Source: Escherichia coli 042 (GTDB taxonomy: Bacteria; Pseudomonadota; Gammaproteobacteria; Enterobacterales; Enterobacteriaceae). Taken from it: DNA of 64,000 nt. Positions within the stretch are counted from its first letter, which is position 1. Each line of letters begins with the position of its first letter. Below the pieces are notes generated by a model. That model was not told the DNA's origin. It made no database searches and worked only from the letters and a program-made list of their open reading frames with translations. The stretch is from assembly GCF_000027125.1 (NCBI RefSeq), contig NC_017626.1; one strand, written 5' to 3'. Below are positions 1 to 64,000 of this stretch, one piece after another. The position numbers were made by a program, and so were the translations under genes.

Positions 1-197
1 TTAGTTATACGTTTAGATATACGATTTCAAAACTCAATTAATCTACATCTTTAAAATCATGCAGTTACAGAATCAATTAAACTACTCTCGTGGCCAAAAA
101 TCCCCAAAAAAACCAACCGTAAAGGTTGGTTTTTTTATATCTGCATTTAATTCGATAAACAGACCGCGACACATCACGGCCTGTTTATTTTCTGTTA

Positions 198-2789
198 TCA
201 GAACGTCCAGACCACACCCGCCTGAGTATTCCACGGCGATTCTACCCCTGCGCCATTGCCATAACTGACAGACAAATGACCGCTTAACGTCGGGGTAAAC
301 GATGACCTTATCCCAGCCTGATAAACGCCACTGGTTCCAGCCACATCATTATTAAATTTGCCATCGTCATTAACTTTCACCTGGTTAGAATCGGCGTATT
401 CCTGACGCACGGCGGCTTTCAGCCAGGGTTCCAGCGTCGTACCGTTTTGCAGGTCCATGTGATAGCTTACCGCCGTTCCCGCTTCAGCCCGTAATATGCG
501 GGTATTTCCCACATCCGCGCGCATGCCGTTTGATAACGTGTAGTCCTGACCATCAGTGGTAAAGCCGGTAAAGGCCAGATAGGGTCTAACACTCCACAAT
601 CCGTCAACCCAACGGAACCCGCTCTCGACATGAGCACCCGCGCCGTTACTATTGTAATCGCCAAACGCTGTTGCCCCATTACTCATCTTGCCATGGATGG
701 TGTTGGCAAAACGGTCAACTTTCACCACTCCATCAACATAGGCACCGTTCTGATGCTCCCAACCGGCATAAGCCCCCAGGGTGTAGCTATCGATATTGCC
801 TTTGCCGCCGCGATCAAAACCAATATCAGAATGAGAGTAACCAAAGAACAAGCCGCGAATTGTGCTGCTTTCTTCACGGGAGAAACGGCTATCGATACCG
901 AGCGTCAGGCCCGTCAATGTTTGCTCAAAGCCAGCTCCCGCATCAGTGGTCACGTTGTTGCGGGTGTTAATTGCCGAACTCCACATCGCCGTATCGTAAT
1001 TAACGCCTTTTACGCTACCAAGACGCTCACGCACGGTGTCCAGTTCTGCATCAAATACCAGCGGTTGTGCTGCCGCCATATTCAGCACATCAGTGGTTGA
1101 AGGGGTAATTTGCGCGCGATTCTCTGCCAGACTCCAGCTATGGTTGCCATTATCCAGCAAGGTATATTCATACGTACCGATATCAACAACGCCTCCGGCA
1201 TTGCCCAACGTAAATGCAGCATCACCGCCGCCCGTTGTTACCAGTGTAAGGCTATCTCCTGCTGCCGGGCTGGCACCGGTGTCCGTCACGAATATTTTGA
1301 AATCACCTGTTGCCTGACCGGTGACGTTGAGCTGATCGCTCTGATGATTAGCCATATCGGTACGCATATAAAAATTGCCGTTTCCCGACAGGGTATTGGT
1401 GGTCAACGTAATGAAATTTTCCGCACTTGCCGTCACTGATGAACGAGTCACTGGCTCAGCCATCATAATCACATTTGCGCCGGACATCGCAAGGTTGGCT
1501 AAGTTGAGGCGAGTGTTTTGGTTCGTCGTACTGTTATCGGCAATGATGGTCCATGCGCTATTTTCGAGCGAAACATCCGCTTTGCTGGTATCCACGGCAC
1601 CATGCGTTCTAAAAGAAGCGCCCTCAGAAACCACGACCTTACCCACCAACATAGCGGGTGCATAATTTATTTGCGGCTTCATGACCTCAAGAATGCCATC
1701 ATTCCCTCTGACTGAAACGTTAACCATTGTGCCAGCCCAGACATTAGCGCGACCATTGTTGATAACCATATTTTCAGAGATGGCTTTAGAGGAATACGTT
1801 ATACTTCCATTCTGATCTGATCGACCGAGATCATATACCGCATTTGCCTGCACTCTCGTACCAGTATCCTTTCCCAGCGATTGCATAGTGGCATGCTCAT
1901 CAAGGATAGTATCAATGGCCTGCGTGTCCTCCATAACAATGAGCCCGGAACCATCATCCAGTTCATAATTTTTTGACACACCATCTTTTATACTAAATTG
2001 GCCTTTACTGTTTGTACCACTCACTTCCAGCGCATTCGTTGAGACAATTAATTGTCCGCCTGCTTTTTTATCAACGCCAGTTGCAGTCCCGCCATCCATA
2101 ACCTCCAGTAAGCCGCCACTATCCACAGTGGTATTATAAGCGAAGTCATTTTCTTCAACTCGCAAACTTCCGCCGTTTTCCAACAGCATATTATTAGCAA
2201 TACCATCCTTGATATCGAACTGACCGAGACGGTTTGTTCCGAATACCTCCATGGCCCGCGTGGTTGTTTTAATCGCACCGCCGGCTTTCTGATCTACCGC
2301 AAATGCTAATCCCCCCTCTTTAACCTCCAGTAATCCTCCCTTTTCGATAGCGGCAAAGACGGTAATCCCATCTTTTTCAATAATTAAGCGCCCGCCTTTA
2401 ATGGTGGTATCATTCGCTGCGCCATAAACCTGTAGCACACCATTATTAAGGGTAGTCTGGTTTGCCGCGCCACCCATTTGAACAATTTGATAACCGTCAT
2501 TTAATACTGAGTATTCTGCGGTGCCATTCATTTCAATGTACTGATACCCTCCGTTAATTTCAGTATTACTACTTACACCAAATTCTTTTATATGCTGTTC
2601 TCCGCCAGGATTGATTTTCGTATTATTGGCGGTCCCATAAACCAGCTGGATATCTTTTTCCAGGACAACACCATCAACTGTCTCACCATACTCAACAGTT
2701 GATGCCAATGCTATGGGTGAATATAACGCTGTAGCCACCAGAACAGATATTGCGGAACGACAAAGAGAAACAGAACCAGATTGATGCAT
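198..2789 (-). CDS. yejO: AIDA-like autotransporter adhesin, apparently intact
   Basis: 863-aa ORF with N-terminal signal peptide, Gly/Asn/Thr-rich repetitive passenger and C-terminal beta-barrel ending in aromatic residue (...VVWTF); position immediately upstream of narP. Confidence 0.8.
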   Translation of the reverse strand: MHQSGSVSLCRSAISVLVATALYSPIALASTVEYGETVDGVVLEKDIQLVYGTANNTKINPGGEQHIKEFGVSSNTEINGGYQYIEMNGTAEYSVLNDGYQIVQMGGAANQTTLNNGVLQVYGAANDTTIKGGRLIIEKDGITVFAAIEKGGLLEVKEGGLAFAVDQKAGGAIKTTTRAMEVFGTNRLGQFDIKDGIANNMLLENGGSLRVEENDFAYNTTVDSGGLLEVMDGGTATGVDKKAGGQLIVSTNALEVSGTNSKGQFSIKDGVSKNYELDDGSGLIVMEDTQAIDTILDEHATMQSLGKDTGTRVQANAVYDLGRSDQNGSITYSSKAISENMVINNGRANVWAGTMVNVSVRGNDGILEVMKPQINYAPAMLVGKVVVSEGASFRTHGAVDTSKADVSLENSAWTIIADNSTTNQNTRLNLANLAMSGANVIMMAEPVTRSSVTASAENFITLTTNTLSGNGNFYMRTDMANHQSDQLNVTGQATGDFKIFVTDTGASPAAGDSLTLVTTGGGDAAFTLGNAGGVVDIGTYEYTLLDNGNHSWSLAENRAQITPSTTDVLNMAAAQPLVFDAELDTVRERLGSVKGVNYDTAMWSSAINTRNNVTTDAGAGFEQTLTGLTLGIDSRFSREESSTIRGLFFGYSHSDIGFDRGGKGNIDSYTLGAYAGWEHQNGAYVDGVVKVDRFANTIHGKMSNGATAFGDYNSNGAGAHVESGFRWVDGLWSVRPYLAFTGFTTDGQDYTLSNGMRADVGNTRILRAEAGTAVSYHMDLQNGTTLEPWLKAAVRQEYADSNQVKVNDDGKFNNDVAGTSGVYQAGIRSSFTPTLSGHLSVSYGNGAGVESPWNTQAGVVWTF

Positions 2790-3108
2790 TGAGCTTTCAT
2801 CCTATGAAATTAATTGCTGTTAAAAGCATTGGGTAAAGAAAATACCCATAGCTCCATACCCGGAGTCAGTTTTTAAAAACTGTTTAAAGAAATGCACAAG
2901 TATTGTGATTGATTTTTTAGTTGTTTTTCTTGATGAGAAGCTGATGCAAAATTCCGTCTTTATAATGAAAATGATGCCAAAGCGAACGACAAGGTTGTAG
3001 TTTTCACTACATGTCCATACATAAAATGGGGTAACATTCACGCGCCTGGTAGCGTTACCAACGCTACGCTCAAACATAATGATTCTAATAAAACCTCAGG
3101 AGACTACT

Positions 3109-3756
3109 ATGCCTGAAGCAACGCCTTTTCAGGTGATGATTGTGGATGATCATCCACTTATGCGACGCGGTGTTCGTCAGTTACTGGAGCTTGATCCTGG
3201 CTTTGAAGTGGTCGCCGAAGCGGGCGACGGCGCGAGCGCGATCGATCTGGCGAATAGACTGGATATCGACGTGATCTTGCTGGATCTCAATATGAAAGGT
3301 ATGAGTGGCCTGGATACCCTCAATGCCTTGCGCAGGGATGGCGTTACCGCGCAAATTATTATCCTGACCGTATCAGATGCCTCCAGCGATGTCTTTGCGC
3401 TGATAGACGCAGGCGCAGACGGTTATCTGTTGAAAGATAGCGACCCGGAAGTGTTGCTGGAAGCGATTCGTGCCGGAGCGAAAGGCAGCAAAGTCTTTAG
3501 CGAACGCGTCAATCAGTACTTACGTGAACGTGAAATGTTTGGCGCGGAAGAAGATCCCTTCAGCGTGCTGACGGAGCGCGAGCTGGATGTTCTGCACGAG
3601 CTGGCACAGGGGCTGTCAAATAAACAGATTGCCTCGGTGTTGAATATTTCCGAGCAGACAGTAAAAGTACACATTCGCAATCTGCTGCGTAAACTCAATG
3701 TCCGCTCACGCGTGGCGGCCACCATTCTGTTCCTGCAACAACGCGGGGCACAATAA
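3109..3756 (+). CDS. narP: Nitrate/nitrite response regulator NarP
   Basis: Receiver domain (VMIVDDHPLMRRG) plus LuxR-type HTH; start placed at MPEATPFQ (215 aa) rather than upstream ATG of track ORF 3079. Confidence 0.9.
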   Translation: MPEATPFQVMIVDDHPLMRRGVRQLLELDPGFEVVAEAGDGASAIDLANRLDIDVILLDLNMKGMSGLDTLNALRRDGVTAQIIILTVSDASSDVFALIDAGADGYLLKDSDPEVLLEAIRAGAKGSKVFSERVNQYLREREMFGAEEDPFSVLTERELDVLHELAQGLSNKQIASVLNISEQTVKVHIRNLLRKLNVRSRVAATILFLQQRGAQ

Positions 3757-3761
3757 AAATA

Positions 3762-3792
3762 GCCCGATGGCATCACCATCGGGCCTCTTTTT
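3762..3792. terminator. Bidirectional rho-independent terminator between convergent narP and ccmH
   Basis: GC hairpin gcccgatggcatcaccatcgggc flanked by A-run upstream and T-run downstream. Confidence 0.6.
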
Positions 3793-4843
3793 ATTTACTC
3801 TCCTGCGGCGACAAATGTTGCATCGCCTGCGCGATACTACGTTCAATCACCGCACGGCGAGTATCGTTGGCAGGTAAGAGTTTCAACATCATCTCCCACG
3901 CGGCAACGGCTTCGCCAAATCGCTGCTGCTCAAAGGCATTAAACGCATACATGCTTAACACACGGATATTGCTGTGGTCAGTTCTCACCAACTGGCGTAG
4001 CAGTTCACCACCGAGGCGGTTGTCGTTGGGATCAGATGAACGTGTCAACGCTTCAGCGTATCCCAGTGCAGCATCACTGTTCTTCGGATCGAGGCGATAT
4101 GCAGTAGCGTATGCATCGGTGGCAATACTGGCGTTACCCAGCGCCATGCCAACGCGGCCCAACATAATCCAGCCTTCTATATCTCCCGGATTTTTTTGCA
4201 GTTGAGTACGCATCCCCAGCGCCAGGCGCGACATCTCTTCTTCGTTGAGCGGATCGGCTTTCGGATCCAGCGCCCTGTCCAGCAACGCCGGAGCCTGTGC
4301 CGTGGCTTGCTGCCAGATTTTCACCTGCTGATAATTGCCAGTATGGTAGTAGCTGACGCCAGCTACAATTAACGCCACCACAATACCCGGCAGATAAACA
4401 ATATATCCGGCACGCTTACCTTCCGGCACGCTTTGTTCAGGAAACGCGTCCGGCACCACGCGTACCCGACGCCGCGAACGGGCGTATATGACCCAACCGC
4501 CAATGCCAATAGCCACTACCGGAAGCACCCACAGCAGCACGGTCAGCGGCGTTAACGGCGGATCGTAAGTGACGAAGTTGCCGTAACGCGCCACCATATA
4601 ATCGACAATCTCTTTCTTACTTTTACCTTCCTGCATCAGTTCATACACTTTCTGGCGCAGGTCGGTGGCAATCATCGAGTTGGAATCGGCAATGCTGTTG
4701 TTCTGGCATTTCGGGCAGCGTAGTTCTTCAGTGAGTTGCCGGAACTGCTGCTCCTGCGCTTCATCCTTAAACTGCAACACGTCGATGGTCGCCAGCGCTG
4801 AGCCGGAGATCATCAGCATCAGCACGCCCAATAAAAACCTCAT
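3791..4843 (-). CDS. ccmH: Cytochrome c-type biogenesis protein CcmH
   Basis: 350 aa, LRCPKC motif, TPR-like C-terminal half; last gene of ccm cluster. Confidence 0.9.
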   Translation of the reverse strand: MRFLLGVLMLMISGSALATIDVLQFKDEAQEQQFRQLTEELRCPKCQNNSIADSNSMIATDLRQKVYELMQEGKSKKEIVDYMVARYGNFVTYDPPLTPLTVLLWVLPVVAIGIGGWVIYARSRRRVRVVPDAFPEQSVPEGKRAGYIVYLPGIVVALIVAGVSYYHTGNYQQVKIWQQATAQAPALLDRALDPKADPLNEEEMSRLALGMRTQLQKNPGDIEGWIMLGRVGMALGNASIATDAYATAYRLDPKNSDAALGYAEALTRSSDPNDNRLGGELLRQLVRTDHSNIRVLSMYAFNAFEQQRFGEAVAAWEMMLKLLPANDTRRAVIERSIAQAMQHLSPQESK

Positions 4844-5397
4844 TGTGCGGCCTCCTTACTGTATTTCTCCCACAGCGGCTTGATCTCTTCTTCCCAGACG
4901 CGAGGATTGAGATCGCCCGCATGGCGATAGCGAATGATGCCGTTGCCGTCGATGAGGAACGTTTCTGGCGCGCCATAGACACCGAGATCCAGTCCTAACA
5001 TGCCGTCGCCATCAAACAGGCTTAGTGCGTAAGGATTGCCCAGCTCTTTCAGCCAGCTGATTGCCTTCTGGCGATCGTCTTTATAGTTCATGCCGACCAC
5101 GCGGATGCCCTGCGCAGAAAGCTGATTCAGATATTGATGTTCCGCACGGCAGGTCGGACACCAGGTCGCCCAGACGTTAAGCAGCACTGGTTTGCCCTGA
5201 GTCAGCACATCCGCCTGATAAAACTGCCCCGGATTGTCCAGTGATTCGAGGCGAAACTTCGGCACTGGCTTGCCAATGAGCGCCGATTCCAGATTGGTCG
5301 GATCATCCCCTTCGGCATTACGCGCCAGCTGCCACAGCAGCGCCGCGGCAATCGCCAGGAAGATAATCAACGGAATTAACAATACTTTGCGCTTCAT
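4840..5397 (-). CDS. ccmG: Thiol:disulfide interchange protein CcmG/DsbE
   Basis: 185 aa thioredoxin fold with WCPTC active site; 4-nt overlap with ccmH. Confidence 0.9.
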   Translation of the reverse strand: MKRKVLLIPLIIFLAIAAALLWQLARNAEGDDPTNLESALIGKPVPKFRLESLDNPGQFYQADVLTQGKPVLLNVWATWCPTCRAEHQYLNQLSAQGIRVVGMNYKDDRQKAISWLKELGNPYALSLFDGDGMLGLDLGVYGAPETFLIDGNGIIRYRHAGDLNPRVWEEEIKPLWEKYSKEAAQ

Positions 5398-7337
5398 ACA
5401 GCCTCCGGCGCAGTTTTCTGCGGGTTCACGCGCTTACGATAGCGAGGATCAAACAAACACAGCAGTCCGCCCAACGCCATCATCAGCCCGCCCGCCCAAA
5501 TCCAGCGAACAAACGGTTTGTAGTAAAGACGCACGGCCCACGCGCCGTTTTCCAGCTCTTCACCGAGCGCGGCGTACAGGTCACGCGTGATGCCACCGTC
5601 AATCGCCGCTTCGGTCATCATCGACCCGGCAGTGTTGTAATAACGTTTTTCCGCATACAGCACCGTTTCCGGTTTACCCTCTCGCGTTACGCCAATAGTC
5701 GCCACACCGCCGCGCCAGTTCGGGCCAGTCACCTCTTTGACATCACGGAAGGTGAAGCGATATTCATGAATATCGACGCTATCGCCGGACTTCATGCGCA
5801 CATCACGCTCAACGCTATAATTCTGGCTAAAGGCAATGCCAACAATTGTCACTGCCAGCCCCAGGTGAGCCGCCACCATCCCCCAATAACTGAAGGTGGT
5901 TTTCGTGCCGCGTGAAATACGCAGCGCAGCTTCCGCAATTGCCAGTACCGCAATCCAGCAGGCCATTGCCAGGCCGAGTACCGTCATCGCCACAACTTTG
6001 CTTTCGAACAGCCACGGCAACAGCAGAGACAGCACCAGCGTAGAGATGAAGGCGATAATCAATAAATTGCGGATTTTACGTGGGCGATCGCGCCCCCAGC
6101 GCACCAGAGGACCGACACCAAGCAGCAGCGCAAACGGCACCATCAGCCAGGTAAACATGGTGTTGAAGAACGGTTCGCCAATCGAAATGCTGCCCAGTCC
6201 CAGTTGCTTGTGCACCAGCGGCAGCAGCGTCCCCAGTAATACCACCAGCATCGCGGCGACCAGCAAAACGTTGTTCGCTAACAGCAAAGATTCCCGCGAC
6301 CACAGCGCATTGTTTACGCGTGAGCGAACTTTGTGTCCACGCGCGGCAAACAGCAGCAGCGAACCGCCAATCACCAGCACCATAAAGGCGAGGATAAACA
6401 TGCCGCGCGCCGGATCAGAGGCAAACGCGTGTACCGATACCAGCACGCCGGAACGCACGAGGAAAGTCCCCAGCAGACACAACGAGAAGGCACTGATTGC
6501 CAGCAGTAATGTCCACGCTTTGAAGCTGGCGCGTTGTTCAGTGACCGCCAGTGAGTGCATCAGCGCAGTCCCCACCAGCCACGGCATAAACGAGGCGTTT
6601 TCTACCGGATCCCAGAACCACCAGCCACCCCAGCCGAGTTCGTAATAGGCCCATGCGGAACCGAGCACAATGCCGAGCGTCAGGAAGATCCACGCTGCCA
6701 GTGTCCACGGACGAGTAAAACGCGCATAAGTGCTGTCCAGACGCCCGCTCAGCAAAGAAGCAATGGCAAAAGCAAACGCCACCGAGAAACCGACATACCC
6801 CATATAAAGCAGAGGCGGATGAAAGATCAGCCCCGGATCCTGCAACAGGGGGTTAAGATCGCGCCCTTCAATCGGGAAGTTCGGCAACGTGCGTGAGAAC
6901 GGGTTAGAGGTAAAGAGAATGAACAGCAAAAAGCCGACGCTGACCATCCCCATTATCGCCAGTACGCGGGCCACAATATCCAGCGGAATACGCTGACTAA
7001 AAATCGCCACCGCAAAGGTCCAGCCGCTCATCAGCAGCACCCACAGCAGAAGCGAACCTTCATGCGCGCCCCAGGTAGCCGCCACGCGATACCACACCGG
7101 AAGCTGGGTATTGGAGTTGCTGGCAACATAGGTGACGGTAAAGTCGTTGACCACGAAGGCATTGACCAGTACCAGAAATGCGCCAGCCACAGACATAAAC
7201 AGCAGCCAGGCAAACAAGCGGGAAGACGCCATCATGCGCGCATCTCCGCGCGCTACGCCCCATAGCGGATACACGGACAGCAGCAGCGCAACTCCTAGCG
7301 CCAGACACAGCAGTCCGTTACCAATTTCCGGCATCAT
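5394..7337 (-). CDS. ccmF: Cytochrome c heme lyase subunit CcmF
   Basis: 647 aa polytopic membrane protein with WWD-type tryptophan-rich motif ([15 protein letters not shown]). Confidence 0.9.
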
Positions 7338-7813
7338 GATGCTGTGTCCTTATAAACACTCGCCGGGCGACGGTGATTGGCTTCCATCGCTTTCTCAACT
7401 TCTGGCGGCGTGTAGTTTTCATCGTGTTTCGCCAGCACTTCTTTCGCGAGGATATGATTGCCTTTTTCCAGTTCACCCTGCACCACAACGCCCTGCCCTT
7501 CACGGAACAGATCCGGCAAAATGCCTTCGTAAGAGACATCTACTGAACCTTCAGCGTCGTAAATGGTGAAAGTTACTTTTAGCGAATTGGGATCGCGCTG
7601 CACACTACCCGGCATCACCATCCCGCCAACGCGCAGACGCTGACCGACTTCCGGCATTTGCTGAGTTTCACGCTTGCCGTAGAGAATTTCCCCCGGCGTA
7701 TAAAAGAGATCGATATTCGAGCGCAGTGCATATAGCACCAGACCGATAGTCAGCGCCAGCCCCGCCAAAACGGCACAGGCAATCCACAAGCGGTTTTTAC
7801 GGCGAATATTCAT
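7334..7813 (-). CDS. ccmE: Heme chaperone CcmE
   Basis: 159 aa, N-terminal membrane anchor, conserved heme-binding region near C-terminus. Confidence 0.9.
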
Positions 7814-8019
7814 GCAGCCTCCTGCTGTTGCGCAGCACGTAAACGCGCCTCACGCGCCCGCTGTTGCGCCACGCCACGCAGAATTGCGCGATGCTGCATC
7901 ACCGAGTGCACGACCAAAACCACCAGCGGAATAACGGTCATCACCACCGCCAGCCAGACAAAAAAGGCGTAACCGCCCATTGCGAAAAATTCATTCCAGG
8001 AAGCAAATGCAGGGGTCAT
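7810..8019 (-). CDS. ccmD: Heme exporter protein CcmD
   Basis: 69-aa single-TM protein, overlapping ccmC stop and ccmE start. Confidence 0.85.
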
Positions 8020-8753
8020 TTACGGCCTCTTTTCAGTATCAGTTCACTCACCCACGGACGGCGTTTTTCCATCAGCAAAATCAAATTACGCATCCGCATC
8101 AGCGTCAGCGTGGCAGACAGCAGCAGGAAGCCAAAAATCGACCAGCGCAGCGGCGAACGCATCGCCGGATCGATACTTTGCTGCATCCGCGTTGATCCCT
8201 GATGCAGGGTGTTCCACCACTCCACGGAGTAATGAATAATCGGCAGATTCACCACGCCAATCAGCACCAGAATACCTGCCGCACGGCCCGCCAGACGGCG
8301 GTCGTCGAAGGCGTGCCACAGGGCAATTACACCAACATACAGAAACAGCAGCACCAGTTCAGAAGTCAGGCGTGCGTCCCATACCCACCAGGTGCCCCAC
8401 ATCGGTTTTCCCCATGCAGAGCCGGTAACCAGGGCAATAAAGGTAAACACGGCACCAATGGGGGCCATCGCCGCCACCGCCAGGTTGGCCATTTTCATCT
8501 GCCAGACAAGGCCAATAAACGCCGCCACCGCCATTGATGCATAAATGCCCATCGACCAGATCGCCGCAGGCACATGCAGGTAGATAATGCGGTAGCTATT
8601 TCCCTGCTGATAATCAGCCGGAGCAAAGCCGAATCCCCAGATCCAGCCGACGGTAAGCACGACCACACTGGCAATTGCCAGCCACGGTATAAACCAGCCA
8701 CAGATTTGATACAGCCGTGGTGGGATCGCCAGTTGATGCAGTGTTTTCCACAT
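8016..8753 (-). CDS. ccmC: Heme exporter protein CcmC
   Basis: Membrane protein with WGTWWVWDARLT tryptophan-rich motif; start set at MWKTLHQ (245 aa) inside track ORF 8016..8777. Confidence 0.85.
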   Translation of the reverse strand: MWKTLHQLAIPPRLYQICGWFIPWLAIASVVVLTVGWIWGFGFAPADYQQGNSYRIIYLHVPAAIWSMGIYASMAVAAFIGLVWQMKMANLAVAAMAPIGAVFTFIALVTGSAWGKPMWGTWWVWDARLTSELVLLFLYVGVIALWHAFDDRRLAGRAAGILVLIGVVNLPIIHYSVEWWNTLHQGSTRMQQSIDPAMRSPLRWSIFGFLLLSATLTLMRMRNLILLMEKRRPWVSELILKRGRK

Positions 8754-8794
8754 AGTTTCGATACCAGACTCGAACAAAAATCAGTAATCCAGCG

Positions 8795-9457
8795 TTATTG
8801 AATGCTGATTCGTAACGCTGCCGCCGTCGCAAAAGGACTTAATGTCGCGGTGCCTGCCAGCAACGCGCCTAAAATTGCCAGATACCCATCAACGGGCAAA
8901 TGCATAGAAGCCGCGTCCATCGCGGCGGTGGCAAAGATGAGTAATGGGATAGTCAGCGGTAATACGAGAATGCTGAGCAGCACACCACCGCGCTTAAGTC
9001 CCACTGTCAGCGCCACGCCCGGTGCACCGAGAAAGCCAAGCGTAGGCGTTCCCAGCAGCAGCGTTAACGCCATCACTTGCCAGCCATAAACATCCATTCC
9101 CAGTAGCATTGCTACCAGGGGCGAAAGGATGAGTAACGGCAGACCGGTTACCATCCAGTGCGCCATCACCTTCGCCAGCACAACGGCGGGCAAGGGTAAC
9201 GGCAACAACATCAATTGTTCAAGACTGCCGTCCTGCAAATCGTCACGGAACAGACGCTCCAGTGCCAGCAAGGATGAAAGCAGCGCAGCAACCCAGATAA
9301 TGCCCGGCGCAATACGCGCCAGCAGTTGCGGCTCCGGACCGATACTGAGCGGAAAAAGGGTAATGACAATCAGGAAGAACCACAGCGGGTTGGCGATTTC
9401 GGCGCTATGGCGAAACGCTACGCGCAGCTCAAGACGGAAAATGCGCCAGAACATCAT
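8795..9457 (-). CDS. ccmB: Heme exporter permease CcmB
   Basis: 220 aa, six predicted TM segments, position between ccmA and ccmC. Confidence 0.9.
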
Positions 9458-10077
9458 GCGGCCCTCGTTTGCGTCAGTGAAATGCGGCGAATTTTACTTT
9501 CAGCAACGTTGAGCGGCTGGTGGGTAGTCAGAATCACAATCCCCCCCTGCTCCGTATGCTGCGCCATACGCTGGGTCAGACGATCGACGCCGTTAACGTC
9601 AATCGCGGTAAAAGGCTCGTCGAGGATCCATAACGTGGCACGGGTTAGCCACAGACGCGCTAAAGCGACGCGGCGTTGTTGCCCGGCAGAAAGTTGATTT
9701 ACCGGAATATCTTCGAATCCGGCAAGCCCGGCCTGCGCCAGGGCTTCCAGACATTGTGCGGTATCGCCATCGCGATGATAAAAGTGCAGATTTTCTAACG
9801 CCGTCAGCCGGGTTTTGATCCCCGGCTGATGGCCTATCCATAACAGGTTTTGATGGTAGCTGTCGCGTACCTGATGCAAGGGCTGCCCTTGCCAGAGAAC
9901 GTCACCCGCATCAGGGCGAGACAACCCCGTCAGCAAACGGAGAAGCGTTGTCTTCCCCGCGCCGTTGCTACCGGTGATTTGTACCCACTCTCCTGCGTTC
10001 AGCGTAAATGACAAGCCACTAAATAAGGTTCGTTCATCCCGCTCGCAAAGTAACTCTCTGGCTTCAAGCATACCCAC
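9454..10077 (-). CDS. ccmA: Heme exporter ATP-binding protein CcmA
   Basis: ABC ATPase with Walker [10 protein letters not shown] and signature LSAGQQRR. Confidence 0.9.
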
Positions 10078-10089
10078 GCAATAACCCTG

Positions 10090-10692
10090 TTAAAAACCTG
10101 GCTCGACTTCGCGCATATCGGGCAGCTTGTGCGCTATCCCTTTATGGCAATCAATACAGGTTTGCCCATCTTTCACCGCCTGGTCATGCATCTTCGCGGC
10201 AACCGATTTCTGGGCGGTTGTATCCATATACTCGAAGTTGTGACAGTTACGGCACTCCTGCGAGTTATTGTCCTTCATGCGCCGCCACTCATTCTGTGCC
10301 ATCGTCAGGCGATGAGCTTCAAATTTCTGCGGCGTGTCAATAACGCCAAAAATTTTACCATACAGCTCTTTACTTGCTTTGAGCTTGCGTATCATCTTCG
10401 GCACAAACTCGTGCGGAACGTGACAATCCGGACAGGTCGCACGAACGCCGCTACGGTTGTTGTAGTGCACGGAATCCATGTATTCCTGATACACCGTGTT
10501 ACGCATTTCGTGGCAGCTAATGCAGAACTCTTCGGTATTGGCTTTTTCCATCCCGGTGTTAAAGCCGCCCCAGAAGACGATGCCGCCAACAAAGCCGATC
10601 AACAGCAGCGTCCCCAGCGCCAGACGGCTGGGAGTACGCCACCATTTCCACAGGCGCTTAATCAGACCAGGCTTACGGTCAGAATTTCCCAT
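10090..10692 (-). CDS. napC: Tetraheme c-type cytochrome NapC
   Basis: 200 aa with four CxxCH motifs (CISCH, CPDCH, CRNCH, CIDCH) and N-terminal membrane anchor. Confidence 0.9.
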   Translation of the reverse strand: MGNSDRKPGLIKRLWKWWRTPSRLALGTLLLIGFVGGIVFWGGFNTGMEKANTEEFCISCHEMRNTVYQEYMDSVHYNNRSGVRATCPDCHVPHEFVPKMIRKLKASKELYGKIFGVIDTPQKFEAHRLTMAQNEWRRMKDNNSQECRNCHNFEYMDTTAQKSVAAKMHDQAVKDGQTCIDCHKGIAHKLPDMREVEPGF

Positions 10693-10701
10693 AATAACCT
10701 C

Positions 10702-11151
10702 TTATTTCCCGTAACCTTTTGACGGGGTAAAGGTATTCCCCACGATTGGCGCGGTATCGGCCTGCGGTACGTGACATTGCAGACAGAAATAACGACGCGG
10801 AGCCACTTCCGCGCCCACTTTGCCGTCGCTGTCCATAAAGTGAGTAGGACTGATGCGCGGCGCGCCAGTGGTGCGATAGCTTTCGACACCGTGGCACTGC
10901 AAGCAGCGGTTGGTATTGGTCGTTACCTGATAACCTTCAACGCTATGCGGGATCATTGGCGGCTGATTCACATAGTTCAGCGGCATCCGTTCCTGCTCTT
11001 TTGGCATCCGAATGGCCCCTTCCTGCGTCCCGGATACTTCCGGCGACTGGCTAAAATCGACGCCATTAGCCGCCCAAACCGCGCCGCTCACCACCAGGGC
11101 CAGCATCGCCGTCCATTGACACAGCGCTTTCTTCAGGTCATGGCTTTTCAT
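10702..11151 (-). CDS. napB: Diheme cytochrome c NapB
   Basis: Two CLQCH heme motifs, signal peptide; start set at MKSHDLKK (149 aa) giving 4-nt overlap with napH. Confidence 0.85.
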   Translation of the reverse strand: MKSHDLKKALCQWTAMLALVVSGAVWAANGVDFSQSPEVSGTQEGAIRMPKEQERMPLNYVNQPPMIPHSVEGYQVTTNTNRCLQCHGVESYRTTGAPRISPTHFMDSDGKVGAEVAPRRYFCLQCHVPQADTAPIVGNTFTPSKGYGK

Positions 11152-12011
11152 GATTTCGCTCCCGAACTCCATCGTGTAGTTATTGTAAATACATCCTCAG
11201 AACAGACATCCACGCAGCGACCGCACGTCATGCAATCGCGGCTGGTGACCTGCACCGGGCTTTGTTCATCCAGCACCGGGGCACGTAGCACATGCGGTTC
11301 CGGGCAAACATGAAAACAATCCATACAGCGGTTACATTTCTGCCGATCGGTGGCCGCAACGGTAATGACACCTTTGCTACCCAGCACGCCATACAGCGCG
11401 CCAACCGGACAAATGTGCCCGCACCAGCCGTGTTCAACGACCAGTAGATCAAATAAAAACAGCGCGAGAATAAGCAGCGCGCCGCTGCCGAATCCCATTA
11501 CCAGACTGCGCCCCATCAGGGAAACGGGGTTGATCCATTCCCAGATGAGTGTGCCGGTTAAGGCCGATCCCAGCAGAATGACCACCAACAGCACGTAGCG
11601 AATGTGGCGAGGGATCGTCGCAGACTGATTGAGGTCAAAGCGCCTGCGTAACCAGTTCGCTAAGTCGGTAATCGGGTTCAGCGGGCAGACCCAGCTGCAA
11701 AATAATCGCTTTCCTGCCAGGGCGTAGAGCACGGTGATAATTACCGCACCGGTCAACGCCACCGTGGCAGGCAGATGACCGCTGGCAAGACTTTGCAGCG
11801 TCATCAGCGGATCGGTCAGCGGAACGGTGTCGAATAACAGGCTACTGCTGTAGTTGCCGTGCAAGATCCACACACCAAACCACGGACCGCTCAAAAACAT
11901 CCCCAGCACGAAGAACTGACAAAGGCGACGTAACACCAGCCAACGGTGGCTGCGCCACCAGCCTTTTTTCTCCAGCGCCTCGCGCCCGGCGTCACGTTTA
12001 CGATTTGCCAT
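11148..12011 (-). CDS. napH: Membrane-bound ferredoxin-type protein NapH
   Basis: 287 aa, TM helices plus C-terminal Cys clusters (CNRCMDC, CMTCGRC). Confidence 0.9.
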
Positions 12012-12693
12012 TGTTCCCCTCCAGCCAGCCGAAGCGGTAATGGTGACCTAACTCCCCTTTCGCCAGTGACAGCGGTAACACCTTGATTGCCGGTTGTTCC
12101 AGCACGCACACTTTTTCGCACTTACCGCAGCCGGTACAGGCGTCGCTGTGAACCGTCGGCAGAAAGCGGGCGTGCTTACCGGTACGCGTGTTGCGCTCCA
12201 GCTCCAGGGTGATTGCCTCATCAATTTTCGGGCATTCGCGATAACAAACATCGCAGCGCAGCCCCTGAAAGTTGAGACAGTTTTCCTGGTCCACCAGTAC
12301 CGCCAGCCCCATCCGCGCGTCGTCGATCGATTCGATCTCACGATCCAGCGCACCGCTCGGGCACACTTTGGCGCACGGAATGTCCTCACACATTTCGCAA
12401 GGAATATCCCGTGCGACAAAATATGGCGTGCCCGCCGACAGGCCAGAAGCCAGCGTCGCCAGTTTTAAGGTGTCATAAGGGCAAGCCTGAACACACTGAC
12501 CGCAACGCACACAGGCACTGGCAAAGGCGTTCTCGTTTATGGCTCCGGGCGGGCGCAACCGCACGCCAGATGCGCGTGCGGTTTGCTGTTGTAACCCCAG
12601 CGCCACACCCACGGCAGCCAGCCCGCCAGCTGTGCGAACGACATCGCGCAGAAAGCGGCGGCGACCATTTTGAGGTTTCGCTGACCGGGACAT
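11998..12693 (-). CDS. napG: Ferredoxin-type protein NapG
   Basis: 231 aa, twin-arginine signal (RRRFLRDV), four Cys4 clusters. Confidence 0.9.
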
Positions 12694-12699
12694 AATGGC

Positions 12700-15186
12700 T
12701 TACACCTTCTCCAGTTTGACCGCGCACTTCTTGAAGTCCGTCTCTTTCGAGAGCGGATCGGTCGCATCCAGCGTCAGTTTGTTAACCAGCTGTGCGGCGT
12801 CGAAGAACGGCATGTACACCAGGCCCTGCGGCGGACGGTTACGACCGCGCGTTTCGACAATCGAGATCACTTCGCCACGGCGAGAAACCACTTTCACTTT
12901 GTCGCCACGGCGCAGATCGCGCGCTTTCGCATCCAACGGGTGAATAAACAGGACCGCTTCCGGGAAGGCACGGTGCAGTTCCGGTACACGGCGAGTCATA
13001 CTGCCGGTATGCCAGTGCTCCAGGACGCGTCCGGTAGAGAGCCACAGGTCGTACTCTTCATCCGGTGCCTCCGCCGCCGGTTCGAACGGCAGCGCGAAGA
13101 TCACCGCTTTGCCATCCGGTTTACCGTAGAACTTGTAGCCTTCGCCCGCTTTCACGTATGGGTCGTTACCTTCGCTGTAACGCCACTGCGTTTCTTTACC
13201 GTTCACTACCGGCCAGCGCAGACCGCGTGCTTTGTGGTAATCATCGAACGGTGCCAGATCGTGACCGTGACCACGACCAAACCATGCGTACTCTTCGAAC
13301 AGCCCTTTTTGCAGATAGAAGCCCAGCTCGCGGGATTCATCGTTCAGCTGATCTTCCGCCAGTTCTGATACCGGGAATTTGCTCACTTCCGGGGTGGCAT
13401 ACAGAACTTCGTACAGCGTTTTGCCACGCAGTTCCGGTTTCTTCGCCAGCAGCTCTTCCGGCCATACTTCTTCAGTTTTGAAGCGGCGGGAGAACTGGAC
13501 TAACTGCCAGAGATCCGATTTCGCTTCGCCCGGTGCCTGTACCTGCTGACGCCAGAATTGAGTACGGCGTTCGGCGTTACCGTAAGCCCCCTCTTTCTCT
13601 ACCCACATTGCGGTCGGCAGAATCAAGTCCGCTGCCAGCGCACTGACTGTCGGATACGGATCGGAGACGATGATGAAGTTGCGCGGATCGCGCCAGCCCG
13701 GCATACGCTCTTCATTGATGTTCGGCCCGGCCTGCATGTTGTTGGTACACATGGTCCAGTAAACATTCAGCTTGCCGTCTTTCAGCGCACGGTCTTGTGC
13801 CACCGCGTGCAGACCGATTTTCGCCGGAATGGTGCCGCTCGGGATATTCCACTTCTTCTCGCAGATATCACGGTGTTTCTCGTTAGTCACCACCATGTCC
13901 GCAGGCAGACGGTGAGCAAAGGTGCCCACTTCACGCGCAGTACCACACGCGGAAGGCTGCCCGGTCAGGGAGAACGGACCGCAACCCGGCTGGGAAATTT
14001 TGCCGGTCAGCAGGTGCAGGTTGTAGACCAGGTTGTTGGCCCACACGCCACGAGTATGCTGGTTGAAGCCCATCGTCCAGTAGGAGATGACTTTCTTGTT
14101 CGGATCGGCATACAGCTGCGCCAGTTGTTCCAGCTGATCTTTTGGTACGCCAGTCATTTCGGCGGTTTTTTCCAGCGTATACTCGGCAACGAAGGCTTTG
14201 TAATCTTCAAAGCTCATCGGTTCGGAGGCGTCAGAACCCGGATTCTTCGCTGCTTTTTCCAGCGGATGGGTCGGACGTAAACCGTAGCCGATGTCCGTCG
14301 CCCCTTTGCGCAGGTTAACGTGCTTGCTGAAGAAGTCCTGATTTATCGCATTGTTTTGAATGATATAGTTGGCGATGTAGTTCAGGATCACCAGGTCAGA
14401 TTGCGGCGTAAAGATGATGCCGTTATCCGCCAGCTCGAAGCTACGATGCTGGTAGGTAGAAAGCACCGCCACGGTGACGTTCTGGTTAGAGAGACGACGG
14501 TTAGTGATGCGTGACCAGAGGATCGGGTGCATCTCCGCCATGTTAGCGCCCCACAGCACAAACGCGTCAGCCTGCTCGATGTCGTCATAGCAGCCCATCG
14601 GCTCATCCATACCAAAGGTACGCATAAAGCCAACTACTGCCGACGCCATACAGTGACGCGCGTTCGGGTCGATGTTGTTCGAACGGAAGCCCGCTTTAAA
14701 CAGCTTGGACGCGGCATAACCTTCCCAGATAGTCCACTGACCAGAACCGAACATACCGATCGACTCCGGCCCTTTTTCTTTCAGGGCGGTTTTGAATTTC
14801 TCTTCCATCACATCGAAGGCCTGATCCCAGGTGATTGGGGTAAATTCGCCTTCTTTGTCATATTTACCGTTTTTCATACGCAGCAGCGGCTGCGTCAAAC
14901 GGTCTTTACCGTACATGATTTTGGGCAGGAAATAGCCCTTAATGCAGTTCAGACCACGGTTAACCGGTGCGTCCGGGTCGCCCTGACAGGCCACCACACG
15001 CCCCTGCTGCGTTCCGACCAGAACGCCGCAACCAGTACCGCAGAAACGGCACGGCGCTTTATCCCATTTAATGGCTTCCTGCTGACCAACAACGGCGCGG
15101 GCAACGCCCGGCACGCTGAGACCGGCAGCCGCCGCAGCGGCCGCAACGGCGTTAGCTTTCATAAAGCTACGACGACTGAGTTTCAT
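12700..15186 (-). CDS. napA: Periplasmic nitrate reductase catalytic subunit NapA
   Basis: 828 aa molybdoenzyme, Tat signal ([10 protein letters not shown]...), N-terminal Cys cluster CRFCGTGCG. Confidence 0.95.
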
Positions 15187-15446
15187 GGTGTTTCCTCACC
15201 TTGCTCTTCCTGCTGGTGATAAACCAGCGACACCGCCAGCACGCCCTCTACGTTGCGTACTGACTCAATGATTTGGATCAGCGTTTCGCTGTCTTCTGCT
15301 TCCACCACCACAATCAACTGACCGCTCGGCGCGTCGCTGACAGCAACTTCACAGCCGGGAAAGGCGTTCAGTTGGGTGCTGATGTCTGAAATTCGTTCGC
15401 TTTTGGCCTGCACGACCAGGCTGCAAACTTGCCAGTTAGTGTGCAT
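15183..15446 (-). CDS. napD: NapA chaperone NapD
   Basis: 87 aa, ATGA overlap with napA start. Confidence 0.85.
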
Positions 15447-15930
15447 GGAGATACTCCGCAGTTATGGCTGATACCGGACAGCTGGCTGCACATGCTCCAC
15501 ATCCGTTGCAAAGTTGGCTATTAAGTTGCGGCTGGTAGATCCCGGAGAGCGTCGGGCGAAAGATAATTGCCATTGGCTCACAGCTATCCTGACAGCGGCG
15601 GCATTCAACTGACTGATACGCCAGGCACGCGTCCCCAATGGTGAACTGCAAATCCCAGGCCCTGGTGTGGCGCGGAGAAAATAGCGATTCGGGGCAAGCC
15701 TGCGCGCAGGCGTAACAGAAGCTGCACTCGTTATTTTTGAAGTTAACGCTCGGATAGCCGCCCGCGCCGCGTTGCAGAATGTTGTTTTCACAAGCATTAA
15801 TACAGGCGTCGCAGCGAGTGCAATGGGTCAGAAAATGAGATTCATCACCGGACCAGGGCGGACGGATACCGTTACTGGCTTTGCGCCAGCGACCAGTGAG
15901 TATGCCCCGACGGGATGCATCAATCTTCAC
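15436..15930 (-). CDS. napF: Ferredoxin-type protein NapF
   Basis: 164 aa with multiple CxxCxxCxxxCP iron-sulfur motifs; first gene of nap operon. Confidence 0.9.
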   Translation of the reverse strand: MKIDASRRGILTGRWRKASNGIRPPWSGDESHFLTHCTRCDACINACENNILQRGAGGYPSVNFKNNECSFCYACAQACPESLFSPRHTRAWDLQFTIGDACLAYQSVECRRCQDSCEPMAIIFRPTLSGIYQPQLNSQLCNGCGACAASCPVSAITAEYLHAH

Positions 15931-16043
15931 ATTGACCTTCCATCATTAACGCGCTCTGAAAATTGAGAGCGACCAAATAAACCGCATAATTAATAAGCCA
16001 TTTTTATAGCCGCTAAGATATTAAAGGATGTGTCAAAGATGCA

Positions 16044-16059
16044 TACCCCGATCGGGGTA
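16044..16059. promoter_or_regulatory. NarP/NarL 7-2-7 heptamer pair upstream of napF
   Basis: Perfect 16-bp palindrome TACCCCG-AT-CGGGGTA about 120 bp upstream of napF start codon; matches the NarL/NarP heptamer pattern TACYYMT in 7-2-7 arrangement. Confidence 0.6.
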
Positions 16060-16064
16060 AAACC

Positions 16065-16078
16065 TGTAGCAGGATCAA
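16065..16078. promoter_or_regulatory. Candidate FNR site in napF promoter
   Basis: tgtag-cagg-ATCAA, one good FNR half-site, centred 20 bp upstream (relative to napF) of the NarP palindrome centre, consistent with the reported -64.5/-44.5 arrangement. Confidence 0.4.
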
Positions 16079-16337
16079 AAGAGTGGCGGGAAGCGTGGCA
16101 AAAACGGGCTTTTGCTCACATTTCAAATGGTTATAAACATACTTATATAGCGATTAATTCACCAGAGATATTTATGTCGGTTTGTTCTCTCACCAGAATT
16201 TAACACTAAAAGAGCAGGTAAAATTGTCTGAATGTTCTTTAAGTTATTCATAAAGCAAATTAATAAATCTGATGAATATGTTAACCTTCAGCGACATCAT
16301 CGGTGAAAACCTATAAATGAAGAAGGAAAGCAAAAAA

Positions 16338-16826
16338 ATGAAGACCATTCTACCTGCAGTATTGTTTGCCGCTTTCGCCACCACTTCCGCCTGGGCGGCA
16401 GAAAGCGTCCAGCCACTGGAAAAAATCGCGCCTTATCCACAAGCTGAAAAAGGCATGAAGCGTCAGGTGATTCAGTTAACCCCGCAAGAAGATGAATCTA
16501 CCCTGAAAGTAGAACTGTTAATCGGCCAGACGCTGGAAGTCGATTGCAATTTGCATCGTCTCGGCGGGAAGCTGGAAAGCAAAACGCTGGAAGGCTGGGG
16601 CTATGATTATTACGTCTTTGATAAAGTTAGCTCGCCGGTTTCCACGATGATGGCCTGCCCGGATGGCAAGAAAGAGAAGAAATTTGTCACCGCGTATCTG
16701 GGCGATGCCGGAATGCTGCGTTATAACAGCAAGCTGCCGATCGTGGTGTATACGCCAGACAATGTGGATGTGAAGTACCGCATCTGGAAGGCGGAAGAGA
16801 AAATTGACAACGCGGTAGTTCGCTAA
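16338..16826 (+). CDS. eco: Ecotin, periplasmic serine protease inhibitor
   Basis: Start set at [13 protein letters not shown] (162 aa) with signal peptide; upstream in-frame ATG of track ORF judged not the true start. Confidence 0.9.
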
Positions 16827-16849
16827 ACTGCTGTGAAGTGCGGCACCCC

Positions 16850-16973
16850 GTAGGTCGGATAAGGCGGTCACGCCGCATCCGACATCTAACGCCCGAGCCG
16901 GTTGACTGATGCGACGCTGACGCGTCTTATCTGCATATGCCACATCCGGCATACCATGCCGGATGTGGCATAT
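16850..16973. repeat. REP-like palindromes plus 18-bp perfect inverted-repeat hairpin between convergent eco and mqo
   Basis: gtaggtcggataaggcggtcacgccgcatccgac (REP-like) and atatgccacatccggcat-acc-atgccggatgtggcatat perfect hairpin at 16935..16973. Confidence 0.6.
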
Positions 16974-16975
16974 CA

Positions 16976-18634
<1,659 letters not shown>

Positions 18635-18839
18635 TTACTTTTAGTCGCTTTATTGCAGGTGAGATTTGCGCGGCATCAACGGTAACACTTAAGTAACAAC
18701 ATTTAAATAATGTTTATAAATTATATTCTAATTTTAGAAACATTATAATTTCGTTGATTAATTATAGGGTTATTAGAAACGAAGGTATTTTTAGAATATT
18801 GACCTGGCGGCAGCAGTCCGCCAGGTCAGCGTCGTAATA

Positions 18840-20483
18840 TTATGCCGTCCGGGCAACAGCATCACGCGAAGCAGCATCGCGCTCTTCGCCCGTCAGCTCG
18901 CTAAGTTGCCCGTTGCGCATTTCCAGCAGGCGGTCGGCGTGGATAAAGTAATGATCATCATGACTGATGGCGAAAATAGTTTTACCCATCTCCTGCATCA
19001 GCGGCAGCAACACCTGATAAAACTCACGACGGAAGTGTGGATCCTGATCCGCCGCCCATTCATCCAGCAGGATAATATCGCGTTCTTCTGCCAGCGCCAG
19101 CAACAGCGCCACGCGTTTTTTCTGCCCTTTCGATAACTTCAGGTTAACAATACGCCCGTTACTTAACTCAAGCTTATGAGCCATTTTCAGCTGCGCCAGC
19201 CACTTCTCAACCAGTTGCGGGTTAGCGGGTTGCCCCTCCGGCCCCAGCAGTTGATCAAACAGCCAGACATCGGTAAACACCGCCGAAAACAGTTTGCGAT
19301 AATCTTCCGGTTGTTCGCCGCTGACAGGTTTGCCATCCAGCAAGATTTCGCCGCTTTGTGGCTGATACAAGCCCGTCAGCAACATCGCCAGCGTCGATTT
19401 TCCGCTACCGTTGCCGCCAATCAGAAACAGCAGCTCGCCACGTTTGATGGTGAGATTAATCGGACCAACGGAAAACGCGTTATCCTGATAAGCAAACGTC
19501 ACGTTACGCAGCTCCAGCGTTTGCCAGTTGGGAAACGCCTGCGGGCGCGGAAACTCTGCTTTGAAAGGCGCGAGCGCGAATTTGTTCAGCTTGTTAAACG
19601 CCACCTGCGCCGTCAGCAGCGTCGGCAATGCGCCAACCGCCGAAAGCAGCGGCGTACGCAGGAATAACAACGTCAACGAATAGGTCGCGGCAACGTTGGT
19701 ATCAGCCCAACCGAGACTGTTCGCCATCCAGAACACCAGGCCGATTGCGCCCAGCATCATGATGTTTGACCAGTTCACGGCACTAAGATGGAAGGTGTCT
19801 GCGCGGATAATATGATGGCGATACTCTTGCGCATCAGGAATGTAGAGGTTGTTAAACACATACTCGGCGCGTTCCCGGTTCAGAGTCAGCTCTTTGCGCC
19901 CTTCGAGTACGGTTTGAAAATCCGTGTACAGCTTGTCTTCGGTTTCACGCAGGGTCGCCATGTGTTTGTACACCCGCGCCACCAGTACAAAACCACCCCA
20001 GATGGTGACTGCCATCCAGATAGCCGTTACCAGCAACATTTTGCCCGACAGCATCCACAGATACGCCGCTGAACCGATAGTGAGAATGATCCCCTGCACC
20101 AGTTCCGGCAGACGCACAAAAGCAATGGTGATATTGCGCACATCGCTGGTTAACCCCGCCAGCAACGAGGCGCTACCGAGTTGTTCAATGCGCTCGACGT
20201 GGGTATCCAGAATCCGCTTGATAAATTCACTACGCAGTCGGTAAACGAAGTGATGCCCCAAAGTGGTGAGCGCCAGTTGCGATCCGAGAGTGACTGCCAT
20301 CAACAGCAGCAATAATCCCAGAAACTCCGGTAACACCAGCAGACTGGTATCCGCCGTTTCGATAAGGCGCTGATTGATAAAAGCAATTAAGCCAATGCCT
20401 AATGCCGCACTGGCGAGGCTTAGCGCCATCACACTGATAAATGGCCAGCGATACTGCCGCCAGACAAGTACAAGAAGTTCCAT
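18840..20483 (-). CDS. yojI: ABC transporter, fused permease/ATPase (YojI, microcin J25 efflux)
   Basis: 547 aa, N-terminal TM domain plus C-terminal NBD with Walker [10 protein letters not shown]. Confidence 0.85.
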
Positions 20484-20558
20484 GCAGAAAACCCGGACAA
20501 TGAATTACAGCCCGCAGTTTAAACATCTTCGCGCGCACAGCAATAATAATTCTTATTT

Positions 20559-21209
20559 TTATTCTTTTTTACCTGCCTGACGGAATGTCAGGTTGTAGCG
20601 GCAGTCGGCGGTGAGTGGATGAAACCCCGCTTTCAACGGTTGAATACCGTGATAAAACAGCCGCGATTCACCGCCCCATACCACCACATCGCCATGTTCC
20701 AACAACAAACGTTTGAGCGGATCATTTCGTTTCAGGCCGCCAAATTGAAAAATCGCGGGTAAGCCCAGAGAAACAGAAACAATCGGCGCGCGCAGATCCG
20801 GTTCGTCTTTATCCTGATGCAGCGACAGTTTCGCGCCAGGAGCGTAGCGGTTGATAAGACAAGCATCTGGCTGGAAATCTGGATAGCCCGCCGCCGTAGC
20901 CGCACGTTGACATAAATCATGAAAGCTTTGTGGCATGGCGGGCCACGGTTTATTTGTTTGCGGATCAATGGGCGAATAGAGATAACCTTGCCGATGGGTC
21001 GTCCAGCCCAGATGCCCACAGTTGGTCATCGCCACCGACATGGTATATCCGCCTGGAGTGACCATCTGGCGAAACGGCGACTGGCTGGCAACATCATTAA
21101 TATCGCGGATCAGTTGCTCCGCAGCGTTAAAAGCAAAACGCCGTAAAATCACCGCTCCAGCCGCCAGTGGCTCTTGCCACGGTTCAGCATCGGCAAACAG
21201 ATCCAACAT
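20559..21209 (-). CDS. alkB: Alpha-ketoglutarate/Fe(II)-dependent DNA dealkylase AlkB
   Basis: 216 aa, 2OG-Fe(II) oxygenase His-x-Asp motif (SLHQDKDE); start overlaps ada stop. Confidence 0.9.
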   Translation of the reverse strand: MLDLFADAEPWQEPLAAGAVILRRFAFNAAEQLIRDINDVASQSPFRQMVTPGGYTMSVAMTNCGHLGWTTHRQGYLYSPIDPQTNKPWPAMPQSFHDLCQRAATAAGYPDFQPDACLINRYAPGAKLSLHQDKDEPDLRAPIVSVSLGLPAIFQFGGLKRNDPLKRLLLEHGDVVVWGGESRLFYHGIQPLKAGFHPLTADCRYNLTFRQAGKKE

Positions 21210-22273
21210 TACCTCTCCTCATTTTCAACTTCGCGGCGCAGCAGTTGCGCTTTGCGCGACACGCCCCAGCGGTAACCGGAAAGTGTGCCATCACCACGGA
21301 CCACCCGATGACAGGGTATTATGATAGCCAGCTTGTTGGCGGCACAGGCGCTGGCAACGGCCCGTACCGCTTTCGGTTTGCCGATGGCGTTAGCCAGTTG
21401 CTGATAACTGACGGTTTCACCGCAAGGTATCGTGCGCAGTGCCTGCCAGACTTGTTGCTGAAAAGCAGTGCCGTGAATGTCCAGCGGTAACGTCAGCGGC
21501 GTATCGCGTTGATTGAGGCTGGCGATCACGTCACGCACATGTTGTTGAAACGTCAAATCGGCAGGCGCGTTGTCGGCAGCGGGAAACATCTGCTGCAACT
21601 CGCTGATTAATGTCGCGTCATCATCGCCCAGCAATATCGCGCAAATCCCCCGCTCGCTTTCTGCCACCAGGCAACGGCCCAGCTCACAATCAGCCAGCGC
21701 GTAACGCACCGCCAGATTTTCGCCACCGTGACGGAATTGTTTAGCCGTCATGCCCAGCGTTTCGTCGGCTTTGCGGTAGTAACTGCTGCTGTCGGGAAAT
21801 CCGGCGTTAAGAATAGATGTAGTCACGCTCTCCCCTTTCGCCAGCGATTCGCGCAAACGGCGAGCGCGCCAGGCCTGTTGCCAGGCTTTAGGCGTCATTC
21901 CGGTAGTCGCTTTAAACAACCGATGCAGATGGAACGGACTCATCGCCACCTGGTCGGCTAAGGCTTCCAGCGTTACAGGCGTTTCCTGTTCCAGAAGTCG
22001 GCAGGCGTGGGTAATTTTATCAAGCCGATGTTGCTGGGCATTGGCTTTGTCTGGCTGACAACGTTTGCAGGGGCGAAATCCGGCGGCGAGTGCCTCGCTG
22101 GCATTTGCGTAGAAGGAGACATTTTCCCGCAAGGCATGTCTGGCGCGGCAAGACGGACGGCAAAAGATACCCGTGGTGCGCACGGCGAAAACGAATTCGC
22201 CGTCGGCATTCGGGTCGCGGGCTAAGACAGATTGCCAGCGTTGATCGTCAGTTAAGCATGTGGCGTTTTTCAT
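21209..22273 (-). CDS. ada: Ada bifunctional regulator / O6-methylguanine-DNA methyltransferase
   Basis: 354 aa, N-terminal Cys4 zinc site (FRPCKRCQP), AraC-type HTH, C-terminal PCHR active site. Confidence 0.9.
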   Translation of the reverse strand: MKNATCLTDDQRWQSVLARDPNADGEFVFAVRTTGIFCRPSCRARHALRENVSFYANASEALAAGFRPCKRCQPDKANAQQHRLDKITHACRLLEQETPVTLEALADQVAMSPFHLHRLFKATTGMTPKAWQQAWRARRLRESLAKGESVTTSILNAGFPDSSSYYRKADETLGMTAKQFRHGGENLAVRYALADCELGRCLVAESERGICAILLGDDDATLISELQQMFPAADNAPADLTFQQHVRDVIASLNQRDTPLTLPLDIHGTAFQQQVWQALRTIPCGETVSYQQLANAIGKPKAVRAVASACAANKLAIIIPCHRVVRGDGTLSGYRWGVSRKAQLLRREVENEER

Positions 22274-22340
22274 AATCAGCTCCCTGGTTAAGGATAGCCT
22301 TTAGTCTGCCCGGTCACCATCACGCAAAAACCAACAATCT

Positions 22341-22348
22341 TGCGCTTT
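22341..22348 (-). promoter_or_regulatory. Ada box (AAAGCGCA) in ada promoter
   Basis: Minus-strand AAAGCGCA about 70 bp upstream of ada start codon, overlapping apbE stop codon. Confidence 0.5.
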
Positions 22349-23402
22349 AATTTTTTTCGCTGATAAGGAAGCTTTTAAACTGCGGCGACATCCAGGTTTT
22401 AAAATTATCGCCCTCTTTGGTGATCATATAAACCGCCAGCCCTTCCCGACGAACAACCTCTTTGGCTTTCTCCGGCCCCAGTACCATCAAGCCAGTATCC
22501 CAGGCATCGGCTTCCAGCGCCGTCGGAGCAATCACCGTCACGGATACCAGATTGTGTTCGATGGGACGCCCGGTTTGCGGATCGATAACATGAGAAAGAC
22601 GTTTGCCGTCCAGTTCGTAATAGTTACGGTAGCTGCCAGAGGTACTAATCCCATGACCGTTGATATCCACCACGGCCTGAACCGCGTTTTCTTTATCGGT
22701 TGGTTTTTGAATCGCTACCCGCCACGGCTGGCCTGCACCGTTCATACCACGGCTGTTCAGCGCGCCGCCCACCGACACCAGATAGCGGGAAATCCCTTCC
22801 TGCTCCATCAAGCGTGCCAGGTGATCCGCCGCATAACCTTCACCGACGGTAGAGAGATCGACATATAAATCCGGCAGGTCTTTTTGCAGATATTGCTGGT
22901 GGGACTGATTAATCACCGTCAGGTGCTGTAAGCCGGTTTTGGCTTTCATCGCATCGATCTGTTCCTGGCTCGGAATTTGAATCGGCTGTTGTTCCGGGCC
23001 AAAGCCCCACAGATTCACCAGCGGCCCGACGGTTATATCCATCGCACCATCGGTCCTTGCGCCAATGCGCAGCGAGGTGGTGACGATATCGGCCATCGCT
23101 TCACTTACCGGCCACGGCGATAAACTTTGCGAGTCGTTAAATCGCATCAGCGCGGAATCTTTTTTATAGGTCGAAAGCAGCTGATCGTCGGCGTCCAGCT
23201 GGGTCTGAATCTTTTCTTTAAGTTCGGCACTGCGTTTGGCGTCAATGCCCGGAATGCTGGCACGCCAGAAGGTACCCATGGTTTTGCCTTCAAGAACGAT
23301 AACTTCAGTAGCGTGGGTTTTGGCGGGTTGTGGTTTTTGATCGCAACCAACAAAGAAGAGCGCGGCAGCCAGCAGTGCCACGCGGGTAAAGCTTATTTCC
23401 AT
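22347..23402 (-). CDS. apbE: FAD:protein FMN transferase lipoprotein ApbE
   Basis: 351 aa, lipoprotein signal with lipobox Cys (FFVGCDQ). Confidence 0.9.
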   Translation of the reverse strand: MEISFTRVALLAAALFFVGCDQKPQPAKTHATEVIVLEGKTMGTFWRASIPGIDAKRSAELKEKIQTQLDADDQLLSTYKKDSALMRFNDSQSLSPWPVSEAMADIVTTSLRIGARTDGAMDITVGPLVNLWGFGPEQQPIQIPSQEQIDAMKAKTGLQHLTVINQSHQQYLQKDLPDLYVDLSTVGEGYAADHLARLMEQEGISRYLVSVGGALNSRGMNGAGQPWRVAIQKPTDKENAVQAVVDINGHGISTSGSYRNYYELDGKRLSHVIDPQTGRPIEHNLVSVTVIAPTALEADAWDTGLMVLGPEKAKEVVRREGLAVYMITKEGDNFKTWMSPQFKSFLISEKN

Positions 23403-23472
23403 ACGTGATTATCCTCATGCGAACGGTCGCAAGAGTACACCAAAAAACTGTGTTTGTACGCTGAAAACAATG

Positions 23473-23492
23473 AAAAAAGGGCCCGCAGGCCC
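23473..23492 (-). terminator. Rho-independent terminator of ompC
   Basis: Minus-strand hairpin GGGCC-tgcg-GGCCC followed by six T, 20 nt after ompC stop. Confidence 0.65.
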
Positions 23493-23513
23493 TTTGTTCG
23501 ATATCAATCGAGA

Positions 23514-24635
<1,122 letters not shown>

Positions 24636-24758
24636 TTATATGCCTTTATTTGCTTTTTTATGCCACTGCATACTGATTAACCCTCATTAATCAGTCGGCA
24701 AGTCCATTCTCCCCAAAAATGCAGAATAATCCAACACGAATATGATACTAAAACTTTT

Positions 24759-24799
24759 AAGATGTTTCATTTATCGCTATAGATGTTTCAAAATGTAAA
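24759..24799. promoter_or_regulatory. OmpR binding sites of ompC/micF divergent control region
   Basis: Minus-strand TTTACATTTTGAAACATCTA (24780..24799) and adjacent related repeat AAGATGTTTCATTTATCGC, matching OmpR site pattern upstream of ompC. Confidence 0.6.
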
Positions 24800-24954
24800 T
24801 GCAAGGGAACTTTTTAAGATTATTGCGGAATGGCGAAATAAGCACCTAACATCAAGCAATAATAATTCAAGGTTAAAATCAATAACTTATTCTTAAGTAT
24901 TTGACAGCACTGAATGTCAAAACAAAACCTTCACTCGCAACTAGAATAACTCCC

Positions 24955-25047
24955 GCTATCATCATTAACTTTATTTATTACCGTCATTCATTTCTGAATG
25001 TCTGTTTACCCCTATTTCAACCGGATGCCTCGCATCCGGTTTTTTTT
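24955..25047 (+). ncRNA. micF: MicF antisense sRNA (represses ompF)
   Basis: Sequence GCTATCATCATTAACTTTATTTATTACCGTCATTCATTTCTGAATGTCTGTTTACCCCTATTTCAACCGGATGCCTCGCATCCGGTTTTTTTT recognised as micF; ends with terminator hairpin plus T-run; TAGAAT -10 box 7 bp upstream; divergent from ompC. Confidence 0.85.
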
Positions 25048-25358
25048 ACCCTTCTTTACACACTTTTCATTATTCTGTGCTACCACAGAAAAACTATAAC
25101 GCTTGTTAACTATTTCACAAATAATTAACATCAGCATAATTTCCAGCAATCTTCGTTTATTTGCAATTAATTTCGTTGGGCTTTTTGTAGGTTATTTGTA
25201 CAGCAAAATGGCGCTTGTACATCTATTTCCCCCAATGCAGGATGATAAATATCACGGGAGAATAGAGAATCATCAATCAGGTAAGAGTCTGGAATTTCAC
25301 ACTGTACCCTTTATACTGCCCTATCACTTCGCGAAGTTTTAACAGGTCATAAACACGA

Positions 25359-28031
25359 ATGCGTCAGAAAGAGACAACGGCCACGACCCGCTTTTCACTC
25401 CTACCGGGGAGCATTACCCGCTTCTTTTTACTGTTGATCATTGTGTTACTGGTGACGATGGGGGTAATGGTACAAAGTGCCGTTAACGCCTGGCTGAAAG
25501 ATAAAAGTTACCAGATTGTCGACATTACCCACGCAATCCAAAAGCGCGTCGATACCTGGCGTTACGTGACCTGGCAGATTTACGACAACATTGCCGCGAC
25601 GACCTCCCCCTCCTCCGGCGAAGGTTTACAAGAGACGCGCCTGAAACAGGATGTCTACTATCTGGAGAAACCACGCCGCAAAACGGAAGCGTTAATCTTT
25701 GGCTCTCACGACAACTCAACGCTTGAGATGACTCAACGGATGTCCACTTATCTGGATACATTGTGGGGCGCAGAAAATGTACCGTGGTCGATGTATTACC
25801 TGAATGGTCAGGATAACAGTCTGGTGCTGATCTCAACCCTGCCCCTCAAAGATCTCACCTCCGGTTTTAAAGAATCGACCGTCAGCGACATTGTTGATTC
25901 ACGTCGTGCAGAGATGTTGCAACAGGCCAACGCCCTCGATGAACGCGAAAGCTTTTCTAACATGCGCCGCCTGGCCTGGCAGAACGGTCATTACTTTACC
26001 TTGCGTACCACCTTTAACCAGCCGGGACATCTGGCAACGGTTGTGGCTTTTGATCTGCCGATTAATGATTTGATCCCACCGGGTATGCCGCTGGACAGTT
26101 TCCGCCTTGAGCCAGACGCGACGGCAACGGGAGACAATGATAATGAGAAAGAAGGGACGGATAGCGTCAGTATCCACTTTAACAGTACGAAGATTGAAAT
26201 CTCCTCGGCACTCAACTCTACCGATATGCGACTGGTCTGGCAGGTTCCTTATGGCACCTTATTGCTGGATACGTTGCAAAACATTCTGCTGCCACTGCTG
26301 CTGAACATCGGTTTGCTGGCGCTGGCGTTATTTGGCTATACCACATTCCGCCATTTCTCCAGTCGCAGTACAGAAAGTCTACCCAACACGGCGGTCAATA
26401 ACGAATTGCGCATTTTACGGGCAATCAATGAAGAGATAGTCTCACTGCTGCCGCTCGGCCTGCTGGTTCACGATCAGGAATCGAACCGCACTGTCATAAG
26501 TAACAAAATTGCCGATCATTTGCTGCCGCATTTGAATCTGCAAAACATCACCACCATGGCGGAACAGCATCAGGGGATTATTCAGGCGACGATCAATAAC
26601 GAGCTGTATGAGATCCGCATGTTCCGCAGCCAGGTCGCGCCGCGCACACAAATTTTCATTATTCGCGATCAGGATCGCGAAGTGCTGGTAAACAAGAAAC
26701 TCAAGCAGGCGCAGCGTCTGTATGAGAAAAACCAGCAGGGGCGGATGACCTTTATGAAAAACATTGGCGATGCGCTGAAAGAACCTGCACAGTCCCTGGC
26801 GGAGAGCGCGGCTAAACTCAACGCCCCGGAAAGCAAACAACTGGCGAATCAGGCAGATGTGCTGGTGCGGCTGGTCGATGAAATACAGTTAGCGAACATG
26901 CTTGCGGACGATAGCTGGAAAAGTGAGACGGTGCTGTTCTCCGTGCAGGATTTGATTGATGAAGTTGTGCCTTCAGTGTTGCCTGCCATCAAGCGTAAAG
27001 GTCTGCAACTGCTGATTAACAATCATCTGAAAGCACACGATATGCGCCGCGGCGATCGCGATGCCTTACGACGTATTTTGCTGCTACTGATGCAATATGC
27101 CGTGACCTCAACGCAATTGGGAAAAATCACCCTTGAGGTTGATCAGGATGAGTCCTCCGAAGACCGCCTGACGTTCCGCATTCTGGACACCGGAGAAGGC
27201 GTAAGCATTCATGAAATGGATAATTTGCACTTCCCGTTTATCAACCAGACCCAAAACGATCGCTATGGCAAGGCGGACCCGCTGGCATTCTGGCTGAGCG
27301 ATCAACTGGCACGTAAACTGGGCGGCCATTTAAACATTAAAACGCGGGATGGGCTTGGTACACGCTACTCTGTGCATATCAAAATGCTCGCAGCTGACCC
27401 GGAAGTTGAAGAGGAAGAAGAGCGTTTACTGGATGATGTCTGCGTAATGGTGGATGTTACTTCGGCAGAAATTCGGAATATTGTCACTCGCCAGTTAGAA
27501 AATTGGGGTGCAACCTGTATCACACCCGATGAAAGATTAATTAGTCAAGATTATGATATCTTTTTAACGGATAATCCGTCTAATCTTACTGCCTCTGGCT
27601 TGCTTTTAAGCGATGATGAGTCTGGCGTACGGGAAATTGGGCCTGGTCAATTGTGCGTCAACTTCAATATGAGCAACGCTATGCAGGAAGCGGTCTTACA
27701 ATTAATTGAAGTGCAACTGGCGCAGGAAGAGGTGACAGAATCGCCTCTGGGCGGAGATGAAAATGCGCAACTCCATGCCAGCGGCTATTATGCGCTCTTT
27801 GTAGACACAGTACCGGATGATGTTAAGAGGCTGTATACTGAAGCAGCAACCAGTGACTTTGCTGCGTTAGCCCAAACGGCTCATCGTCTTAAAGGCGTAT
27901 TTGCCATGCTAAATCTGGTACCCGGCAAGCAGTTATGTGAAACGCTGGAACATCTGATTCGTGAGAAGGATGTTCCAGGAATAGAAAAATACATCAGCGA
28001 CATTGACAGTTATGTCAAGAGCTTGCTGTAG
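25359..28031 (+). CDS. rcsD: Phosphotransfer intermediate RcsD (YojN)
   Basis: 890 aa, N-terminal TM/periplasmic domain, degenerate kinase-like region, C-terminal HPt domain; immediately upstream of rcsB. Confidence 0.9.
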   Translation: MRQKETTATTRFSLLPGSITRFFLLLIIVLLVTMGVMVQSAVNAWLKDKSYQIVDITHAIQKRVDTWRYVTWQIYDNIAATTSPSSGEGLQETRLKQDVYYLEKPRRKTEALIFGSHDNSTLEMTQRMSTYLDTLWGAENVPWSMYYLNGQDNSLVLISTLPLKDLTSGFKESTVSDIVDSRRAEMLQQANALDERESFSNMRRLAWQNGHYFTLRTTFNQPGHLATVVAFDLPINDLIPPGMPLDSFRLEPDATATGDNDNEKEGTDSVSIHFNSTKIEISSALNSTDMRLVWQVPYGTLLLDTLQNILLPLLLNIGLLALALFGYTTFRHFSSRSTESLPNTAVNNELRILRAINEEIVSLLPLGLLVHDQESNRTVISNKIADHLLPHLNLQNITTMAEQHQGIIQATINNELYEIRMFRSQVAPRTQIFIIRDQDREVLVNKKLKQAQRLYEKNQQGRMTFMKNIGDALKEPAQSLAESAAKLNAPESKQLANQADVLVRLVDEIQLANMLADDSWKSETVLFSVQDLIDEVVPSVLPAIKRKGLQLLINNHLKAHDMRRGDRDALRRILLLLMQYAVTSTQLGKITLEVDQDESSEDRLTFRILDTGEGVSIHEMDNLHFPFINQTQNDRYGKADPLAFWLSDQLARKLGGHLNIKTRDGLGTRYSVHIKMLAADPEVEEEEERLLDDVCVMVDVTSAEIRNIVTRQLENWGATCITPDERLISQDYDIFLTDNPSNLTASGLLLSDDESGVREIGPGQLCVNFNMSNAMQEAVLQLIEVQLAQEEVTESPLGGDENAQLHASGYYALFVDTVPDDVKRLYTEAATSDFAALAQTAHRLKGVFAMLNLVPGKQLCETLEHLIREKDVPGIEKYISDIDSYVKSLL

Positions 28032-28047
28032 CAAGGTAGCCTATTAC

Positions 28048-28698
28048 ATGAACAATATGAACGTAATTATTGCCGATGACCATCCGATAGTCTTGTTCGG
28101 TATTCGCAAATCACTTGAGCAAATTGAGTGGGTGAATGTTGTCGGCGAATTTGAAGACTCTACAGCACTGATCAACAACCTGCCGAAACTGGATGCGCAT
28201 GTGTTGATTACCGATCTCTCCATGCCTGGCGATAAGTACGGCGATGGCATTACCTTAATCAAGTACATCAAGCGCCATTTCCCAAGCCTGTCGATCATTG
28301 TTCTGACTATGAACAACAACCCGGCGATTCTTAGTGCGGTATTGGATCTGGATATCGAAGGGATCGTGCTGAAACAAGGTGCACCGACCGATCTGCCGAA
28401 AGCTCTCGCCGCGCTGCAGAAAGGGAAGAAATTTACCCCGGAAAGCGTTTCTCGCCTGTTGGAAAAAATCAGTGCTGGTGGTTACGGTGACAAGCGTCTC
28501 TCGCCAAAAGAGAGTGAAGTTCTGCGCCTGTTTGCGGAAGGTTTCCTGGTGACTGAGATCGCTAAAAAGCTGAACCGCAGTATCAAAACCATCAGTAGCC
28601 AGAAGAAATCTGCGATGATGAAGCTGGGTGTCGAGAACGATATTGCTCTGCTGAATTATCTCTCTTCTGTGACCTTAAGTCCGGCAGATAAAGACTAA
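28048..28698 (+). CDS. rcsB: Response regulator RcsB
   Basis: Start set at MNNMNVIIADDHP (216 aa); receiver domain plus LuxR-type HTH. Confidence 0.9.
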   Translation: MNNMNVIIADDHPIVLFGIRKSLEQIEWVNVVGEFEDSTALINNLPKLDAHVLITDLSMPGDKYGDGITLIKYIKRHFPSLSIIVLTMNNNPAILSAVLDLDIEGIVLKQGAPTDLPKALAALQKGKKFTPESVSRLLEKISAGGYGDKRLSPKESEVLRLFAEGFLVTEIAKKLNRSIKTISSQKKSAMMKLGVENDIALLNYLSSVTLSPADKD

Positions 28699-28704
28699 TC
28701 ACCT

Positions 28705-28897
<193 letters not shown>

Positions 28898-28902
<5 letters not shown>

Positions 28903-31747
28903 ATTCCCGCGATTTCCTGACCCTCTCGGCATATACCGTCAGCGTCTGTTTTATCACATCCAGCGTTACCGGCTTCGACAGGCAGCTGTCCATACCGGAC
29001 TCCAGACACCGCTGCTTCTCTTCAGCCAACGCATTAGCAGTTACTCCGATTACCGGCAACGTCAGTCCCAACTGACGAATGCGTTGCGTCAAGCGGTAAC
29101 CATCCATATTTGGCATGTTGACGTCGCTAAGCACGATATCAATATGATTCTTGCTAAGTACATTAAGCGCATCGACGCCATCATTCGCGGTTTTACATTG
29201 ATAGCCCAACGATCCCAACTGATCTGCCAGCAGACGTCGGTTAATCGGATGATCATCCACGACCAGAATCATCATATCGTCATTATCGCTGACCGCTTTG
29301 TCCGTCGACGGCAGAGCGTTAGCAGGATCGTCGCTCTCCATCTCGATCAAATAAATACGCGCCAACAATGCCGGTAGCTCATGCGGAGCAGCCACACTGT
29401 GTACCCACTCTCCTGGCGCTTTCTCCAGCGGAATACCAATATGTCGACGACAGAAGGTCACTACCGCTCTGCCCTGCCATTTTTTACTCACTACCTCGTC
29501 AGTGATTAACACATCTTCGGGAGTCGGTTCCTGCCCTTCGTATGTTGTTACGACGATGCCGCTGCGCTGCAAACTGTTTTCCAGGAACTGACAGAGCGAC
29601 GCATTGCGGACCGCCAGCCAGCAGCGTTTACCACTCAACCCTTCCACGCCTTTTTTCTGCGGGTACTGAGCGCCGTACAACGGAATACGCACGGTAAACT
29701 GGCTGCCCATTCCCGGTTCTGAATCTACCGAGATATCGCCGTCCATCATGCTGATCAGTTTTTCACAAATCGCCAGACCCAGACCGGTCCCCTGGAAGTT
29801 TCGCTGTACGCCCGTTCCGACCTGGAAGAAGGGATCAAACAAGCGCACCACTTCTTTCGCCGGAATCCCCACGCCGGTATCGCGAACACGGATAGAGAGA
29901 TAATCGCCATCAGCGCGAACATGTAGAACTATACAGCCGGTATCGGTGAATTTTATGGCGTTACTCAACAGATTGGAGATGACCTGCTGTAAACGCATCG
30001 GGTCGCCATTTAAGGCCACTGGCACATCCGGTTCAATAAAGCAGTACAAGCCTAGCTGCTTGCGTACCACCAGCGGTAAATAGTTGGCGGTGATGTGGTT
30101 CATCACTTCACGCGGTGAAAACTCACGCGGTTCGATCTTCAACTGTTCCGATTCAATCTTCGAGAAATCGAGAATATCGCTGATAATTTTCAACAACAGG
30201 CTGGAAGAGTTGTTCATTGCCGTCACCAGACGATCGACGCCTTTCGGTAACTCTTTGGTTTGCAAAAGATCCAGGTTACCGATAATGCCATACAGCGGCG
30301 TTCGCAGCTCATGACTGACGGTGGCAAGGAACATCGATTTTGACTGGCTCGCCTGTTCCGCTGCTTGTGCCATCTCCTGCAACGACTCTTCCATCTTCAC
30401 GCGCGAAGAAACATCCACCAGCACACAAATGGCCACGTTTTCATTACGATAGCGCGAATGGACGAAGCTGATTTGCAGATTGGTATTGTTGCTGGTCAGG
30501 ACATCAACAAAATTGACCTGCTGCCCACAGATAATTTGTGTCAGCCGTTGGCGGTCCTCATGCGTAAGCATATTGAGATAGGTATGCGCCAGTTCGTTAC
30601 TTAAAATATTGACGCCATCAGCGGTACGCAAAATGCAGATACCCACTGGCGCGGAGGCGACAATCTTGCGATTAAACTGCTCATGTTCTTCCAGTCGCAA
30701 GGCGTCGCTTTCCGCCGGAATGAAAATACGCCGCTCGTACATCCGCGCGAGAGTAAACAATGCAGCTCCGGCAAGCACATTCAGCAAAATTGCGTTAAGG
30801 ATCAACATGCGAATGCGTTCCAGCACCTTATCAACCGGCACCGAATACACGATGCTTAGCGATGAGGGTGGCAGATTTTTCTTCAGCACCAGCTCCCGGA
30901 ACCCTTCCGTATAGCCAAACCAGGAGCGTTCCTGCATCCAGCGAGGATCGCCCTTAATTTTGCTTTCTGGTCCGGTAAGCGAAATCAGGGTATGACCATT
31001 TTCATCAAGAATGGTAACCCCCATCGGCAACGTACCAGGTAAGAAAAAGTTCTCCATCCGGATGGTCTGCTCGACACCCAAAAGCGCCTGCAACCGGTTC
31101 GCCAGATAAACTGGCGTCAACGCGTAAAAATACCCGACGCCAGGGCGCGGACCTTCGCTGATCCAGTAGAGGTTACTGCCGCTATCATCTTGTGGTGCAT
31201 TTCGATATTTATTGATGCGTTCATGCAACGCTTTCAACGCGGTATCGCGTTCCACTGGCATATCACGCAGACCGAAATTGGCCATGCAGAGGTTATCGCT
31301 GCCGATTAAAAATACCCGGTTGAGATCGTAAGCTGCAGAGAAATTATCGCGCCAGTAGCGCATAAACCACGCCAATGACTCCAGAGAGCCTCGCCAGGTG
31401 TTACTCATTGCGGAACAATCGGAGTCGGCAAACAGCGGTTCAAACGCAGGCACATCCGCCTGCGTTTCTCGTCCACGCGGGGAAAGCACACCGTTTTCTG
31501 CCGATAAGCGATTTTCGGCGATGTACTTCAGCTCTTTCATCACATCAGAGGTGCGTTGAATAAAGCGCTGAGCCTGATCGGAACTCAGATTAAATTCCTG
31601 ACGAATTTCCGATTCTCGCTGATGTAACGCATTAACGATGTAAAAAACGGATGAAAAAGCAATCAACAGCCAGAGCACTAACGCCAATGCTCTGAACATG
31701 TAGCGCGAGGCTTTCAGGGTTGTACGAAAAGAAGCAAGGTATTTCAA
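28898..31747 (-). CDS. rcsC: Hybrid sensor histidine kinase RcsC
   Basis: 949 aa, two TM segments flanking periplasmic domain, HisKA/HATPase, C-terminal receiver. Confidence 0.9.
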
Positions 31748-31913
31748 AGGGGCGAAGCTCCGCCTCAGGTGACCGATGGAGTGTGGTTAAGGTAGCGGTA
31801 AAAGCGTGTTACCGCAATGTTCTCTCTTCTCTGGAATATGATACACCGCCGAGAAATCATCACCTTAACCTCTGATAATCGTCATATACCGGACAAGACT
31901 AGTGGATTTCAGC

Positions 31914-33740
31914 ATGCATTATATGAAGTGGATTTATCCACGCCGCTTACGCAATCAAATGATTCTGATGGCAATCCTGATGGTCATTGTCCCAACGCTT
32001 ACTATTGGTTATATCGTAGAAACGGAAGGACGTTCAGCAGTCTTATCTGAAAAAGAGAAAAAACTTTCTGCCGTGGTCAACCTGCTTAATCAGGCACTAG
32101 GCGATCGCTATGATCTCTACATCGACTTACCACGTGAGGAGCGTATCCGCGCATTAAATGCAGAACTTGCCCCCATTACCGAAAATATCACTCACGCCTT
32201 CCCTGGCATCGGCGCTGGTTATTACAACAAAACGCTGGATGCGATAATCACCTACGCGCCTTCAGCGCTATATCAGAATAATGTCGGCGTTACCATTGCC
32301 GCAGATCACCCTGGTCGCGAAGTCATGCGTACAAATACCCCTTTGGTTTATTCAGGCAGGCAGGTGCGCGGCGATATTTTGAATTCAATGATCCCCATTG
32401 AGCGTAATGGTGAAATCCTCGGCTATATCTGGGCCAATGAATTAACCGAAGATATTCGCCGCCAGGCCTGGAAAATGGATGTGAGGATTATCATTGTGCT
32501 CACCGCCGGTTTGCTGATAAGCCTGCTGTTGATTGTCCTTTTCTCCCGTCGCCTGAGCGCCAATATTGATATCATCACCGATGGCCTCTCGACTCTGGCG
32601 CAAAATATTCCCACTCGATTACCACAATTGCCCGGTGAAATGGGGCAAATCAGTCAGAGTGTTAACAACCTCGCCCAGGCACTGCGTGAAACGCGGACAC
32701 TTAACGATCTGATTATTGAAAACGCTGCCGATGGCGTCATTGCCATTGACCGCCAGGGTGATGTAACCACCATGAACCCGGCAGCAGAAGTCATCACTGG
32801 CTATCAACGTCATGAACTGGTAGGGCAGCCTTACTCCATGTTGTTCGACAATACTCAGTTCTACAGTCCAGTACTGGATACGCTGGAACATGGCACCGAA
32901 CATGTGGCGCTGGAGATCAGTTTTCCAGGCCGTGACCGCACCATTGAACTCAGTGTCACTACCAGTCGTATTCATAACACGCATGGTGAAATGATAGGTG
33001 CTTTGGTGATTTTCTCTGATTTAACTGCCCGCAAAGAAACCCAGCGCCGCATGGCGCAAGCAGAACGCCTCGCCACACTGGGTGAGCTGATGGCTGGCGT
33101 CGCGCATGAAGTACGTAATCCGCTAACGGCTATTCGTGGTTATGTACAGATCTTGCGCCAACAAACCAGCGACCTAATACATCAGGAATATCTGTCCGTA
33201 GTACTCAAAGAAATCGATTCAATTAACAAAGTTATTCAGCAATTGCTCGAATTTTCACGTCCACGCCACAGTCAATGGCAACAAGTCAGTCTCAATGCAT
33301 TGGTTGAAGAAACTCTGGTACTGGTACAAACCGCCGGCGTACAAGCGCGGGTCGACTTCATAAGCGAACTGGATAATGAATTAAACCCGATTAACGCCGA
33401 TCGTGAACTGCTCAAACAGGTACTACTGAATATCCTGATCAATGCCGTCCAGGCTATCAGCGCACGAGGGAAAATTCGCATTCAAACCTGGCAATACAGC
33501 GACTCACAACAGGCCATTTCGATAGAGGACAACGGCTGTGGCATTGATCTCTCGCTGCAAAAAAAGATCTTCGATCCCTTTTTCACCACCAAAGCCTCTG
33601 GAACCGGGCTTGGTCTGGCGTTAAGTCAACGCATCATTAATGCCCATCAGGGTGATATTCGCGTCGCCAGTTTGCCGGGCTACGGCGCAACCTTCACGCT
33701 TATTTTACCGATCAATCCGCAGGGAAATCAGACTGTATGA
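31914..33740 (+). CDS. atoS: Sensor histidine kinase AtoS
   Basis: Membrane sensor with PAS, HisKA (H-box GVAHEVRNPL) and HATPase domains; start set at MHYMKW (608 aa); 4-nt overlap with atoC. Confidence 0.85.
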   Translation: MHYMKWIYPRRLRNQMILMAILMVIVPTLTIGYIVETEGRSAVLSEKEKKLSAVVNLLNQALGDRYDLYIDLPREERIRALNAELAPITENITHAFPGIGAGYYNKTLDAIITYAPSALYQNNVGVTIAADHPGREVMRTNTPLVYSGRQVRGDILNSMIPIERNGEILGYIWANELTEDIRRQAWKMDVRIIIVLTAGLLISLLLIVLFSRRLSANIDIITDGLSTLAQNIPTRLPQLPGEMGQISQSVNNLAQALRETRTLNDLIIENAADGVIAIDRQGDVTTMNPAAEVITGYQRHELVGQPYSMLFDNTQFYSPVLDTLEHGTEHVALEISFPGRDRTIELSVTTSRIHNTHGEMIGALVIFSDLTARKETQRRMAQAERLATLGELMAGVAHEVRNPLTAIRGYVQILRQQTSDLIHQEYLSVVLKEIDSINKVIQQLLEFSRPRHSQWQQVSLNALVEETLVLVQTAGVQARVDFISELDNELNPINADRELLKQVLLNILINAVQAISARGKIRIQTWQYSDSQQAISIEDNGCGIDLSLQKKIFDPFFTTKASGTGLGLALSQRIINAHQGDIRVASLPGYGATFTLILPINPQGNQTV

Positions 33741-35122
33741 CTGCTATTAATCGCATCCTTATTGTGGATGATGAAGATAATGTTCGCCGTATGCTGAGCA
33801 CCGCTTTTGCACTACAAGGATTCGAAACACATTGTGCGAACAACGGACGCACAGCATTACACCTGTTTGCCGATATTCACCCTGACGTGGTGTTGATGGA
33901 TATCCGCATGCCAGAGATGGACGGCATCAAGGCACTCAAGGAGATGCGCAGCCATGAGACACGGACCCCCGTTATTCTGATGACGGCCTATGCTGAAGTG
34001 GAAACCGCCGTCGAAGCGCTACGCTGCGGGGCCTTCGACTATGTTATCAAACCGTTTGATCTCGATGAGTTGAATTTAATCGTTCAGCGCGCTTTACAAC
34101 TCCAGTCAATGAAAAAAGAGATCCGTCATCTGCACCAGGCACTGAGCACCAGCTGGCAATGGGGGCACATTCTCACCAACAGCCCTGCGATGATGGATAT
34201 CTGCAAAGACACCGCCAAAATTGCCCTTTCTCAGGCCAGCGTCTTGATTAGCGGTGAAAGCGGCACCGGGAAAGAGTTGATTGCCAGAGCGATTCACTAC
34301 AATTCGCGGCGGGCAAAGGGGCCGTTCATTAAAGTCAACTGCGCGGCGCTGCCGGAATCGTTGCTCGAAAGTGAACTGTTTGGTCATGAAAAAGGTGCAT
34401 TTACTGGTGCACAAACCTTGCGTCAGGGATTATTTGAACGTGCCAACGAAGGTACTCTGCTCCTCGACGAAATTGGCGAAATGCCGCTCGTACTGCAAGC
34501 CAAATTACTACGCATTCTGCAGGAACGGGAATTTGAACGGATTGGCGGCCATCAGACCATAAAAGTTGATATCCGCATCATTGCTGCCACCAACCGTGAC
34601 TTGCAGGCAATGGTAAAAGAAGGCACCTTCCGTGAAGATCTCTTTTATCGCCTTAACGTTATTCATTTAATACTGCCGCCTCTGCGCGATCGCCGGGAAG
34701 ATATTTCCCTGTTAGCTAATCACTTTTTGCAAAAATTCAGTAGTGAGAATCAGCGCGATATTATCGACATCGATCCGATGGCAATGTCACTGCTTACCGC
34801 CTGGTCATGGCCGGGAAATATTCGAGAGCTTTCCAACGTTATTGAACGCGCCGTCGTGATGAACTCAGGCCCGATCATTTTTTCTGAGGATCTTCCGCCG
34901 CAGATTCGTCAGCCAGTCTGTAATGCTGGCGAGGTAAAAACATCCCCTGTCGGTGAGCGTAATTTAAAAGAGGAAATTAAACGCGTCGAAAAACGCATCA
35001 TTATGGAAGTGCTGGAACAACAAGAAGGAAACCGAACCCGCACTGCTTTAATGCTGGGCATCAGTCGCCGTGCATTGATGTATAAACTCCAGGAATACGG
35101 TATCGATCCGGCGGATGTATAA
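33737..35122 (+). CDS. atoC: Sigma-54-dependent response regulator AtoC
   Basis: 461 aa: receiver, AAA+ sigma-54 activator domain (GESGTGKE, GAFTGA motif), C-terminal HTH. Confidence 0.9.
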   Translation: MTAINRILIVDDEDNVRRMLSTAFALQGFETHCANNGRTALHLFADIHPDVVLMDIRMPEMDGIKALKEMRSHETRTPVILMTAYAEVETAVEALRCGAFDYVIKPFDLDELNLIVQRALQLQSMKKEIRHLHQALSTSWQWGHILTNSPAMMDICKDTAKIALSQASVLISGESGTGKELIARAIHYNSRRAKGPFIKVNCAALPESLLESELFGHEKGAFTGAQTLRQGLFERANEGTLLLDEIGEMPLVLQAKLLRILQEREFERIGGHQTIKVDIRIIAATNRDLQAMVKEGTFREDLFYRLNVIHLILPPLRDRREDISLLANHFLQKFSSENQRDIIDIDPMAMSLLTAWSWPGNIRELSNVIERAVVMNSGPIIFSEDLPPQIRQPVCNAGEVKTSPVGERNLKEEIKRVEKRIIMEVLEQQEGNRTRTALMLGISRRALMYKLQEYGIDPADV

Positions 35123-35133
35123 CGCCAAAACTT

Positions 35134-35174
35134 GCTATGCAGAAATTTGCACAGTGCGCAATTTTCTGCATAGC
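35134..35174. promoter_or_regulatory. AtoC enhancer-like inverted repeat upstream of atoD
   Basis: gctatgcagaaa-N17-tttctgcatagc, a perfect 12-bp inverted repeat centred about 129 bp upstream of the inferred sigma-54 start. Confidence 0.6.
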
Positions 35175-35256
35175 CGCTCATTCTCCTTATGAATCCCCAT
35201 CTAATTTATCCCTTCATATTCAATTAGTTAAATAACAAAATCCAATAATCTCATTC

Positions 35257-35272
35257 TGGCACTCCCCTTGCT
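35257..35272 (+). promoter_or_regulatory. Sigma-54 (-24/-12) promoter of atoDAEB
   Basis: TGGCAC-tcccc-TTGCT matches TGGCAC-N5-TTGCW, 46 bp upstream of atoD start codon. Confidence 0.65.
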
Positions 35273-35317
35273 ATTCCATGACTGTACCCACAACGGTGTA
35301 TGCAAGAGGGATAAAAA

Positions 35318-35980
35318 ATGAAAACAAAATTGATGACATTACAAGACGCCACCGGCTTCTTTCGTGACGGCATGACCATCATGGTGGGCGGATTTATGGG
35401 GATTGGCACTCCATCCCGCCTGGTTGAAGCATTACTGGAATCTGGTGTTCGCGACCTGACATTGATAGCCAATGATACCGCGTTTGTTGATACTGGCATC
35501 GGTCCGCTCATCGTCAATGGTCGAGTCCGCAAAGTGATTGCTTCACATATCGGCACCAACCCGGAAACAGGTCGGCGCATGATATCTGGTGAGATGGACG
35601 TCGTTCTGGTGCCGCAAGGTACGCTAATCGAGCAAATTCGCTGTGGTGGAGCTGGACTTGGTGGTTTTCTCACCCCAACGGGTGTCGGCACCGTCGTAGA
35701 GGAAGGCAAACAGACACTGACACTCGACGGTAAAACCTGGCTGCTCGAACGCCCACTGCGCGCCGACCTGGCGCTAATTCGCGCTCATCGTTGCGACACA
35801 CTTGGCAACCTGACCTATCAACTTAGCGCCCGCAACTTTAACCCCCTGATAGCCCTTGCGGCTGATATCACGCTGGTAGAGCCAGATGAACTGGTCGAAA
35901 CCGGCGAGCTGCAACCTGACCATATTGTCACCCCTGGTGCCGTTATCGACCACATCATCGTTTCACAGGAGAGCAAATAA
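35318..35980 (+). CDS. atoD: Acetate CoA-transferase subunit alpha
   Basis: 220 aa CoA-transferase family I subunit A. Confidence 0.9.
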
Positions 35981-36630
35981 TGGATGCGAAACAACGTATT
36001 GCGCGCCGTGTGGCGCAAGAGCTTCGTGATGGTGACATCGTTAACTTAGGGATCGGTTTACCCACAATGGTCGCCAATTATTTACCGGAGGGTATTCATA
36101 TCACTCTGCAATCGGAAAACGGCTTCCTCGGTTTAGGCCCGGTCACGACAGCGCATCCAGATCTGGTGAACGCTGGCGGACAACCGTGCGGTGTTTTACC
36201 CGGTGCAGCCATGTTTGATAGCGCCATGTCATTTGCGCTAATCCGCGGCGGTCATATTGATGCCTGCGTGCTCGGCGGTTTGCAAGTAGACGAAGAAGCA
36301 AACCTCGCGAACTGGGTAGTGCCTGGGAAAATGGTGCCCGGTATGGGTGGCGCGATGGATCTGGTGACCGGGTCGCGCAAAGTGATCATCGCCATGGAAC
36401 ATTGTGCCAAAGATGGTTCAGCAAAAATTTTGCGCCGCTGCACCATGCCACTCACTGCGCAACATGCGGTGCATATGCTGGTTACTGAACTGGCTGTCTT
36501 TCGTTTTATTGACGGCAAAATGTGGCTCACCGAAATTGCCGACGGGTGTGATTTAGCCACCGTGCGTGCCAAAACCGAAGCTCGGTTTGAAGTCGCCGCC
36601 GATCTGAATACGCAACGGGGTGATTTATGA
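35980..36630 (+). CDS. atoA: Acetate CoA-transferase subunit beta
   Basis: 216 aa CoA-transferase subunit B; start overlaps atoD stop. Confidence 0.9.
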   Translation: MDAKQRIARRVAQELRDGDIVNLGIGLPTMVANYLPEGIHITLQSENGFLGLGPVTTAHPDLVNAGGQPCGVLPGAAMFDSAMSFALIRGGHIDACVLGGLQVDEEANLANWVVPGKMVPGMGGAMDLVTGSRKVIIAMEHCAKDGSAKILRRCTMPLTAQHAVHMLVTELAVFRFIDGKMWLTEIADGCDLATVRAKTEARFEVAADLNTQRGDL

Positions 36631-37949
36631 TTGGTCGCATATCGCGTTTTATGACGCGTTTTGTCAGCCGGTGGCTTCCCGATCCACTGATCTTTGCCAT
36701 GTTGCTGACATTGCTAACTTTCGTGATCGCGCTTTGGTTAACACCACAAACGCCGATCAGCATGGTGAAAATGTGGGGTGACGGTTTCTGGAACTTGCTG
36801 GCGTTTGGTATGCAGATGGCGCTTATCATCGTTACCGGTCATGCCCTTGCCAGCTCTGCTCCGGTAAAAAGTTTGCTGCGTACTGCCGCCTCCGCCGCAA
36901 AGACGCCCGTACAGGGCGTCATGCTGGTTACTTTCTTCGGTTCAGTCGCTTGTGTCATCAACTGGGGATTTGGTTTGGTTGTCGGCGCAATGTTTGCCCG
37001 TGAAGTCGCACGCCGAGTACCCGGTTCTGATTATCCGTTGCTCATTGCCTGCGCCTACATTGGTTTTCTCACCTGGGGTGGCGGTTTCTCTGGCTCAATG
37101 CCTCTGTTGGCTGCAACACCGGGCAACCCGGTTGAGCATATCGCCGGGCTGATCCCGGTGGGCGATACTCTGTTCAGTGGTTTTAACATTTTCATCACTG
37201 TGGCGTTGATTGTGGTGATGCCATTTATCACCCGCATGATGATGCCAAAACCGTCTGACGTGGTGAGTATCGATCCGAAACTACTCATGGAAGAGGCTGA
37301 TTTCCAAAAGCAGCTACCGAAAGATGCCCCACCATCCGAGCGACTGGAAGAAAGCCGCATTCTGACGTTGATCATCGGCGCACTCGGTATCGCTTACCTT
37401 GCGATGTACTTCAGCGAACATGCCTTCAACATCACCATCAATACCGTCAACCTGATGTTTATGATTGCGGGTCTGCTGCTACATAAAACGCCAATGGCTT
37501 ATATGCGTGCTATCAGCGCGGCAGCACGCAGTACTGCCGGTATTCTGGTGCAATTCCCCTTCTACGCTGGGATCCAACTGATGATGGAGCACTCCGGTCT
37601 GGGCGGACTCATTACCGAATTCTTCATCAATGTTGCGAACAAAGACACCTTCCCGGTAATGACCTTTTTTAGTTCTGCACTGATTAACTTCGCCGTTCCG
37701 TCTGGCGGCGGTCACTGGGTTATTCAGGGACCTTTCGTGATACCCGCAGCCCAGGCGCTGGGCGCTGATCTCGGTAAATCGGTAATGGCGATCGCCTACG
37801 GCGAGCAATGGATGAACATGGCACAACCATTCTGGGCGCTGCCAGCACTGGCAATCGCCGGACTCGGTGTCCGCGACATCATGGGCTATTGCATCACTGC
37901 CCTGCTCTTCTCCGGCGTCATTTTCGTCGTTGGTTTAACGCTGTTCTGA
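36627..37949 (+). CDS. atoE: Short-chain fatty acid transporter AtoE
   Basis: 440 aa polytopic membrane protein. Confidence 0.85.
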   Translation: MIGRISRFMTRFVSRWLPDPLIFAMLLTLLTFVIALWLTPQTPISMVKMWGDGFWNLLAFGMQMALIIVTGHALASSAPVKSLLRTAASAAKTPVQGVMLVTFFGSVACVINWGFGLVVGAMFAREVARRVPGSDYPLLIACAYIGFLTWGGGFSGSMPLLAATPGNPVEHIAGLIPVGDTLFSGFNIFITVALIVVMPFITRMMMPKPSDVVSIDPKLLMEEADFQKQLPKDAPPSERLEESRILTLIIGALGIAYLAMYFSEHAFNITINTVNLMFMIAGLLLHKTPMAYMRAISAAARSTAGILVQFPFYAGIQLMMEHSGLGGLITEFFINVANKDTFPVMTFFSSALINFAVPSGGGHWVIQGPFVIPAAQALGADLGKSVMAIAYGEQWMNMAQPFWALPALAIAGLGVRDIMGYCITALLFSGVIFVVGLTLF

Positions 37950-37979
37950 CGGCAACCCTACAGACAGAAGGAATAAAAA

Positions 37980-39164
37980 ATGAAAAATTGTGTCATCGTC
38001 AGTGCGGTACGTACTGCTATCGGTAGTTTTAACGGTTCACTCGCTTCCACCAGCGCCATCGACCTGGGGGCGACAGTAATTAAAGCCGCCATTGAACGTG
38101 CAAAAATCGATTCACTACACATTGATGAAGTGATTATGGGTAACGTGTTGCAAGCCGGGTTGGGGCAAAATCCGGCACGTCAGGCACTGTTAAAAAGCGG
38201 GCTGGCAGAAACGGTGTGCGGATTCACGGTCAATAAAGTGTGTGGTTCGGGTCTTAAAAGTGTGGCGCTTGCCGCCCAGGCAATTCAGGCAGGTCAGGCG
38301 CAAAGCATTGTGGCGGGGGGTATGGAAAATATGAGTTTAGCGCCCTACTTACTCGATGCAAAAGCACGCTCTGGTTATCGTCTTGGAGACGGACAGGTTT
38401 ATGACGTAATCCTGCGCGATGGTCTGATGTGCGCCACCCATGGTTATCATATGGGGATTACCGCCGAGAACGTGGCCAAAGAGTACGGAATTACCCGAGA
38501 AATGCAGGATGAACTGGCGCTACATTCACAGCGTAAAGCGGCAGCCGCAATTGAGTCCGGTGCTTTTACAGCCGAAATCGTCCCGGTAAATGTTGTCACT
38601 CGGAAGAAAACCTTCGTCTTCAGTCAAGACGAATTCCCGAAAACGGATTCTACGACTGAAGCGTTAGGCGCATTGCGCCCGGCCTTCGATAAAGCAGGAA
38701 CAGTCACCGCCGGGAACGCGTCTGGTATTAACGACGGTGCTGCCGCTCTGGTGGTTATGGAAGAATCTGCGGCGCTGGCAGCAGGCCTTACCCCCCTGGC
38801 TCGCATTAAAAGTTATGCCAGCGGTGGCGTGCCCCCCGCATTGATGGGTATGGGGCCAGTACCTGCCACGCAAAAAGCGTTACAACTGGCGGGGCTGCAA
38901 CTGGCGGATATTGATCTCATTGAGGCTAATGAAGCATTTGCCGCGCAGTTCCTTGCCGTTGGGAAAACCCTGGGCTTTGATTCTGAGAAAGTGAATGTCA
39001 ACGGCGGGGCCATCGCGCTCGGGCATCCTATCGGTGCCAGTGGTGCTCGTATTCTGGTCACACTATTACATGCCATGCAGGCACGCGATAAAACGCTGGG
39101 GCTGGCAACACTGTGCATTGGTGGCGGCCAGGGAATTGCGATGGTGATTGAACGGTTGAATTAA
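37980..39164 (+). CDS. atoB: Acetyl-CoA acetyltransferase (thiolase II)
   Basis: 394 aa thiolase with active-site Cys region ([11 protein letters not shown]) and C-terminal GGGQG. Confidence 0.9.
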
Positions 39165-39176
39165 TCAATAAAAACA

Positions 39177-39207
39177 CCCGATAGCGAAAGTTATCGGGCG
39201 TTTTCTT
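39177..39207. terminator. Hairpin terminator between convergent atoB and yfaP
   Basis: cccgata-gcgaaagt-tatcggg followed by cgttttctt. Confidence 0.6.
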
Positions 39208-39237
39208 GAACATCGACGGCGAAGGTAACCCCATTAA

Positions 39238-40014
39238 TCACCAGTCAAAACTTTTCACCAGCGTCAGCTCGCCAGCATTACGCATCGGTACAATAAATGT
39301 TTCCTGTTTCTCATTGACCGATCCTTCATCGGTGATCAGCGTCAGTTGGGCGGTCGTCAATTCCGTTTCGCTGCGTCCGCCATAGTAGTTGATATACACC
39401 TGATAACGTCCGTGAATCGGCGCTGGCATGGCGAAAATCTCGGGGCCGTACCCCGTCGTGACATCCATATCCAGTGCACCACTGTTTTTCAGCACGGTGT
39501 TACCGTACCAGGCGTGTTCGCCATCAGGTGTAACAACGTGAAGGTCGAGGTCGGTATTGTCCGTATCCCAGGAGAGAACCAGCCGTAAACGCGCGCGGAT
39601 CACTCCAGCGCCCGGCGTTGAGTAAAACTGCATTTTTTGTCGGCTTTGCCCATCTGGGCTGATGACCTGCACGCTGTTGCTGCCTTCAGTGAAAATATAA
39701 GGGCGTGCAAATGAACCATCGGATTCAATTCTCTGCGGCATACTGGCACCGTTGACCACCAGCCGGCCCTGCTGAACTTTACCCGCCGCAGCACAATTCT
39801 TTATTTTGCCGCGGATCTGCGCTGAGATATTTTGATCATCTGCCATGTTGACGGACGACGCCGGGTAATTGATCGATTGTGAAAAACTGGCATCTTCGCC
39901 CTCTGCCGGATGCCAGCCAGAGAGCGGTGCATCAATCTCGACTTCCTGCACACCTTCGCCATGGGCAACAGGCGAAAGCGCCACCAGTAACAACGGAAGA
40001 AAAATCTTTCGCAT
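39238..40014 (-). CDS. yfaP: Exported DUF2135-type protein YfaP
   Basis: 258 aa, signal peptide (MRKIFLPLLLVALSPVAHG); last gene of yfaA operon. Confidence 0.75.
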   Translation of the reverse strand: MRKIFLPLLLVALSPVAHGEGVQEVEIDAPLSGWHPAEGEDASFSQSINYPASSVNMADDQNISAQIRGKIKNCAAAGKVQQGRLVVNGASMPQRIESDGSFARPYIFTEGSNSVQVISPDGQSRQKMQFYSTPGAGVIRARLRLVLSWDTDNTDLDLHVVTPDGEHAWYGNTVLKNSGALDMDVTTGYGPEIFAMPAPIHGRYQVYINYYGGRSETELTTAQLTLITDEGSVNEKQETFIVPMRNAGELTLVKSFDW

Positions 40015-40018
40015 AGCA

Positions 40019-41668
40019 TTAGTCCATTAATAATTGTCGAGTCAGCGTTTCGATATAGTTCTCATCAAGCCCGGTGGGATAACCATCAAAGGCCAGGTGC
40101 AGATACTCATGGGTTAAATCCAGCCGATCCTGAAGCGTAAAGAAGTTACGAATAAACAGCCGTTTCTGCTGCCGATCGGTATAGGGGAAACCTGAGACTA
40201 AACGACAGACCGCAAACACGTCTGGTTCGTTGTACCCCGTCTCGCCTTGTAACATACGCCGCCACTGCGACATTTTTTTCGCCAGCCAGGCTTTCGCTTT
40301 GGGTAATAACTGGCAGGTTGAGCGCGGCGCTCCCCAGCGGCTAAGGCTATTGTCGGGATAAGCAAACGCGAGTATCTGATCGTAACGCTCTCCCTGCCCC
40401 GCCTGGGCCGTGGCTTGCCGCCAGGAAAGCGTCCCTTCGGTAGCGCGACTGCCATGATAATGAACCGGATCGCCCGCATAGATAAGATCCTGCGTCCAGG
40501 CGGTCATCGTTCGCGCCCCCGTGGTAGCTGGCGAAGCAGAAACACGTTGCGTGGCGCTACTGTCGGGGATGGTCAGGCAATCGCCTTCCCGATTGGCGTT
40601 TTGCTGTAAAAAAGTGCGAATCGCCACGGTCATGGCTTTCGCTGCCTCAGGGGGCGTACTTTTCGCCTCGCGATCCAGAACTCTGGCAACGTACTCTTCA
40701 CGATCGAGATGCGACTGCAATTTCAGTTTGCCCTTTTCGCTCAGTAAGGTCGTCTCACCGTGGCTGACAAACGTAATGTGGTTACCATTGGCAAACGTCA
40801 CACGATAGCGCCCATTAAGTACGCCGGGTTTTACTGCCGTCGAACTCTTCTCCGCCGTGATTTTCTTCAGCGGATAGCGGGCAAACAGCTCCACCAGGAC
40901 ACATTGCCCACTGGCAACTTGCGTCGGCACTGGCAAAACCCGATTAAGCACCGTCGCATAACGGGTCAGTACCGTTTTGCTGGTGCCGCTGCCAGTCACC
41001 CACAGCGGTGTACCATCGGTTAACCAGCCAGCAAAACCACCCTGACGGATTTCCTGCTTATCATCGGCAAACCAGCTCCAGGTTTTCACCCGTACCCGGC
41101 TACCGAGCATGGATGCAACTCCGATTTTCGTCTCGTCCAGCACCACATCCAGTAAGACTTCCTGAGCTTTGTTTTGCGCGGGTAACGTCGCTAATGAATC
41201 AAGCAGTGATTTAACCGTTACCGAGGTTTCTGGCTTCAGCGTAGTAAGAGACGCTAACCACGCAGGTGCCTGACGCTGTTGCCAGTATTGCCCCCATACA
41301 TCTGCGCCAATATGCAACCGCTGCGGCGCAAAATAGAGCCCACAGGAACGTACCAGCGCGGTATCGCGCGTTATGCTCTCCCCAGCCTGACAACAATAAA
41401 CCTCTTCCGGGGAGTTTCCGCGACACTGGTAGGGCTGCTCCGGTTGATGGGTATCCTCCAGCCAGGCGTAAACATACAGTTTCCACAAACTCCCTAACGG
41501 CGTGGTGAGTGTGTCAGGTAATGCCGAGACTTTGGTCACGCCTGATGACGACAGCTGATACAGTTGATCGTGCTGCGCGCCCCGCAGCGCCAGTTGTAAC
41601 GGCGTCTCCTCCGCAAGCGTTGGCAGAGTAACCAACGCCAATAGCCAGACGATTCTGCGCCAGTTCAC
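40019..41668 (-). CDS. yfaQ: Exported DUF2300-type protein YfaQ
   Basis: 549 aa, signal peptide (MNWRRIVWLLALVTLPTLA); start abuts yfaS stop. Confidence 0.75.
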   Translation of the reverse strand: MNWRRIVWLLALVTLPTLAEETPLQLALRGAQHDQLYQLSSSGVTKVSALPDTLTTPLGSLWKLYVYAWLEDTHQPEQPYQCRGNSPEEVYCCQAGESITRDTALVRSCGLYFAPQRLHIGADVWGQYWQQRQAPAWLASLTTLKPETSVTVKSLLDSLATLPAQNKAQEVLLDVVLDETKIGVASMLGSRVRVKTWSWFADDKQEIRQGGFAGWLTDGTPLWVTGSGTSKTVLTRYATVLNRVLPVPTQVASGQCVLVELFARYPLKKITAEKSSTAVKPGVLNGRYRVTFANGNHITFVSHGETTLLSEKGKLKLQSHLDREEYVARVLDREAKSTPPEAAKAMTVAIRTFLQQNANREGDCLTIPDSSATQRVSASPATTGARTMTAWTQDLIYAGDPVHYHGSRATEGTLSWRQATAQAGQGERYDQILAFAYPDNSLSRWGAPRSTCQLLPKAKAWLAKKMSQWRRMLQGETGYNEPDVFAVCRLVSGFPYTDRQQKRLFIRNFFTLQDRLDLTHEYLHLAFDGYPTGLDENYIETLTRQLLMD

Positions 41669-48557
<6,889 letters not shown>

Positions 48558-48663
48558 AGCAAAACTTTACCGCGCCCTAATACGACAAAAGCCCAGACTT
48601 TGCAGCCTGGACTTTTCAATTCAAACAAGGGAGATAGCTCCCTTTTGGCATGAAGAAGTAAAA

Positions 48664-51291
48664 TTATTCTTCTTCTGGCTCGTCGTCAACGTCCACTTCC
48701 GGAGCGATTTCATCGTCCCCTTCCGCGGCACTGCCGTCGATGGTATCCAGATCTTCCTCGTCAACCGGTTCAGCAACACGTTGCAGACCCACTACGTTTT
48801 CATCTTCCGCAGTACGGATGAGGATCACGCCCTGGGTGTTACGGCCCACGATGCTGATTTCCGAAACGCGAGTACGTACCAGCGTACCGGCATCGGTGAT
48901 CATCATGATCTGGTCGCAGTCATCTACCTGCACCGCGCCAACCACTAAACCGTTACGTTCGGTAACCTTGATGGAGATAACCCCTTTCGTCGCACGCGAC
49001 TTAGTCGGGTATTCCGCCACTGCGGTACGTTTACCATAACCGTTCTGCGTTGCGGTGAGGATTGCGCCATCGCCACGAGGCACGATCAGAGAGACGACTT
49101 TATCGCCTTCGCCTAAACGAATACCGCGAACACCGGTGGTGTTGCAGCCCATCGCACGGACAGAAGACTCTTTAAAGCGCACCACTTTACCTTCGGCGGA
49201 GAACAGCATTACTTCGTCTTCGCCGCTGGTCAGGTCAACGCCGATCAGCTCATCGCCTTCAACCAGTTTGATCGCCACTTTACCGGCGGTACGCAGACGG
49301 TTGAACTCGGTGAGGACAGTTTTCTTCACGGTACCGTTAGCGGTCGCCATGAAGACTTTCACGCCCTCTTCAAACTCGGTCACCGGCAGGATGGCAGTGA
49401 TACGTTCGTCCTGCTCCAGCGGCAGCAGGTTGACGATCGGACGACCGCGCGCGCCACGAGTGGCTTCCGGCAACTGATAGACTTTCATCGAATAGACGCG
49501 ACCACGGCTGGAGAAGCACAGAATATGGTCGTGGGTGTTCGCCACCAGCAGTCGGTCGATAAAGTCTTCTTCTTTAATACGTGCGGCAGATTTACCTTTC
49601 CCGCCACGACGCTGCGCTTCGTATTCAGAAAGCGGCTGATACTTCACGTAGCCCTGGTGAGAGAGCGTCACGACCACATCTTCCTGAGTGATCAGATCTT
49701 CCAGGTTGATGTCGGCGCTGTTGGCGGTGATTTCAGTGCGACGTTTGTCACCGAACTGTTCACGAACCAGTTCCAGCTCTTCGCGGATCACTTCCATCAG
49801 ACGATCGGCACTGCCAAGAATACGCAGCAGTTCTGCGATCTGATCCAGCAGCTCTTTGTATTCGTCGAGCAGTTTTTCATGCTCAAGGCCGGTCAGTTTC
49901 TGCAAACGCAGATCCAGAATCGCCTGAGCTTGCTGTTCGGTCAGGTAGTACAGACCATCACGCACGCCGAACTCTGGCTCCAGCCATTCCGGACGCGCAG
50001 CATCGTCGCCCGCACGTTCCAGCATGGCGGCAACGTTGCCCAGCTGCCACGGATTAGCAACCAGCGCAGTTTTCGCTTCTGCAGGCGTCGGCGCATGACG
50101 GATCAGTTCGATGATCGGGTCGATGTTCGCCAGCGCCACGGCTAATGCTTCAAGGATATGAGCACGATCGCGAGCTTTACGCAGTTCGAAAATAGTACGA
50201 CGGGTCACCACTTCACGGCGGTGACGAACAAACGCCGCGATGATGTCTTTCAGGTTCATGATCTTCGGCTGACCATGGTGCAATGCCACCATGTTGATAC
50301 CGAAAGAAACCTGCAACTGGGTCTGGGAGTAGAGGTTGTTAAGCACAACTTCACCGACCGCGTCGCGTTTCACTTCAATCACGATGCGCATACCGTCTTT
50401 GTCAGACTCGTCACGCAGCGCGCTGATGCCTTCCACGCGTTTTTCTTTTACCAGTTCCGCAATCTTCTCGATCAGGCGCGCTTTGTTTACCTGATACGGA
50501 ATTTCGTGGACGATAATGGTTTCACGTCCGGTTTTTGCGTCAACTTCCACTTCGGCACGGGCGCGGATATATACCTTGCCACGACCGGTACGGTAAGCTT
50601 CTTCAATACCGCGACGACCGTTAATGATTGCCGCCGTCGGGAAGTCCGGCCCCGGGATGTGTTCCATCAGCCCTTCAATGCTGATGTCTTCATCATCGAT
50701 ATACGCCAGACAACCGTTGATGACTTCCGTCAGGTTGTGCGGCGGGATGTTGGTTGCCATACCTACGGCGATACCGGAAGAACCGTTCACCAGCAGGTTA
50801 GGAATTTTGGTTGGCATGACGTCGGGAATTTTTTCCGTGCCGTCATAGTTATCAACGAAATCGACCGTCTCTTTTTCGAGATCGGCCATCAGTTCATGGG
50901 CAATTTTCGCCAGACGGATTTCCGTATAACGCATTGCCGCCGCAGAGTCGCCGTCGATGGAACCGAAGTTACCCTGACCGTCTACCAGCATGTAACGCAG
51001 CGAGAATGGCTGCGCCATACGGACGATCGTGTCATAAACCGCCGAGTCACCATGGGGATGGTATTTACCGATTACGTCACCAACGACACGGGCAGATTTT
51101 TTATAGGCTTTGTTCCAGTCATTGCCTAGTACGTTCATGGCGTAAAGTACGCGACGGTGTACCGGCTTCAGGCCATCTCGGACATCCGGCAGCGCACGGC
51201 CAACAATGACCGACATCGCATAATCCAGATAGGAGCTCTTCAGCTCTTCCTCAATGTTGACCGGTGTAATTTCTCTCGCAAGGTCGCTCAT
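48664..51291 (-). CDS. gyrA: DNA gyrase subunit A
   Basis: 875 aa; N-terminal [36 protein letters not shown]; catalytic Tyr region; acidic C-terminal tail; QRDR reads GDSAVYD. Confidence 0.97.
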
Positions 51292-51437
51292 CTAACCGCT
51301 ATCCCTCTACTGTATCCCGGATTCAAAGGTCGCAAATTATAACACAGCCGCGCAGTTTGAGGTAAACCTATACGCTTTATTCACATCCAATGCCTGATAT
51401 ACTCGTTTGTCTTGCCAATTACGGAGTAGAAGTGCCA

Positions 51438-52160
51438 ATGAATGCCGAAAAATCGCCGGTAAACCATAACGTAGACCACGAAGAGATCGCTAAATTTGAA
51501 GCCGTCGCCTCCCGCTGGTGGGATCTTGAAGGTGAGTTCAAACCGCTGCACCGCATTAACCCGCTGCGTCTGGGCTATATTGCCGAGCGTGCTGGCGGTT
51601 TATTTGGCAAAAAGGTGCTCGATGTCGGTTGTGGCGGCGGCATTCTGGCCGAGAGTATGGCGCGCGAAGGTGCGACGGTGACCGGTCTGGATATGGGCTT
51701 TGAGCCATTGCAGGTGGCAAAGCTGCACGCGCTGGAAAGCGGCATTCAGGTGGATTACGTGCAGGAAACCGTGGAAGAGCACGCGGCAAAACATGCCGGG
51801 CAGTATGATGTGGTGACCTGCATGGAGATGCTGGAGCACGTGCCCGATCCGCAGTCAGTGGTCAGAGCCTGTGCGCAACTGGTGAAACCGGGCGGCGATG
51901 TCTTTTTCTCGACGCTTAACCGCAACGGCAAGTCATGGCTGATGGCGGTGGTTGGCGCGGAATATATTTTGCGCATGGTGCCCAAAGGCACGCACGACGT
52001 GAAGAAATTTATAAAACCGGCAGAACTGCTTGGCTGGGTAGATCAGACAAGCCTTAAAGAGCGACATATAACCGGGTTACATTACAACCCGATCACTAAT
52101 ACTTTTAAACTCGGCCCCGGCGTCGATGTGAACTATATGCTGCACACGCAGAATAAATAA
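51438..52160 (+). CDS. ubiG: Ubiquinone biosynthesis O-methyltransferase UbiG
   Basis: SAM-binding motif [12 protein letters not shown]; start set at [12 protein letters not shown] (240 aa) rather than upstream ATG of track ORF. Confidence 0.9.
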
Positions 52161-52167
52161 AATTGTT

Positions 52168-52197
52168 AGCCGGATAAGGTGCTCGCACCACATCCGG
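52168..52197. repeat. Single REP element between ubiG and yfaL
   Basis: gccggataaggtgctcgcaccacatccggc palindromic REP-like unit. Confidence 0.6.
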
Positions 52198-52220
52198 CTA
52201 CAATGCCGGGCGCAAAGCAG

Positions 52221-55200
52221 CTACCATTTCACCGTCATCGACAAAAACCCTGCCGTCTGGGCAAAATCATCACTCCCTTTCTGCCACGCCACGCTGCCGC
52301 GCAGCGAAACTCGCTGACTGATATTGCCCGTGACTCCCACTTTTATTTCACCCCGTTGCTTCACCGCATCGTCACTGATAGTGCTGCCATCTTCTTCAAT
52401 TTCCGTCGCATGGGGATCGTGATAATAATTCAGATCTAATGTTGGTATGACATGAACAGCGGTACGCCATTCGCTGTGTAAACCCAGCCGCGTTTGAATA
52501 TCATCACCCTGCGATTGTGACACGCGCGCATGGTTAGCGGCGGTAAAATCATCCTGCTGCACGCCCTGATAAATCACCTGCGCCTGCGGTTCAACCACCA
52601 CACCACGCCCCGGTAACCACTGATACCCCGCTTCCAGCGAGGCGATAATCCCCGACGAATGGTAATGATCTGTGCCATCGTCTTGTTCGGAAACATCATT
52701 GTTAAACCACGCGTATTGCAGCCAGCTATCCAGCCAGGCCCCCTGCTTCTGATTACCGTGCTGAAACCAGCTTGAGGTCAGACCAACGGCATAACCGTGG
52801 TTCTGGTTATCGGCGCGAGTTCCGGTCATATTCGAGCGGCTGTCGCCCTGGTTATCACTGTAGCCACCAACCGCCCCAAGCATCCACTCGCCATCCGCGC
52901 CCCAGCGCCCGCTAAACAAGTCGCCGCTAAGCTGCACCGTAGAAGTGTCTTCATGCTGAGCCAGTTGCCCCGCTGCTGTGTAATGATAATTTCCGCCGAT
53001 AACACGTAAATTCAGCGTCTGACCATCGCCACCAGCGTGATCGTGTCGCTCCATCACAAACGCCTGATTTGCCGCCCGCAGGTTATTAAAATATCCACCA
53101 ACTTTGGCATTCAACACCGGCTGGTAGGCAGGCGTAGGGTCCGGGGCCGGGTCGGGTGTTGGATCAGGATCGGGAGTCGGGTCTGGATCAGGTGGCGATG
53201 GTGGCGTTACTTCTTGCGATCGCAGATACCAGTCGTTGTTATCTTCCACCAGCGTGTAGTCATACGCTCCCATATTGACGTAGCCGCTGCCTGCCAGACT
53301 GAACTGCGCATTGTTTTGAAACTGCGTGGGATCAGCTGCGAAATCAACCACTTTAATGCCTGTCGATGTCGGCTCACCAATCCCTGTAATGGAGTTAACC
53401 ATCACAGTTGTGTTGCCAGCAGTATTACCGTTCATCACCAATTGATCGCTTACCGAGTCATCGCCGTTTAATTCGCTATCGAGCAGTAGCGTACCACCGC
53501 CGGTATAATCACCGTTTACCGTCAGCGTATCGCCAGCGACGCCATTTTGCAGGCTAACCGCACCAGACGTATTGGTCAGATTGCCATTAACCGTCACGTT
53601 GGAAAGATAAGTCAGGCTGTCAGTTTCAAGGTTGGTATTAAGCTCGCCTGTCAACGTCACGCCATCGGTGGCATTCACCAGCGTCCCATCGCCGTTAAAC
53701 AGTGAGGCATTAAGGGCGACGGAAGTATCCTGCCCGGTCAGGCGCAAAACCGTACCATCGCTGATGTCGATAGTGCCGCTGGAAGTAGCATCAATTGACT
53801 GAATATCCTGATCCGCGCCAGTCTTGAATGTTGCCCCGTCACCGACCCACAGCGACGAAGCATAAGGGAAGATATCCGCAACATCACCTTTCAGGGTGCC
53901 TTCTTCGACACGTACCGCCGACTGCGTTGTACCGCTGGCGGTCAGTTCCAGCGTACCCGCCCCCGTTTTCGTCAATGTGCTACCCTCATCCTGATGCTGC
54001 CCGCTGCTGTCAGCCATCAGTGCGCCCCACTGCGTGTCTACCCCCGCATCAACTGCCACTTCACCGTCGGCGCGCATTTCAATATCACGCCCGTGACCTG
54101 CTGCCTCTGAACGAGTATCAACGTCAGCGGTAATTTCCATCTCACTTTGTTGTTGGCTATCAGTAAAGATGAGCTGACGGTTTTCGTCGGTATTGCCAAG
54201 CTGCGAGTTGTCGCTCACCACCAGCGTACCGGAAGCGATTTGCGTGGTGCCCAGGTAACTATTATTGTTTGCCAGGCTAACCAGCCCGTCGCCCGCATCG
54301 ATCACCACGTAGACGCCATCTTTCTCGTCGCCGCCGATATGCAAATTGTCGCCACCTGCGAGATCCACCACATCCTGACTGCCGATAACCGTACCGCCGC
54401 TGCCGCTGACTGCAAGGCCATCGTTGTATGATGTGCCGCTCTGCCAGGTGGCGAAATCAGAGAGATCAAGCACGCCGCCGTTTAACACGATCGACTGCGG
54501 ATCGTCCTGGAGAGCGGCAAGATCTGCCGCGTCGCCTTCCAGCGTAAGCACCGCGCCATCATCAACGACTATATCGCCAGTTAGCGCCATCGACTGAGCC
54601 CCTGCCAGCACGTAGCTGCCGTTTTGCGCAATGGTGAGCTGACCAGCACCTTCGATGGTGCCAGCAAAACTGCCCTGATTAACAGTAACGTTGCCACCAG
54701 CATCGATATTTAAAGTGCCATTCTGAAAGCCCATCAATGCGTGCACAAAAGTTTGTTGGGTCGAGCCAACGTTTAGCTCAGCCTGATTCTGATACTGATC
54801 AATACTCCCTATCGTCAGACCGTAGCAGTCTTGCGTATCGTCCTGGCAATGCGTATCGCCGACATTCATCAGGGAGTTGCTGCGGCCCAGGGTAACTTCA
54901 CCGTTTTCAATCTGCATCTCGCCAGTAAAGTCATTGTTATCTGCATTAAGTACCAGATCGCCGGAACCTGTTTTGGTGATTAACCCGGTACCAGCAATAG
55001 AGTCAACAGCTCCGTCATTCTCTGTATTGCCGATAACCAGCGTTTTTCCGTCGGCAATATCAAAGGTAACGTCACTTAAGCCGAGATACATAAAGCCACC
55101 CGCCGCAGTGGAAGGACCATCTCCATAGCCTGCTGCGCTATTGTTCTCATCCACTAAAACACCGTTGTTCTGGCTGTAGCTGTCATCAACTGAAATATCA

Positions 55201-64000: not shown

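Follow-up and report, generated by a model that had tools for sequence, protein, structure and literature searches.

The left end of the window (the whole 64,000-nt stretch of Escherichia coli 042 DNA that was analysed) is very probably the standard yejO locus of E. coli in its ancestral, uninterrupted state, with a terminator shared by proL and yejO and with the end of an element integrated at proL. The region is matched at 90–99% identity in 5,424 of 5,426 complete E. coli genomes, and an intact yejO is the usual state of the species.

The yejO gene and its product

The yejO CDS is found at 198–2789 on the minus strand. It has 863 codons, an ATG start and a single terminal stop (198–200), with no internal stops or frameshifts, and its length and boundaries are those of the YejO CDS in the RefSeq records of strains GN25, TUM9803 and 23CRST013. 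These features bear out the original prediction of an intact 863-aa ORF. The encoded protein, a predicted intact type Va autotransporter, starts with a signal peptide, continues with a passenger carrying AIDA and pertactin-like domains and ends in an autotransporter barrel, with Phe as the last residue.

On inspection, the translated N-terminus (MHQSGSVSLCRSAISVLVATALYSPIALA|ST) resembles a signal peptide of the Sec type – it has one Arg as its basic residue, a hydrophobic core and an A-x-A (A-L-A) motif, with cleavage predicted at ALA|ST. The codons for this segment (residues 1–29; 2703–2789, minus strand) had no variable sites among the five alleles compared. The passenger contains two tandem 74-aa units, residues 151–224 and 225–298 (1896–2339, minus strand), which are 52% identical to each other (E 2e-23) and correspond to Pfam AIDA domains. 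The Pfam AIDA model matches YejO in two stretches (E 1.5e-51), and the TIGR04415 repeat model in three. A pertactin-like domain (PF03212, E 5.3e-45) at the C-terminal end of the passenger, residues 431–555 (1125–1499, minus strand), has a putative autochaperone role; its sequence relatives in the PDB include pertactin (1dab) and Vag8 (7akv). The beta-barrel translocator is at residues 602–841 (267–986, minus strand; PF03797, E 6.1e-46). TIGR01414 matches residues 456–863 (E 1e-110, 370.6 bits against a cut-off of 16), and a search of solved structures aligned the BrkA barrel (3qq2) to residues 582–863. The protein ends in ...VVWTF (201–215, minus strand), giving it an aromatic terminal residue within a WTF end.

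The sequence relatives of YejO in the PDB include Ag43, TibA, Vag8, the BrkA barrel and pertactin. The beta-helix nature of the passenger is predicted from sequence matches to the solved beta-helices of Ag43, TibA and pertactin. Judged from its sequence, YejO is a classical monomeric (type Va) autotransporter of the AIDA-I/Ag43 kind, and this family assignment is unambiguous.

If YejO behaves like other members of its family, the 29-residue signal peptide would take it through Sec, and the C-terminal ca. 270 residues would be inserted by BAM as a beta-barrel, with the terminal WTF motif helping. The passenger of ca. 540 residues would then be threaded outward, folding as a beta-helix of AIDA-type rungs that include the two 74-aa tandem units, with the pertactin-like domain as its cap. 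Once exposed, it would most likely serve as an adhesin or aggregation factor. Adhesin activity is suggested by the homologues of YejO; no functional study of the intact protein was found in the searchable literature. A passenger with enzymatic or toxic activity instead, for instance a protease like the SPATEs, is highly unlikely. The search of solved structures does list the IgA1 protease (3h09) and Hap (3syj), but both matches are confined to residues ca. 396–571, the pertactin-like region near the C-terminal end of the passenger. Pfam and NCBIfam detect no peptidase domain in YejO, and the best matches to its passenger are the Ag43, TibA and AIDA adhesins.

The disrupted copy in strain K-12

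The original prediction described yejO as an IS-disrupted pseudogene in K-12, and the annotation of b2190 agrees: two fragments of 67 nt and 2525 nt are separated by IS5K. The disruption is also described in the literature (PMC11005336). The insertion point is after nt 67 of the gene, within the signal-peptide codons. The equivalent site in the window, the ATAA at 2723–2726 (minus strand; gene nt 64–67), is uninterrupted, as judged from the K-12 feature table and junction sequences. When the K-12 fragments are rejoined they encode an in-frame product of 863 aa, which matches the window protein at 842 of the 863 residues and aligns with it without indels. Neither an intact K-12 copy nor a frameshift in the window ORF was found.

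Distribution of yejO and selection on it

The intactness of the gene had been put forward as noteworthy; full-length YejO turned out to be the norm, both in complete genomes and in published surveys. Most of the 5,426 complete E. coli genomes have a full-length "autotransporter YejO" as the RefSeq annotation of this locus, and among the matches listed the feature at full-length matches is "yejO: autotransporter YejO". At least 80% of the gene is covered in 4,281 genomes, a count that takes in IS5-split copies of the K-12 type because the search joins pieces across an insertion. The exact sequence of the window protein is found in 223 blocks of public assemblies. The window gene falls in the YejO orthologue group: it is collinear over its full length, has high identity and has its position between proL and narP. 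The narP gene starts at 3109 and is divergent from yejO, as in K-12; on the other side of yejO the terminator and spacer are kept and proL has been displaced by an insertion.

About one-fifth of complete genomes, of the UPEC/ST131 type, retain only ca. 30–36% of yejO (ca. 1,140 have large internal deletions), so some lineages can do without the gene. Truncation in UPEC/ST131-type strains has been published (PMC5654935), and according to published surveys (PMC3426408, citing Wells 2010) commensals and diarrhoeagenic strains carry YejO, whereas UPEC have a truncated form.

Sequence comparisons indicate purifying selection on yejO. The window protein and that of GN25 (WP_122989533.1) are identical at 855 of 863 residues with no indels, and the length of 863 aa is kept exactly, without indels, across alleles ca. 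2% divergent in DNA. The dN/dS ratio was 0.08–0.28 for the whole gene, 0.04–0.13 for the barrel and 0.06–0.38 for the passenger.

The region between the divergent yejO and narP genes (2790–3108) is a 36% GC regulatory region, and it is very highly conserved – 318 of its 319 nt are identical in K-12. A block of 406 nt that joins it to the signal-peptide codons (2703–3108) is at least 99% identical in 4,367 of 5,423 genomes. A promoter scan of 2790–3108 found no consensus sigma-70 promoter, and for this reason no promoter is put forward for yejO. When folded, the 319-nt region showed no evidence of RNA structure (z −1.4). An ORF of 85 aa at 2820–3077 was dismissed, as it is located in this conserved, AT-rich regulatory region and has no annotated counterpart in the RefSeq records inspected.

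The gene could be intact and yet cryptic, silenced in the manner of H-NS targets or decaying, and with no present role; its frame would then be open simply because nothing has disrupted it so far in this lineage. This is unlikely, though several observations fit it: the upstream region is AT-rich (36% GC) with no consensus promoter, expression is near-absent in K-12 data sets, the gene is reported missing from ST131, and loss or truncation has been repeated, through IS5 in K-12 and through the internal deletions described above. Against it, dN/dS is well under 1, especially in the barrel, the length is constant, and the block containing the regulatory region and the signal peptide is conserved. 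Together these three features argue for a maintained function in most lineages.

The terminator between proL and yejO

The 197 bp downstream of the yejO stop had been described as AT-rich, and they are: bases 1–197 are 32.5% GC, compared to 48.4% for yejO and 51.6% for the whole window. Within them is a symmetric hairpin at 106–136, AAAAAAACCAACC-GTAAA-GGTTGGTTTTTTT, which was recognized from a terminator scan, folds of both strands and conservation in K-12. It has a 13-bp stem and a 5-nt loop, with A7 before the stem and T7 after it. The plus strand folds at −16.3 kcal/mol (z −3.2) and the minus strand at −17.0 kcal/mol (z −3.0). The hairpin runs into T7 on the plus strand; on the minus strand the T7 after it is followed by GGGG. 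The hairpin is conserved in K-12, where it lies 20 nt after proL. It is best read as a predicted bidirectional intrinsic terminator, ancestrally common to the convergent genes proL (plus strand) and yejO (minus strand). The assignment of this hairpin to an upstream plus-strand gene was therefore right in part – it is terminator-like and lies just past proL in K-12 – but the symmetry of A7 and T7 means that it can terminate yejO as well. The remaining bases to the yejO stop (137–197) are chromosomal spacer, which aligns with K-12 and GN25 and has three differences from K-12.

An Rfam scan of 1–3300 gave one match, to OrzO-P (RF02083), on the minus strand at 106–178, below threshold and on the terminator. 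A small RNA or other element here, such as an antitoxin RNA like OrzO/OrzP, is nonetheless very improbable. The match is weak (27.9 bits, E 0.14), far under the gathering threshold of 60 bits, and is anchored on the generic hairpin and U-run. No ORF for a zorO-like toxin is in the ORF list of this stretch, and a position after a tRNA gene and a convergent CDS suits a terminator. The match was put down to chance similarity with a generic hairpin. Also dismissed was a plus-strand ORF of 69 aa at 59–268, which overlaps both the terminator and the 3' end of yejO and has no annotated counterpart in the RefSeq records inspected.

The end of an element integrated at proL

Bases 1–84 are the right-hand end of an integrative element of ca. 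8.2 kb at proL, the rest of which is to the left of the window. They do not align with K-12, where proL holds this position, and the window diverges from both K-12 and the comparison sequence C4 to the left of position 85. In 70 of the 5,426 complete genomes the 84 bases match the right end of the element, in one place each, and this copy adjoins yejO in the three genomes inspected (GN25, TUM9803 and 23CRST013). They are also identical in the public assembly L007, a carrier of the whole element. With the adjoining attR they account for the left half of the AT-rich 197 bp.

The original prediction expected a tRNA-Pro gene just outside the window. The distance from the end of proL to the yejO stop is 101–102 nt in K-12, C4 and the assemblies L008 and L010, so that proL would occupy ca. 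19–95 of the window. An unoccupied locus with the K-12 spacing of 102 nt would hold the gene inside the window, and ARAGORN finds no tRNA at ca. 19–95. The gene expected there has probably been displaced ca. 8.1 kb by the element. There is almost no chance that bases 1–197 are a plain AT-rich intergenic spacer, with proL and possibly an island just past the window edge. AT-richness and the yejM-proL synteny expected from K-12 are in keeping with such a spacer, but the missing tRNA and the match of 1–84 to the end of the element refute it.

The junction of the element with the chromosome, attR, is at 85–100 on the plus strand. Alignments of attB, attL and attR show that it repeats the 3' end of tRNA-Pro(GGG) in degenerate form: CTCTCGTGGCCAAAAA in the window, compared to CTCTCGTGCCGACCAAAA in proL. 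A crossover core of ACCAAA can be deduced from attL (CTCTCGTGCCGACCAAATCGACC) and the attR of L007 (CTCTCGTGACCAAAAATCCCC), and the circular junction of an excised element would read CTCTCGTG-ACCAAA-TCGACC. Position 93, within this core, is G in the window and A in L007, a difference that might block excision. Scans of genome and metagenome contigs gave no exact match to a 45-nt string spanning the attR and terminator of the window, because of this one-base difference from an otherwise identical public assembly.

At the left edge of the window, bases 1–23 (plus strand) hold tandem repeats of 11 and 12 nt, TTAGTTATACG and TTAGATATACG (Tandem Repeats Finder: period 12, 1.9 copies). These are putative arm-type binding sites for the integrase of the element, which has an Arm-DNA-bind_3 domain. 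In TUM9803, 23CRST013 and L007 the repeat pair is also present ca. 130 nt inward from attL of the element; TUM9803 and 23CRST013 have, in addition, one inverted copy close to the right end.

The window shows the last 84 nt of the element. The source genome probably has the rest as well, judging from L007, which matches the window at 12,788 of 12,789 nt and carries the whole element, with proL 8,087 nt before window position 1. The assembly L008 is identical to the window over 12,696 nt and has an empty site. In GN25, TUM9803 and 23CRST013 the element sits between proL and yejO; in these strains and in L007, the integrase gene is next to the tRNA gene at the proximal junction, left of the window. 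These arrangements suggest that an element of ca. 8.2 kb with a tyrosine integrase was integrated into the 3' end of proL, which would put the tRNA gene ca. 8.1 kb past the left edge of the window.

The genes of the element encode the integrase, an AlpA-like regulator, an Icd-like protein, a DUF927 primase/helicase, an SSB, a ProQ/FinO protein and a PerC-like protein. Annotation, Pfam and PHROGs revealed no genes for capsid size, packaging or helper exploitation. Only ca. 260 nt matched deposited phage genomes, in Stx-phage sequence, and this did not link the element with any named phage or satellite. Nothing relevant was found in the literature on an E. coli island integrated at proL. It is possible, though decidedly improbable, that this is a currently mobile, uncharacterised element of the satellite type whose PerC-family activator or RNA-binding ProQ/FinO protein acts on host genes, conceivably on the adjacent, normally silent yejO.

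The locus had also been proposed as an integration hotspot, and the proL-yejO junction is indeed used for integration: it is split in ca. 485 of the 5,426 complete genomes, and a prophage remnant is integrated at the tRNA-Pro/yejO site in Shigella flexneri (PMC4924310). The element is present in L007 and absent from L008 on otherwise identical backgrounds of 12.7 kb. Such an insertion polymorphism at proL, due to a small element with an integrase gene, might be useful for marking lineages.

Comparison with known systems

The closest known counterpart of the window gene is yejO of E. coli K-12 (b2190, "adhesin-like autotransporter YejO"), its orthologue at the same locus adjoining narP. The two copies have the same length of 2,592 nt and are identical at 97.8% of nucleotides and 97.6% of amino acids, and the regulatory regions differ by the single nucleotide noted above. 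The K-12 gene is split by IS5K and is a pseudogene, whereas the window copy is unbroken; on the proL side, K-12 has proL 102 nt from the yejO stop and the window has the element end and attR. The comparison guards against a bias centred on K-12: what is a pseudogene in that reference strain is normally unbroken and conserved in others. Most E. coli outside B2 have an intact yejO, and the gene is under purifying selection.

Like the self-associating type Va adhesins Ag43, AIDA-I and TibA, YejO has a signal peptide, AIDA-type beta-helix repeats, a pertactin-like junction and a C-terminal beta-barrel, which in type Va autotransporters is 12-stranded in solved structures. It matches solved structures of Ag43 (7koh, E 6e-37) and TibA (4q1q, E 2e-27), and at 863 aa it is shorter than the ca. 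1,040–1,290 aa of Ag43, AIDA-I and TibA. By sequence score it is a relative of the Ag43/Cah and AIDA-I equivalog families of NCBIfam and a member of neither, because its scores (133.6 bits for NF033177 and 73.2 bits for NF033176) are far under the cut-offs of 1200. As a further difference, yejO has no heptosyltransferase gene of the Aah/TibC type next to it.

The hairpin at 106–136 resembles bidirectional intrinsic terminators between convergent genes in being a short stem-loop between an A-run and a T-run, so that each strand reads a hairpin plus a U-tract. It differs from the usual examples in that the GC-containing part of its stem is only 6 bp (CCAACC/GGTTGG). Since the insertion, proL would be served instead by another hairpin, which the element brings with it at attL.

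The element itself is like the tRNA-targeted elements with a replication module, P4-like satellites and PICI-like islands: it has a tyrosine integrase by attL, a tRNA 3' end as target and a partial duplicate at attR, and it shares with them an AlpA-like regulator, an Icd-like protein and a primase/helicase. Unlike them, it has no recognisable genes for capsid size, packaging or helper exploitation. The gtrIC prophage remnant of Shigella flexneri 1c has the same chromosomal site as its prophage boundary (PMC4924310).

The yejO gene and its product

The yejO ORF (198..2789, minus strand) encodes 863 aa from an ATG start, and the ORF list gives it a single stop, at the end only. Pfam finds AIDA in two stretches (E 1.5e-51), a Pertactin domain (aa 431-555) and an Autotransporter beta-domain (aa 602-841), and the NCBIfam model TIGR01414 matches aa 456-863 with 370.6 bits. 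Judged by eye, the N-terminus, MHQSGSVSLCRSAISVLVATALYSPIALA followed by ST, looks like a Sec signal peptide. The passenger is repetitive, with tandem units at aa 151-224 and 225-298 that share 52% identity, and the C-terminal residues are ...VVWTF. These results agree with the original prediction of an intact 863-aa gene with a signal peptide, a repetitive passenger, a barrel and a final Phe. The tail at bases 1..197, described there as AT-rich, has a GC content of 32.5%, compared to 48.4% in the gene.

Relatives of YejO with solved structures, found by sequence, are Ag43 (7koh), TibA (4q1q), Vag8 (7akv), the BrkA barrel (3qq2) and pertactin (1dab). From its architecture and these relatives, YejO is classed as a classical type Va autotransporter of the AIDA-I kind. 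The protein would be exported by Sec and its barrel put into the membrane with the help of BAM; the passenger would then be secreted, with folding of the beta-helix nucleated by the pertactin-like segment. A role in adhesion or aggregation is likely. Because evidence of expression is weak, a cryptic or conditionally silenced yejO is a live alternative to an active gene – a promoter scan found no consensus promoter for yejO, and in an RNA-seq compendium few genes are expressed less often than the K-12 fragment.

yejO in K-12 and other E. coli genomes

The expectation that yejO is an IS-disrupted pseudogene in K-12 was confirmed. The MG1655 annotation gives b2190 as a pseudogene split by IS5K into pieces of 67 nt and 2,525 nt, and disruption by IS5K has also been reported elsewhere (PMC11005336, PMC11677980). 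The IS5K site corresponds to window 2723..2726 (ATAA), within the signal-peptide codons. Without the IS, K-12 yejO is 2,592 nt long, in frame and free of indels relative to the window gene, from which it differs at 56 nt and 22 aa. Neither an equally intact K-12 gene nor an overlooked internal frameshift was found, since the K-12 copy is IS-split and the window frame is unbroken.

A match to yejO is present in 5,421 of 5,426 complete E. coli genomes, and full-length matches are annotated 'autotransporter YejO'. At least 80% of the gene is covered in 4,281 genomes, a count that takes in K-12-type IS-split copies because the search bridges pieces over the 1.2-kb IS; in about 1,140, internal deletion has left only ~30-36% of it. 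An exact copy of the window's 863-aa protein is found in 223 blocks of a public assembly index. A passage in PMC3426408, citing Wells et al. 2010, states that commensal and diarrhoeagenic genomes have YejO and that UPEC have it in truncated form, and ST131 has been reported to lack it (PMC5654935). An intact yejO is not remarkable in E. coli. Among five alleles, pairwise dN/dS was 0.08-0.28 (translocator 0.04-0.13, passenger 0.06-0.38), consistent with a gene that is being maintained and varies more in its surface-exposed part.

An element inserted between proL and yejO

In K-12, the 3' end of proL (tRNA-Pro GGG) is 102 nt from the yejO stop. The original prediction had a tRNA-Pro gene just outside the window; this was not borne out, as proL in a collinear genome would fall inside, at about 19..95. 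ARAGORN found no tRNA there, and the K-12 alignment fails left of about position 85. Window 1..96 is matched in 70 complete genomes, at a single place in each, and in strains GN25, TUM9803 and 23CRST013 an element of ~8.2 kb between proL and yejO ends on the right with this sequence. Encoded on this element are a tyrosine integrase, an AlpA-like excisionase/regulator, ash and Icd-like proteins, a DUF4222 protein, a DUF927 primase/helicase, an SSB, a ProQ/FinO-family protein and a PerC-family regulator. The sole annotated gene in its right arm of ~1.2 kb (L004:14800..16000 and L007:12790..13990) encodes a 50-aa hypothetical protein, for which there was no PHROG match.

An exact-protein look-up found assembly GCA_036599305.1 (L007), which matches the window at 12,788 of 12,789 positions and contains the element. 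The upstream sequence, proposed for inspection for tRNA-Pro and integrase genes, can be seen in this near-identical genome, with the proL 3' end 8,087 nt left of window position 1. Assembly GCA_012820675.1 (L008) shares 12,696 nt with the window without a difference, as far as the att core; its site is empty, and proL lies 101 nt from the stop codon of yejO. Since the occupied and the empty assembly both otherwise match the window, the element is, as judged from these alignments, an insertion polymorphism on one chromosomal background. Of 5,426 complete genomes, 4,941 have a K-12-like proL-yejO junction and about 485 a split one, and in Shigella flexneri 1c the tRNA-Pro/yejO site also borders a prophage remnant (PMC4924310), so the suggestion of an integration hotspot was right in kind.

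Comparison of the empty site attB (CTCTCGTGCCGACCAAAAATCCCC) with the junctions attL on the proL side (CTCTCGTGCCGACCAAATCGACC) and attR on the yejO side (CTCTCGTGACCAAAAATCCCC, from L007) gives a crossover core of ACCAAA. The sole difference between the window and GCA_036599305.1 over 12,789 nt, G in place of A at position 93, falls in the deduced attR core and could affect excision of the element. Tandem repeats TTAGTTATACG/TTAGATATACG at window 1..23 are also present just inside attL, and the integrase has an Arm-DNA-binding domain; the repeats are plausibly its arm-type sites.

The predicted intergenic terminator

A hairpin at 106..136, with a 13-bp stem and a 5-nt loop, can form on both strands (-16.3 kcal/mol on the plus and -17.0 on the minus strand, z about -3 each) and is also flagged by a terminator scan. 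Its K-12 counterpart lies 20 nt past the proL 3' end, marking it as the probable natural proL terminator, in line with its earlier reading as the terminator of an upstream plus-strand gene. Because the hairpin is symmetric (A7 - CCAACC - loop - GGTTGG - T7), the yejO strand also has a hairpin and U-run, and the structure is best read as a predicted bidirectional terminator between convergent genes. After insertion it no longer stands behind proL. A hairpin and T-run of the element (GCCCGCTAATTCATTGAATAGCGGGCTTTTTT) directly follows proL at attL (L007:20750..20880 and L003:8540..8630, outside the window), and is predicted to replace the terminator cut off by the insertion.

The terminator loop (119..123) is GTAAA in the window, GN25, L007 and L008, CTTAC in K-12 and TUM9803, and ATTAC in 23CRST013. 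As the reverse complement of GTAAA is TTTAC, the two classes of allele appear to differ by a loop inversion inside a perfectly palindromic stem, for which template switching is a possible mechanism. The polymorphism is unrelated to the presence or absence of the element.

The adjoining region

The segment 2703..3108 (the yejO-narP intergenic region and yejO signal-peptide codons) is far more conserved than the flanking genes. Among five alleles it has 1 variable site in 406, compared to 2.8-4.6% in the rest of yejO and 3.9% in ccmH; it is at least 99% identical in 4,367 of 5,423 genomes, a level reached by the yejO CDS in only 1. Searches of it for structured RNA and for a consensus promoter were negative. 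The narP ORF as called mechanically begins at 3079 (225 aa; extension 3079..3108), while NarP as annotated in K-12 and RefSeq has 215 aa, from the ATG at 3109 with AGGAG ahead. The narP-ccmH gap (3757..3790) is 34 nt in the window, GN25, 23CRST013 and C4 and 210 nt in K-12 and TUM9803 – an indel polymorphism between convergent genes, perhaps a REP-type insert.

Several complete genomes (C4, A10, HYM1) match window 30001..36000 at 100% identity. Window 85..~27,200 has 390 differences from C4 (~1.3%), and its best identity to any complete RefSeq genome is 98.5-98.9%. The break near 27,200 falls within rcsD, and the region resembles a recombination tract, 27 kb or longer, that adjoins the proL insertion site.

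Comparison with known systems

YejO belongs to neither the Ag43 nor the AIDA-I equivalog family, as its scores are far under the family cut-offs. Remaining interest lies in its function and regulation, and in the nature of the small proL element, which is mostly beyond the window. Integrative elements that target tRNA genes are a familiar class. YejO is annotated in RefSeq and has appeared in the literature from 2010 at the latest, and the IS5K disruption in K-12 is documented. All of the features match annotated or published ones and are already known; none departs from its family.

Follow-up and report, generated by a model that had tools for sequence, protein, structure and literature searches.

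Gene junctions and transcript boundaries of the nap-ccm operon in Escherichia coli 042

The window analyzed here is a stretch of 64,000 nt of Escherichia coli 042 DNA, read on one strand. Fifteen minus-strand open reading frames, with one terminal stop each, fill its positions 3791-15930. Does their close packing mean that they are transcribed and translated as a single coupled unit, as a preliminary description of the sequence proposed? The region is the canonical napFDAGHBC-ccmABCDEFGH operon of E. coli: The genes of the periplasmic nitrate reductase, followed by those of the System I cytochrome c maturation machinery. Both the operon and its packing are already known. Its genes are listed below in the order of transcription, with the junction to the preceding gene. 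ATGA indicates a 4 nt overlap.

napF, 15436..15930, minus strand: iron-sulfur protein, 164 aa, GTG start; TIGR00402 equivalog, 248 bits; three CxxCxxCxxxC; RefSeq coordinates
napD, 15183..15446, minus strand: chaperone; starts 11 nt inside napF; NF007840 residues 1-87 of 87
napA, 12700..15186, minus strand: catalytic subunit; ATGA with napD at 15183-15186; TIGR01706, 1655 bits (cutoff 930); Tat motif SRRSFMK
napG, 11998..12693, minus strand: 6 nt gap after napA; NF007012, 416 bits
napH, 11148..12011, minus strand: starts 14 nt inside napG; NF007013, 470 bits
napB, 10702..11151, minus strand: dihaem cytochrome, two CxxCH; ATGA with napH at 11148-11151; NF008609 residues 1-149 of 149
napC, 10090..10692, minus strand: tetrahaem quinol dehydrogenase, four CxxCH; 9 nt gap with AAGAGG (Shine-Dalgarno); NF007906 residues 1-200 of 200, 463 bits (cutoff 349)
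ccmA, 9454..10077, minus strand: ABC ATPase, GTG start; 12 nt gap after napC, no clear Shine-Dalgarno; start region the most accessible of the cluster; NF010061, 332 bits
ccmB, 8795..9457, minus strand: ATGA with ccmA at 9454-9457; TIGR01190
ccmB-ccmC spacer, 8754..8794, minus strand: 41 nt, break in the coupling chain
ccmC, 8016..8753, minus strand: ATG start without Shine-Dalgarno; TIGR01191; WWD motif
ccmD, 7810..8019, minus strand: ATGA with ccmC at 8016-8019; TIGR03141
ccmE, 7334..7813, minus strand: haem chaperone; ATGA with ccmD at 7810-7813; NF009635 residues 1-159 of 159; His130 in HDENY
ccmF, 5394..7337, minus strand: ATGA with ccmE at 7334-7337; TIGR00353, 1015 bits
ccmG/dsbE, 4840..5397, minus strand: ATGA with ccmF at 5394-5397; NF011941 residues 1-185 of 185; CPTC at residue 80
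ccmH, 3791..4843, minus strand: CcmH + CcmI fusion; ATGA with ccmG at 4840-4843; RefSeq CcmH; LRCPKC at residue 41

All fifteen reading frames coincide with RefSeq coordinates (E. coli A10 and K-12 annotation). Nucleotide identity is 99.2% to E. coli A10 and 98% to K-12, and the cluster is found in 5,417 of 5,426 E. coli genomes. Fourteen proteins score above the curated NCBIfam cutoff, several of them aligned from profile position 1: All seven Nap proteins, in the order F-D-A-G-H-B-C, and CcmA to CcmG, in a ccm half ordered from A to H. The exception is CcmH, with 127 bits against a cutoff of 159 on the NrfF model (an N-terminal NrfF/CcmH-like domain), which we identify by its near-identity to RefSeq CcmH and its LRCPKC motif. 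In most other loci, its C-terminal half is encoded by a gene of its own. All the diagnostic cofactor, export and functional motifs of Nap and Ccm proteins are present. They include the Fe-S cysteine clusters (CxxCxxCxxxC) of NapF, NapG and NapH, the Walker A motif of CcmA, WWD in both CcmC and CcmF, CcmE His130, CcmG CPTC and CcmH LRCPKC. The K-12 operon (aeg-46.5 locus, b2194-b2208) has the identical 15 genes, order, strand and junction spacings. Differences from the window are at the strain level only, with about 2% of the bases substituted.

Eight of the fourteen junctions are ATGA overlaps, and the coordinates first quoted for them are all exact. The other six are overlaps of 11 and 14 nt and gaps of 6, 9, 12 and 41 nt. 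Nearly every junction had been described as either an ATGA or a gap of under 15 bp: This holds for 11 of 14, the departures being the two longer overlaps and the 41 nt between ccmB and ccmC. All TGA stops of the cluster lie within ATGA overlaps, the remaining seven genes end in TAA. Nine junctions fall in the class from -8 to +6, which contains 707 of the 2,987 same-direction gene pairs of E. coli (24%, PMC10666635; binomial P = 0.0014). A second comparison set was formed by the other same-direction pairs annotated in the K-12 counterpart of the window (n = 22). Overlaps of -4 are more frequent in the cluster than among these neighbours (8/14 vs 3/22, Fisher P = 0.0097), while the difference in the -8 to +6 class is not significant (P = 0.31), so the packing is dense but normal for an operon. 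The overlaps are genuine and conserved, yet nothing out of the ordinary.

Tight packing had also been offered as an internal check of the gene starts, but it is an unreliable one. For ccmC it would choose a wrong start, TTG 8777, which leaves a 17 nt gap. The true start is ATG 8753, with a register common to 78 of 79 loci. For ccmA, packing cannot decide between GTG 10077 and ATG 10071. A longer napB reading frame from ATG 11172 is unsupported.

When the fifteen starts are scored by their anti-Shine-Dalgarno duplex, thirteen reach -5.8 kcal/mol or better, on a background in which about 10% of random positions reach -6 kcal/mol. At each of the eight ATGA junctions, the upstream gene contains a Shine-Dalgarno-like sequence (-5.8 to -11.9 kcal/mol), the strongest being that of ccmH (TAAGGAGG, -11.9 kcal/mol). 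The exceptions are ccmA, with only -3.3 kcal/mol, and ccmC, at whose ATG this scoring found no Shine-Dalgarno. An ATGA with a Shine-Dalgarno in the upstream reading frame gave termination-reinitiation coupling in four of five native E. coli pairs tested; the fifth, bioBF, initiated de novo (PMC6728339). Reinitiation loses 40-80% when the gap reaches +14 nt, and at +38 nt almost none is left (PMC10666635). The ccmB-ccmC junction, at +41 and lacking a Shine-Dalgarno, would thus be uncoupled, and the ccmA start (GTG at +12) is weak and probably independent. With these two breaks, coupling would take place in blocks and not along the 12 kb; what stands of the tight coupling first proposed are the eight ATGA junctions with their Shine-Dalgarno sequences and conserved overlaps.

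The blocks would be napF-D-A, napG-H-B, napC, ccmA-B and ccmC-D-E-F-G-H. At an ATGA within a block, a ribosome ending at the TGA would sit on the next ATG, just downstream of the Shine-Dalgarno in the upstream gene, a placement which would favour termination-reinitiation. At block borders (gaps of 6 to 41 nt), initiation would be de novo. We infer coupling at these particular nap and ccm junctions from their likeness to known termination-reinitiation pairs (Huber et al. 2019; PMC10666635, 2023), which also have -4 ATGA overlaps, a Shine-Dalgarno in the upstream reading frame and genes for membrane-complex subunits. Unlike those pairs, nap-ccm also has junctions at +9, +12 and +41, a class which the same studies assign to independent initiation.

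Conservation of the overlaps was scored across Gammaproteobacteria, in genomes which are only 55-60% identical at the protein level. The -4 overlap is kept at ccmD-E in 56 of 76 loci (74%), at ccmE-F in 43 of 69 (62%) and at ccmF-G in 32 of 66. It is found at ccmC-D in 26 of 77 loci and at ccmA-B in 23 of 79, plus 15 one-nt overlaps. The loosest ccm junction is ccmB-C: Among 79 loci it is never -4, and in 28 it exceeds 60 nt. In five of six nap-ccm genomes, the nap junctions agree exactly or to within 1 nt, with one locus outlying at napF-D and napH-B. They are largely kept in the separate nap operon of Pectobacterium, including the -14 of napG-H.

Could the overlaps be neutral by-products of genome compaction and of start and stop drift, each gene being initiated de novo and without functional coupling? 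This is the alternative which survives best, although we consider it unlikely. It agrees with the thirteen genes having their own Shine-Dalgarno, with the behaviour of bioBF and with junction lengths which differ among genomes, for example at ccmA-B and ccmC-D. Start-site accessibility is not distinctive either: Folding shows no difference between overlap junctions and background (P = 0.33), a result which speaks neither for coupling nor against it. Against it stands the persistence of -4 at ccmD-E and ccmE-F at such low protein identity. In E. coli, subunits of heteromeric complexes also show a 4.5-fold enrichment of short overlaps (PMC10666635). Finally, ccmF and ccmH have start regions with more structure than the background (14.4 and 16.5 vs an average of 12.3 kcal/mol), which makes free de novo entry less favourable.

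Translation in blocks leaves the question of the transcript. The elements which bear on it are the following:

Fnr-type site TTGATCCTGCTACA, 16065..16078, minus strand: napF promoter region, read directly from the sequence
NarP/NarL site TACCCCGATCGGGGTA, 16044..16059, minus strand: 7-2-7 inverted heptamers, beginning 19 nt after TTGAT
Candidate ccm promoter, extended -10 TGGTAAAAT (TGgTAAAAT), 10352..10360, minus strand: within napC, some 270 nt before ccmA
Intrinsic terminator, 3761..3785, bidirectional: common to ccmH and convergent narP; GC-rich stem of 11 pairs with an A run and a T run at its sides

Judged by their sequence, Fnr and NarP/NarL 7-2-7 sites are present upstream of napF, as in the K-12 control region; their binding and regulation are described in the literature. 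After conversion, an FNR ChIP peak labelled napF/yojO (PMC3688515) lies no more than about 10 bp from the Fnr-type site, and napF is activated by Fnr plus NarP-P (PMC9262595, PMC3688515). At the other end, the hairpin lies 5 nt after ccmH, with a folding energy of -25.9 kcal/mol (z = -6.4). K-12, where narP is also convergent downstream, has two hairpins with REP elements between them in place of this single bidirectional terminator. No convincing internal terminators were found in the cluster, which the literature handles as one operon. The Fnr- and NarP-dependent napF promoter could then read about 12.2 kb to the single strong hairpin after ccmH, and a transcript of this length is plausible.

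The single transcript of about 12 kb first proposed is compatible with both its ends, but the sigma-70 peaks inside napC count against it. Internal promoters and terminators had been named as what would speak against it, and of these only candidate promoters have been found. Two anaerobically enhanced sigma-70 ChIP-seq peaks are listed as "within napC" and "napC" (PMC3688515 Table S2). The first, at 2295919, rises from 60.6 (aerobic) to 258.4 (anaerobic), the second from 62.1 to 509.0 (PMC3688515). The ChIP coordinates refer to an older K-12 version, and their conversion is uncertain by a few bp; the 2295919 peak falls at about position 10329 of the window, roughly 20-30 nt from the extended -10. 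The coding strand of the cluster has no other extended -10 match, and a single match is not above chance by itself (1.4 expected in shuffled sequence). Its absence from Citrobacter, Enterobacter and Leclercia also counts against a promoter at this site. An extended -10 ccmA promoter was reportedly mapped inside napC by Tanapongpipat et al. in 1998. Near the second peak, close to the napC start, no recognisable consensus was found on either strand. One or more internal sigma-70 promoters in napC probably also supply ccm mRNA independently of nap.

Are nap and ccm then in practice two operons, with read-through from napF adding little to ccm expression? We find this improbable. The napC peaks appear in anaerobic, nitrate-free growth, and that differential table has no napF peak (PMC3688515). 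The weak ccmA start and the ancestral autonomy of ccm, which stands alone without nap upstream in 74 of 80 gammaproteobacterial loci, also agree with two operons. However, only 12 nt and no terminator separate napC from ccmA, a gap which measures 12-20 nt in every one of the six fused genomes, and the published assignment is one unit. Polar insertions in nap are reported to lower ccm expression, which also counts against two operons.

The opposite extreme, one obligatory 12 kb transcript coupled through all 14 junctions and without independent units, survives worst. Ccm is also needed by c-type cytochromes other than Nap, which counts against such a unit. It is very unlikely indeed: The 11 junctions with an ATGA or a gap below 15 nt, the lack of convincing internal terminators, the published single operon and the similar anaerobic rise of nap and ccm (about 2-2.7-fold, PMC3688515 Table S12) agree with it, but not the 41 nt spacer beyond the reach of reinitiation, the ccmA GTG without Shine-Dalgarno, the napC peaks and the autonomy of ccm in most relatives.

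One long unit, inside which at least one ccm unit is nested, is the best description of the cluster. A canonical operon from the napF promoter to the ccmH hairpin, with one or more nested promoters in napC and translation in blocks, is as a whole the explanation we hold with high confidence.

Within this nested operon, the ccm half might retain marks of ancestral autonomy, a tentative and rather doubtful suggestion: They would be the internal napC promoter, the uncoupled ccmB-C spacer and a shared TTGAT/7-2-7 logic. The extended -10 is found in Escherichia only; it appears to be an Escherichia-specific promoter written into napC codons (TAT GGT AAA ATT). The ccmB-ccmC spacer, at a junction which is loose in every gammaproteobacterial lineage examined, may have been conserved as a deliberately uncoupled set-point which separates the synthesis of CcmAB from that of CcmCDEFGH.

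Several stand-alone ccm promoter regions of Enterobacterales contain TTGAT plus a 7-2-7 module and TGnTATGAT. TTGAT-N14-(7-2-7), with the same 19 nt offset as in E. coli napF, is found before the stand-alone ccmA of Serratia, Hafnia and Budvicia, which suggests that the fusion of nap with ccm took place under an Fnr/NarP logic which the two already had in common. Stand-alone System I ccmABCDEFGH(I) operons (Serratia, Vibrio, Haemophilus, Shewanella) have the same ccm order, with ATGA at D-E, E-F and F-G and a loose B-C. They differ in having no nap upstream, a promoter region of their own, and CcmH and CcmI as separate genes. In Shewanella, ccmFG(H) is divergent from ccmABCDE.

The napFDAGHBC-ccmABCDEFGH cluster is formed by 15 contiguous reading frames on the minus strand (3791-15930, from an ORF listing over 2500-17500), each with a single terminal stop when translated. 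Far from novel, it is an E. coli operon that has been characterised thoroughly. There is little new in it: textbooks or published work already cover the operon, how it is regulated and what ATGA (4-nt start/stop) overlaps generally mean. Among 5,426 complete genomes of E. coli, 5,417 match the 12,140-bp cluster along 80% or more of it, with a best nucleotide identity of 99.2%; identity to K-12 MG1655 is 98%. The RefSeq annotation of K-12 and of A10, the closest genome, shows the same 15 genes with identical spacings; narP is the neighbour on one side, yojO/eco on the other.

All proteins but one (14 of 15) are above the curated cutoff of their own NCBIfam model; for NapD, NapB, NapC, CcmE and DsbE/CcmG the alignment begins at residue 1 and runs through to the model's end. 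CcmH is under its cutoff, matching through its N-terminal NrfF-like domain only, and is near-identical to RefSeq CcmH. All the expected motifs are intact, both in nap (NapA Tat signal, CxxCH haem sites, Fe-S cysteine clusters) and in ccm (Walker A, WWD motifs, CcmE His130, CPTC, LRCxxC).

The E. coli CcmH gene (3791-4843) corresponds to two genes, ccmH and ccmI, in most other Gammaproteobacteria (loci L008-L082 of our comparison). The fused form, with its ATGA junction to ccmG, is found only in the seven loci closest to Escherichia. The best E. coli match to 3791-15930 is a wood-wren isolate from Mexico. Only 7 of the 5,426 complete genomes have at least 99% identity over this region, therefore the 042 lineage is sparsely sampled. 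One further match, with 60-80% identity, is found on a plasmid.

The spacing of the 14 junctions is as follows.

Junctions between consecutive genes of the cluster, in transcription order (minus strand)
napF-napD: overlap of 11 nt
napD-napA: ATGA
napA-napG: gap of 6 nt
napG-napH: overlap of 14 nt
napH-napB: ATGA
napB-napC: gap of 9 nt
napC-ccmA: gap of 12 nt
ccmA-ccmB: ATGA
ccmB-ccmC: gap of 41 nt
ccmC-ccmD, ccmD-ccmE, ccmE-ccmF, ccmF-ccmG, ccmG-ccmH: ATGA each

The positions of the eight ATGA overlaps in the preliminary description are all exact. Its rule that junctions are ATGA overlaps or gaps under 15 bp covers 11 of the 14; two are longer overlaps, and the 41-nt ccmB-ccmC gap is a genuine exception. 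Without exception, the TGA stops of the cluster are those in ATGA overlaps, while TAA ends the other seven genes.

Across the E. coli genome, 707 of 2,987 same-direction gene pairs (24%) are spaced at -8 to +6 nt, and 203 at +9 to +12 nt (PMC10666635). Nine of the 14 cluster junctions belong to the first class (binomial P = 0.0014 against the genome-wide 24%). Eight of the 14 junctions are -4 nt overlaps, versus 3 among the 22 other same-direction pairs annotated in what corresponds to the window in K-12 (Fisher P = 0.0097). For the -8 to +6 class, the difference between the cluster and these 22 neighbouring pairs is not significant (P = 0.31). The packing is dense, yet in the normal range for operons encoding membrane complexes.

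The ATGA geometry with an upstream Shine-Dalgarno sequence gave strict coupling in four of five native E. coli pairs (PMC6728339), and reinitiation drops by 40-80% at +14 nt and is almost gone at +38 nt (PMC10666635). Because of this geometry and of the fall of reinitiation with distance, coupling would be expected inside the blocks napF-D-A, napG-H-B, ccmA-B and ccmC-H. Where ATGA joins two genes (eight junctions), a ribosome that terminates would cover the following start codon, which has a Shine-Dalgarno sequence shortly before it; de novo initiation would take place at napG, napC, ccmA and ccmC. We infer that coupling operates at the ATGA junctions. Coupling had been proposed all along a single transcript, and this reading is partly correct: there is support for the overlaps, for coupling as probable and for a long read-through unit, but none for an unbroken chain. 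In RNA folding, the accessibility of overlap junctions is not separated from the background, and the overall result is not significant. Individual values fit the block picture: the start region of ccmA is the most accessible of the cluster (opening cost 6.4 kcal/mol, background mean 12.3), and those of ccmF (14.4) and ccmH (16.5 kcal/mol) are the most occluded.

Inspection of Shine-Dalgarno sequences, a check suggested for the junctions, shows that the anti-Shine-Dalgarno duplex reaches -5.8 kcal/mol or better at 13 of the 15 starts, including all eight ATGA junctions. About 10% of random cluster positions reach -6 kcal/mol. The exceptions are ccmA, with a GTG start (-3.3), and ccmC (-2.8 kcal/mol). 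The annotated starts are confirmed by the agreement of start registers in related loci, identical in 78 of 79 for ccmC, 76 of 76 for ccmE and 69 of 69 for ccmF. Tight packing, proposed as an internal check of the chosen starts, corroborates most of them and serves badly in three cases. A tight-junction rule would miscall ccmC, since the TTG at 8777, which gives the longest ORF, leaves a gap of 17 nt and the true ATG at 8753 one of 41 nt. It cannot choose between GTG 10077 and ATG 10071 in ccmA, where Citrobacter uses the ATG register. In napB, the rule alone does not exclude ATG 11172. The practical value of the dense ATGA junctions is in annotation, where they back most starts of the cluster, not all.

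Two elements upstream of napF correspond to the published napF promoter, which Fnr and NarP-P activate and NarL antagonises (PMC9262595; PMC3688515).

Elements of the napF promoter
16078-16065, minus strand: TTGAT-type Fnr site
16059-16044, minus strand: inverted heptamers TACCCCGATCGGGGTA, 19 nt beyond the Fnr TTGAT

At the other end, 5 nt past the ccmH stop, there is a terminator whose GC-rich hairpin has an 11-pair stem between runs of A and T. The convergent narP gene shares this hairpin, which folds with -25.9 kcal/mol (z = -6.4). Hairpin-plus-T sites within the cluster are weak, and their number does not exceed that in shuffled sequence (21 observed versus 15.8 ± 4.5). A transcript of about 12.2 kb from the napF promoter to the ccmH terminator is plausible, because of this promoter, the strong end terminator and the weakness of internal terminator-like sites; the literature lists the 15 genes as one operon. 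The narP-ccmH interval (3757-3790) is a 34-bp spacer with a single bidirectional terminator hairpin. In K-12 (locus L002, 5149-5358) the spacer has 210 bp, with two related hairpins and about 150 bp of REP-type palindromic elements between them.

The cluster is more than one single transcription unit. A single promoter is not supported: against it are two sigma-70 ChIP-seq peaks in napC with anaerobic preference (Myers et al. 2013, Table S2; PMC3688515) and an extended -10 match. The peaks are "within napC" at 2295919 (aerobic 60.6, anaerobic 258.4) and "napC" at about 2296270 (62.1 and 509.0). Converted through the K-12 alignment, they fall roughly at 10329 and 10680; as a check, the same conversion puts the napF FNR peak no more than about 10 bp from the Fnr site. 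Only one sequence on the coding strand of the whole cluster matches TGnTAnnnT with five or more of the six hexamer positions: TGGTAAAAT (10360-10352). It is part of napC; ccmA follows about 270 nt downstream, and the peak at about 10329 is roughly 20-30 nt away. One match is no more than chance (1.4 expected). The element is confined to Escherichia, and for lack of conservation elsewhere we do not present this candidate as established. An extended -10 promoter of ccmA was reportedly mapped within napC by Tanapongpipat et al. (1998), with which TGGTAAAAT agrees.

Near 10680, at the napC start and napB-napC junction, where the stronger anaerobic peak of the two is located, no sigma-70 consensus is found on either strand. 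Close by, at about 10669, is a motif-less FNR ChIP "peak". A consensus promoter scan gave zero minus-strand sigma-70 matches in the cluster, with fewer sites overall than in shuffles, a result neutral as to internal promoters. Neither nap nor ccm appears in the SMRT-Cappable-seq supplements, and full-text literature searches gave no usable description of a ccmA promoter. An operon may look seamless in its sequence and still hold nested promoter activity.

A CcmC-anchored search gave 80 loci from different gammaproteobacterial species. In 74 of them ccm is a stand-alone operon. Only six carry nap on the strand of ccmA and immediately upstream of it: those of E. coli, E. albertii, two Citrobacter, an Enterobacter and Leclercia. 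No other locus has narP beside ccmH.

Conservation of the 4-nt overlap at ccm junctions
ccmD-ccmE: 56 of 76 loci
ccmE-ccmF: 43 of 69
ccmF-ccmG: 32 of 66
ccmC-ccmD: 26 of 77
ccmA-ccmB: 23 of 79, plus 15 one-nt overlaps
ccmB-ccmC: never; over 60 nt in 28 of 79

Since ccmB-ccmC is loose across loci, the single loose junction of E. coli is the systematically loose junction of the family. Five of the six fused genomes share the nap pattern exactly or to within 1 nt, with one locus outlying at napF-D and napH-B. The separate, convergent nap operon of Pectobacterium largely keeps it (G-H -14, H-B -4, A-G +5, B-C as GTGA). Insertion of nap behind an ancestral ccm promoter is speculation, unsupported by flanking synteny (narP, eco and mqo are found at fused loci only). 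Citrobacter werkmanii has two ccm clusters (L005, L011), one fused to nap; the second stands alone, its CcmC has 80% identity, and a NapC/TorC-like cytochrome gene comes after it.

The ccmB-ccmC spacer (8754-8794) is the loosest ccm junction in all 79 loci, with lengths between -1 and over 200 nt. The sequence GAGTCTGGTGACTGAACT, about 18 nt before the ccmC ATG, is kept in Citrobacter, Enterobacter and a Klebsiella species, and its GGTGA is able to pair with the 3' tail of the 16S rRNA; in Escherichia, GGTGA has degenerated to GGTAT. Long spacers in Vibrio have a promoter-like look.

We have also compared 200 nt upstream of ccmA (L009, L010, L012, L016, L018, L020, L021). In the stand-alone operons of Serratia, Hafnia, Budvicia and Pectobacterium, TTGAT precedes a NarP-type 7-2-7 site by 19-20 nt, which is also the offset of the E. 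coli napF promoter. An extended -10 (TGnTATGAT) is found about 35 nt before ccmA in the first three, with TGTTATTCT instead in Pectobacterium. A 7-2-7 site with at most two mismatches is present in 20 of 78 ccmA upstream regions, versus 4% of random sequence.

Elsewhere in the window, the yejO autotransporter gene (198-2789, minus strand) is an intact 863-codon ORF, split by IS5 in K-12 and annotated as frameshifted in A10. Rfam matches at 24954-25047, 28708-28898 and 58999-59069 correspond to MicF adjoining ompC and three naRNA4/REP-type repeats, ordinary E. coli features. The eco-mqo spacer has about 150 bp (16827-16975) versus about 715 bp in K-12 (L002, 18395-19108), and eco may be called with 169 codons, as in A10, versus 162 in K-12.

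Follow-up and report, generated by a model that had tools for sequence, protein, structure and literature searches.

FNR and NarP sites upstream of napF in Escherichia coli: a known control region in which the FNR site lies farther from the promoter than the NarP palindrome

Introduction

What controls transcription of napF in the 64,000-nucleotide stretch of Escherichia coli 042 DNA that we analyzed (hereafter "the window"), and is the arrangement of regulator sites upstream of this gene one that has already been described? The question was raised by an original prediction made from the bare sequence, which had called the 407 bp at 15931-16337 the napF control region. It had pointed out a perfect inverted pair of NarP-type heptamers with an FNR half-site centered exactly 20 bp further upstream, taken this to be the class II FNR plus NarP arrangement reported for napF, and proposed that the same region also serves the divergent gene eco.

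The napF (aeg-46.5) control region has reportedly been studied by Choe and Reznikoff in 1993, Darwin and Stewart in 1995, Darwin et al. in 1998, McNicholas and Gunsalus in 2002, and Stewart et al. in 2003 and again in 2009. In E. coli K-12, FNR and phosphorylated NarP induce napF while phosphorylated NarL prevents the binding of phosphorylated NarP, and a fusion spanning -85 to +19 retains this regulation (PMC9262595). Here we describe which of these regulatory elements are found in the window, how they are placed relative to each other and to the predicted promoter, and how well they are conserved among relatives of E. coli.

Results

The region is the napF–eco intergenic region and matches K-12 through the core sites

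At their left end, the 407 bp adjoin napF (15436..15930, minus strand; 164 aa with a GTG start), the first gene of napFDAGHBC according to the list of open reading frames and the RefSeq annotation of strain 118UI and K-12 MG1655, and the list of open reading frames shows napD and napA following on the same strand. On the right lies eco, encoding ecotin (16338..16826, plus strand; ATG at 16338), as given by the list of open reading frames and the RefSeq annotation of K-12. The annotated gene order in both 118UI and K-12 MG1655 is napA-napD-napF, then yojO or a "hypothetical protein", then eco, mqo, and yojI. Across the 407 bp, the window is 100% identical to 118UI, a urinary isolate, and of 5426 complete E. 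coli genomes, 5421 have a single, chromosomal match to the region, located between napF and eco.

K-12 MG1655 has the same neighbors here (napF, yojO, and eco), and its alignment with the window shows no difference between a point inside napF and about 16137, all nine differences falling at 16138-16194. The K-12 napF control region is the same locus: counted from the napF start, the -10 region, the NarP palindrome, the FNR half-site, and a Crp-like element are all K-12 sequence base for base, at 100% identity. Within the species, a 90-bp core at 15996-16085 is at least 99% identical in 4947 of the 5421 genomes, while the whole 407 bp reach this level in 228. [quoted passage not shown] The identification as napF control region made in the original prediction is borne out by the identity to K-12 and by the annotation of the flanking genes.

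A NarP/NarL palindrome with perfect symmetry and imperfect heptamers

The 16 bp at 16044-16059, TACCCCGATCGGGGTA, read TACCCCG-AT-CGGGGTA and equal their own reverse complement. We verified this directly because the repeat search, run with a 10-nt minimum, omits the 16-bp palindrome. The element covers the bases 114-129 upstream of the start codon of napF, and its center at 16051.5 is at -44.5 from the predicted transcription start at 16007. It is built like the 7-2-7 sites of fdnG, nirB, nrfA, and yeaR, i.e., from inverted heptamers of the TACYYMT type around a 2-bp spacer. As a NarL/NarP-type site, it agrees with the published 7-2-7 site of napF at -40 to -49 (PMC4549865) and with a list of four genes for which 7-2-7 sites have been reported, napF being one of them and NarP binding to no other arrangement (PMC2718512). 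The word "perfect" in the original prediction is correct for the dyad symmetry but not for the heptamers, since TACCCCG matches the TACYYMT consensus at six of seven positions (G for T at position 7). Against the full consensus TACYYMT-NN-AKRRGTA, the napF site consequently scores two mismatches, with G/C instead of T/A at position 7 of each heptamer.

A different role of the palindrome as a terminator hairpin was considered and rejected, given that it is not followed by a T-run on either strand and that no terminator call was made at this position. A GATC sequence, the site of Dam methylation, occupies its exact center (16050-16053, within CGATCG). This GATC is lost in Citrobacter and Leclercia, where the central bases read CAATTG, CGATTG, or CCATTG, so any effect of methylation would be specific to Escherichia.

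A weak FNR site exactly 20 bp upstream of the palindrome

The ATCAA half-site noted in the original prediction lies at 16074..16078 on the plus strand. Read on the napF strand, positions 16078-16065 form TTGATCCTGCTACA, i.e., TTGAT-CCTG-CTACA, with a perfect TTGAT half-site, a 4-bp spacer, and a weak second half. FNR promoters of both class I and class II share the TTGAT half-site in a 14-bp TTGAT-N4-ATCAA geometry as well as anaerobic activation, and the napF element matches this consensus weakly at seven of ten positions (TTGAT perfect, CTACA two of five). Its center at 16071.5 is exactly 20.0 bp from the center of the NarP palindrome at 16051.5, just as had been predicted.

Could the palindrome and the half-site be chance features without function in the strain of the window? 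Counts of consensus mismatches over the 64 kb give this idea some room. Both sites are found by such scans, but the excess over chance is weak: 64 kb should contain around one perfect 16-bp palindrome by chance (four in the window versus 1.1 +/- 1.0 in shuffled sequences), the 7-2-7 consensus at up to two mismatches has four matches versus 2.5-6.7 expected, and the FNR consensus at up to three mismatches has 342 versus 245 expected, so that matches to the two consensus motifs are un-enriched or mildly enriched. The other three perfect 16-bp palindromes of the window lie at 2867 (CAGTTTTTAAAAACTG), 3142 (GTGGATGATCATCCAC), and 5759 (GATATTCATGAATATC). The sole sharp statistic is that of the spacing, with a chance of approximately 0.5% for an FNR-like match at the pre-specified distance of +20 bp (about 0.005 matches per position).

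Against a chance origin stands, first of all, that the window carries the very sequence of the K-12 region that has been dissected by experiment. We further assume a shift of 1978 bp between version 2 and version 3 of the K-12 coordinates, which would place the center of the FNR site at about 2301660.5, 9-15 bp from a published ChIP peak. This in vivo occupancy by FNR was reported by ChIP-seq (MOSAiCS) and ChIP-chip at 2301669/2301675 (U00096.2 coordinates) and assigned to napF/yojO, with a weak PatSer PWM score (ln p = -5.37) and a requirement for NarP as co-activator (PMC3688515).

Sites and spacing are invariant across three genera

A NapF scan of representative genomes yielded orthologous loci from two Escherichia species, E. 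coli and E. albertii, from four Citrobacter, and from Leclercia, and we aligned the upstream regions of eight sequences from these three genera. Upstream of the leader, the invariant runs of at least five columns are 16014-16022 (AATATCTTA, the -10 region), 16025-16033 (ACACATCCT), 16041-16049 and 16056-16061 (outer portions of both NarP heptamers), and 16073-16078 (TTGATC). All five columns of TTGAT are invariant, and there is no insertion or deletion between the FNR half-site and either the NarP site or the -10 region, whereas the flanking intergenic DNA has diverged to 0.59-0.71 identity and contains indels.

Within the 7-2-7 site, 13 of the 16 columns are invariant and the changes fall on degenerate or central positions, partly in a symmetric manner. 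E. coli O157:H7 and E. albertii carry TACCTCG, which is still within TACYYMT, and two Citrobacter sequences have CAATTG in place of CGATCG, a symmetric change that leaves the dyad intact. Judging from the alignment, this is variation of the kind that a dimer site would tolerate. The invariance of sites and spacing in three genera next to diverging flanks effectively refutes the idea of chance features, which we regard as the least probable of all readings considered here. Given the identity to K-12, the conservation, and the published experiments, the sites are confirmed as real even though sequence statistics alone are weak. Previous work predicted control of nap by FNR and NarP in ten gamma-proteobacterial genomes (PMC1805755).

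Two overlapping candidate promoters place FNR outside the class II position

The position of the transcription start can be inferred from the geometry of the NarP site: 44.5 bp downstream of 16051.5 lies 16007, where the minus strand has an A, making A16007 the predicted +1 of napF. This start would give a leader of 77 nt (15931..16007, minus strand) with an invariant Shine-Dalgarno sequence, GGAAGG. A candidate -10 element of the major promoter P1, TATCTT at 16015..16020 (minus strand; -13..-8 from 16007), sits inside the invariant run 16014-16022. It overlaps, at an offset of 3 nt, with TAATAT at 16018..16023 (minus strand), the candidate -10 of a minor promoter P2 with a predicted start at about 16010. 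While TATCTT is invariant across the genera, TAATAT is less conserved and changes to AAATAT in Citrobacter and Leclercia and to TTATAT in E. coli MFDS1006657. The names P1 and P2 are those of Stewart et al. (2003), who are said to have described a major P1 activated by Fnr at -64.5 and phospho-NarP at -44.5 and a P2 that starts ca. 3 nt upstream, is weakly activated by Fnr, and is inhibited by both NarP and NarL. The overlapping hexamers fit this account of two promoters. The napF promoter was not found by a generic sigma-70 scan, as is expected for a promoter that depends on activators, though this is no positive evidence for it.

Class II activation by FNR means a site near -41.5 that overlaps the -35 region. 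At napF, FNR is instead centered at -64.5 or -61.5 from the predicted starts at 16007 and 16010, respectively, and it is NarP that takes -44.5 or -41.5. The label of class II in the original prediction hence does not hold, although its description of the arrangement was right in placing FNR upstream of NarP at a distance of 20 bp; the known napF arrangement is an unconventional one. Retaining the label would require FNR to act from about -41.5 on a promoter starting near 16030 and the NarP palindrome to lie downstream at around -21.5. Only the wording of the original prediction speaks for such a configuration, and a perfect TTGACA at 16036..16031 on the napF strand demonstrates that other promoter-like pieces are nearby. 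However, the positions of -44.5 and -64.5 given in that same prediction contradict it, and the -10 element for such a promoter would have to lie at about 16037-16042, where the sequence is GCATCT, while the invariant -10-like block sits at 16014-22 instead. The TTGACA is also not conserved and has become TAACAC or AAACAC in Citrobacter. Finally, the 7-2-7 site is published as an activating site at -40 to -49 (PMC4549865), but a site at -21.5 would repress. All in all, we consider class II activation by FNR highly improbable at this promoter.

With FNR upstream and NarP closest to the polymerase at about -44.5, napF reverses the order of activators known from two other promoters. The genes nirB and nrfA have FNR in the class II position of -41.5, with the 7-2-7 site farther upstream, near -70. 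The FNR position of -64.5 also misses the -61.5 of canonical class I promoters by 3 bp, and the site falls at -61.5 only when counted from the minor start P2.

The leader itself shows no significant fold compared to shuffled sequences (z = -0.10), alifold support for a conserved structure is weak, and Rfam has no match in 15931-16337 at permissive thresholds. A riboswitch or attenuator in the napF leader was therefore rejected, with neither the z-score nor a convincing conserved structure speaking for it. Inside the leader, on the plus strand and pointing towards yojO and eco, lies a sigma-70-like TTGAGA-16-CATAAT (15963-15990; 10/12), which is the sole match of the generic promoter scan in the region (one found, 1.4 expected).

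The annotated gene yojO overlaps the NarP and FNR sites

Between napF and eco, K-12 and many RefSeq E. coli genomes have an annotated 54-codon open reading frame on the plus strand, yojO (b4604; 16039..16203), which is a "hypothetical protein" in 118UI. It overlaps the NarP and FNR sites such that codons 2-14 are these very sites read on the opposite strand. This raises the possibility that 16039-16080 are conserved because these codons encode a protein and not because regulators bind there. The broad annotation is in line with this idea, as is the similarity of the N-terminal peptide HTPIGVKPVAGSKE across genera. However, only 15-20 codons of the reading frame are left in relatives: the stop comes after 20 codons for E. 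albertii and another E. coli and after 15-16 codons for three of four Citrobacter sequences and for Leclercia, where GTG has replaced ATG. For C. werkmanii, our script found no match to the yojO start. The nine substitutions between the window and K-12 cause seven amino-acid changes, and the conservation does not respect the borders of the reading frame, since it extends past its start into the -10 region (16014-33) outside yojO and stops where the known sites stop. Conserved protein coding thus seems very unlikely as the source of the conservation. Based on the truncation in relatives and on the seven amino-acid changes from nine substitutions, the conserved "N-terminus" of yojO is best explained as regulatory DNA, and yojO is probably not a conserved gene.

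An invariant 9-mer in the promoter spacer

None of the published sites that we placed accounts for the invariant 9-mer ACACATCCT (16025..16033, minus strand), which lies in the promoter spacer at -18..-26, upstream of the -10 element and downstream of the NarP site. It is conserved as strongly as the NarP and FNR sites in the alignment of eight sequences, and the divergent E. coli MFDS1006657 shows one change (T to A). The TTGACA described above adjoins this 9-mer, is mispositioned for either -10 element, and is not conserved outside Escherichia. Beyond FNR, NarP, and NarL, nap is activated by ModE and repressed by IscR (PMC8139620). Comparing the type-2 motif of IscR to 16005-16035 by eye gave a poor and ambiguous match, and no site was assigned. 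We tentatively raise the idea, which we ourselves find rather doubtful, that ACACATCCT could be a separate determinant, either as part of the IscR operator reported for napF or as a DNA feature needed for the unconventional co-activation from -64.5 and -44.5, a lesser part of this proposal being that yojO is an annotation artefact arising from conserved regulatory DNA.

Crp-like and ModE-like elements further upstream

Two additional elements lie upstream of the FNR site and, like yojO, had no place in the original prediction. A Crp-like site, AAATGTGAGCAAAAGCCCGTTT (16102..16123, minus strand; center 16112.5, about -105.5), has a perfect left half, TGTGA, and a weak right half. Its mean identity is 0.88 in Escherichia and Citrobacter, and it is absent in Leclercia. 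In 2009, Stewart et al. reportedly described a site for Crp at napF that is located upstream of those for Fnr and NarP. Beyond it follows a ModE-like operator, CGCTATATAAGTATGTTTATAACC (16129..16152, minus strand; center 16140.5, about -133.5), in which CG(C/T)TATATAA...T(T/A)TATAAC is conserved in Escherichia and Citrobacter. Read as CGCTATATAAGTATGTTTATAAC at 16130-16152, it is conserved in these two genera and absent in Leclercia. We take ModE operators to consist of paired repeats of the TATAT/TAYAT type flanked by CG..., to be conserved upstream of molybdoenzyme operons, and to be located at -133.5 at napF. Two of the nine differences to K-12, at 16138 and 16142, fall into the center of this element, which reads CGCTATATAAGTATGTTTATAAC in the window versus ...AAATATATTT... 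in K-12 and O157:H7, while the other seven are found at 16156-16194.

Leclercia keeps only the core of FNR site, NarP site, and promoter, and upstream of it the Crp-like and ModE-like sites as well as eco have been replaced. In a Leclercia adecarboxylata MAG, a tRNA-Arg(TCT) gene (L009 1167-1243) is found ca. 257 bp upstream of napF.

The eco side of the region

The suggested second role of the region in serving eco is only a positional inference from the divergent gene adjoining it, and no eco promoter was identified. Annotated starts of eco differ between ATG 16317 (169 aa) in 118UI and ATG 16338 (162 aa) in K-12. The sequence ATGAAGAC at 16338 is invariant across species and preceded by a conserved Shine-Dalgarno sequence, AAGGAA, whereas the in-frame ATG 16317 is not conserved, which favors 16338 as the start of eco. 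Upstream of the gene, Escherichia and Citrobacter share a conserved block, ATTAATA..(G/A)AATATG(T/C)TAACCT (16259-16287, plus strand), which is a candidate promoter or operator of eco, with no clear -35 or -10 element. Downstream of eco, the Rfam search returned a sub-threshold match to naRNA4/CssrE on both strands at 16853-16890 (33.7 bits versus a gathering score of 59.5), which in all likelihood is a palindromic element of the REP type.

Discussion

The napF control region of the window is confirmed as a real, correctly located, and in detail already known feature. For the mechanism that we propose, the architecture comes from sequence identity and conservation and the biochemistry from the literature. 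Under anaerobiosis, FNR would occupy its weak site, TTGATCCTGCTACA, at about -64.5, and in the presence of nitrate or nitrite a dimer of phospho-NarP would bind the 7-2-7 palindrome, TACCCCGATCGGGGTA, at about -44.5. The two regulators would then jointly activate a promoter with a poor -35 element and TATCTT as its -10, starting near A16007 on the minus strand. Phospho-NarL would compete for the same palindrome and antagonize NarP, so that nap would be expressed only at low nitrate. Relative to the second, overlapping promoter, which starts 3 nt upstream and has TAATAT as its -10, the FNR and NarP sites would be at -61.5 and -41.5. The Crp-like site (about -105.5) and the ModE-like operator (about -133.5), both farther upstream, may add inputs from carbon source and molybdate.

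The FNR site illustrates how such elements can be recognized: motif statistics alone would miss it, and it is the combination of conservation with published ChIP data that identifies it. As a discovery, our finding carries little weight. What it means for annotation is that yojO should be flagged, as it is most likely conserved regulatory DNA and not a gene. The napF control region, a textbook case of co-regulation by FNR, NarP, and NarL since the 1990s, is carried unchanged in the window.

Follow-up and report, generated by a model that had tools for sequence, protein, structure and literature searches.

The 195-bp spacer between atoC and atoD in Escherichia coli 042 is, with a probability of about 0.95, the acetoacetate-inducible promoter of the atoDAEB operon of E. 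coli. It lies in a stretch of 64,000 nucleotides, which we call the window. The elements themselves, their statistics, their identity with K-12 and their conservation and phasing across genera were observed directly, and AtoC binding, sigma-54 binding and acetoacetate inducibility would carry over from the literature on the identical K-12 sequences.

The positions from 35123 to 35317 correspond to the entire atoC-atoD spacer, no more and no less, in a region where RcsC on the - strand is followed on the + strand by AtoS, AtoC, AtoD, AtoA, AtoE and AtoB. The open reading frames and the NCBIfam profile matches showed that the reading frames of the six ato genes are all intact, and each ato product scores above the curated cut-off of its NCBIfam model. 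In particular, AtoC reaches 1003.7 bits against a cut-off of 714 over its full length (1 to 461 of 461 residues) in the AtoC equivalog model, so that the cognate activator, with its receiver, AAA+ and HTH domains, is present and intact. Alongside it, AtoS reaches 995 bits against a cut-off of 646 over residues 5 to 611 of the 612-aa ORF in the AtoS equivalog model; this mechanically called frame begins at the GTG at 31902. The genes and the features associated with their expression are as follows.

31914 to 33740, + strand: atoS, sensor histidine kinase, 608 aa from the ATG at 31914 (NCBIfam AtoS equivalog)
33737 to 35122, + strand: atoC, sigma-54-dependent response regulator (bacterial enhancer-binding protein), 461 aa (NCBIfam AtoC equivalog)
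35306 to 35311, + strand: Shine-Dalgarno sequence GAGGGA, 6 nt from the ATG of atoD (read off the sequence)
35318 to 39164, + strand: atoDAEB operon (ORFs and NCBIfam)
35318 to 35980, + strand: atoD, acetate CoA-transferase subunit (NCBIfam alpha/beta matches for atoD and atoA)
35980 to 36630, + strand: atoA, acetate CoA-transferase subunit (same NCBIfam alpha/beta matches)
36627 to 37949, + strand: atoE, transporter family TIGR00366
37980 to 39164, + strand: atoB, acetyl-CoA C-acetyltransferase (NCBIfam)
39177 to 39208, + strand: terminator-like hairpin with a T-rich tail 3' of atoB (9-bp stem with 5 GC pairs, then CGTTTTCTTG)

Within the spacer and at its downstream end, we recognized the following regulatory elements.

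35134 to 35153, + strand: AtoC site 1, left half of the enhancer, GCTATGCAGAAATTTGCACA, identical to the K-12 site at -184 to -165
35155 to 35174, - strand: AtoC site 2, right half of the enhancer, TGCGCAATTTTCTGCATAGC, reverse complement GCTATGCAGAAAATTGCGCA, identical to the K-12 site at -163 to -144
35218 to 35230, + strand: IHF-like site ATTCAATTAGTTA, midway between enhancer and promoter, one mismatch to WATCAANNNNTTR (consensus scan and conserved position)
35256 to 35272, + strand: sigma-54 promoter made of CTGGCAC (-24 box, GG at 35258 to 35259), TCCCC and TTGCT (-12 box, GC at 35270 to 35271) (motif scan and K-12 identity)
35280 to 35283, + strand: predicted transcription start region (35283 from the motif-centre rule, 35280 to 35281 from a published footprint)
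35282 to 35289, + strand: conserved 5' UTR block CTGTACCC, opening the predicted atoD mRNA, complementary to nt 4 to 11 of the Spot 42 sRNA

On the basis of this arrangement, the sigma-54 RNA polymerase would wait as a closed complex on the -24/-12 element (35256 to 35272) until, in response to acetoacetate, AtoS phosphorylates AtoC. Phosphorylated AtoC would then assemble into an ATPase oligomer on the 41-bp enhancer (35134 to 35174), whose two adjacent dimer sites would share a face of the helix. Bending of the DNA at the A/T-rich IHF-like site (35218 to 35230) would carry this oligomer to the polymerase. ATP hydrolysis would open the promoter, with transcription starting at about 35280 to 35283 and yielding an atoD-atoA-atoE-atoB mRNA with a 5' UTR of about 35 nt. 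In K-12, the induction of Pato by acetoacetate occurs only when atoS and atoC are present (Rutter et al., PMC7618054).

The preliminary description of this region had placed a -24/-12 element, TGGCAC-N5-TTGCT, 46 bp before atoD, and had proposed a sigma-54 motif scan as a check. The element was indeed found at 35257 to 35272 on the + strand (TGGCACTCCCCTTGCT), with its final base 46 nt from the atoD ATG at 35318 and with the GG and GC doublets exactly 10 bp apart, and the scan returned it as the only exact match to TGGCAC-N5-TTGCW (TGGCACNNNNNTTGCW) in 64 kb, where 0.11 were expected. At least one exact match occurred in 10 of 100 shuffles and, taken alone, the single exact match is only mildly unlikely to arise by chance; with one mismatch allowed, the scan of the 64-kb window is at chance level (2 found versus 3.5 expected). 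A site at 58338 to 58353 on the - strand falls within the chance expectation at its stringency. No sigma-70-like promoter was found on the + strand in a scan of 34800 to 35600, which includes the spacer. The 9-nt sequence TGGCACTCC occurs twice, in the -24 box (35257 to 35265) and inside atoD (35404 to 35412), and the second copy was ruled out as a promoter, having no -12 box.

The identity with K-12 gives this element a functional counterpart. In K-12, a sigma-54 ChIP-seq peak, named OS21, contains the motif CTGGCACTCCCCTTGCT, with a predicted start 35 bp before atoD, and the corresponding promoter is flagged as experimentally confirmed in EcoCyc (PMC4591121); furthermore, an in vitro gSELEX peak of the RpoN holoenzyme falls in the atoC/atoD spacer (Shimada et al. 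2021, PMC8743547). The same 17-mer sits at 35256 to 35272 in the window, where the binding of sigma-54 would be expected from these reports on an identical sequence. By the rule that places the start 19 bp past the motif centre (PMC4591121, Table 1 footnotes), its centre at 35264 gives a predicted start at 35283, which is the very position, about 35283, that had been proposed beforehand, and a predicted atoD 5' UTR of about 35 nt up to the ATG at 35318. This is also the origin to which the coordinates of the enhancer given below refer. A published AtoC footprint reportedly extends from -146 to -107 and, when this footprint is mapped onto the palindrome, the start moves to 35280 to 35281, 2 to 3 nt upstream of 35283. 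It is from these two approaches that we infer the exact start nucleotide in strain 042.

Upstream of the promoter, the spacer contains a palindrome organized as 20+1+20 bp, with arms at 35134 to 35153 and 35155 to 35174 that are complementary at 18 of 20 positions and separated by a single nucleotide. In simulations with a first-order Markov model, a palindrome of this kind was expected 0.005 times per 64 kb and appeared at all in 1 of 200 runs. The perfect 12-bp inverted repeat previously described here holds insofar as its arms, gctatgcagaaa (35134 to 35145) and tttctgcatagc (35163 to 35174), pair perfectly; it does not describe the functional unit, which is the whole 20+1+20 structure, the 12-mers being just its outer part. 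Its distance of about 110 to 150 bp upstream agrees with our measurement, the palindrome spanning -149 to -109 relative to 35283. Likewise, its attribution to AtoC is borne out by the experimentally bound AtoC sites of K-12 atoD, GCTATGCAGAAATTTGCACA (+ strand, -184 to -165) and GCTATGCAGAAAATTGCGCA (- strand, -163 to -144, both counted from the gene start; Pilalis et al. 2011, PMC3118216, Table 5), as both 20-mers match the window letter for letter and their offsets from the ATG at 35318 are also equal. In PMC3118216, AtoC binding in K-12 is documented by ChIP and gel shift, and the experimental verification of the 40-bp palindrome, for which ChIP was among the methods, is credited to Matta et al. 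2007. The binding of AtoC in strain 042 would carry over from these identical sites. The intact acetoacetate-inducible circuit that had been proposed is likewise what we find, AtoS, AtoC and AtoDAEB being intact and the elements identical to those of K-12.

AtoC site 1 holds TATGCAG-AAAT-TTGCACA, which resembles a dimer site, with two mismatches to TGTGCAA-N4-TTGCACA. Each 20-bp half resembles such a site, and we infer that each is a single AtoC dimer site whose inner half-site is strong and whose outer one is weak, the palindrome consisting of two such sites that would abut. A repeated or mobile-element origin of the palindrome was considered and rejected, since genomes have it in a single copy. 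At 16934 to 16974 lies the only other 20+20 palindrome of similar quality in the window (GCATATGCCACATCCGGCAT-ACC-ATGCCGGATGTGGCATATC), between convergent ORFs at 16317 to 16826 (+ strand) and 16976 to 18622 (- strand), and it has the look of a REP-like element or of a hairpin that terminates transcription in both directions.

As regards the IHF-like site, the scan for WATCAANNNNTTR at one mismatch gave 60 matches in the window versus 51 expected, so that the occurrence of ATTCAATTAGTTA is, by itself, at background level. Because of this, it is position and conservation that speak for the site: the block keeps its place across genera in the 20-species alignment, where a perfect TATCAATGCATTA is found in Morganella. 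IHF is reportedly required at this promoter, and we consider 35218 to 35230 the putative IHF site.

Within E. coli, a 241-nt query covering 35100 to 35340 was found in single copy in 3923 of 5426 complete genomes. It matches E. coli strain C4 at 100% and a K-12-like chromosome at 97.5% identity, and it reaches at least 99% identity in 14 of the 3923 genomes, so this exact spacer allele is rare. The 49-nt segment with both AtoC sites is instead 100% identical in 3539 of 3918 genomes (90% of the carriers), and the 71-nt segment from the IHF-like site to the promoter reaches at least 99% identity in 267 of 3861. Six single-base differences separate the spacer from the K-12-like one (35124, 35191, 35202, 35237, 35276 and 35278), all of them outside the palindrome, the IHF-like core and the -24/-12 boxes; the substitutions at 35276 and 35278 (about -7 and -5) are strain specific and lie between the -12 box and the start. 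In a four-strain alignment, the variation is confined to the linkers, the enhancer and the -24/-12 boxes are fixed, and so is the region from 35279 to the ATG, save for one base immediately 5' of the ATG.

Of the 5426 complete E. coli genomes, 1503 lack the ato spacer, and in one case it is carried by a plasmid; this places the ato locus in the variable gene pool of the species. In E. coli CUVM53 (locus L002, 2501 to 2700; 35257 to 35412 in the window), about 147 bp between the two copies of TGGCACTCC are deleted, with loss of the -12 box, the 5' UTR and the N terminus of atoD, which is annotated as a pseudogene in that strain. This looks like a short-repeat-mediated deletion that would inactivate the operon.

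The comparison across genera provides the strongest evidence against chance for both elements. One scan of species-representative genomes with AtoD yielded 80 loci and, in about 50 Enterobacterales species, TGGCA(C/T)-N5-TTGC(T/A) occurs 56 to 66 nt 5' of the atoD start with 0 to 2 mismatches, mostly 0 or 1; nearly all of these species encode an AtoC homologue directly upstream. The 20-1-20 enhancer is retained at the matching position in 36 of these loci, belonging to Escherichia, Citrobacter, Edwardsiella, Atlantibacter, Raoultella, Entomohabitans, Symbiopectobacterium, Serratia and Morganella, and all 36 core-bearing loci have an AtoC homologue directly upstream, with the match at L036 covering residues 139 to 298 only and no full ORF being found there. 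The inner core TTGCRCA-N-TGYGCAA is invariant across genera and the outer 12-mer is not. In particular, the two halves in Edwardsiella ictaluri, TGTGCAAAATGTTGCACA and TGTGCAAAGCGCTGCACA, are two near-perfect copies of TGTGCAA-N4-TTGCACA in the same register, and a single perfect or near-perfect copy of this sequence is present in the more distant genera Limnobaculum, Budvicia, Yersinia, Leminorella, Photorhabdus and Hafnia.

The distance from the enhancer centre to the beginning of the -24 box (35154 to 35257 in the window) falls into classes of 96, 102 to 106, 116 to 118 and 135 to 136 bp (loci L003 to L045). These steps of about 10.5 bp, or about one helical turn, suggest a face-of-helix constraint, as would follow if activator and polymerase have to face each other across a bend. 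Furthermore, the full-spacer alignment of 20 species shows four footprints, namely, the enhancer core, ATTCAAT-N-AGTTA, TGGCA...TTGC and, in the 5' UTR, GTACCC...GG.GTA...GGGA. Both TGGCA and TTGC are invariant in the 20 species, and GG.A of the atoD Shine-Dalgarno sequence is invariant among the species aligned.

Distant AtoD homologues in Bacillus/Neobacillus, Neisseria and metagenome-assembled genomes of Bacillota and Clostridia (L054, L055, L056, L059, L070, L080 and L081) are also preceded by good -24/-12 elements; in Bacillus sp. J33, TGGCACGTATCTTGCA lies 64 nt upstream of the AtoD homologue. For most of these distant homologues, no AtoC-like gene was found in the 2.5 kb upstream, the exceptions being a partial AtoC-like match at L070 (42% identity) and a short one at L056. 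It is possible to hypothesize that sigma-54 control of this CoA-transferase operon predates the AtoSC system by far.

Differently from the inner core, the outer arms of the enhancer differ by lineage and still remain complementary to their partners, as seen for GCTATGCAG, GCCAGGCAAAG, GCCATGCAATAA, CCGGGAAG and TGAGAAGGAATT (positions corresponding to 35134 to 35145 and 35163 to 35174; loci L027 to L035). Across 37 distinct sequences, 86.6% of the cells pair, and in 11 of the 20 pairs both partners have changed. Covariation scored 0.230, versus 0.118 in shuffles, of which 0 of 500 reached the observed value, and at most 0.079 when the partners are slid against each other. Over the same lineages, the AtoC recognition helix ISRRALMYKLQEY in the C-terminal HTH is invariant, whereas the HTH begins with NRTR or NRTH, and the tail that follows QEYGID is of different length, according to the arm type.

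One explanation, to which we assign about even odds, is that the complementarity of the outer arms has not been selected for structure and would derive either from co-evolution with AtoC contacts outside the recognition helix or from quasi-palindrome template-switch mutation in which one arm is overwritten with a copy of its partner. In E. coli, template switching is well established as a mutational process that corrects quasi-palindromes, and the E. coli variant E69 carries one change that makes the palindrome more perfect. The association of the arm type with the AtoC features mentioned above (NRTR versus NRTH and the tail after QEYGID) also points in this direction, although this correlation is confounded by phylogeny. 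Such an account is compatible with the reading of the spacer as the atoDAEB promoter and is no alternative to it, and co-evolution or template-switch homogenization explains the arm pattern at least as well as an RNA hairpin does.

It is instead doubtful that the enhancer is under selection as a palindrome in itself, with its outer arms replaced several times in the evolution of the enterobacteria by unrelated complementary sequences. This might reflect a second role as a nucleic acid hairpin, either a 3' structure devoid of a U tract that insulates or stabilizes the atoSC mRNA or a cruciform that aids the enhancer, or else lineage-specific AtoC contacts outside the recognition helix.

We regard as slightly less probable still the specific proposal that, instead of or beside binding AtoC, the palindrome forms an RNA hairpin at the 3' end of atoSC, which would terminate, insulate or stabilize the atoSC transcript and prevent constitutive atoSC transcription from running on into atoDAEB. 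The palindrome does begin 11 nt past the atoC stop codon, the RNA fold has an energy of -24.3 kcal/mol with a z-score of -5.1, and both the covariation of the arms and the invariance of the AtoC recognition helix over the same species set would fit such a role. However, the stem is followed at its 3' side by CGCTCATTCTCC and by no T run, the terminator scan of the + strand is empty, and Rfam finds nothing. Moreover, G.T mismatches amount to 32 cells versus 43 cells for A.C, so that no wobble excess appears on the + strand and, with no G.U-compatible excess, the symmetry looks like a property of the DNA and not of the RNA. The distribution of the sites across loci also argues against the hairpin, as L038, L044 and L047 have atoC directly upstream and yet only a single short dimer site, and L037, L039, L046 and L048 carry the dimer site with no atoC upstream. 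The Term-seq supplement of PMC7815308 has no entry for atoC, atoD or atoS, which is a weak negative, atoSC expression being low. As for an intrinsic (Rho-independent) terminator, this candidate was rejected, the palindrome lacking the combination of a G+C-rich stem and a T run.

The remaining possibility, that the motifs are chance matches and that atoDAEB is driven from a sigma-70 promoter in 042, draws on the exact -24/-12 matches arising in 10 of 100 shuffles but is close to negligible and is already refuted within the limits of sequence comparison and the literature, given the + strand of the spacer without a sigma-70-like site, the motifs at a fixed position in about 50 species and the binding of sigma-54, both in vivo and in vitro, to the identical sequence of K-12 (ChIP-seq, PMC4591121; gSELEX, PMC8743547).

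At the predicted start, the block CTGTACCC is a perfect 8-nt complement of nt 4 to 11 of the Spot 42 sRNA (GGGUACAG, from the K-12 Spot 42 sequence), a seed within the single-stranded 5' end of this sRNA, and GTACCC in this 5' UTR is conserved in 18 of the 20 aligned species. The duplex of Spot 42 nt 1 to 11 with 35283 to 35292 has an energy of -12.8 kcal/mol; the energy of the full-length Spot 42/UTR duplex, in a calculation that ignores intramolecular structure, is no better than that of shuffled or random sequences. Since atoD has been reported among the targets of Spot 42 (Beisel 2012, cited by PMC7618054), 35282 to 35289 is probably the Spot 42 pairing site mediating catabolite repression.

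Taken together, these data indicate that strain 042 carries an intact catabolic switch for acetoacetate and short-chain fatty acids, with functional elements identical to those of the K-12 acetoacetate-biosensor system. The promoter and the AtoC site are already known textbook matter, the finding opens no new biology, and the comparative details and the arm covariation are minor refinements. The AtoC operator nonetheless emerges sharper than from K-12 alone, with an invariant inner core, a two-dimer reading, helical phasing and compensatory change in the outer arms, and this comparative picture could guide the design of orthogonal AtoC/Pato sensor variants.

With respect to Pato of K-12, the locus, the 41-bp enhancer, the IHF-like core, the 17-bp sigma-54 motif and all distances to atoD are the same, and the differences are the six single-base changes in the 195-bp spacer of 042. 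The atoC-atoD spacers of other Enterobacterales (Citrobacter, Edwardsiella, Atlantibacter, Raoultella, Serratia and Morganella) share the order of the elements, the inner core, TGGCA...TTGC, the IHF-like block and the 5' UTR block. They differ in the outer arms, which are mutually complementary in each case (e.g., GCCAGGCAAAG/CTTTGCCTGG and TGAGAAGGAATT/AATTCCTTCTCA), and in an enhancer-promoter distance that is longer by about 10, 20 or 30 bp.

A wider term of comparison is given by the NtrC enhancer at glnAp2 and by the IHF-assisted promoters of the NtrC/NifA type, where a -24/-12 element is preceded, about 100 to 150 bp upstream, by tandem dyad-symmetric TGCA dimer sites, and where activators with a Fis-type HTH oligomerize on the DNA and reach the promoter by looping. 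The ato spacer shares with these promoters the -24/-12 element, the tandem dyad-symmetric dimer sites at about 100 to 150 bp upstream and an activator with a Fis-type HTH. Different from NtrC, the two AtoC sites abut, at about 19 bp from centre to centre, forming one long palindrome, and the AtoC half-sites are strong on the inner side and weak on the outer side, with the consensus TGTGCAA-N4-TTGCACA in place of the NtrC site.

Follow-up and report, generated by a model that had tools for sequence, protein, structure and literature searches.

The gyrA-yfaA spacer of Escherichia coli 042: a gyrA 3' UTR closed by its terminator, and the probable leader of a separate yfaA operon

The spacer between gyrA and yfaA in Escherichia coli 042 very probably belongs to two transcription units: first comes the 3' untranslated region (UTR) of gyrA, closed by an intrinsic terminator, and what follows is the short leader of a yfaA operon that is separate and weakly expressed. 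What flows from gyrA into yfaA is at most a minor leak, not co-transcription. A gyrA terminator placed ahead of a separate yfa operon is an ordinary arrangement and one that is already documented. The DNA analyzed is a stretch of 64,000 nucleotides ("the window"); positions given below are those of the window, except where a coordinate of the E. coli K-12 strain MG1655 is specified.

The minus strand of the window carries both genes, and yfaA lies downstream of gyrA. The two are same-strand neighbors in that order in the open reading frame (ORF) list and in the RefSeq annotations of E. coli strains 118UI and K-12, as the preliminary description of this DNA had said. gyrA (48664..51291; 875 aa, according to the ORF list and the RefSeq annotation of K-12 and of the identical strain 118UI) ends in a TAA stop codon at 48666..48664. 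yfaA (46827..48515, minus strand; 562 aa by RefSeq annotation; a DUF2138 protein, with Pfam PF09909 found on its homologues) is the first gene of a yfaA-yfaT-yfaS-yfaQ-yfaP cluster of the alpha-2-macroglobulin (A2M)-like, Mag type. The 601 bases around the gyrA-yfaA junction are 100% identical to strain 118UI, and matches to this region occur in 5425 of 5426 complete E. coli genomes. Two observations on the rest of the cluster may be recorded here. Going by the RefSeq coordinates, 4 nt (46827..46830, minus strand) are shared between the yfaA stop and the yfaT start, which suggests translational coupling within the operon; and yfaS, the alpha-2-macroglobulin gene (41669..46288, minus strand), is intact in the window and in 118UI, while that of K-12, with its internal stop, bears a pseudogene annotation.

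The length of the spacer depends on where yfaA begins. It had been put at 106 bp (48558..48663), a figure that follows from the longest ORF, which opens at GTG 48557 and encodes 576 aa; RefSeq places the start at ATG 48515 (48515..48513) in K-12 and in 118UI, a strain with 100% identity to the window, and the spacer accordingly becomes 148 nt (48516..48663, minus strand). An AAGGA Shine-Dalgarno sequence lies 8 nt 5' of the ATG, and the 20 nt ACACAAGGAATGTGGCAATG are unchanged in 7/7 Escherichia sequences, which favors the ATG start. GTG 48557 comes without a Shine-Dalgarno sequence and sits within the arm of a hairpin (HP3, discussed below); in E. whittamii and Escherichia sp. E1V33 a GTG is absent at the equivalent site and a 1-nt indel falls between the two candidate starts. 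By these sequence features ATG 48515 is the better-supported yfaA start. The 148 nt then divide into an 80-nt gyrA 3' UTR (48663..48584) and a 68-nt stretch (48583..48516) before the yfaA ATG. (A small ORF of 11 codons in the spacer, from ATG 48651 to TGA 48616, was considered and rejected: it has no Shine-Dalgarno sequence, and its frame is lost in E. whittamii.)

The transcribed spacer is strongly structured. A 151-nt RNA of the minus strand (the 148-nt spacer plus the gyrA stop codon) folds with a minimum free energy (MFE) of -54.5 kcal/mol, compared with -37.6 +/- 3.4 kcal/mol for 200 dinucleotide shuffles; the structure exceeds chance, since z = -4.94 and 0/200 shuffles are as stable. Three hairpins, HP1, HP2 and HP3, account for this stability. 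The preliminary description had found "only modest hairpins" in the spacer. The one that it quoted, gggagatagctccc, is indeed present on the plus strand at 48629..48642 (GGGAGCUAUCUCCC on the transcribed strand) and corresponds to HP1, but HP2, AAAAGUCCAGGCUGCAAAGUCUGGGCUUUUGUC (48616..48584; -15 to -17.8 kcal/mol), was overlooked.

HP2 (48584..48616, minus strand) consists of an A-tract, a 9-bp G+C-rich core (48612..48591) capped by a GCAA tetraloop, and the tail UUUUGUC. The core (5 G-C, 2 A-U and 2 G.U pairs) has a predicted stability of -13.5 kcal/mol; its A/U extension brings the stem to 13 bp and -17.8 kcal/mol. The hairpin lies 51-80 nt past the gyrA stop codon. Its tail, UUUUGUCGU, has 5 U in the 8 bases following an 11-bp stem; the U-tract (UUUUGUC) is shorter and more broken than the U5-U7 tracts found in other genera. 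A standard consensus terminator scan flagged HP1 as terminator-like and missed HP2, likely because maximal extension of the stem consumes the U-tract and leaves too few T; a custom hairpin re-scan recovers HP2 with the tail UUUGUCGU.

That HP2 works as a terminator is seen in published data for K-12. RNA 3' ends of E. coli MG1655 have been mapped by Term-seq (Adams et al. 2021, eLife, PMC7815308), and one of these, MG1655 2336713(-), lies 69 nt 5' of the yfaA ATG (PMC7815308, supplementary files 1 and 3). The flanking sequence given for this end in supplementary file 1 is TCTCCCTTGTTTGAATTGAAAAGTCCAGGCTGCAAAGTCTGGGCTTTTGTC|GTATTAGGGC; by the printed flank (...GGGCUUUUGUC), the end is located at window position 48584, the C of UUUUGUC. 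Read counts are 83,850 (LB, OD 0.4) and 114,542 (second condition) (PMC7815308). As an intrinsic terminator the site scores 5.6 (threshold 3.0). The 3' end carries the label "orphan" solely because it lies more than 50 nt beyond the gyrA stop codon, and the authors of PMC7815308 noted no regulatory element for its row. The supplementary tables of PMC7815308 that were examined contain no further 3' ends or Rho regions between 2336000 and 2336999. From the gyrA stop codon to the end of the HP2 tail the K-12 sequence matches the window at every position (4 positions differ further downstream), and it is through this sequence identity that the Term-seq data, which are for K-12 under two laboratory conditions, are transferred to strain 042. 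HP2 accordingly combines a G+C-rich stem-loop and a 3' U-rich tract with an RNA 3' end found in vivo (in K-12): it is the working intrinsic (Rho-independent) terminator of gyrA, because the K-12 3' end falls in its U-tract and the window and K-12 do not differ there, and the gyrA 3' UTR is 80 nt long. "Clear transcript termination after gyrA" had been proposed as a check on read-through, and the Term-seq end in the U-tract of HP2 is such a termination.

Transcript coverage tells the same story, and also bears on an alternative mechanism. DirectRNA-seq coverage, taken over 800-nt intervals, falls 13-fold across the 3' end, from 368 upstream to 28 downstream (PMC7815308); the ratio also mirrors mRNA stability, and 92% is not to be read as pure termination efficiency. 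Might termination after gyrA nevertheless be mainly Rho-dependent, acting on the untranslated spacer? The Rho score at the site is 2.17, that is, the downstream/upstream ratio doubles in the presence of bicyclomycin (BCM), an inhibitor of Rho (coverage 248 upstream and 41 downstream; PMC7815308), and this hints at a modest extra contribution of Rho. Yet the fall in coverage largely persists under BCM, the Fisher test of PMC7815308 did not call a significant Rho region at the site, the tables examined show no such region at 2336000..2336999, and the hairpin U-tract holds a sharp 3' end with the intrinsic-terminator score already given. Termination that is mainly the work of Rho is highly improbable.

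What, then, of HP1? This hairpin (48627..48644, minus strand; AAGGGAGCUAUCUCCCUU followed by GUUUGAAUUG) precedes HP2 and is weak (-6.0 kcal/mol for its core and -8.5 when extended), and its tail is broken (UUGUUUG) in the window and in K-12. One could nonetheless propose that HP1 is the gyrA terminator and HP2 incidental: HP1 is the hairpin picked by the consensus scan, it occupies the position that the terminator has in other genera, and UUUUUU comes after it in E. coli O157:H7, E. coli ATCC 11775 and E. albertii, so that it may, on the evidence of its sequence, contribute to termination in those lineages. The K-12 Term-seq tables, on the other hand, hold no 3' end at HP1, the region's only end being at HP2; HP1 reaches only -6 to -8.5 kcal/mol and has an interrupted tail in the window and K-12, and a U-tract after it is entirely absent from E. 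whittamii and E1V33. For K-12-like sequences the proposal is already contradicted, and as a general account of the spacer it deserves hardly any credence.

A more plausible place for HP1 is suggested by the other Enterobacterales. From one genome per species, 80 loci with the 3' end of gyrA were taken, of which 78 had enough downstream sequence; at 64 of the 78 a hairpin of -14 kcal/mol or stronger, with a U-rich tail, ends within 60 nt of the gyrA stop. The typical gyrA terminator outside Escherichia has the form AAAGGGCCGG-loop-CCGGCCCUUUUU, that is, GGGCCGG...CCGGCCC-U, and lies 10-40 nt past the stop codon. A variant, AAGGGAGGC...GCCUCCCUU, which is found in a Citrobacter amalonaticus genome and at three other loci, is like HP1 with two G-C pairs added. 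Because the Citrobacter-type variant amounts to HP1 plus two G-C pairs, HP1 is probably an eroded, positional remnant of the ancestral enterobacterial gyrA terminator.

The conservation of the two hairpins differs. In 7 Escherichia sequences not one of the 13 base pairs of HP2 changes, whereas its loop reads GCAA, GUAA, GCGA or GCAG; in E. albertii stem and loop are identical and the tail is UUUUGUU in place of UUUUGUC. A 48-nt HP2 segment is found in 5398 of 5426 E. coli genomes, with at least 99% identity in 4197, 95-99% in 1198 (one mismatch among the matches listed) and less than 95% in 3. The 47-nt HP1 segment is less constrained, 1145 E. coli genomes having it at 90-95% identity. HP3 (GGGCGCGGUAAAGUUUUGCUGUGCUC; 48552..48577, minus strand), a G.U-rich hairpin of about -15 kcal/mol located just after the terminator, has changed between strains in a manner that preserves its pairing: 3 pairs are altered on one side, from G.U to G-C or A-U, and 1 pair has gone from GC to CG. 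These changes lend modest support to a real RNA structure, which, being G.U-rich, is strand-specific and can form on minus-strand RNA only. The GTG that had been used as the yfaA start (48557..48555) lies inside HP3. No alternative (antiterminator) pairings among HP1, HP2 and HP3 are apparent by eye.

Some departures from the common pattern were noted among genomes labelled E. coli, 28 of 5426 of which are without the spacer. In strains 19KM1831 and SCPM-O-B-8794 atoB is convergent to gyrA, with a canonical GGGCCG...CGGCCC hairpin between the two; the gyrA of 19KM1831 encodes 878 aa, with a different C-terminal tail. In strain LF3-1 an IS1A element is inserted 9 nt past the mapped gyrA 3' end (junction equivalent to window 48575), and the DNA from yfaA through most of atoS is gone, a pattern that points to an IS1-mediated deletion in which the terminator was left intact. 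In O157:H7 strain Gim1-1 a 1-bp deletion in the AAAAAAAGG run of yfaA codons 5-8 (about window 48490..48500) shifts the frame, and RefSeq gives a 542-aa product from a later start; to judge from this sequence, O157:H7 may have an impaired yfaA, the gene that opens the operon.

Is the juxtaposition of gyrA and yfaA itself a conserved feature? At the 76 loci with at least 1.5 kb 3' of gyrA, gyrA is followed by a same-strand rcsC at 49, by a convergent atoB at 10, and by yfaA at 3, all of them Escherichia. Adjacency is thus confined to Escherichia, where it is seen in these 3 of the 76 species sampled and also in E. coli and E. albertii. YfaA homologues are 91% identical in E. albertii and 71%, 64% and about 50% identical outside Escherichia. 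The DUF2138-MagC-A2M operon is found at unrelated loci in a Salmonella enterica subsp. salamae genome, in a Logan-assembled contig (with a YfaA cluster that bears the name of Yersinia alsatica) and in a metagenome scaffold (YfaA 71% identical); at those three loci the gaps upstream of the yfaA-led operons measure 476-669 nt and show no similarity to the E. coli spacer. The placement of yfaA behind gyrA is a lineage-specific accident of gene-cluster insertion and not a conserved regulatory arrangement. The junctions of the yfa-cluster insertion could not be defined by aligning the locus of 19KM1831, a strain that lacks the yfa cluster, with the window, the gyrA 3' end and the spacer being too divergent.

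These observations can be assembled into a scheme. RNA polymerase that has passed the end of gyrA first meets the weak HP1, presumably a decayed copy of GGGCCGG...CCGGCCC-U; HP2 is transcribed next, and most transcripts end there, 80 nt past the gyrA stop, with about 8% or less of the gyrA-level signal continuing over yfaA. HP2 would have taken over the terminator function in the Escherichia lineage after gyrA and rcsC had become separated by the ato and yfa clusters. The residual yfaA signal would be either leakage through the terminator or the output of a weak or activator-dependent promoter.

How much of yfaA expression might be owed to gyrA? The preliminary description had suggested that read-through from gyrA could contribute to expression of the A2M-like operon. 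As a major route this fails on the strength of HP2, the dominant 3' end and the 13-fold drop; what stands is a leak of up to about 8%. Residual yfaA coverage in K-12 is 7.6% of that of gyrA, and 16.5% with BCM; because this coverage exists and no independent yfaA start has been located, a leak of that size (about 8% at most, 16.5% with BCM) is possible, and it could make up a meaningful share of the low basal expression of the yfa operon. A single gyrA-yfaATSQP operon is contradicted by HP2, by the 3' end and the 13-fold drop, and by the lack of conservation of the adjacency; an operon table quoted in PMC4448311 lists yfaA, yfaT, yfaS, yfaQ and yfaP without gyrA.

The leader itself offers little in the way of a promoter. 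In the 69 nt between HP2 and the yfaA ATG, neither a standard nor a relaxed scan found a sigma-70-like promoter, and no sigma-54 or other promoter motif fits by eye. A literature search on yfaA returned essentially nothing on its regulation, and gyrA and yfaA have no entries in the SMRT-Cappable-seq supplements or in the Cappable-seq transcription start site supplements. One can therefore entertain a stronger version of the read-through idea, namely that in Escherichia the yfaA operon lacks its own promoter and owes most of its expression to leakage, possibly regulated, through HP1 and HP2. No sigma-70-like promoter is seen in the leader or anywhere 3' of HP2, the residual coverage is there and rises with BCM, and only 69 nt follow the terminator here, against 476-669 nt of upstream space in other taxa. 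But the 13-fold fall and the dominant end at HP2 speak against such a route, the invariant HP2 stem implies selection for termination, adjacency limited to one genus is not what a conserved regulatory design would look like, and an activator-dependent promoter, or one for another sigma factor, would escape a consensus scan. We regard functional read-through as unlikely. Were it to operate, the A2M-like operon would be coupled to gyrA transcription, which responds to DNA supercoiling.

The relaxed sigma-70 scan, which covered the minus strand from 48500 to 48820, gave one match, located upstream of the terminator: TTGACG (48689..48684), a 15-nt spacer, and AATAAT (48668..48663). This TTGACG-N15-AATAAT candidate (48663..48689, minus strand), the sole sigma-70-like match in the region, overlaps the gyrA stop codon; the standard scan found no match, this one included. 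It raises the prospect that the gyrA 3' UTR yields a discrete regulatory small RNA, about 70-75 nt long and made up of HP1, HP2 and the A/U-rich linker between them, that would come from a promoter at the stop codon or from processing of the mRNA. The high Term-seq counts at the HP2 end would agree with this, and so would the filter applied to the data set, which retained a 3' end only if a start site mapped by earlier dRNA-seq lay 21-200 nt upstream (PMC7815308, Methods); the candidate promoter could, going by its sequence, account for the start site that the filter implies. The two-hairpin layout also resembles that of terminator-flanked small RNAs, such as those described for rrn operons, where small RNAs lie between two terminators (PMC8144298). 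Against this, the start site is known only through the filter, and candidate start sites are dense in that data set; the 15-nt promoter spacer is suboptimal, and the coding sequence into which the -35 and -10 elements fall has other reasons to be conserved. PMC7815308 assigns the row no regulatory element, as already mentioned, the U-tail is short for Hfq binding, HP1 varies among strains, and there is no Rfam family match. (An Rfam search of 48581..48662 at a permissive E-value gave STnc50 as its best match, with 18.2 bits, E = 9.6 and a gathering score of 55; this and the other sub-threshold matches were rejected as chance.) A discrete small RNA is quite unlikely.

Both ideas can be combined into a bolder proposal: the imported A2M-like operon lost its upstream region (476-669 nt elsewhere) and now depends on a tuned leak through HP1 and HP2, and the 80-nt 3' UTR is maybe also the source of a small RNA of about 75 nt from the stop-codon promoter. 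Envelope protease defense would then be tied to gyrase expression and DNA supercoiling. The proposal is very unlikely. The reading preferred here, in which the gyrA terminator precedes the leader of a separate operon, has plainer consequences for annotation: 1) gyrA and the yfaA operon are to be treated as separate transcription units in E. coli; 2) yfaA starts at ATG 48515 and not at GTG 48557; and 3) gyrA has an 80-nt 3' UTR with a conserved terminator at its end. It also makes a modest evolutionary point, which is that the ancestral gyrA terminator has probably decayed and that its task now falls to a second hairpin, unrelated in sequence.

The yfaA ribosome-binding region (48519..48531, minus strand; CACA-AGGAA-UGUG) merits a separate comment. 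In the MFE structure the Shine-Dalgarno sequence lies in the loop of a predicted 4-bp hairpin, and it is invariant in 7/7 Escherichia sequences and E. albertii. By analogy, this hairpin resembles a CsrA/RsmA site. By reading, the 69-nt yfaA leader has a single GGA, whereas CsrA-type leaders usually have a second one nearby, and a GGA inside a Shine-Dalgarno sequence is common by chance. The supplementary text of an E. coli CsrA CLIP-seq study (PMC5694010; possibly incomplete) has no entry for yfaA, yfaT, yfaS, yfaQ or yfaP, an absence limited in its meaning by the poor expression of the yfa operon in laboratory conditions.

How does this spacer compare with known systems? With canonical intrinsic terminators HP2 shares the G+C-rich stem, the stable tetraloop, the 3' U-tract and the 5' A-tract, and likewise directly follows the stop codon of its gene, gyrA, with an RNA 3' end mapped in the U-tract. 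The gyrA terminators of other Enterobacterales, at -15 to -24 kcal/mol, are much stronger than HP1 (-8.5 kcal/mol), whose stem is shortened and whose U-tract is broken; in Escherichia termination takes place about 30 nt later, at a second hairpin whose sequence is unrelated, and the gyrA 3' UTR is 80 nt long in place of the approximately 40-50 nt found elsewhere. Tandem terminators, such as those at the ends of the E. coli rrn operons, likewise place two hairpin-plus-U elements in series after a well-expressed gene; in the gyrA spacer the first element, HP1, gives no detectable 3' end in K-12. The yfa cluster, for its part, is the E. coli counterpart of the magABCDEF operon of Pseudomonas aeruginosa, which encodes a type II bacterial alpha-2-macroglobulin (PMC3735191, PMC5764988). 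The leader of P. aeruginosa magA is reported to be a direct target of RsmA; in yfaA it is a predicted GGA-loop hairpin holding the Shine-Dalgarno sequence that may, by analogy, provide a link to CsrA. The DUF2138, MagC/DUF1175 and cysteine-free A2M families of the six-gene mag-type operons are common to the yfa cluster; the E. coli version differs in having five annotated genes and in its place on the chromosome, immediately after gyrA.

Follow-up and report, generated by a model that had tools for sequence, protein, structure and literature searches.

Substitution of GyrA residue Ser83 or Asp87 (S83L or D87N/G/Y) is the usual first step to quinolone resistance in Escherichia coli, and the question raised by the gyrA locus in the window, i.e., the whole 64,000-nt stretch of E. 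coli 042 DNA analysed here (contig NC_017626.1), is whether this step has been taken. The answer depends on the identity of the gene, on the exact numbering of its codons, and on the meaning of its single amino acid difference from the K-12 protein. Taken together, the evidence makes it almost certain that the locus represents the gyrA gene in an E. coli chromosome and encodes the ancestral, drug-sensitive quinolone-binding site, and nothing in the sequence was found to contradict the reading as a wild-type gyrA.

The identity of the gene was established from the open reading frame, its translation, alignments, and profile scores, and three features are relevant here:

48664..51291, minus strand: gyrA coding sequence, DNA gyrase subunit A, 875 codons plus stop (open reading frame, translation, alignment, and profile scores)
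50926..50928, minus strand: codon TAT of the catalytic Tyr122 (codon table)
49594..49614, minus strand: GyrA box QRRGGKG, residues 560-566 (motif read in the translation)

This is the sole long open reading frame across the region; it starts with an ATG at 51291, and its 875-amino-acid product aligned without gaps to E. coli GyrA in PDB entry 6RKS (1-875 to 1-875), with D678E as the sole difference. The protein scored 1309.7 bits against the NCBIfam equivalog TIGR01063 (gyrA; cut-off, 877), and the Pfam profiles placed the DNA_topoisoIV breakage-reunion domain at residues 32-507, followed by the six DNA_gyraseA_C blades of a six-bladed beta-pinwheel C-terminal domain, as in gyrase A. Both local hallmarks of this subunit are in place, i.e., Tyr122, the tyrosine that becomes covalently linked to the cleaved DNA, and the GyrA box, which tells gyrase A from ParC and is required for DNA wrapping and supercoiling. 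The neighbouring genes show the canonical synteny yfaA-gyrA-ubiG-yfaL known from K-12, and the gyrA DNA of the window found a match, annotated as gyrA, in 5,425 of the 5,426 complete E. coli genomes. GyrA is thus full length and intact in the window, and with 874 of 875 residues shared with the biochemically characterised E. coli enzyme it would be expected to introduce negative supercoils together with GyrB.

The position of every codon follows from the start codon, since codon n occupies 51291-3(n-1)-2 to 51291-3(n-1) on the minus strand; codon 83 is therefore located at 51043-51045 and codon 87 at 51031-51033. The quinolone site comprises two nested features:

51031..51045, minus strand: codons 83-87, Ser-Ala-Val-Tyr-Asp, TCG GCG GTT TAT GAC (direct read and translation)
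50974..51093, minus strand: quinolone-resistance-determining region (QRDR), codons 67-106 (codon-by-codon table against K-12 b2231)

Read on the minus strand, 50950-51350 contains catccccatggtgacTCGgcggtttatGACacg, in which Ser83 is encoded by TCG and Asp87 by GAC, the wild-type allele. All amino acids of the QRDR, whose limits we take to be those of Yoshida et al. (1990), are identical to those of K-12, and its three nucleotide differences are silent (V85 GTC>GTT, R91 CGC>CGT, and Y100 TAT>TAC; window positions 50992-51039). The other positions with reported resistance substitutions, namely A51, A67, G81, D82, A84, Q106, A119, and A196, are likewise wild type. The preliminary description had read codon 83 as TCG and codon 87 as GAC within the context GDSAVYD, and the base-by-base codon table against K-12 b2231 reproduced both codons exactly; the heptapeptide corresponds to residues 81-87, and translation of 51031..51045 on the minus strand gives SAVYD. 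The numbering holds as well, because the realignment to 6RKS and K-12 b2231, which share start and length with the protein of the window, excludes the miscount that had been considered as a source of error. The reported absence of S83L (TTG) and D87N/G stands with the codons TCG and GAC, and the designation as a quinolone-susceptible configuration is supported for GyrA only, by the K-12 identity of residues 67-106 and by 152 susceptible isolates and 1 resistant isolate with a GyrA that differs from K-12 only by D678E (PMC7067475).

A structural rationale for the role of the two codons is available, as Ser83 and Asp87 both anchor the water-metal ion bridge of E. coli gyrase, with a mainly positioning role (PMC9917921; see also PMC3632122). 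The two residues, which are located on helix alpha-4, hold the water molecules of the Mg2+ ion that is chelated by the C3/C4 keto-acid of the drug; this bridge places the fluoroquinolone in the complex of gyrase and cleaved DNA and blocks religation. Substitutions S83L or D87N/G/Y break the bridge by loss of its anchors. With both anchors in place, the gyrase encoded in the window is predicted to be fully fluoroquinolone-sensitive, and the strain would lack the first target-mutation step toward resistance. For practical purposes this is a routine genotype call, useful in the resistance report of an isolate, which states that the first and most important chromosomal fluoroquinolone-resistance step is absent.

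The comparison with known alleles supports this assignment. K-12 MG1655 GyrA (b2231, NP_416734.1; structures 6RKS, 3NUH, and 1AB4) is identical at 874 of 875 amino acids and shares with the window the QRDR, Tyr122, the GyrA box, the acidic tail, the promoter, the leader, and the neighbouring genes. The two genes differ at 46 nucleotide positions (98.25% DNA identity), of which 45 are synonymous and one causes the replacement D678E. In resistant alleles (S83L and S83L+D87N; ST131-H30, ST405, ST410, and ST1193), codon 83 is TTG, alone or combined with AAC at codon 87, whereas the allele of the window has TCG and GAC; some of the resistant lineages have the same D678E background as the window. 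The allele of GyrA WP_001281251.1 from strains CB6837 and ECA64 shows 100% DNA identity across gyrA and the 109 nt upstream of it. The flank at 42664-47500 differs from CB6837 at 114 sites, so CB6837/ECA64 are not the same strain as that of the window. These 114 mismatches affect the alpha-2-macroglobulin gene, yfaT, and yfaA, and just 2 mismatches to CB6837 are present in 47500-57400, which covers gyrA, ubiG, yfaL, and the start of nrdA. Just downstream of gyrA, near 47000-47500, this abrupt change in similarity marks a recombination boundary.

The frequency of the quinolone-site haplotypes was determined with exact 33-mers over codons 79-89, which were searched by megablast in 5,426 complete E. 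coli genomes. The megablast word comprised 28 exact bases, so that a mismatch anywhere in the central 23 bases results in the loss of the match. The six 33-mers gave the following counts:

Wild-type core: V85 GTT 2,013 plus GTC 639, in total at least 2,652 (49%); the window has GTT
S83L+D87N: V85 GTT 1,371 plus GTC 331, in total 1,702 (31%)
S83L alone: V85 GTT 413 plus GTC 72, in total 485 (9%)

The other 587 of the 5,426 genomes (11%) have haplotypes beyond these six 33-mers, e.g., D87G/Y, S83A, or further silent variants. Of all single states, the wild type is the most frequent in this collection, in which resistant isolates of clinical origin are enriched. At codon 85, the GTT of the window outnumbers the K-12 form about threefold, in wild-type and S83L/D87N backgrounds alike. 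Chance is the wrong test for the finding of a wild-type site, because such a site represents the ancestral condition of an essential, conserved gene, with the same wild-type core in 2,652 of 5,426 genomes. The genotype call concerns the wild-type state of a well-known gene that is found in about half of the complete E. coli genomes; it was already known and adds no new biology. One plasmid-typed record in the E. coli collection matched gyrA and showed the S83L+D87N core haplotype; its replicon may have been mis-assigned, or the plasmid may carry a piece of the chromosome.

The single replacement is located outside the QRDR, in the C-terminal domain:

49258..49260, minus strand: codon 678, GAA (Glu), with GAC (Asp) in K-12 (alignment and codon table)

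D678E, the sole amino acid difference from K-12, has been reported as a lineage-associated polymorphism of ST405, ST38, ST448, ST2011, and ST1193, in which it occurs both together with S83L/D87N and without them (PMC10638923). Of the isolates with the allele designated gyrA-1, which differs from K-12 by D678E only and thus encodes exactly the protein of the window, 152 were susceptible and 1 was resistant, versus 179 and 2, respectively, of those whose allele is identical to K-12 (PMC7067475); the association of the variant with a susceptible phenotype is taken from this literature. D678E is most probably a neutral polymorphism that marks lineages.

Three other explanations have to be weighed against the ancestral, drug-sensitive GyrA. 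The residues would not be GyrA 83 and 87 if the numbering were off or if the gene were a paralogue, in particular parC. ParC, the subunit A of topoisomerase IV and secondary quinolone target, has an N-terminal breakage-reunion domain homologous to that of GyrA, in which Ser80/Glu84 form the equivalent bridge (PMC3632122); unlike the protein of the window, it lacks a GyrA box and has another C-terminal domain. The NCBIfam cut-offs, together with the GyrA box and the synteny, rule out that parC was mistaken for gyrA, and the score against the Gram-negative parC model parC_Gneg remained below its cut-off (581.5 versus 628.9 bits). A search of the window for a further gene of the gyrase or ParC type was negative, as HPHGD occurs once in the six-frame translation. 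With the gapless 6RKS alignment, the K-12 start and length, the NCBIfam cut-offs, the GyrA box at residues 560-566, and the single HPHGD, both misnumbering and a paralogue can be dismissed. The remaining two explanations accept the gene and its codons. According to one of them, D678E alters the C-terminal DNA-wrapping domain and thereby slightly shifts the supercoiling set-point or the fluoroquinolone response or tolerance of the lineages that carry it. This effect is the more doubtful of the two and highly improbable: D678E was the only GyrA change listed for one ST8070 strain after stepwise enrofloxacin exposure in a study that places it among the "recently discovered" resistance substitutions, but the listing comes without functional proof (PMC11721436). 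Moreover, the exchange of Asp for Glu is conservative and far from the drug pocket, entire lineages are fixed for the variant whether or not they carry S83L/D87N, and the allele that carries D678E alone was found in 152 susceptible isolates versus 1 resistant isolate (PMC7067475).

The other explanation concerns the strain rather than the protein. The "susceptible configuration" refers to GyrA only, since parC, parE, gyrB, efflux, and plasmid genes, all of which are located outside the window, contribute to the phenotype as well; a wild-type GyrA could accordingly coexist with a susceptibility that is reduced by determinants elsewhere. Candidates are the plasmid genes qnr, aac(6')-Ib-cr, qepA, and oqxAB, efflux via marR/acrR/soxR, and changes in gyrB/parC/parE. 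Resistant isolates with wild-type gyrA alleles do exist, but they are few (1/153, 3/640, and 2/181), and more than 98% of the isolates with wild-type alleles are susceptible (PMC7067475). The 64-kb window itself contains no parC, parE, or gyrB gene, no plasmid quinolone-resistance gene, and no efflux-regulator gene. From base 85 on it is collinear with ordinary chromosomal DNA from other E. coli strains, whose annotation includes no acquired resistance gene. High-level quinolone resistance of E. coli almost always includes a change at gyrA codon 83. A contribution of such outside determinants is therefore rated as quite unlikely, and the reading of the locus as a wild-type, drug-sensitive gyrA is retained.

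The signals that flank the gene are also relevant for its expression:

51336..51344, minus strand: TGTTATAAT, extended -10 element, putative gyrA promoter (direct read)
48627..48644, minus strand: terminator-like hairpin with a weak T tract, 20 nt past the gyrA stop codon (consensus match only)

We presume that TGTTATAAT is the gyrA promoter described by Straney et al. (1994). A generic -35/-10 scan did not flag the gyrA promoter, as would be expected if its -35 element were weak. The 139 nt upstream of the ATG, including TGTTATAAT, are identical to K-12, and because promoter and leader are identical, the expression of gyrA should match that of K-12. Terminator-like sites are no more numerous in the region than in shuffled sequence.

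The wider window has an ordinary chromosomal arrangement. The best full-length megablast identities with complete genomes were 98.3% for 39001-64000 and 99.1% for 85-25000. The gene order from base 85 is yejO, narP, ccm, nap, eco, mqo, yojI, alkB-ada, apbE, ompC, micF, and rcsDBC, and it continues with atoSCDAEB, yfaPQ, the alpha-2-macroglobulin gene (yfaS in K-12), yfaT, yfaA, gyrA, ubiG, yfaL, nrdAB, yfaE, and inaA. The first 84 positions form an AT-rich segment without an equivalent in the best-matching E. coli genomes, whose alignments begin at position 85 within the 3' end of a tRNA-Pro gene. Positions 86-100 (ctctcgtggccaaaaa) resemble a degenerate tRNA-Pro 3' end; a tRNA search of the window called none. 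This arrangement suggests that an island or prophage is integrated at proL and that its right junction is located at the left edge of the window.

At the opposite end, the MFS transporter gene next to inaA (61345-62535, minus strand) differs by one base from its 396-amino-acid counterpart in SCU-105; the change converts Gln292 into a stop codon at 61660-61662 and leaves an open reading frame of 291 amino acids, so that the gene is likely a pseudogene. The adjacent open reading frame of a LysR-family regulator (62687-63424, plus strand) encodes 245 amino acids versus 292 in SCU-105, which results from a 484-bp deletion relative to SCU-105 that starts inside the 3' end of the gene, with its junction at 63421. 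The Rfam search detected the MicF antisense RNA upstream of ompC (24954-25047, plus strand; 116.8 bits) and three copies of the REP-type element naRNA4 in the intergenic regions rcsB-rcsC (28708-28898) and nrdA-nrdB (58999-59069). The many additional short matches per genome in the megablast search with 39001-64000 are probably due to the REP copies.

Follow-up and report, generated by a model that had tools for sequence, protein, structure and literature searches.

The linker of the Escherichia coli autotransporter YfaL is very probably a slowly evolving, in-frame coding repeat

The linker between the passenger and the barrel of the E. coli autotransporter YfaL is very probably a slowly evolving in-frame coding VNTR in a disordered spacer, whose changes alter length and not expression. 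In complete E. coli genomes, the segment from WYLRS to AYQP is 21, 25, 27, 29, 31, 33, 35 or 39 aa long, thus falling into eight length classes with steps in multiples of 6 nt and with every difference inside the linker. Our starting point was the allele in the window, by which we mean the whole stretch of 64,000 nt from E. coli 042 that was analysed. An initial annotation of this DNA had proposed that the linker could differ in length between strains, and had suggested aligning yfaL from multiple strains and counting the units. This alignment, extended by targeted look-ups, gave one to five units in eight lengths, so that between-strain variation is borne out and an identical linker length everywhere is clearly not what is found.

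The yfaL gene and the position of its linker

The product of 52221-55961 is a classical type Va AIDA-I-family autotransporter adhesin, the orthologue of YfaL/EhaC. DNA 100% identical to it carries the RefSeq name ‘AIDA-I family autotransporter adhesin YfaL/EhaC’, and Pfam matches comprise PF03797, PF18883, PF12951 and PF02415, including PATR repeats and one Chlamydia-PMP repeat. The neighbouring ORFs in the window match the sizes expected for the order gyrA-ubiG-yfaL-nrdA, and in related contigs methyltransferase and gyrase A genes are found downstream, in agreement with this synteny. Overall, yfaL was found in 5425 of 5426 complete E. coli genomes, and the window gene is 95% identical to the K-12-type gene. 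The main elements of the gene are as follows.

52221..55961, minus strand: yfaL/ehaC coding sequence, 1246 aa (ORF and translation, Pfam, RefSeq annotation of a 100% match)
53250..53582, minus strand: autochaperone domain AC_1, aa 794-904 (Pfam PF18883, E 1.7e-18; aligns to 4MEE)
53127..53216, minus strand: linker-coding segment QEVTPPSPPDPDPTPDPDPTPDPAPDPTPA, gene nt 2746-2835, between WYLRS and AYQP (codon layout)
53064..53108, minus strand: predicted pore-spanning alpha-helix, aa 952-966 (AlphaFold2 helix, query residues 172-186; 4MEE homology)
52290..53009, minus strand: beta-barrel translocator domain, aa 985-1224 (Pfam PF03797, E 1.4e-33)

To place the linker in three dimensions, we used an AlphaFold2 model of the C-terminal part of YfaL (mean pLDDT 84.8). 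In this model, the last autochaperone beta-strand ends in WYLRS (aa 910-914, query residues 130-134), just upstream of the linker, which itself is coil with a block pLDDT of 51-64. Then follows the helix of aa 952-966, at the canonical position of the autotransporter ‘alpha-helical linker’, and from query residue 202 (about aa 982) the 12 long strands of the barrel. With AC_1 at aa 794-904 on one side and the Autotransporter beta-domain at aa 985-1224 on the other, the location between passenger and barrel that the initial annotation had given to the linker is correct. At the other end of the protein, the N-terminus MRIIFLRKEYLSLLPSMIAYLFSANGVAA resembles a Sec signal peptide by eye; a 28-aa YfaL signal peptide is given in a published toolkit.

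The repeat in the window allele

The proline-rich peptide PPSPPDPDPTPDPDPTPDPAPDPTP that had been read from the DNA is real and encoded exactly at 53130-53204 on the minus strand, and the GGATC/GGGTC-containing units described with it are present on the plus strand. The repeat unit is an 18-nt sequence encoding the hexapeptide PDPDPT (CCN GAY CCN GAY CCN ACN), with a nested 6-nt period GATCCN (Asp-Pro). Units follow each other head to tail with lengths that are multiples of 3, and in the codon layout of the window allele three units of the PDPxPT type can be recognized.

53130-53204, minus strand: proline-rich core PPSPP...PTP, within the linker-coding segment
53175..53192, minus strand: repeat unit 1, CCT GAT CCA GAC CCG ACT = PDPDPT (codon layout)
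53157..53174, minus strand: repeat unit 2, CCC GAT CCT GAT CCA ACA = PDPDPT (alignment with L010 and L003)
53133..53156, minus strand: repeat unit 3, 24 nt, CCC GAC CCG GCC CCG GAC CCT ACG = PDPAPDPT (codon layout)
53161..53171, minus strand: GATCCTGATCC, the sole remaining copy of an 11-nt direct repeat (two copies 18 nt apart in L010 and L003)
53152..53189, no strand: Tandem Repeats Finder array, period 18, 2.1 copies, 80% match, score 48 (TRF)

By alignment with the 35-aa allele (L010, L003), unit 2 of the window combines parts of units 2 and 3 of that allele. Unit 3 differs from the K-12 unit PDPEPT by a 6-nt insertion, an imperfect duplication (CCCGGC-CCCGGA).

As DNA alone, the window linker is a repeat modestly above chance; at the protein level, it is unmistakable. 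Among short-period arrays of the 64-kb window it is the best, and only a 114-nt array at 28705 scores above it. In 40 dinucleotide-preserving shuffles of the window, arrays scoring at least 48 occurred on average 0.15 times, with any such array in 10% of the shuffles. Bases of the linker that lie 6, 12 or 18 nt apart agree in a fraction of 0.52, 0.54 and 0.61, respectively, compared to 0.24-0.25 at lags of 3, 9 and 15, an excess that arises because proline (CCN) occupies every second codon. The linker-coding segment has a GC content of 68% vs 52% for the gene.

The repeat had also been described as a substrate for slipped-strand mispairing. This holds in so far as breakpoints between alleles lie on exact direct repeats, as detailed below, but not for the window's own allele, which is degenerate. 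Its longest exact direct repeat measures 9 nt (CCTGATCCA, copies 24 nt apart), and synonymous codons differ between the units, making it a poor slippage substrate.

Spacer length across complete genomes

To see where along the gene alleles differ in length, 12 full-length yfaL alleles with DNA divergence of up to 18% were aligned. Outside the linker, only two indels were detected, one of 6 nt and in frame in B2-type alleles and one of 1 nt causing a frameshift in an annotated pseudogene. Nearly all indels of this 3.7-kb gene are thus confined to a stretch of roughly 100 nt. Frequencies of the length classes were estimated from three rank-spaced samples of 60 genomes each, obtained with different queries, and from identity-band counts, and are therefore to be read as samples and not as a full census.

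33 aa: 39 / 38 / 40 per 60-genome sample, 65%
27 aa: 14 / 13 / 13 per 60-genome sample, 22%
35 aa: 4 / 5 / 3 per 60-genome sample, 7%
25 aa: 1 / 2 / 2 per 60-genome sample, 3%
29 aa: 1 / 1 / 0 per 60-genome sample, 1%
31 aa: 0 / 0 / 1 per 60-genome sample, <1%

The two extreme classes are rare, with about 17 genomes for 21 aa and 2-3 genomes for 39 aa. The 29-aa allele of the window is also rare: a 500-nt region around it was matched at 99% or more in 25 records, about 0.5%. Identity bands are blurred by partial alignments and cannot be trusted for classes whose alignments split in two. In one case, a count of 220 records for the B1 form with one unit less, taken from the identity band of a synthetic query, was discarded, as it shrank to about 17 with a real allele as query.

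The major classes follow allele families: B1-type alleles have 27 aa, IAI39-like alleles have 35 aa, and the K-12, O157 and B2 types have 33 aa. The same length was also reached by separate routes: both the window and L017 have 29 aa, and 33 aa is built from either four imperfect or three perfect units. No description of this linker polymorphism was found in the full-text literature searched, which is no proof of novelty.

Indel footprints and a possible mechanism

More insight was gained from pairs of alleles that differ by a single event. In the case of the window, the allele lacks 18 nt that are present in the 35-aa allele (L010, L003). The missing unit is flanked by the exact 11-nt repeat GATCCTGATCC, of which the window and L011 have a single copy. 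The window's 29-aa allele thus goes back to the 35-aa form, with one unit lost across this repeat.

On the K-12-type background, four variants could be compared with the parent type. Strain CFS3246 (L013) carries an exact tandem duplication of GATCCTGATCCCACGCCG, leading to five units; UTME-3 has an 18-nt deletion between GATCC repeats; one GATCCT is lost in UMNF18 and porcine ETEC (L015), and one GATCCT is gained in WP2-S18-ESBL-08 (L016). In all four, the flanks are identical to the K-12-type allele L004 at 199 of 200 bases. B1-type alleles carry the unit CCTGACCCAACACCCGAT as a perfect tandem repeat of 38 nt. Compared to the two copies of L006, one or three copies are present in L023, L024, L025 and L026, and forms with 1, 2 and 3 copies all occur in both B1 sub-lineages (PPSPP-flanked and PPLPP-flanked).

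Synthetic sequences with one unit more or less were also built by hand as predictions and then matched against the complete genomes. The K-12 product with one additional unit, predicted beforehand, matched real genomes at 99.7%, and the B1 sequence with one unit less was found at 100% in MDP9-27. At 99% identity or more, there was no genome match for the K-12 product that lacks one unit in the unit 2/unit 3 register; the only 18-nt deletion on this background, that of UTME-3, used a register other than the predicted one. Because predicted variants were found with flanks identical to the parent allele, the length changes are recent and recurrent.

Two further events were seen in single genomes. 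In L027, 7 nt within the repeat are duplicated out of frame, and the annotation lists the gene as a frameshifted pseudogene. In the other case, a 168-nt in-frame deletion joins an upstream ADPT to the DPT of the linker.

These footprints suggest occasional gains or losses of 6 or 18 nt, and sometimes of 12 or 24 nt, caused by misaligned strands in replication or by unequal recombination; either replication slippage or RecA-dependent unequal exchange would fit the genome comparison. The common products are all in frame and hence probably tolerated by yfaL, so that differing spacer lengths could become fixed in differing E. coli lineages.

Tempo of change

By comparison of the available genomes, spacer change appears slow, on the timescale of allele lineages. 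Among the closest 60 relatives of the window allele, length was uniform within each identity group in 60 of 60 cases, with a yfaL of 3741 nt in 15/15, of 3729 nt in 28/28 and of 3759 nt in 17/17. The K-12-type region of 316 nt is present at 99% identity or more in 2016 records, and about 10-17 genomes have a length variant there. In the case of the B1 background, which makes up about 22% of genomes (roughly 1200), about 17 one-copy and 10-30 three-copy genomes were counted. Variants therefore make up no more than about 1% of the K-12-type genomes and a few percent of those of the B1 type.

The better the repeat, the more frequent its variants: they are rarer with the 11-nt exact repeat of the K-12 type than with the 38-nt perfect tandem of the B1 type. 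The proportionally higher number of variants on the perfect-repeat background is what misalignment predicts. Even at 82% DNA identity, B2-type alleles have kept a spacer of 33 aa with four units. That 33 aa prevails across deeply diverged lineages could be due to stabilising selection instead of a low mutation rate.

Possible role of the spacer

Most probably, the linker serves as an extended tether of polyproline-II-like form that keeps the passenger at a distance from the mouth of the barrel, as judged solely from its composition, its position and its disorder in the model. Because proline stands at every second position, no regular secondary structure is possible in the linker. The spacer would then join the folded passenger (beta-helix and autochaperone domain) to the alpha-helix plugging the outer-membrane barrel.

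To extend the comparison beyond the species, a protein search was carried out, which returned mostly E. coli/Shigella fragments and only about a dozen usable distant homologs. Homologs from other genera at about 30% identity have Pro/Asp/Thr-rich segments of very different lengths after WYLRS. One metagenomic protein contains seven PDPxPT units, another contains PDPT twice, and a Citrobacter portucalensis homolog has six 12-aa VTPVDPDDGGSD units at the linker site; others have a short non-repetitive segment there. This variety fits a spacer with loose sequence constraint.

Selection acting in each lineage may determine the reach of the passenger through the LPS O-antigen or capsule, the repeat merely supplying the variation. 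Gain and loss of PDPDPT would then be a slow evolutionary rheostat with a lineage-specific ‘stalk length’, and the longer arrays of other genera would be the same device. We regard such adaptive tuning as unlikely. Lengths that are fixed within lineages and different between them, the 29 and 33 aa reached by different routes, and the far longer arrays of the homologs would all agree with it. Equal lengths are also expected by chance, since the steps are quantised. The full range of 18 residues spans at most about 5-6 nm when fully extended, which is small compared to a long O-antigen. In addition, yfaL is weakly expressed in K-12, with RNA values of about 10 in an adaptive laboratory evolution study.

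Alternative explanations for the length variation

It is considerably harder to reconcile our observations with a contingency locus, that is, a hypermutable repeat with length heterogeneity inside populations that switches or modulates YfaL on short timescales, and we consider this very improbable. Repeat-mediated gains and losses are indeed independent and recurring, the 7-nt duplication of L027 does break the frame in one genome, and many draft assemblies break at the linker, for which mixed populations are a possible cause in principle. On the other hand, normal slippage of units of 6 and 18 nt brings no frame switch, and the copies are few (1-5) and mostly imperfect. All variants but the 7-nt duplication are intact CDSs, so expression switching by repeat change was not observed. 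The uniformity within allele groups (60/60) and among roughly 2000 K-12-type genomes, which include laboratory-evolved lines and hold only about 1% variants, also speaks against hypermutation, as do the yfaL mutations reported in one adaptive laboratory evolution study, which are point substitutions elsewhere in the gene. The inversion-like signal of draft assemblies, described below, is an artefact and is missing from all complete genomes.

A further reading, in which alleles diverged long ago and were reshuffled by homologous recombination while repeat-mediated mutation no longer takes place, would explain why the major length classes follow allele families and are uniform inside groups. We find this hardly credible in view of four different indels whose flanks match the K-12-type allele at 199/200 bases, the 100% match to the synthetic B1 sequence with one unit less, and the one- and three-copy forms in each of the two B1 sub-lineages.

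Finally, there is next to no probability that the variants are sequencing or assembly artefacts of a GC-rich repeat: draft assemblies do misbehave at the linker (contig ends, a fold-back chimera), but the variants reported here all come from complete genomes, differ by exactly 6 nt or multiples of it, with junctions that are clean and in repeat register, are annotated by RefSeq as intact CDSs, and mostly recur independently (six porcine ETEC with the 6-nt loss, about 17 genomes with 21 aa and about 10 with three B1 copies). The evidence therefore favours the slowly evolving in-frame VNTR, in which recurrent repeat-mediated events change the spacer length.

Inverted repeat, draft assemblies and antisense reading frame

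A second sequence feature surrounds the linker, namely a perfect inverted repeat whose two arms bracket the linker and the helix segment.

53022..53033, no strand: arm of the 12-nt perfect inverted repeat, ACCATCGCCACC (partner GGTGGCGATGGT at 53191-53202)

The partner arm lies inside the PPSPP codons. A protein from a draft assembly (P0017, 53 cluster members) starts with the linker read in antisense, joined to sense sequence from further downstream. A real inversion of the linker was considered and rejected, as the contig of this protein shows a contig-end fold-back at the 12-nt inverted repeat; the inversion junction was found in none of the 5426 complete E. coli genomes. In Shigella sonnei, contigs have a fixed break in the linker, for which an IS insertion may be responsible.

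On the plus strand, the antisense ORF 53037-53471 (144 aa) was treated as a shadow of the proline-rich frame, because CCN read backwards gives Gly codons; yfaL alone is annotated under every match. Support for slippage from laboratory evolution was likewise set aside. Mutations of yfaL are reported in two laboratory-evolution papers, and those listed for one of them are SNVs (a synonymous change and Tyr195Phe) and no linker indels.

Significance

The VNTR of the YfaL linker reveals no new mechanism and is a familiar kind of phenomenon. Its significance is modest: a highly conserved autotransporter gene of E. coli carries a small coding VNTR, and linker length is a simple allele marker with eight classes that track lineages. 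For users of YfaL as a surface-display anchor, it is a caveat that the spacer differs by host strain, and the natural series of 21-39-aa spacers can be used to test tether length in autotransporter display. In addition, short-read assemblies and gene calls frequently break or misjoin at the linker.

Comparison with known systems

Among solved structures, the AIDA-I transport unit (PDB 4MEE, E 3.5e-35) is closest to the C-terminal 466 aa of YfaL. Both have the same order of autochaperone (beta1) domain, connecting segment, alpha-helix and 12-strand barrel. Where YfaL has its array of 21-39 aa, AIDA-I has the short non-repetitive HLPTSDTRQYRPENGSY.

As a spacer, the alternating X-Pro sequence of YfaL resembles TonB and the polyproline-II stalk of Streptococcus mutans P1, in each case presumably as an extended non-globular tether between domains. 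In TonB, the Glu-Pro/Lys-Pro region is a proline-rich rigid spacer. An analogy to P1 has been made before (PMC8931430). YfaL has no sequence homology to P1 or TonB, and its linker may adopt a polyproline-II-like conformation.

With the contingency loci of Neisseria and Haemophilus, yfaL shares strand misalignment at tandem repeats in a gene for a surface protein. The repeats of these genera consist of many perfect copies of units of 1-5 or 7 nt and switch at high rates, with ON/OFF effects on frame or promoter. In contrast, the YfaL array has units of 6 and 18 nt, 1-5 mostly imperfect copies, changes that are in frame, and rare variation.

Pertactin of Bordetella, with its R1 (GGxxP) and R2 (PQP) repeats, differs from YfaL in that these repeats form loops in its beta-helix passenger and have been discussed as targets of the immune response, whereas the YfaL array follows the autochaperone domain, immediately precedes the pore helix and has PDPDPT as its unit. 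We know of no immune or vaccine selection on the YfaL array. The R2 region is disordered in the crystal structure (PMC8931430). In both cases, a classical autotransporter carries proline-rich, in-frame repeats whose copy number separates alleles, and the variation is slow, on a population timescale.

Allelic divergence and inactivation of yfaL

Comparison of the whole gene (52221-55961, minus strand) revealed a deep allelic split of yfaL. The divergent alleles, represented by the loci L007 and L008, occur in approximately 1257 genomes, and their carriers are B2/ST131/ATCC 25922-like strains together with ST648. DNA identity between these alleles and all others is only about 82%, a distance well beyond typical core-gene divergence. 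The divergent alleles nevertheless have the same four-unit linker, the PDPDPT repeat spacer between the autochaperone domain and the pore-spanning helix. One yfaL match was carried by a plasmid record.

Several changes affected the linker region or the integrity of the gene. Strain VTB97022v (locus L012; NZ_CP178670.1 1606108-1607251) has lost about 168 nt in frame, and with them the last autochaperone strands, so that FAADPT, where the autochaperone region ends, is fused to a DPT from the linker; its yfaL carries the annotation of an intact CDS of 3585 nt. VTB97074v (genome match H336), a second chicken isolate of the same series, likewise aligned only partially. The sole out-of-frame repeat event seen was a 7-nt duplication, TGACCCA, within the perfect B1-type repeat of strain GPEC60-12-649 (locus L027), which shifts the frame, and this yfaL is annotated as a frameshifted pseudogene. 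Further inactivations were found (locus L005, strain FDN-9; genome match H27, strain 0H25), namely a frameshift of 1 nt at position 197 of the gene, which is annotated as a pseudogene, and an IS5 insertion that splits the gene.

As to laboratory evolution, the supplements of PMC6389913 list yfaL point mutations in two independent experiments with K-12 MG1655 and MS56 evolution lines, one synonymous and one Tyr195Phe, neither of them a linker-related change, and give low yfaL RNA levels of about 10.

Breaks and sequence features at the linker

Hundreds of YfaL fragments from draft assemblies end or start at the linker (e.g. the proteins P0012, P0013, P0024, P0042 and P0079). In draft contigs of Shigella sonnei (L018-L021) the C-terminal contig always starts with CGGCCCCTACG, and the N-terminal pieces stop at varying points within or before the linker. 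In P0079, also from Shigella sonnei, foreign sequence is joined to YfaL at approximately residue 300. Either an IS insertion within the linker or a systematic failure of assembly at this site may account for the Shigella sonnei break.

The following features were located in the window:

53022-53033 and 53191-53202: arms of a 12-nt perfect inverted repeat, ACCATCGCCACC / GGTGGCGATGGT
53037-53471, plus strand: ORF of 144 aa with GTG start, antisense to yfaL and spanning the linker
28705-28916: strongest tandem repeat of the window (score 361), 1.9 copies of a 114-nt unit at 90% match

The arms of the inverted repeat enclose linker and helix segment. At this repeat a contig-end fold-back (L022, 1-400) produces the start of P0017, a cluster of 53 draft-assembly proteins that begins with an antisense reading of the linker. 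Because this junction is present in none of 5426 complete genomes, it was rejected as real sequence and is regarded as an assembly artefact.

The antisense ORF, which reads the proline codons of the linker as a Gly/Ser-rich stretch, had annotation support in none of the matched genomes and is presumably a shadow ORF. The repeat at 28705-28916 looks like an intergenic REP/BIME-type sequence.

GATC sites (Dam/MutH/SeqA) cluster in the linker: the segment 53127-53216 has 3 in its 90 nt, and the linker of K-12-type alleles (L004) has 5 in 102 nt, against a density of 4.75 per kb for the window as a whole. The clustering is a by-product of the Asp-Pro codons, GAT-CCN.

Spacer repeats in homologs from other genera

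Distant autotransporters (P0089, P0100, P0098, P0118) carry different tandem repeats, sometimes much longer, at the same position after the conserved WYLRS motif. One distant homolog has seven PDPxPT units there, and a Citrobacter portucalensis protein has six 12-residue VTPVDPDDGGSD units. This suggests that the site after WYLRS is a hotspot for spacer repeats across the whole family.
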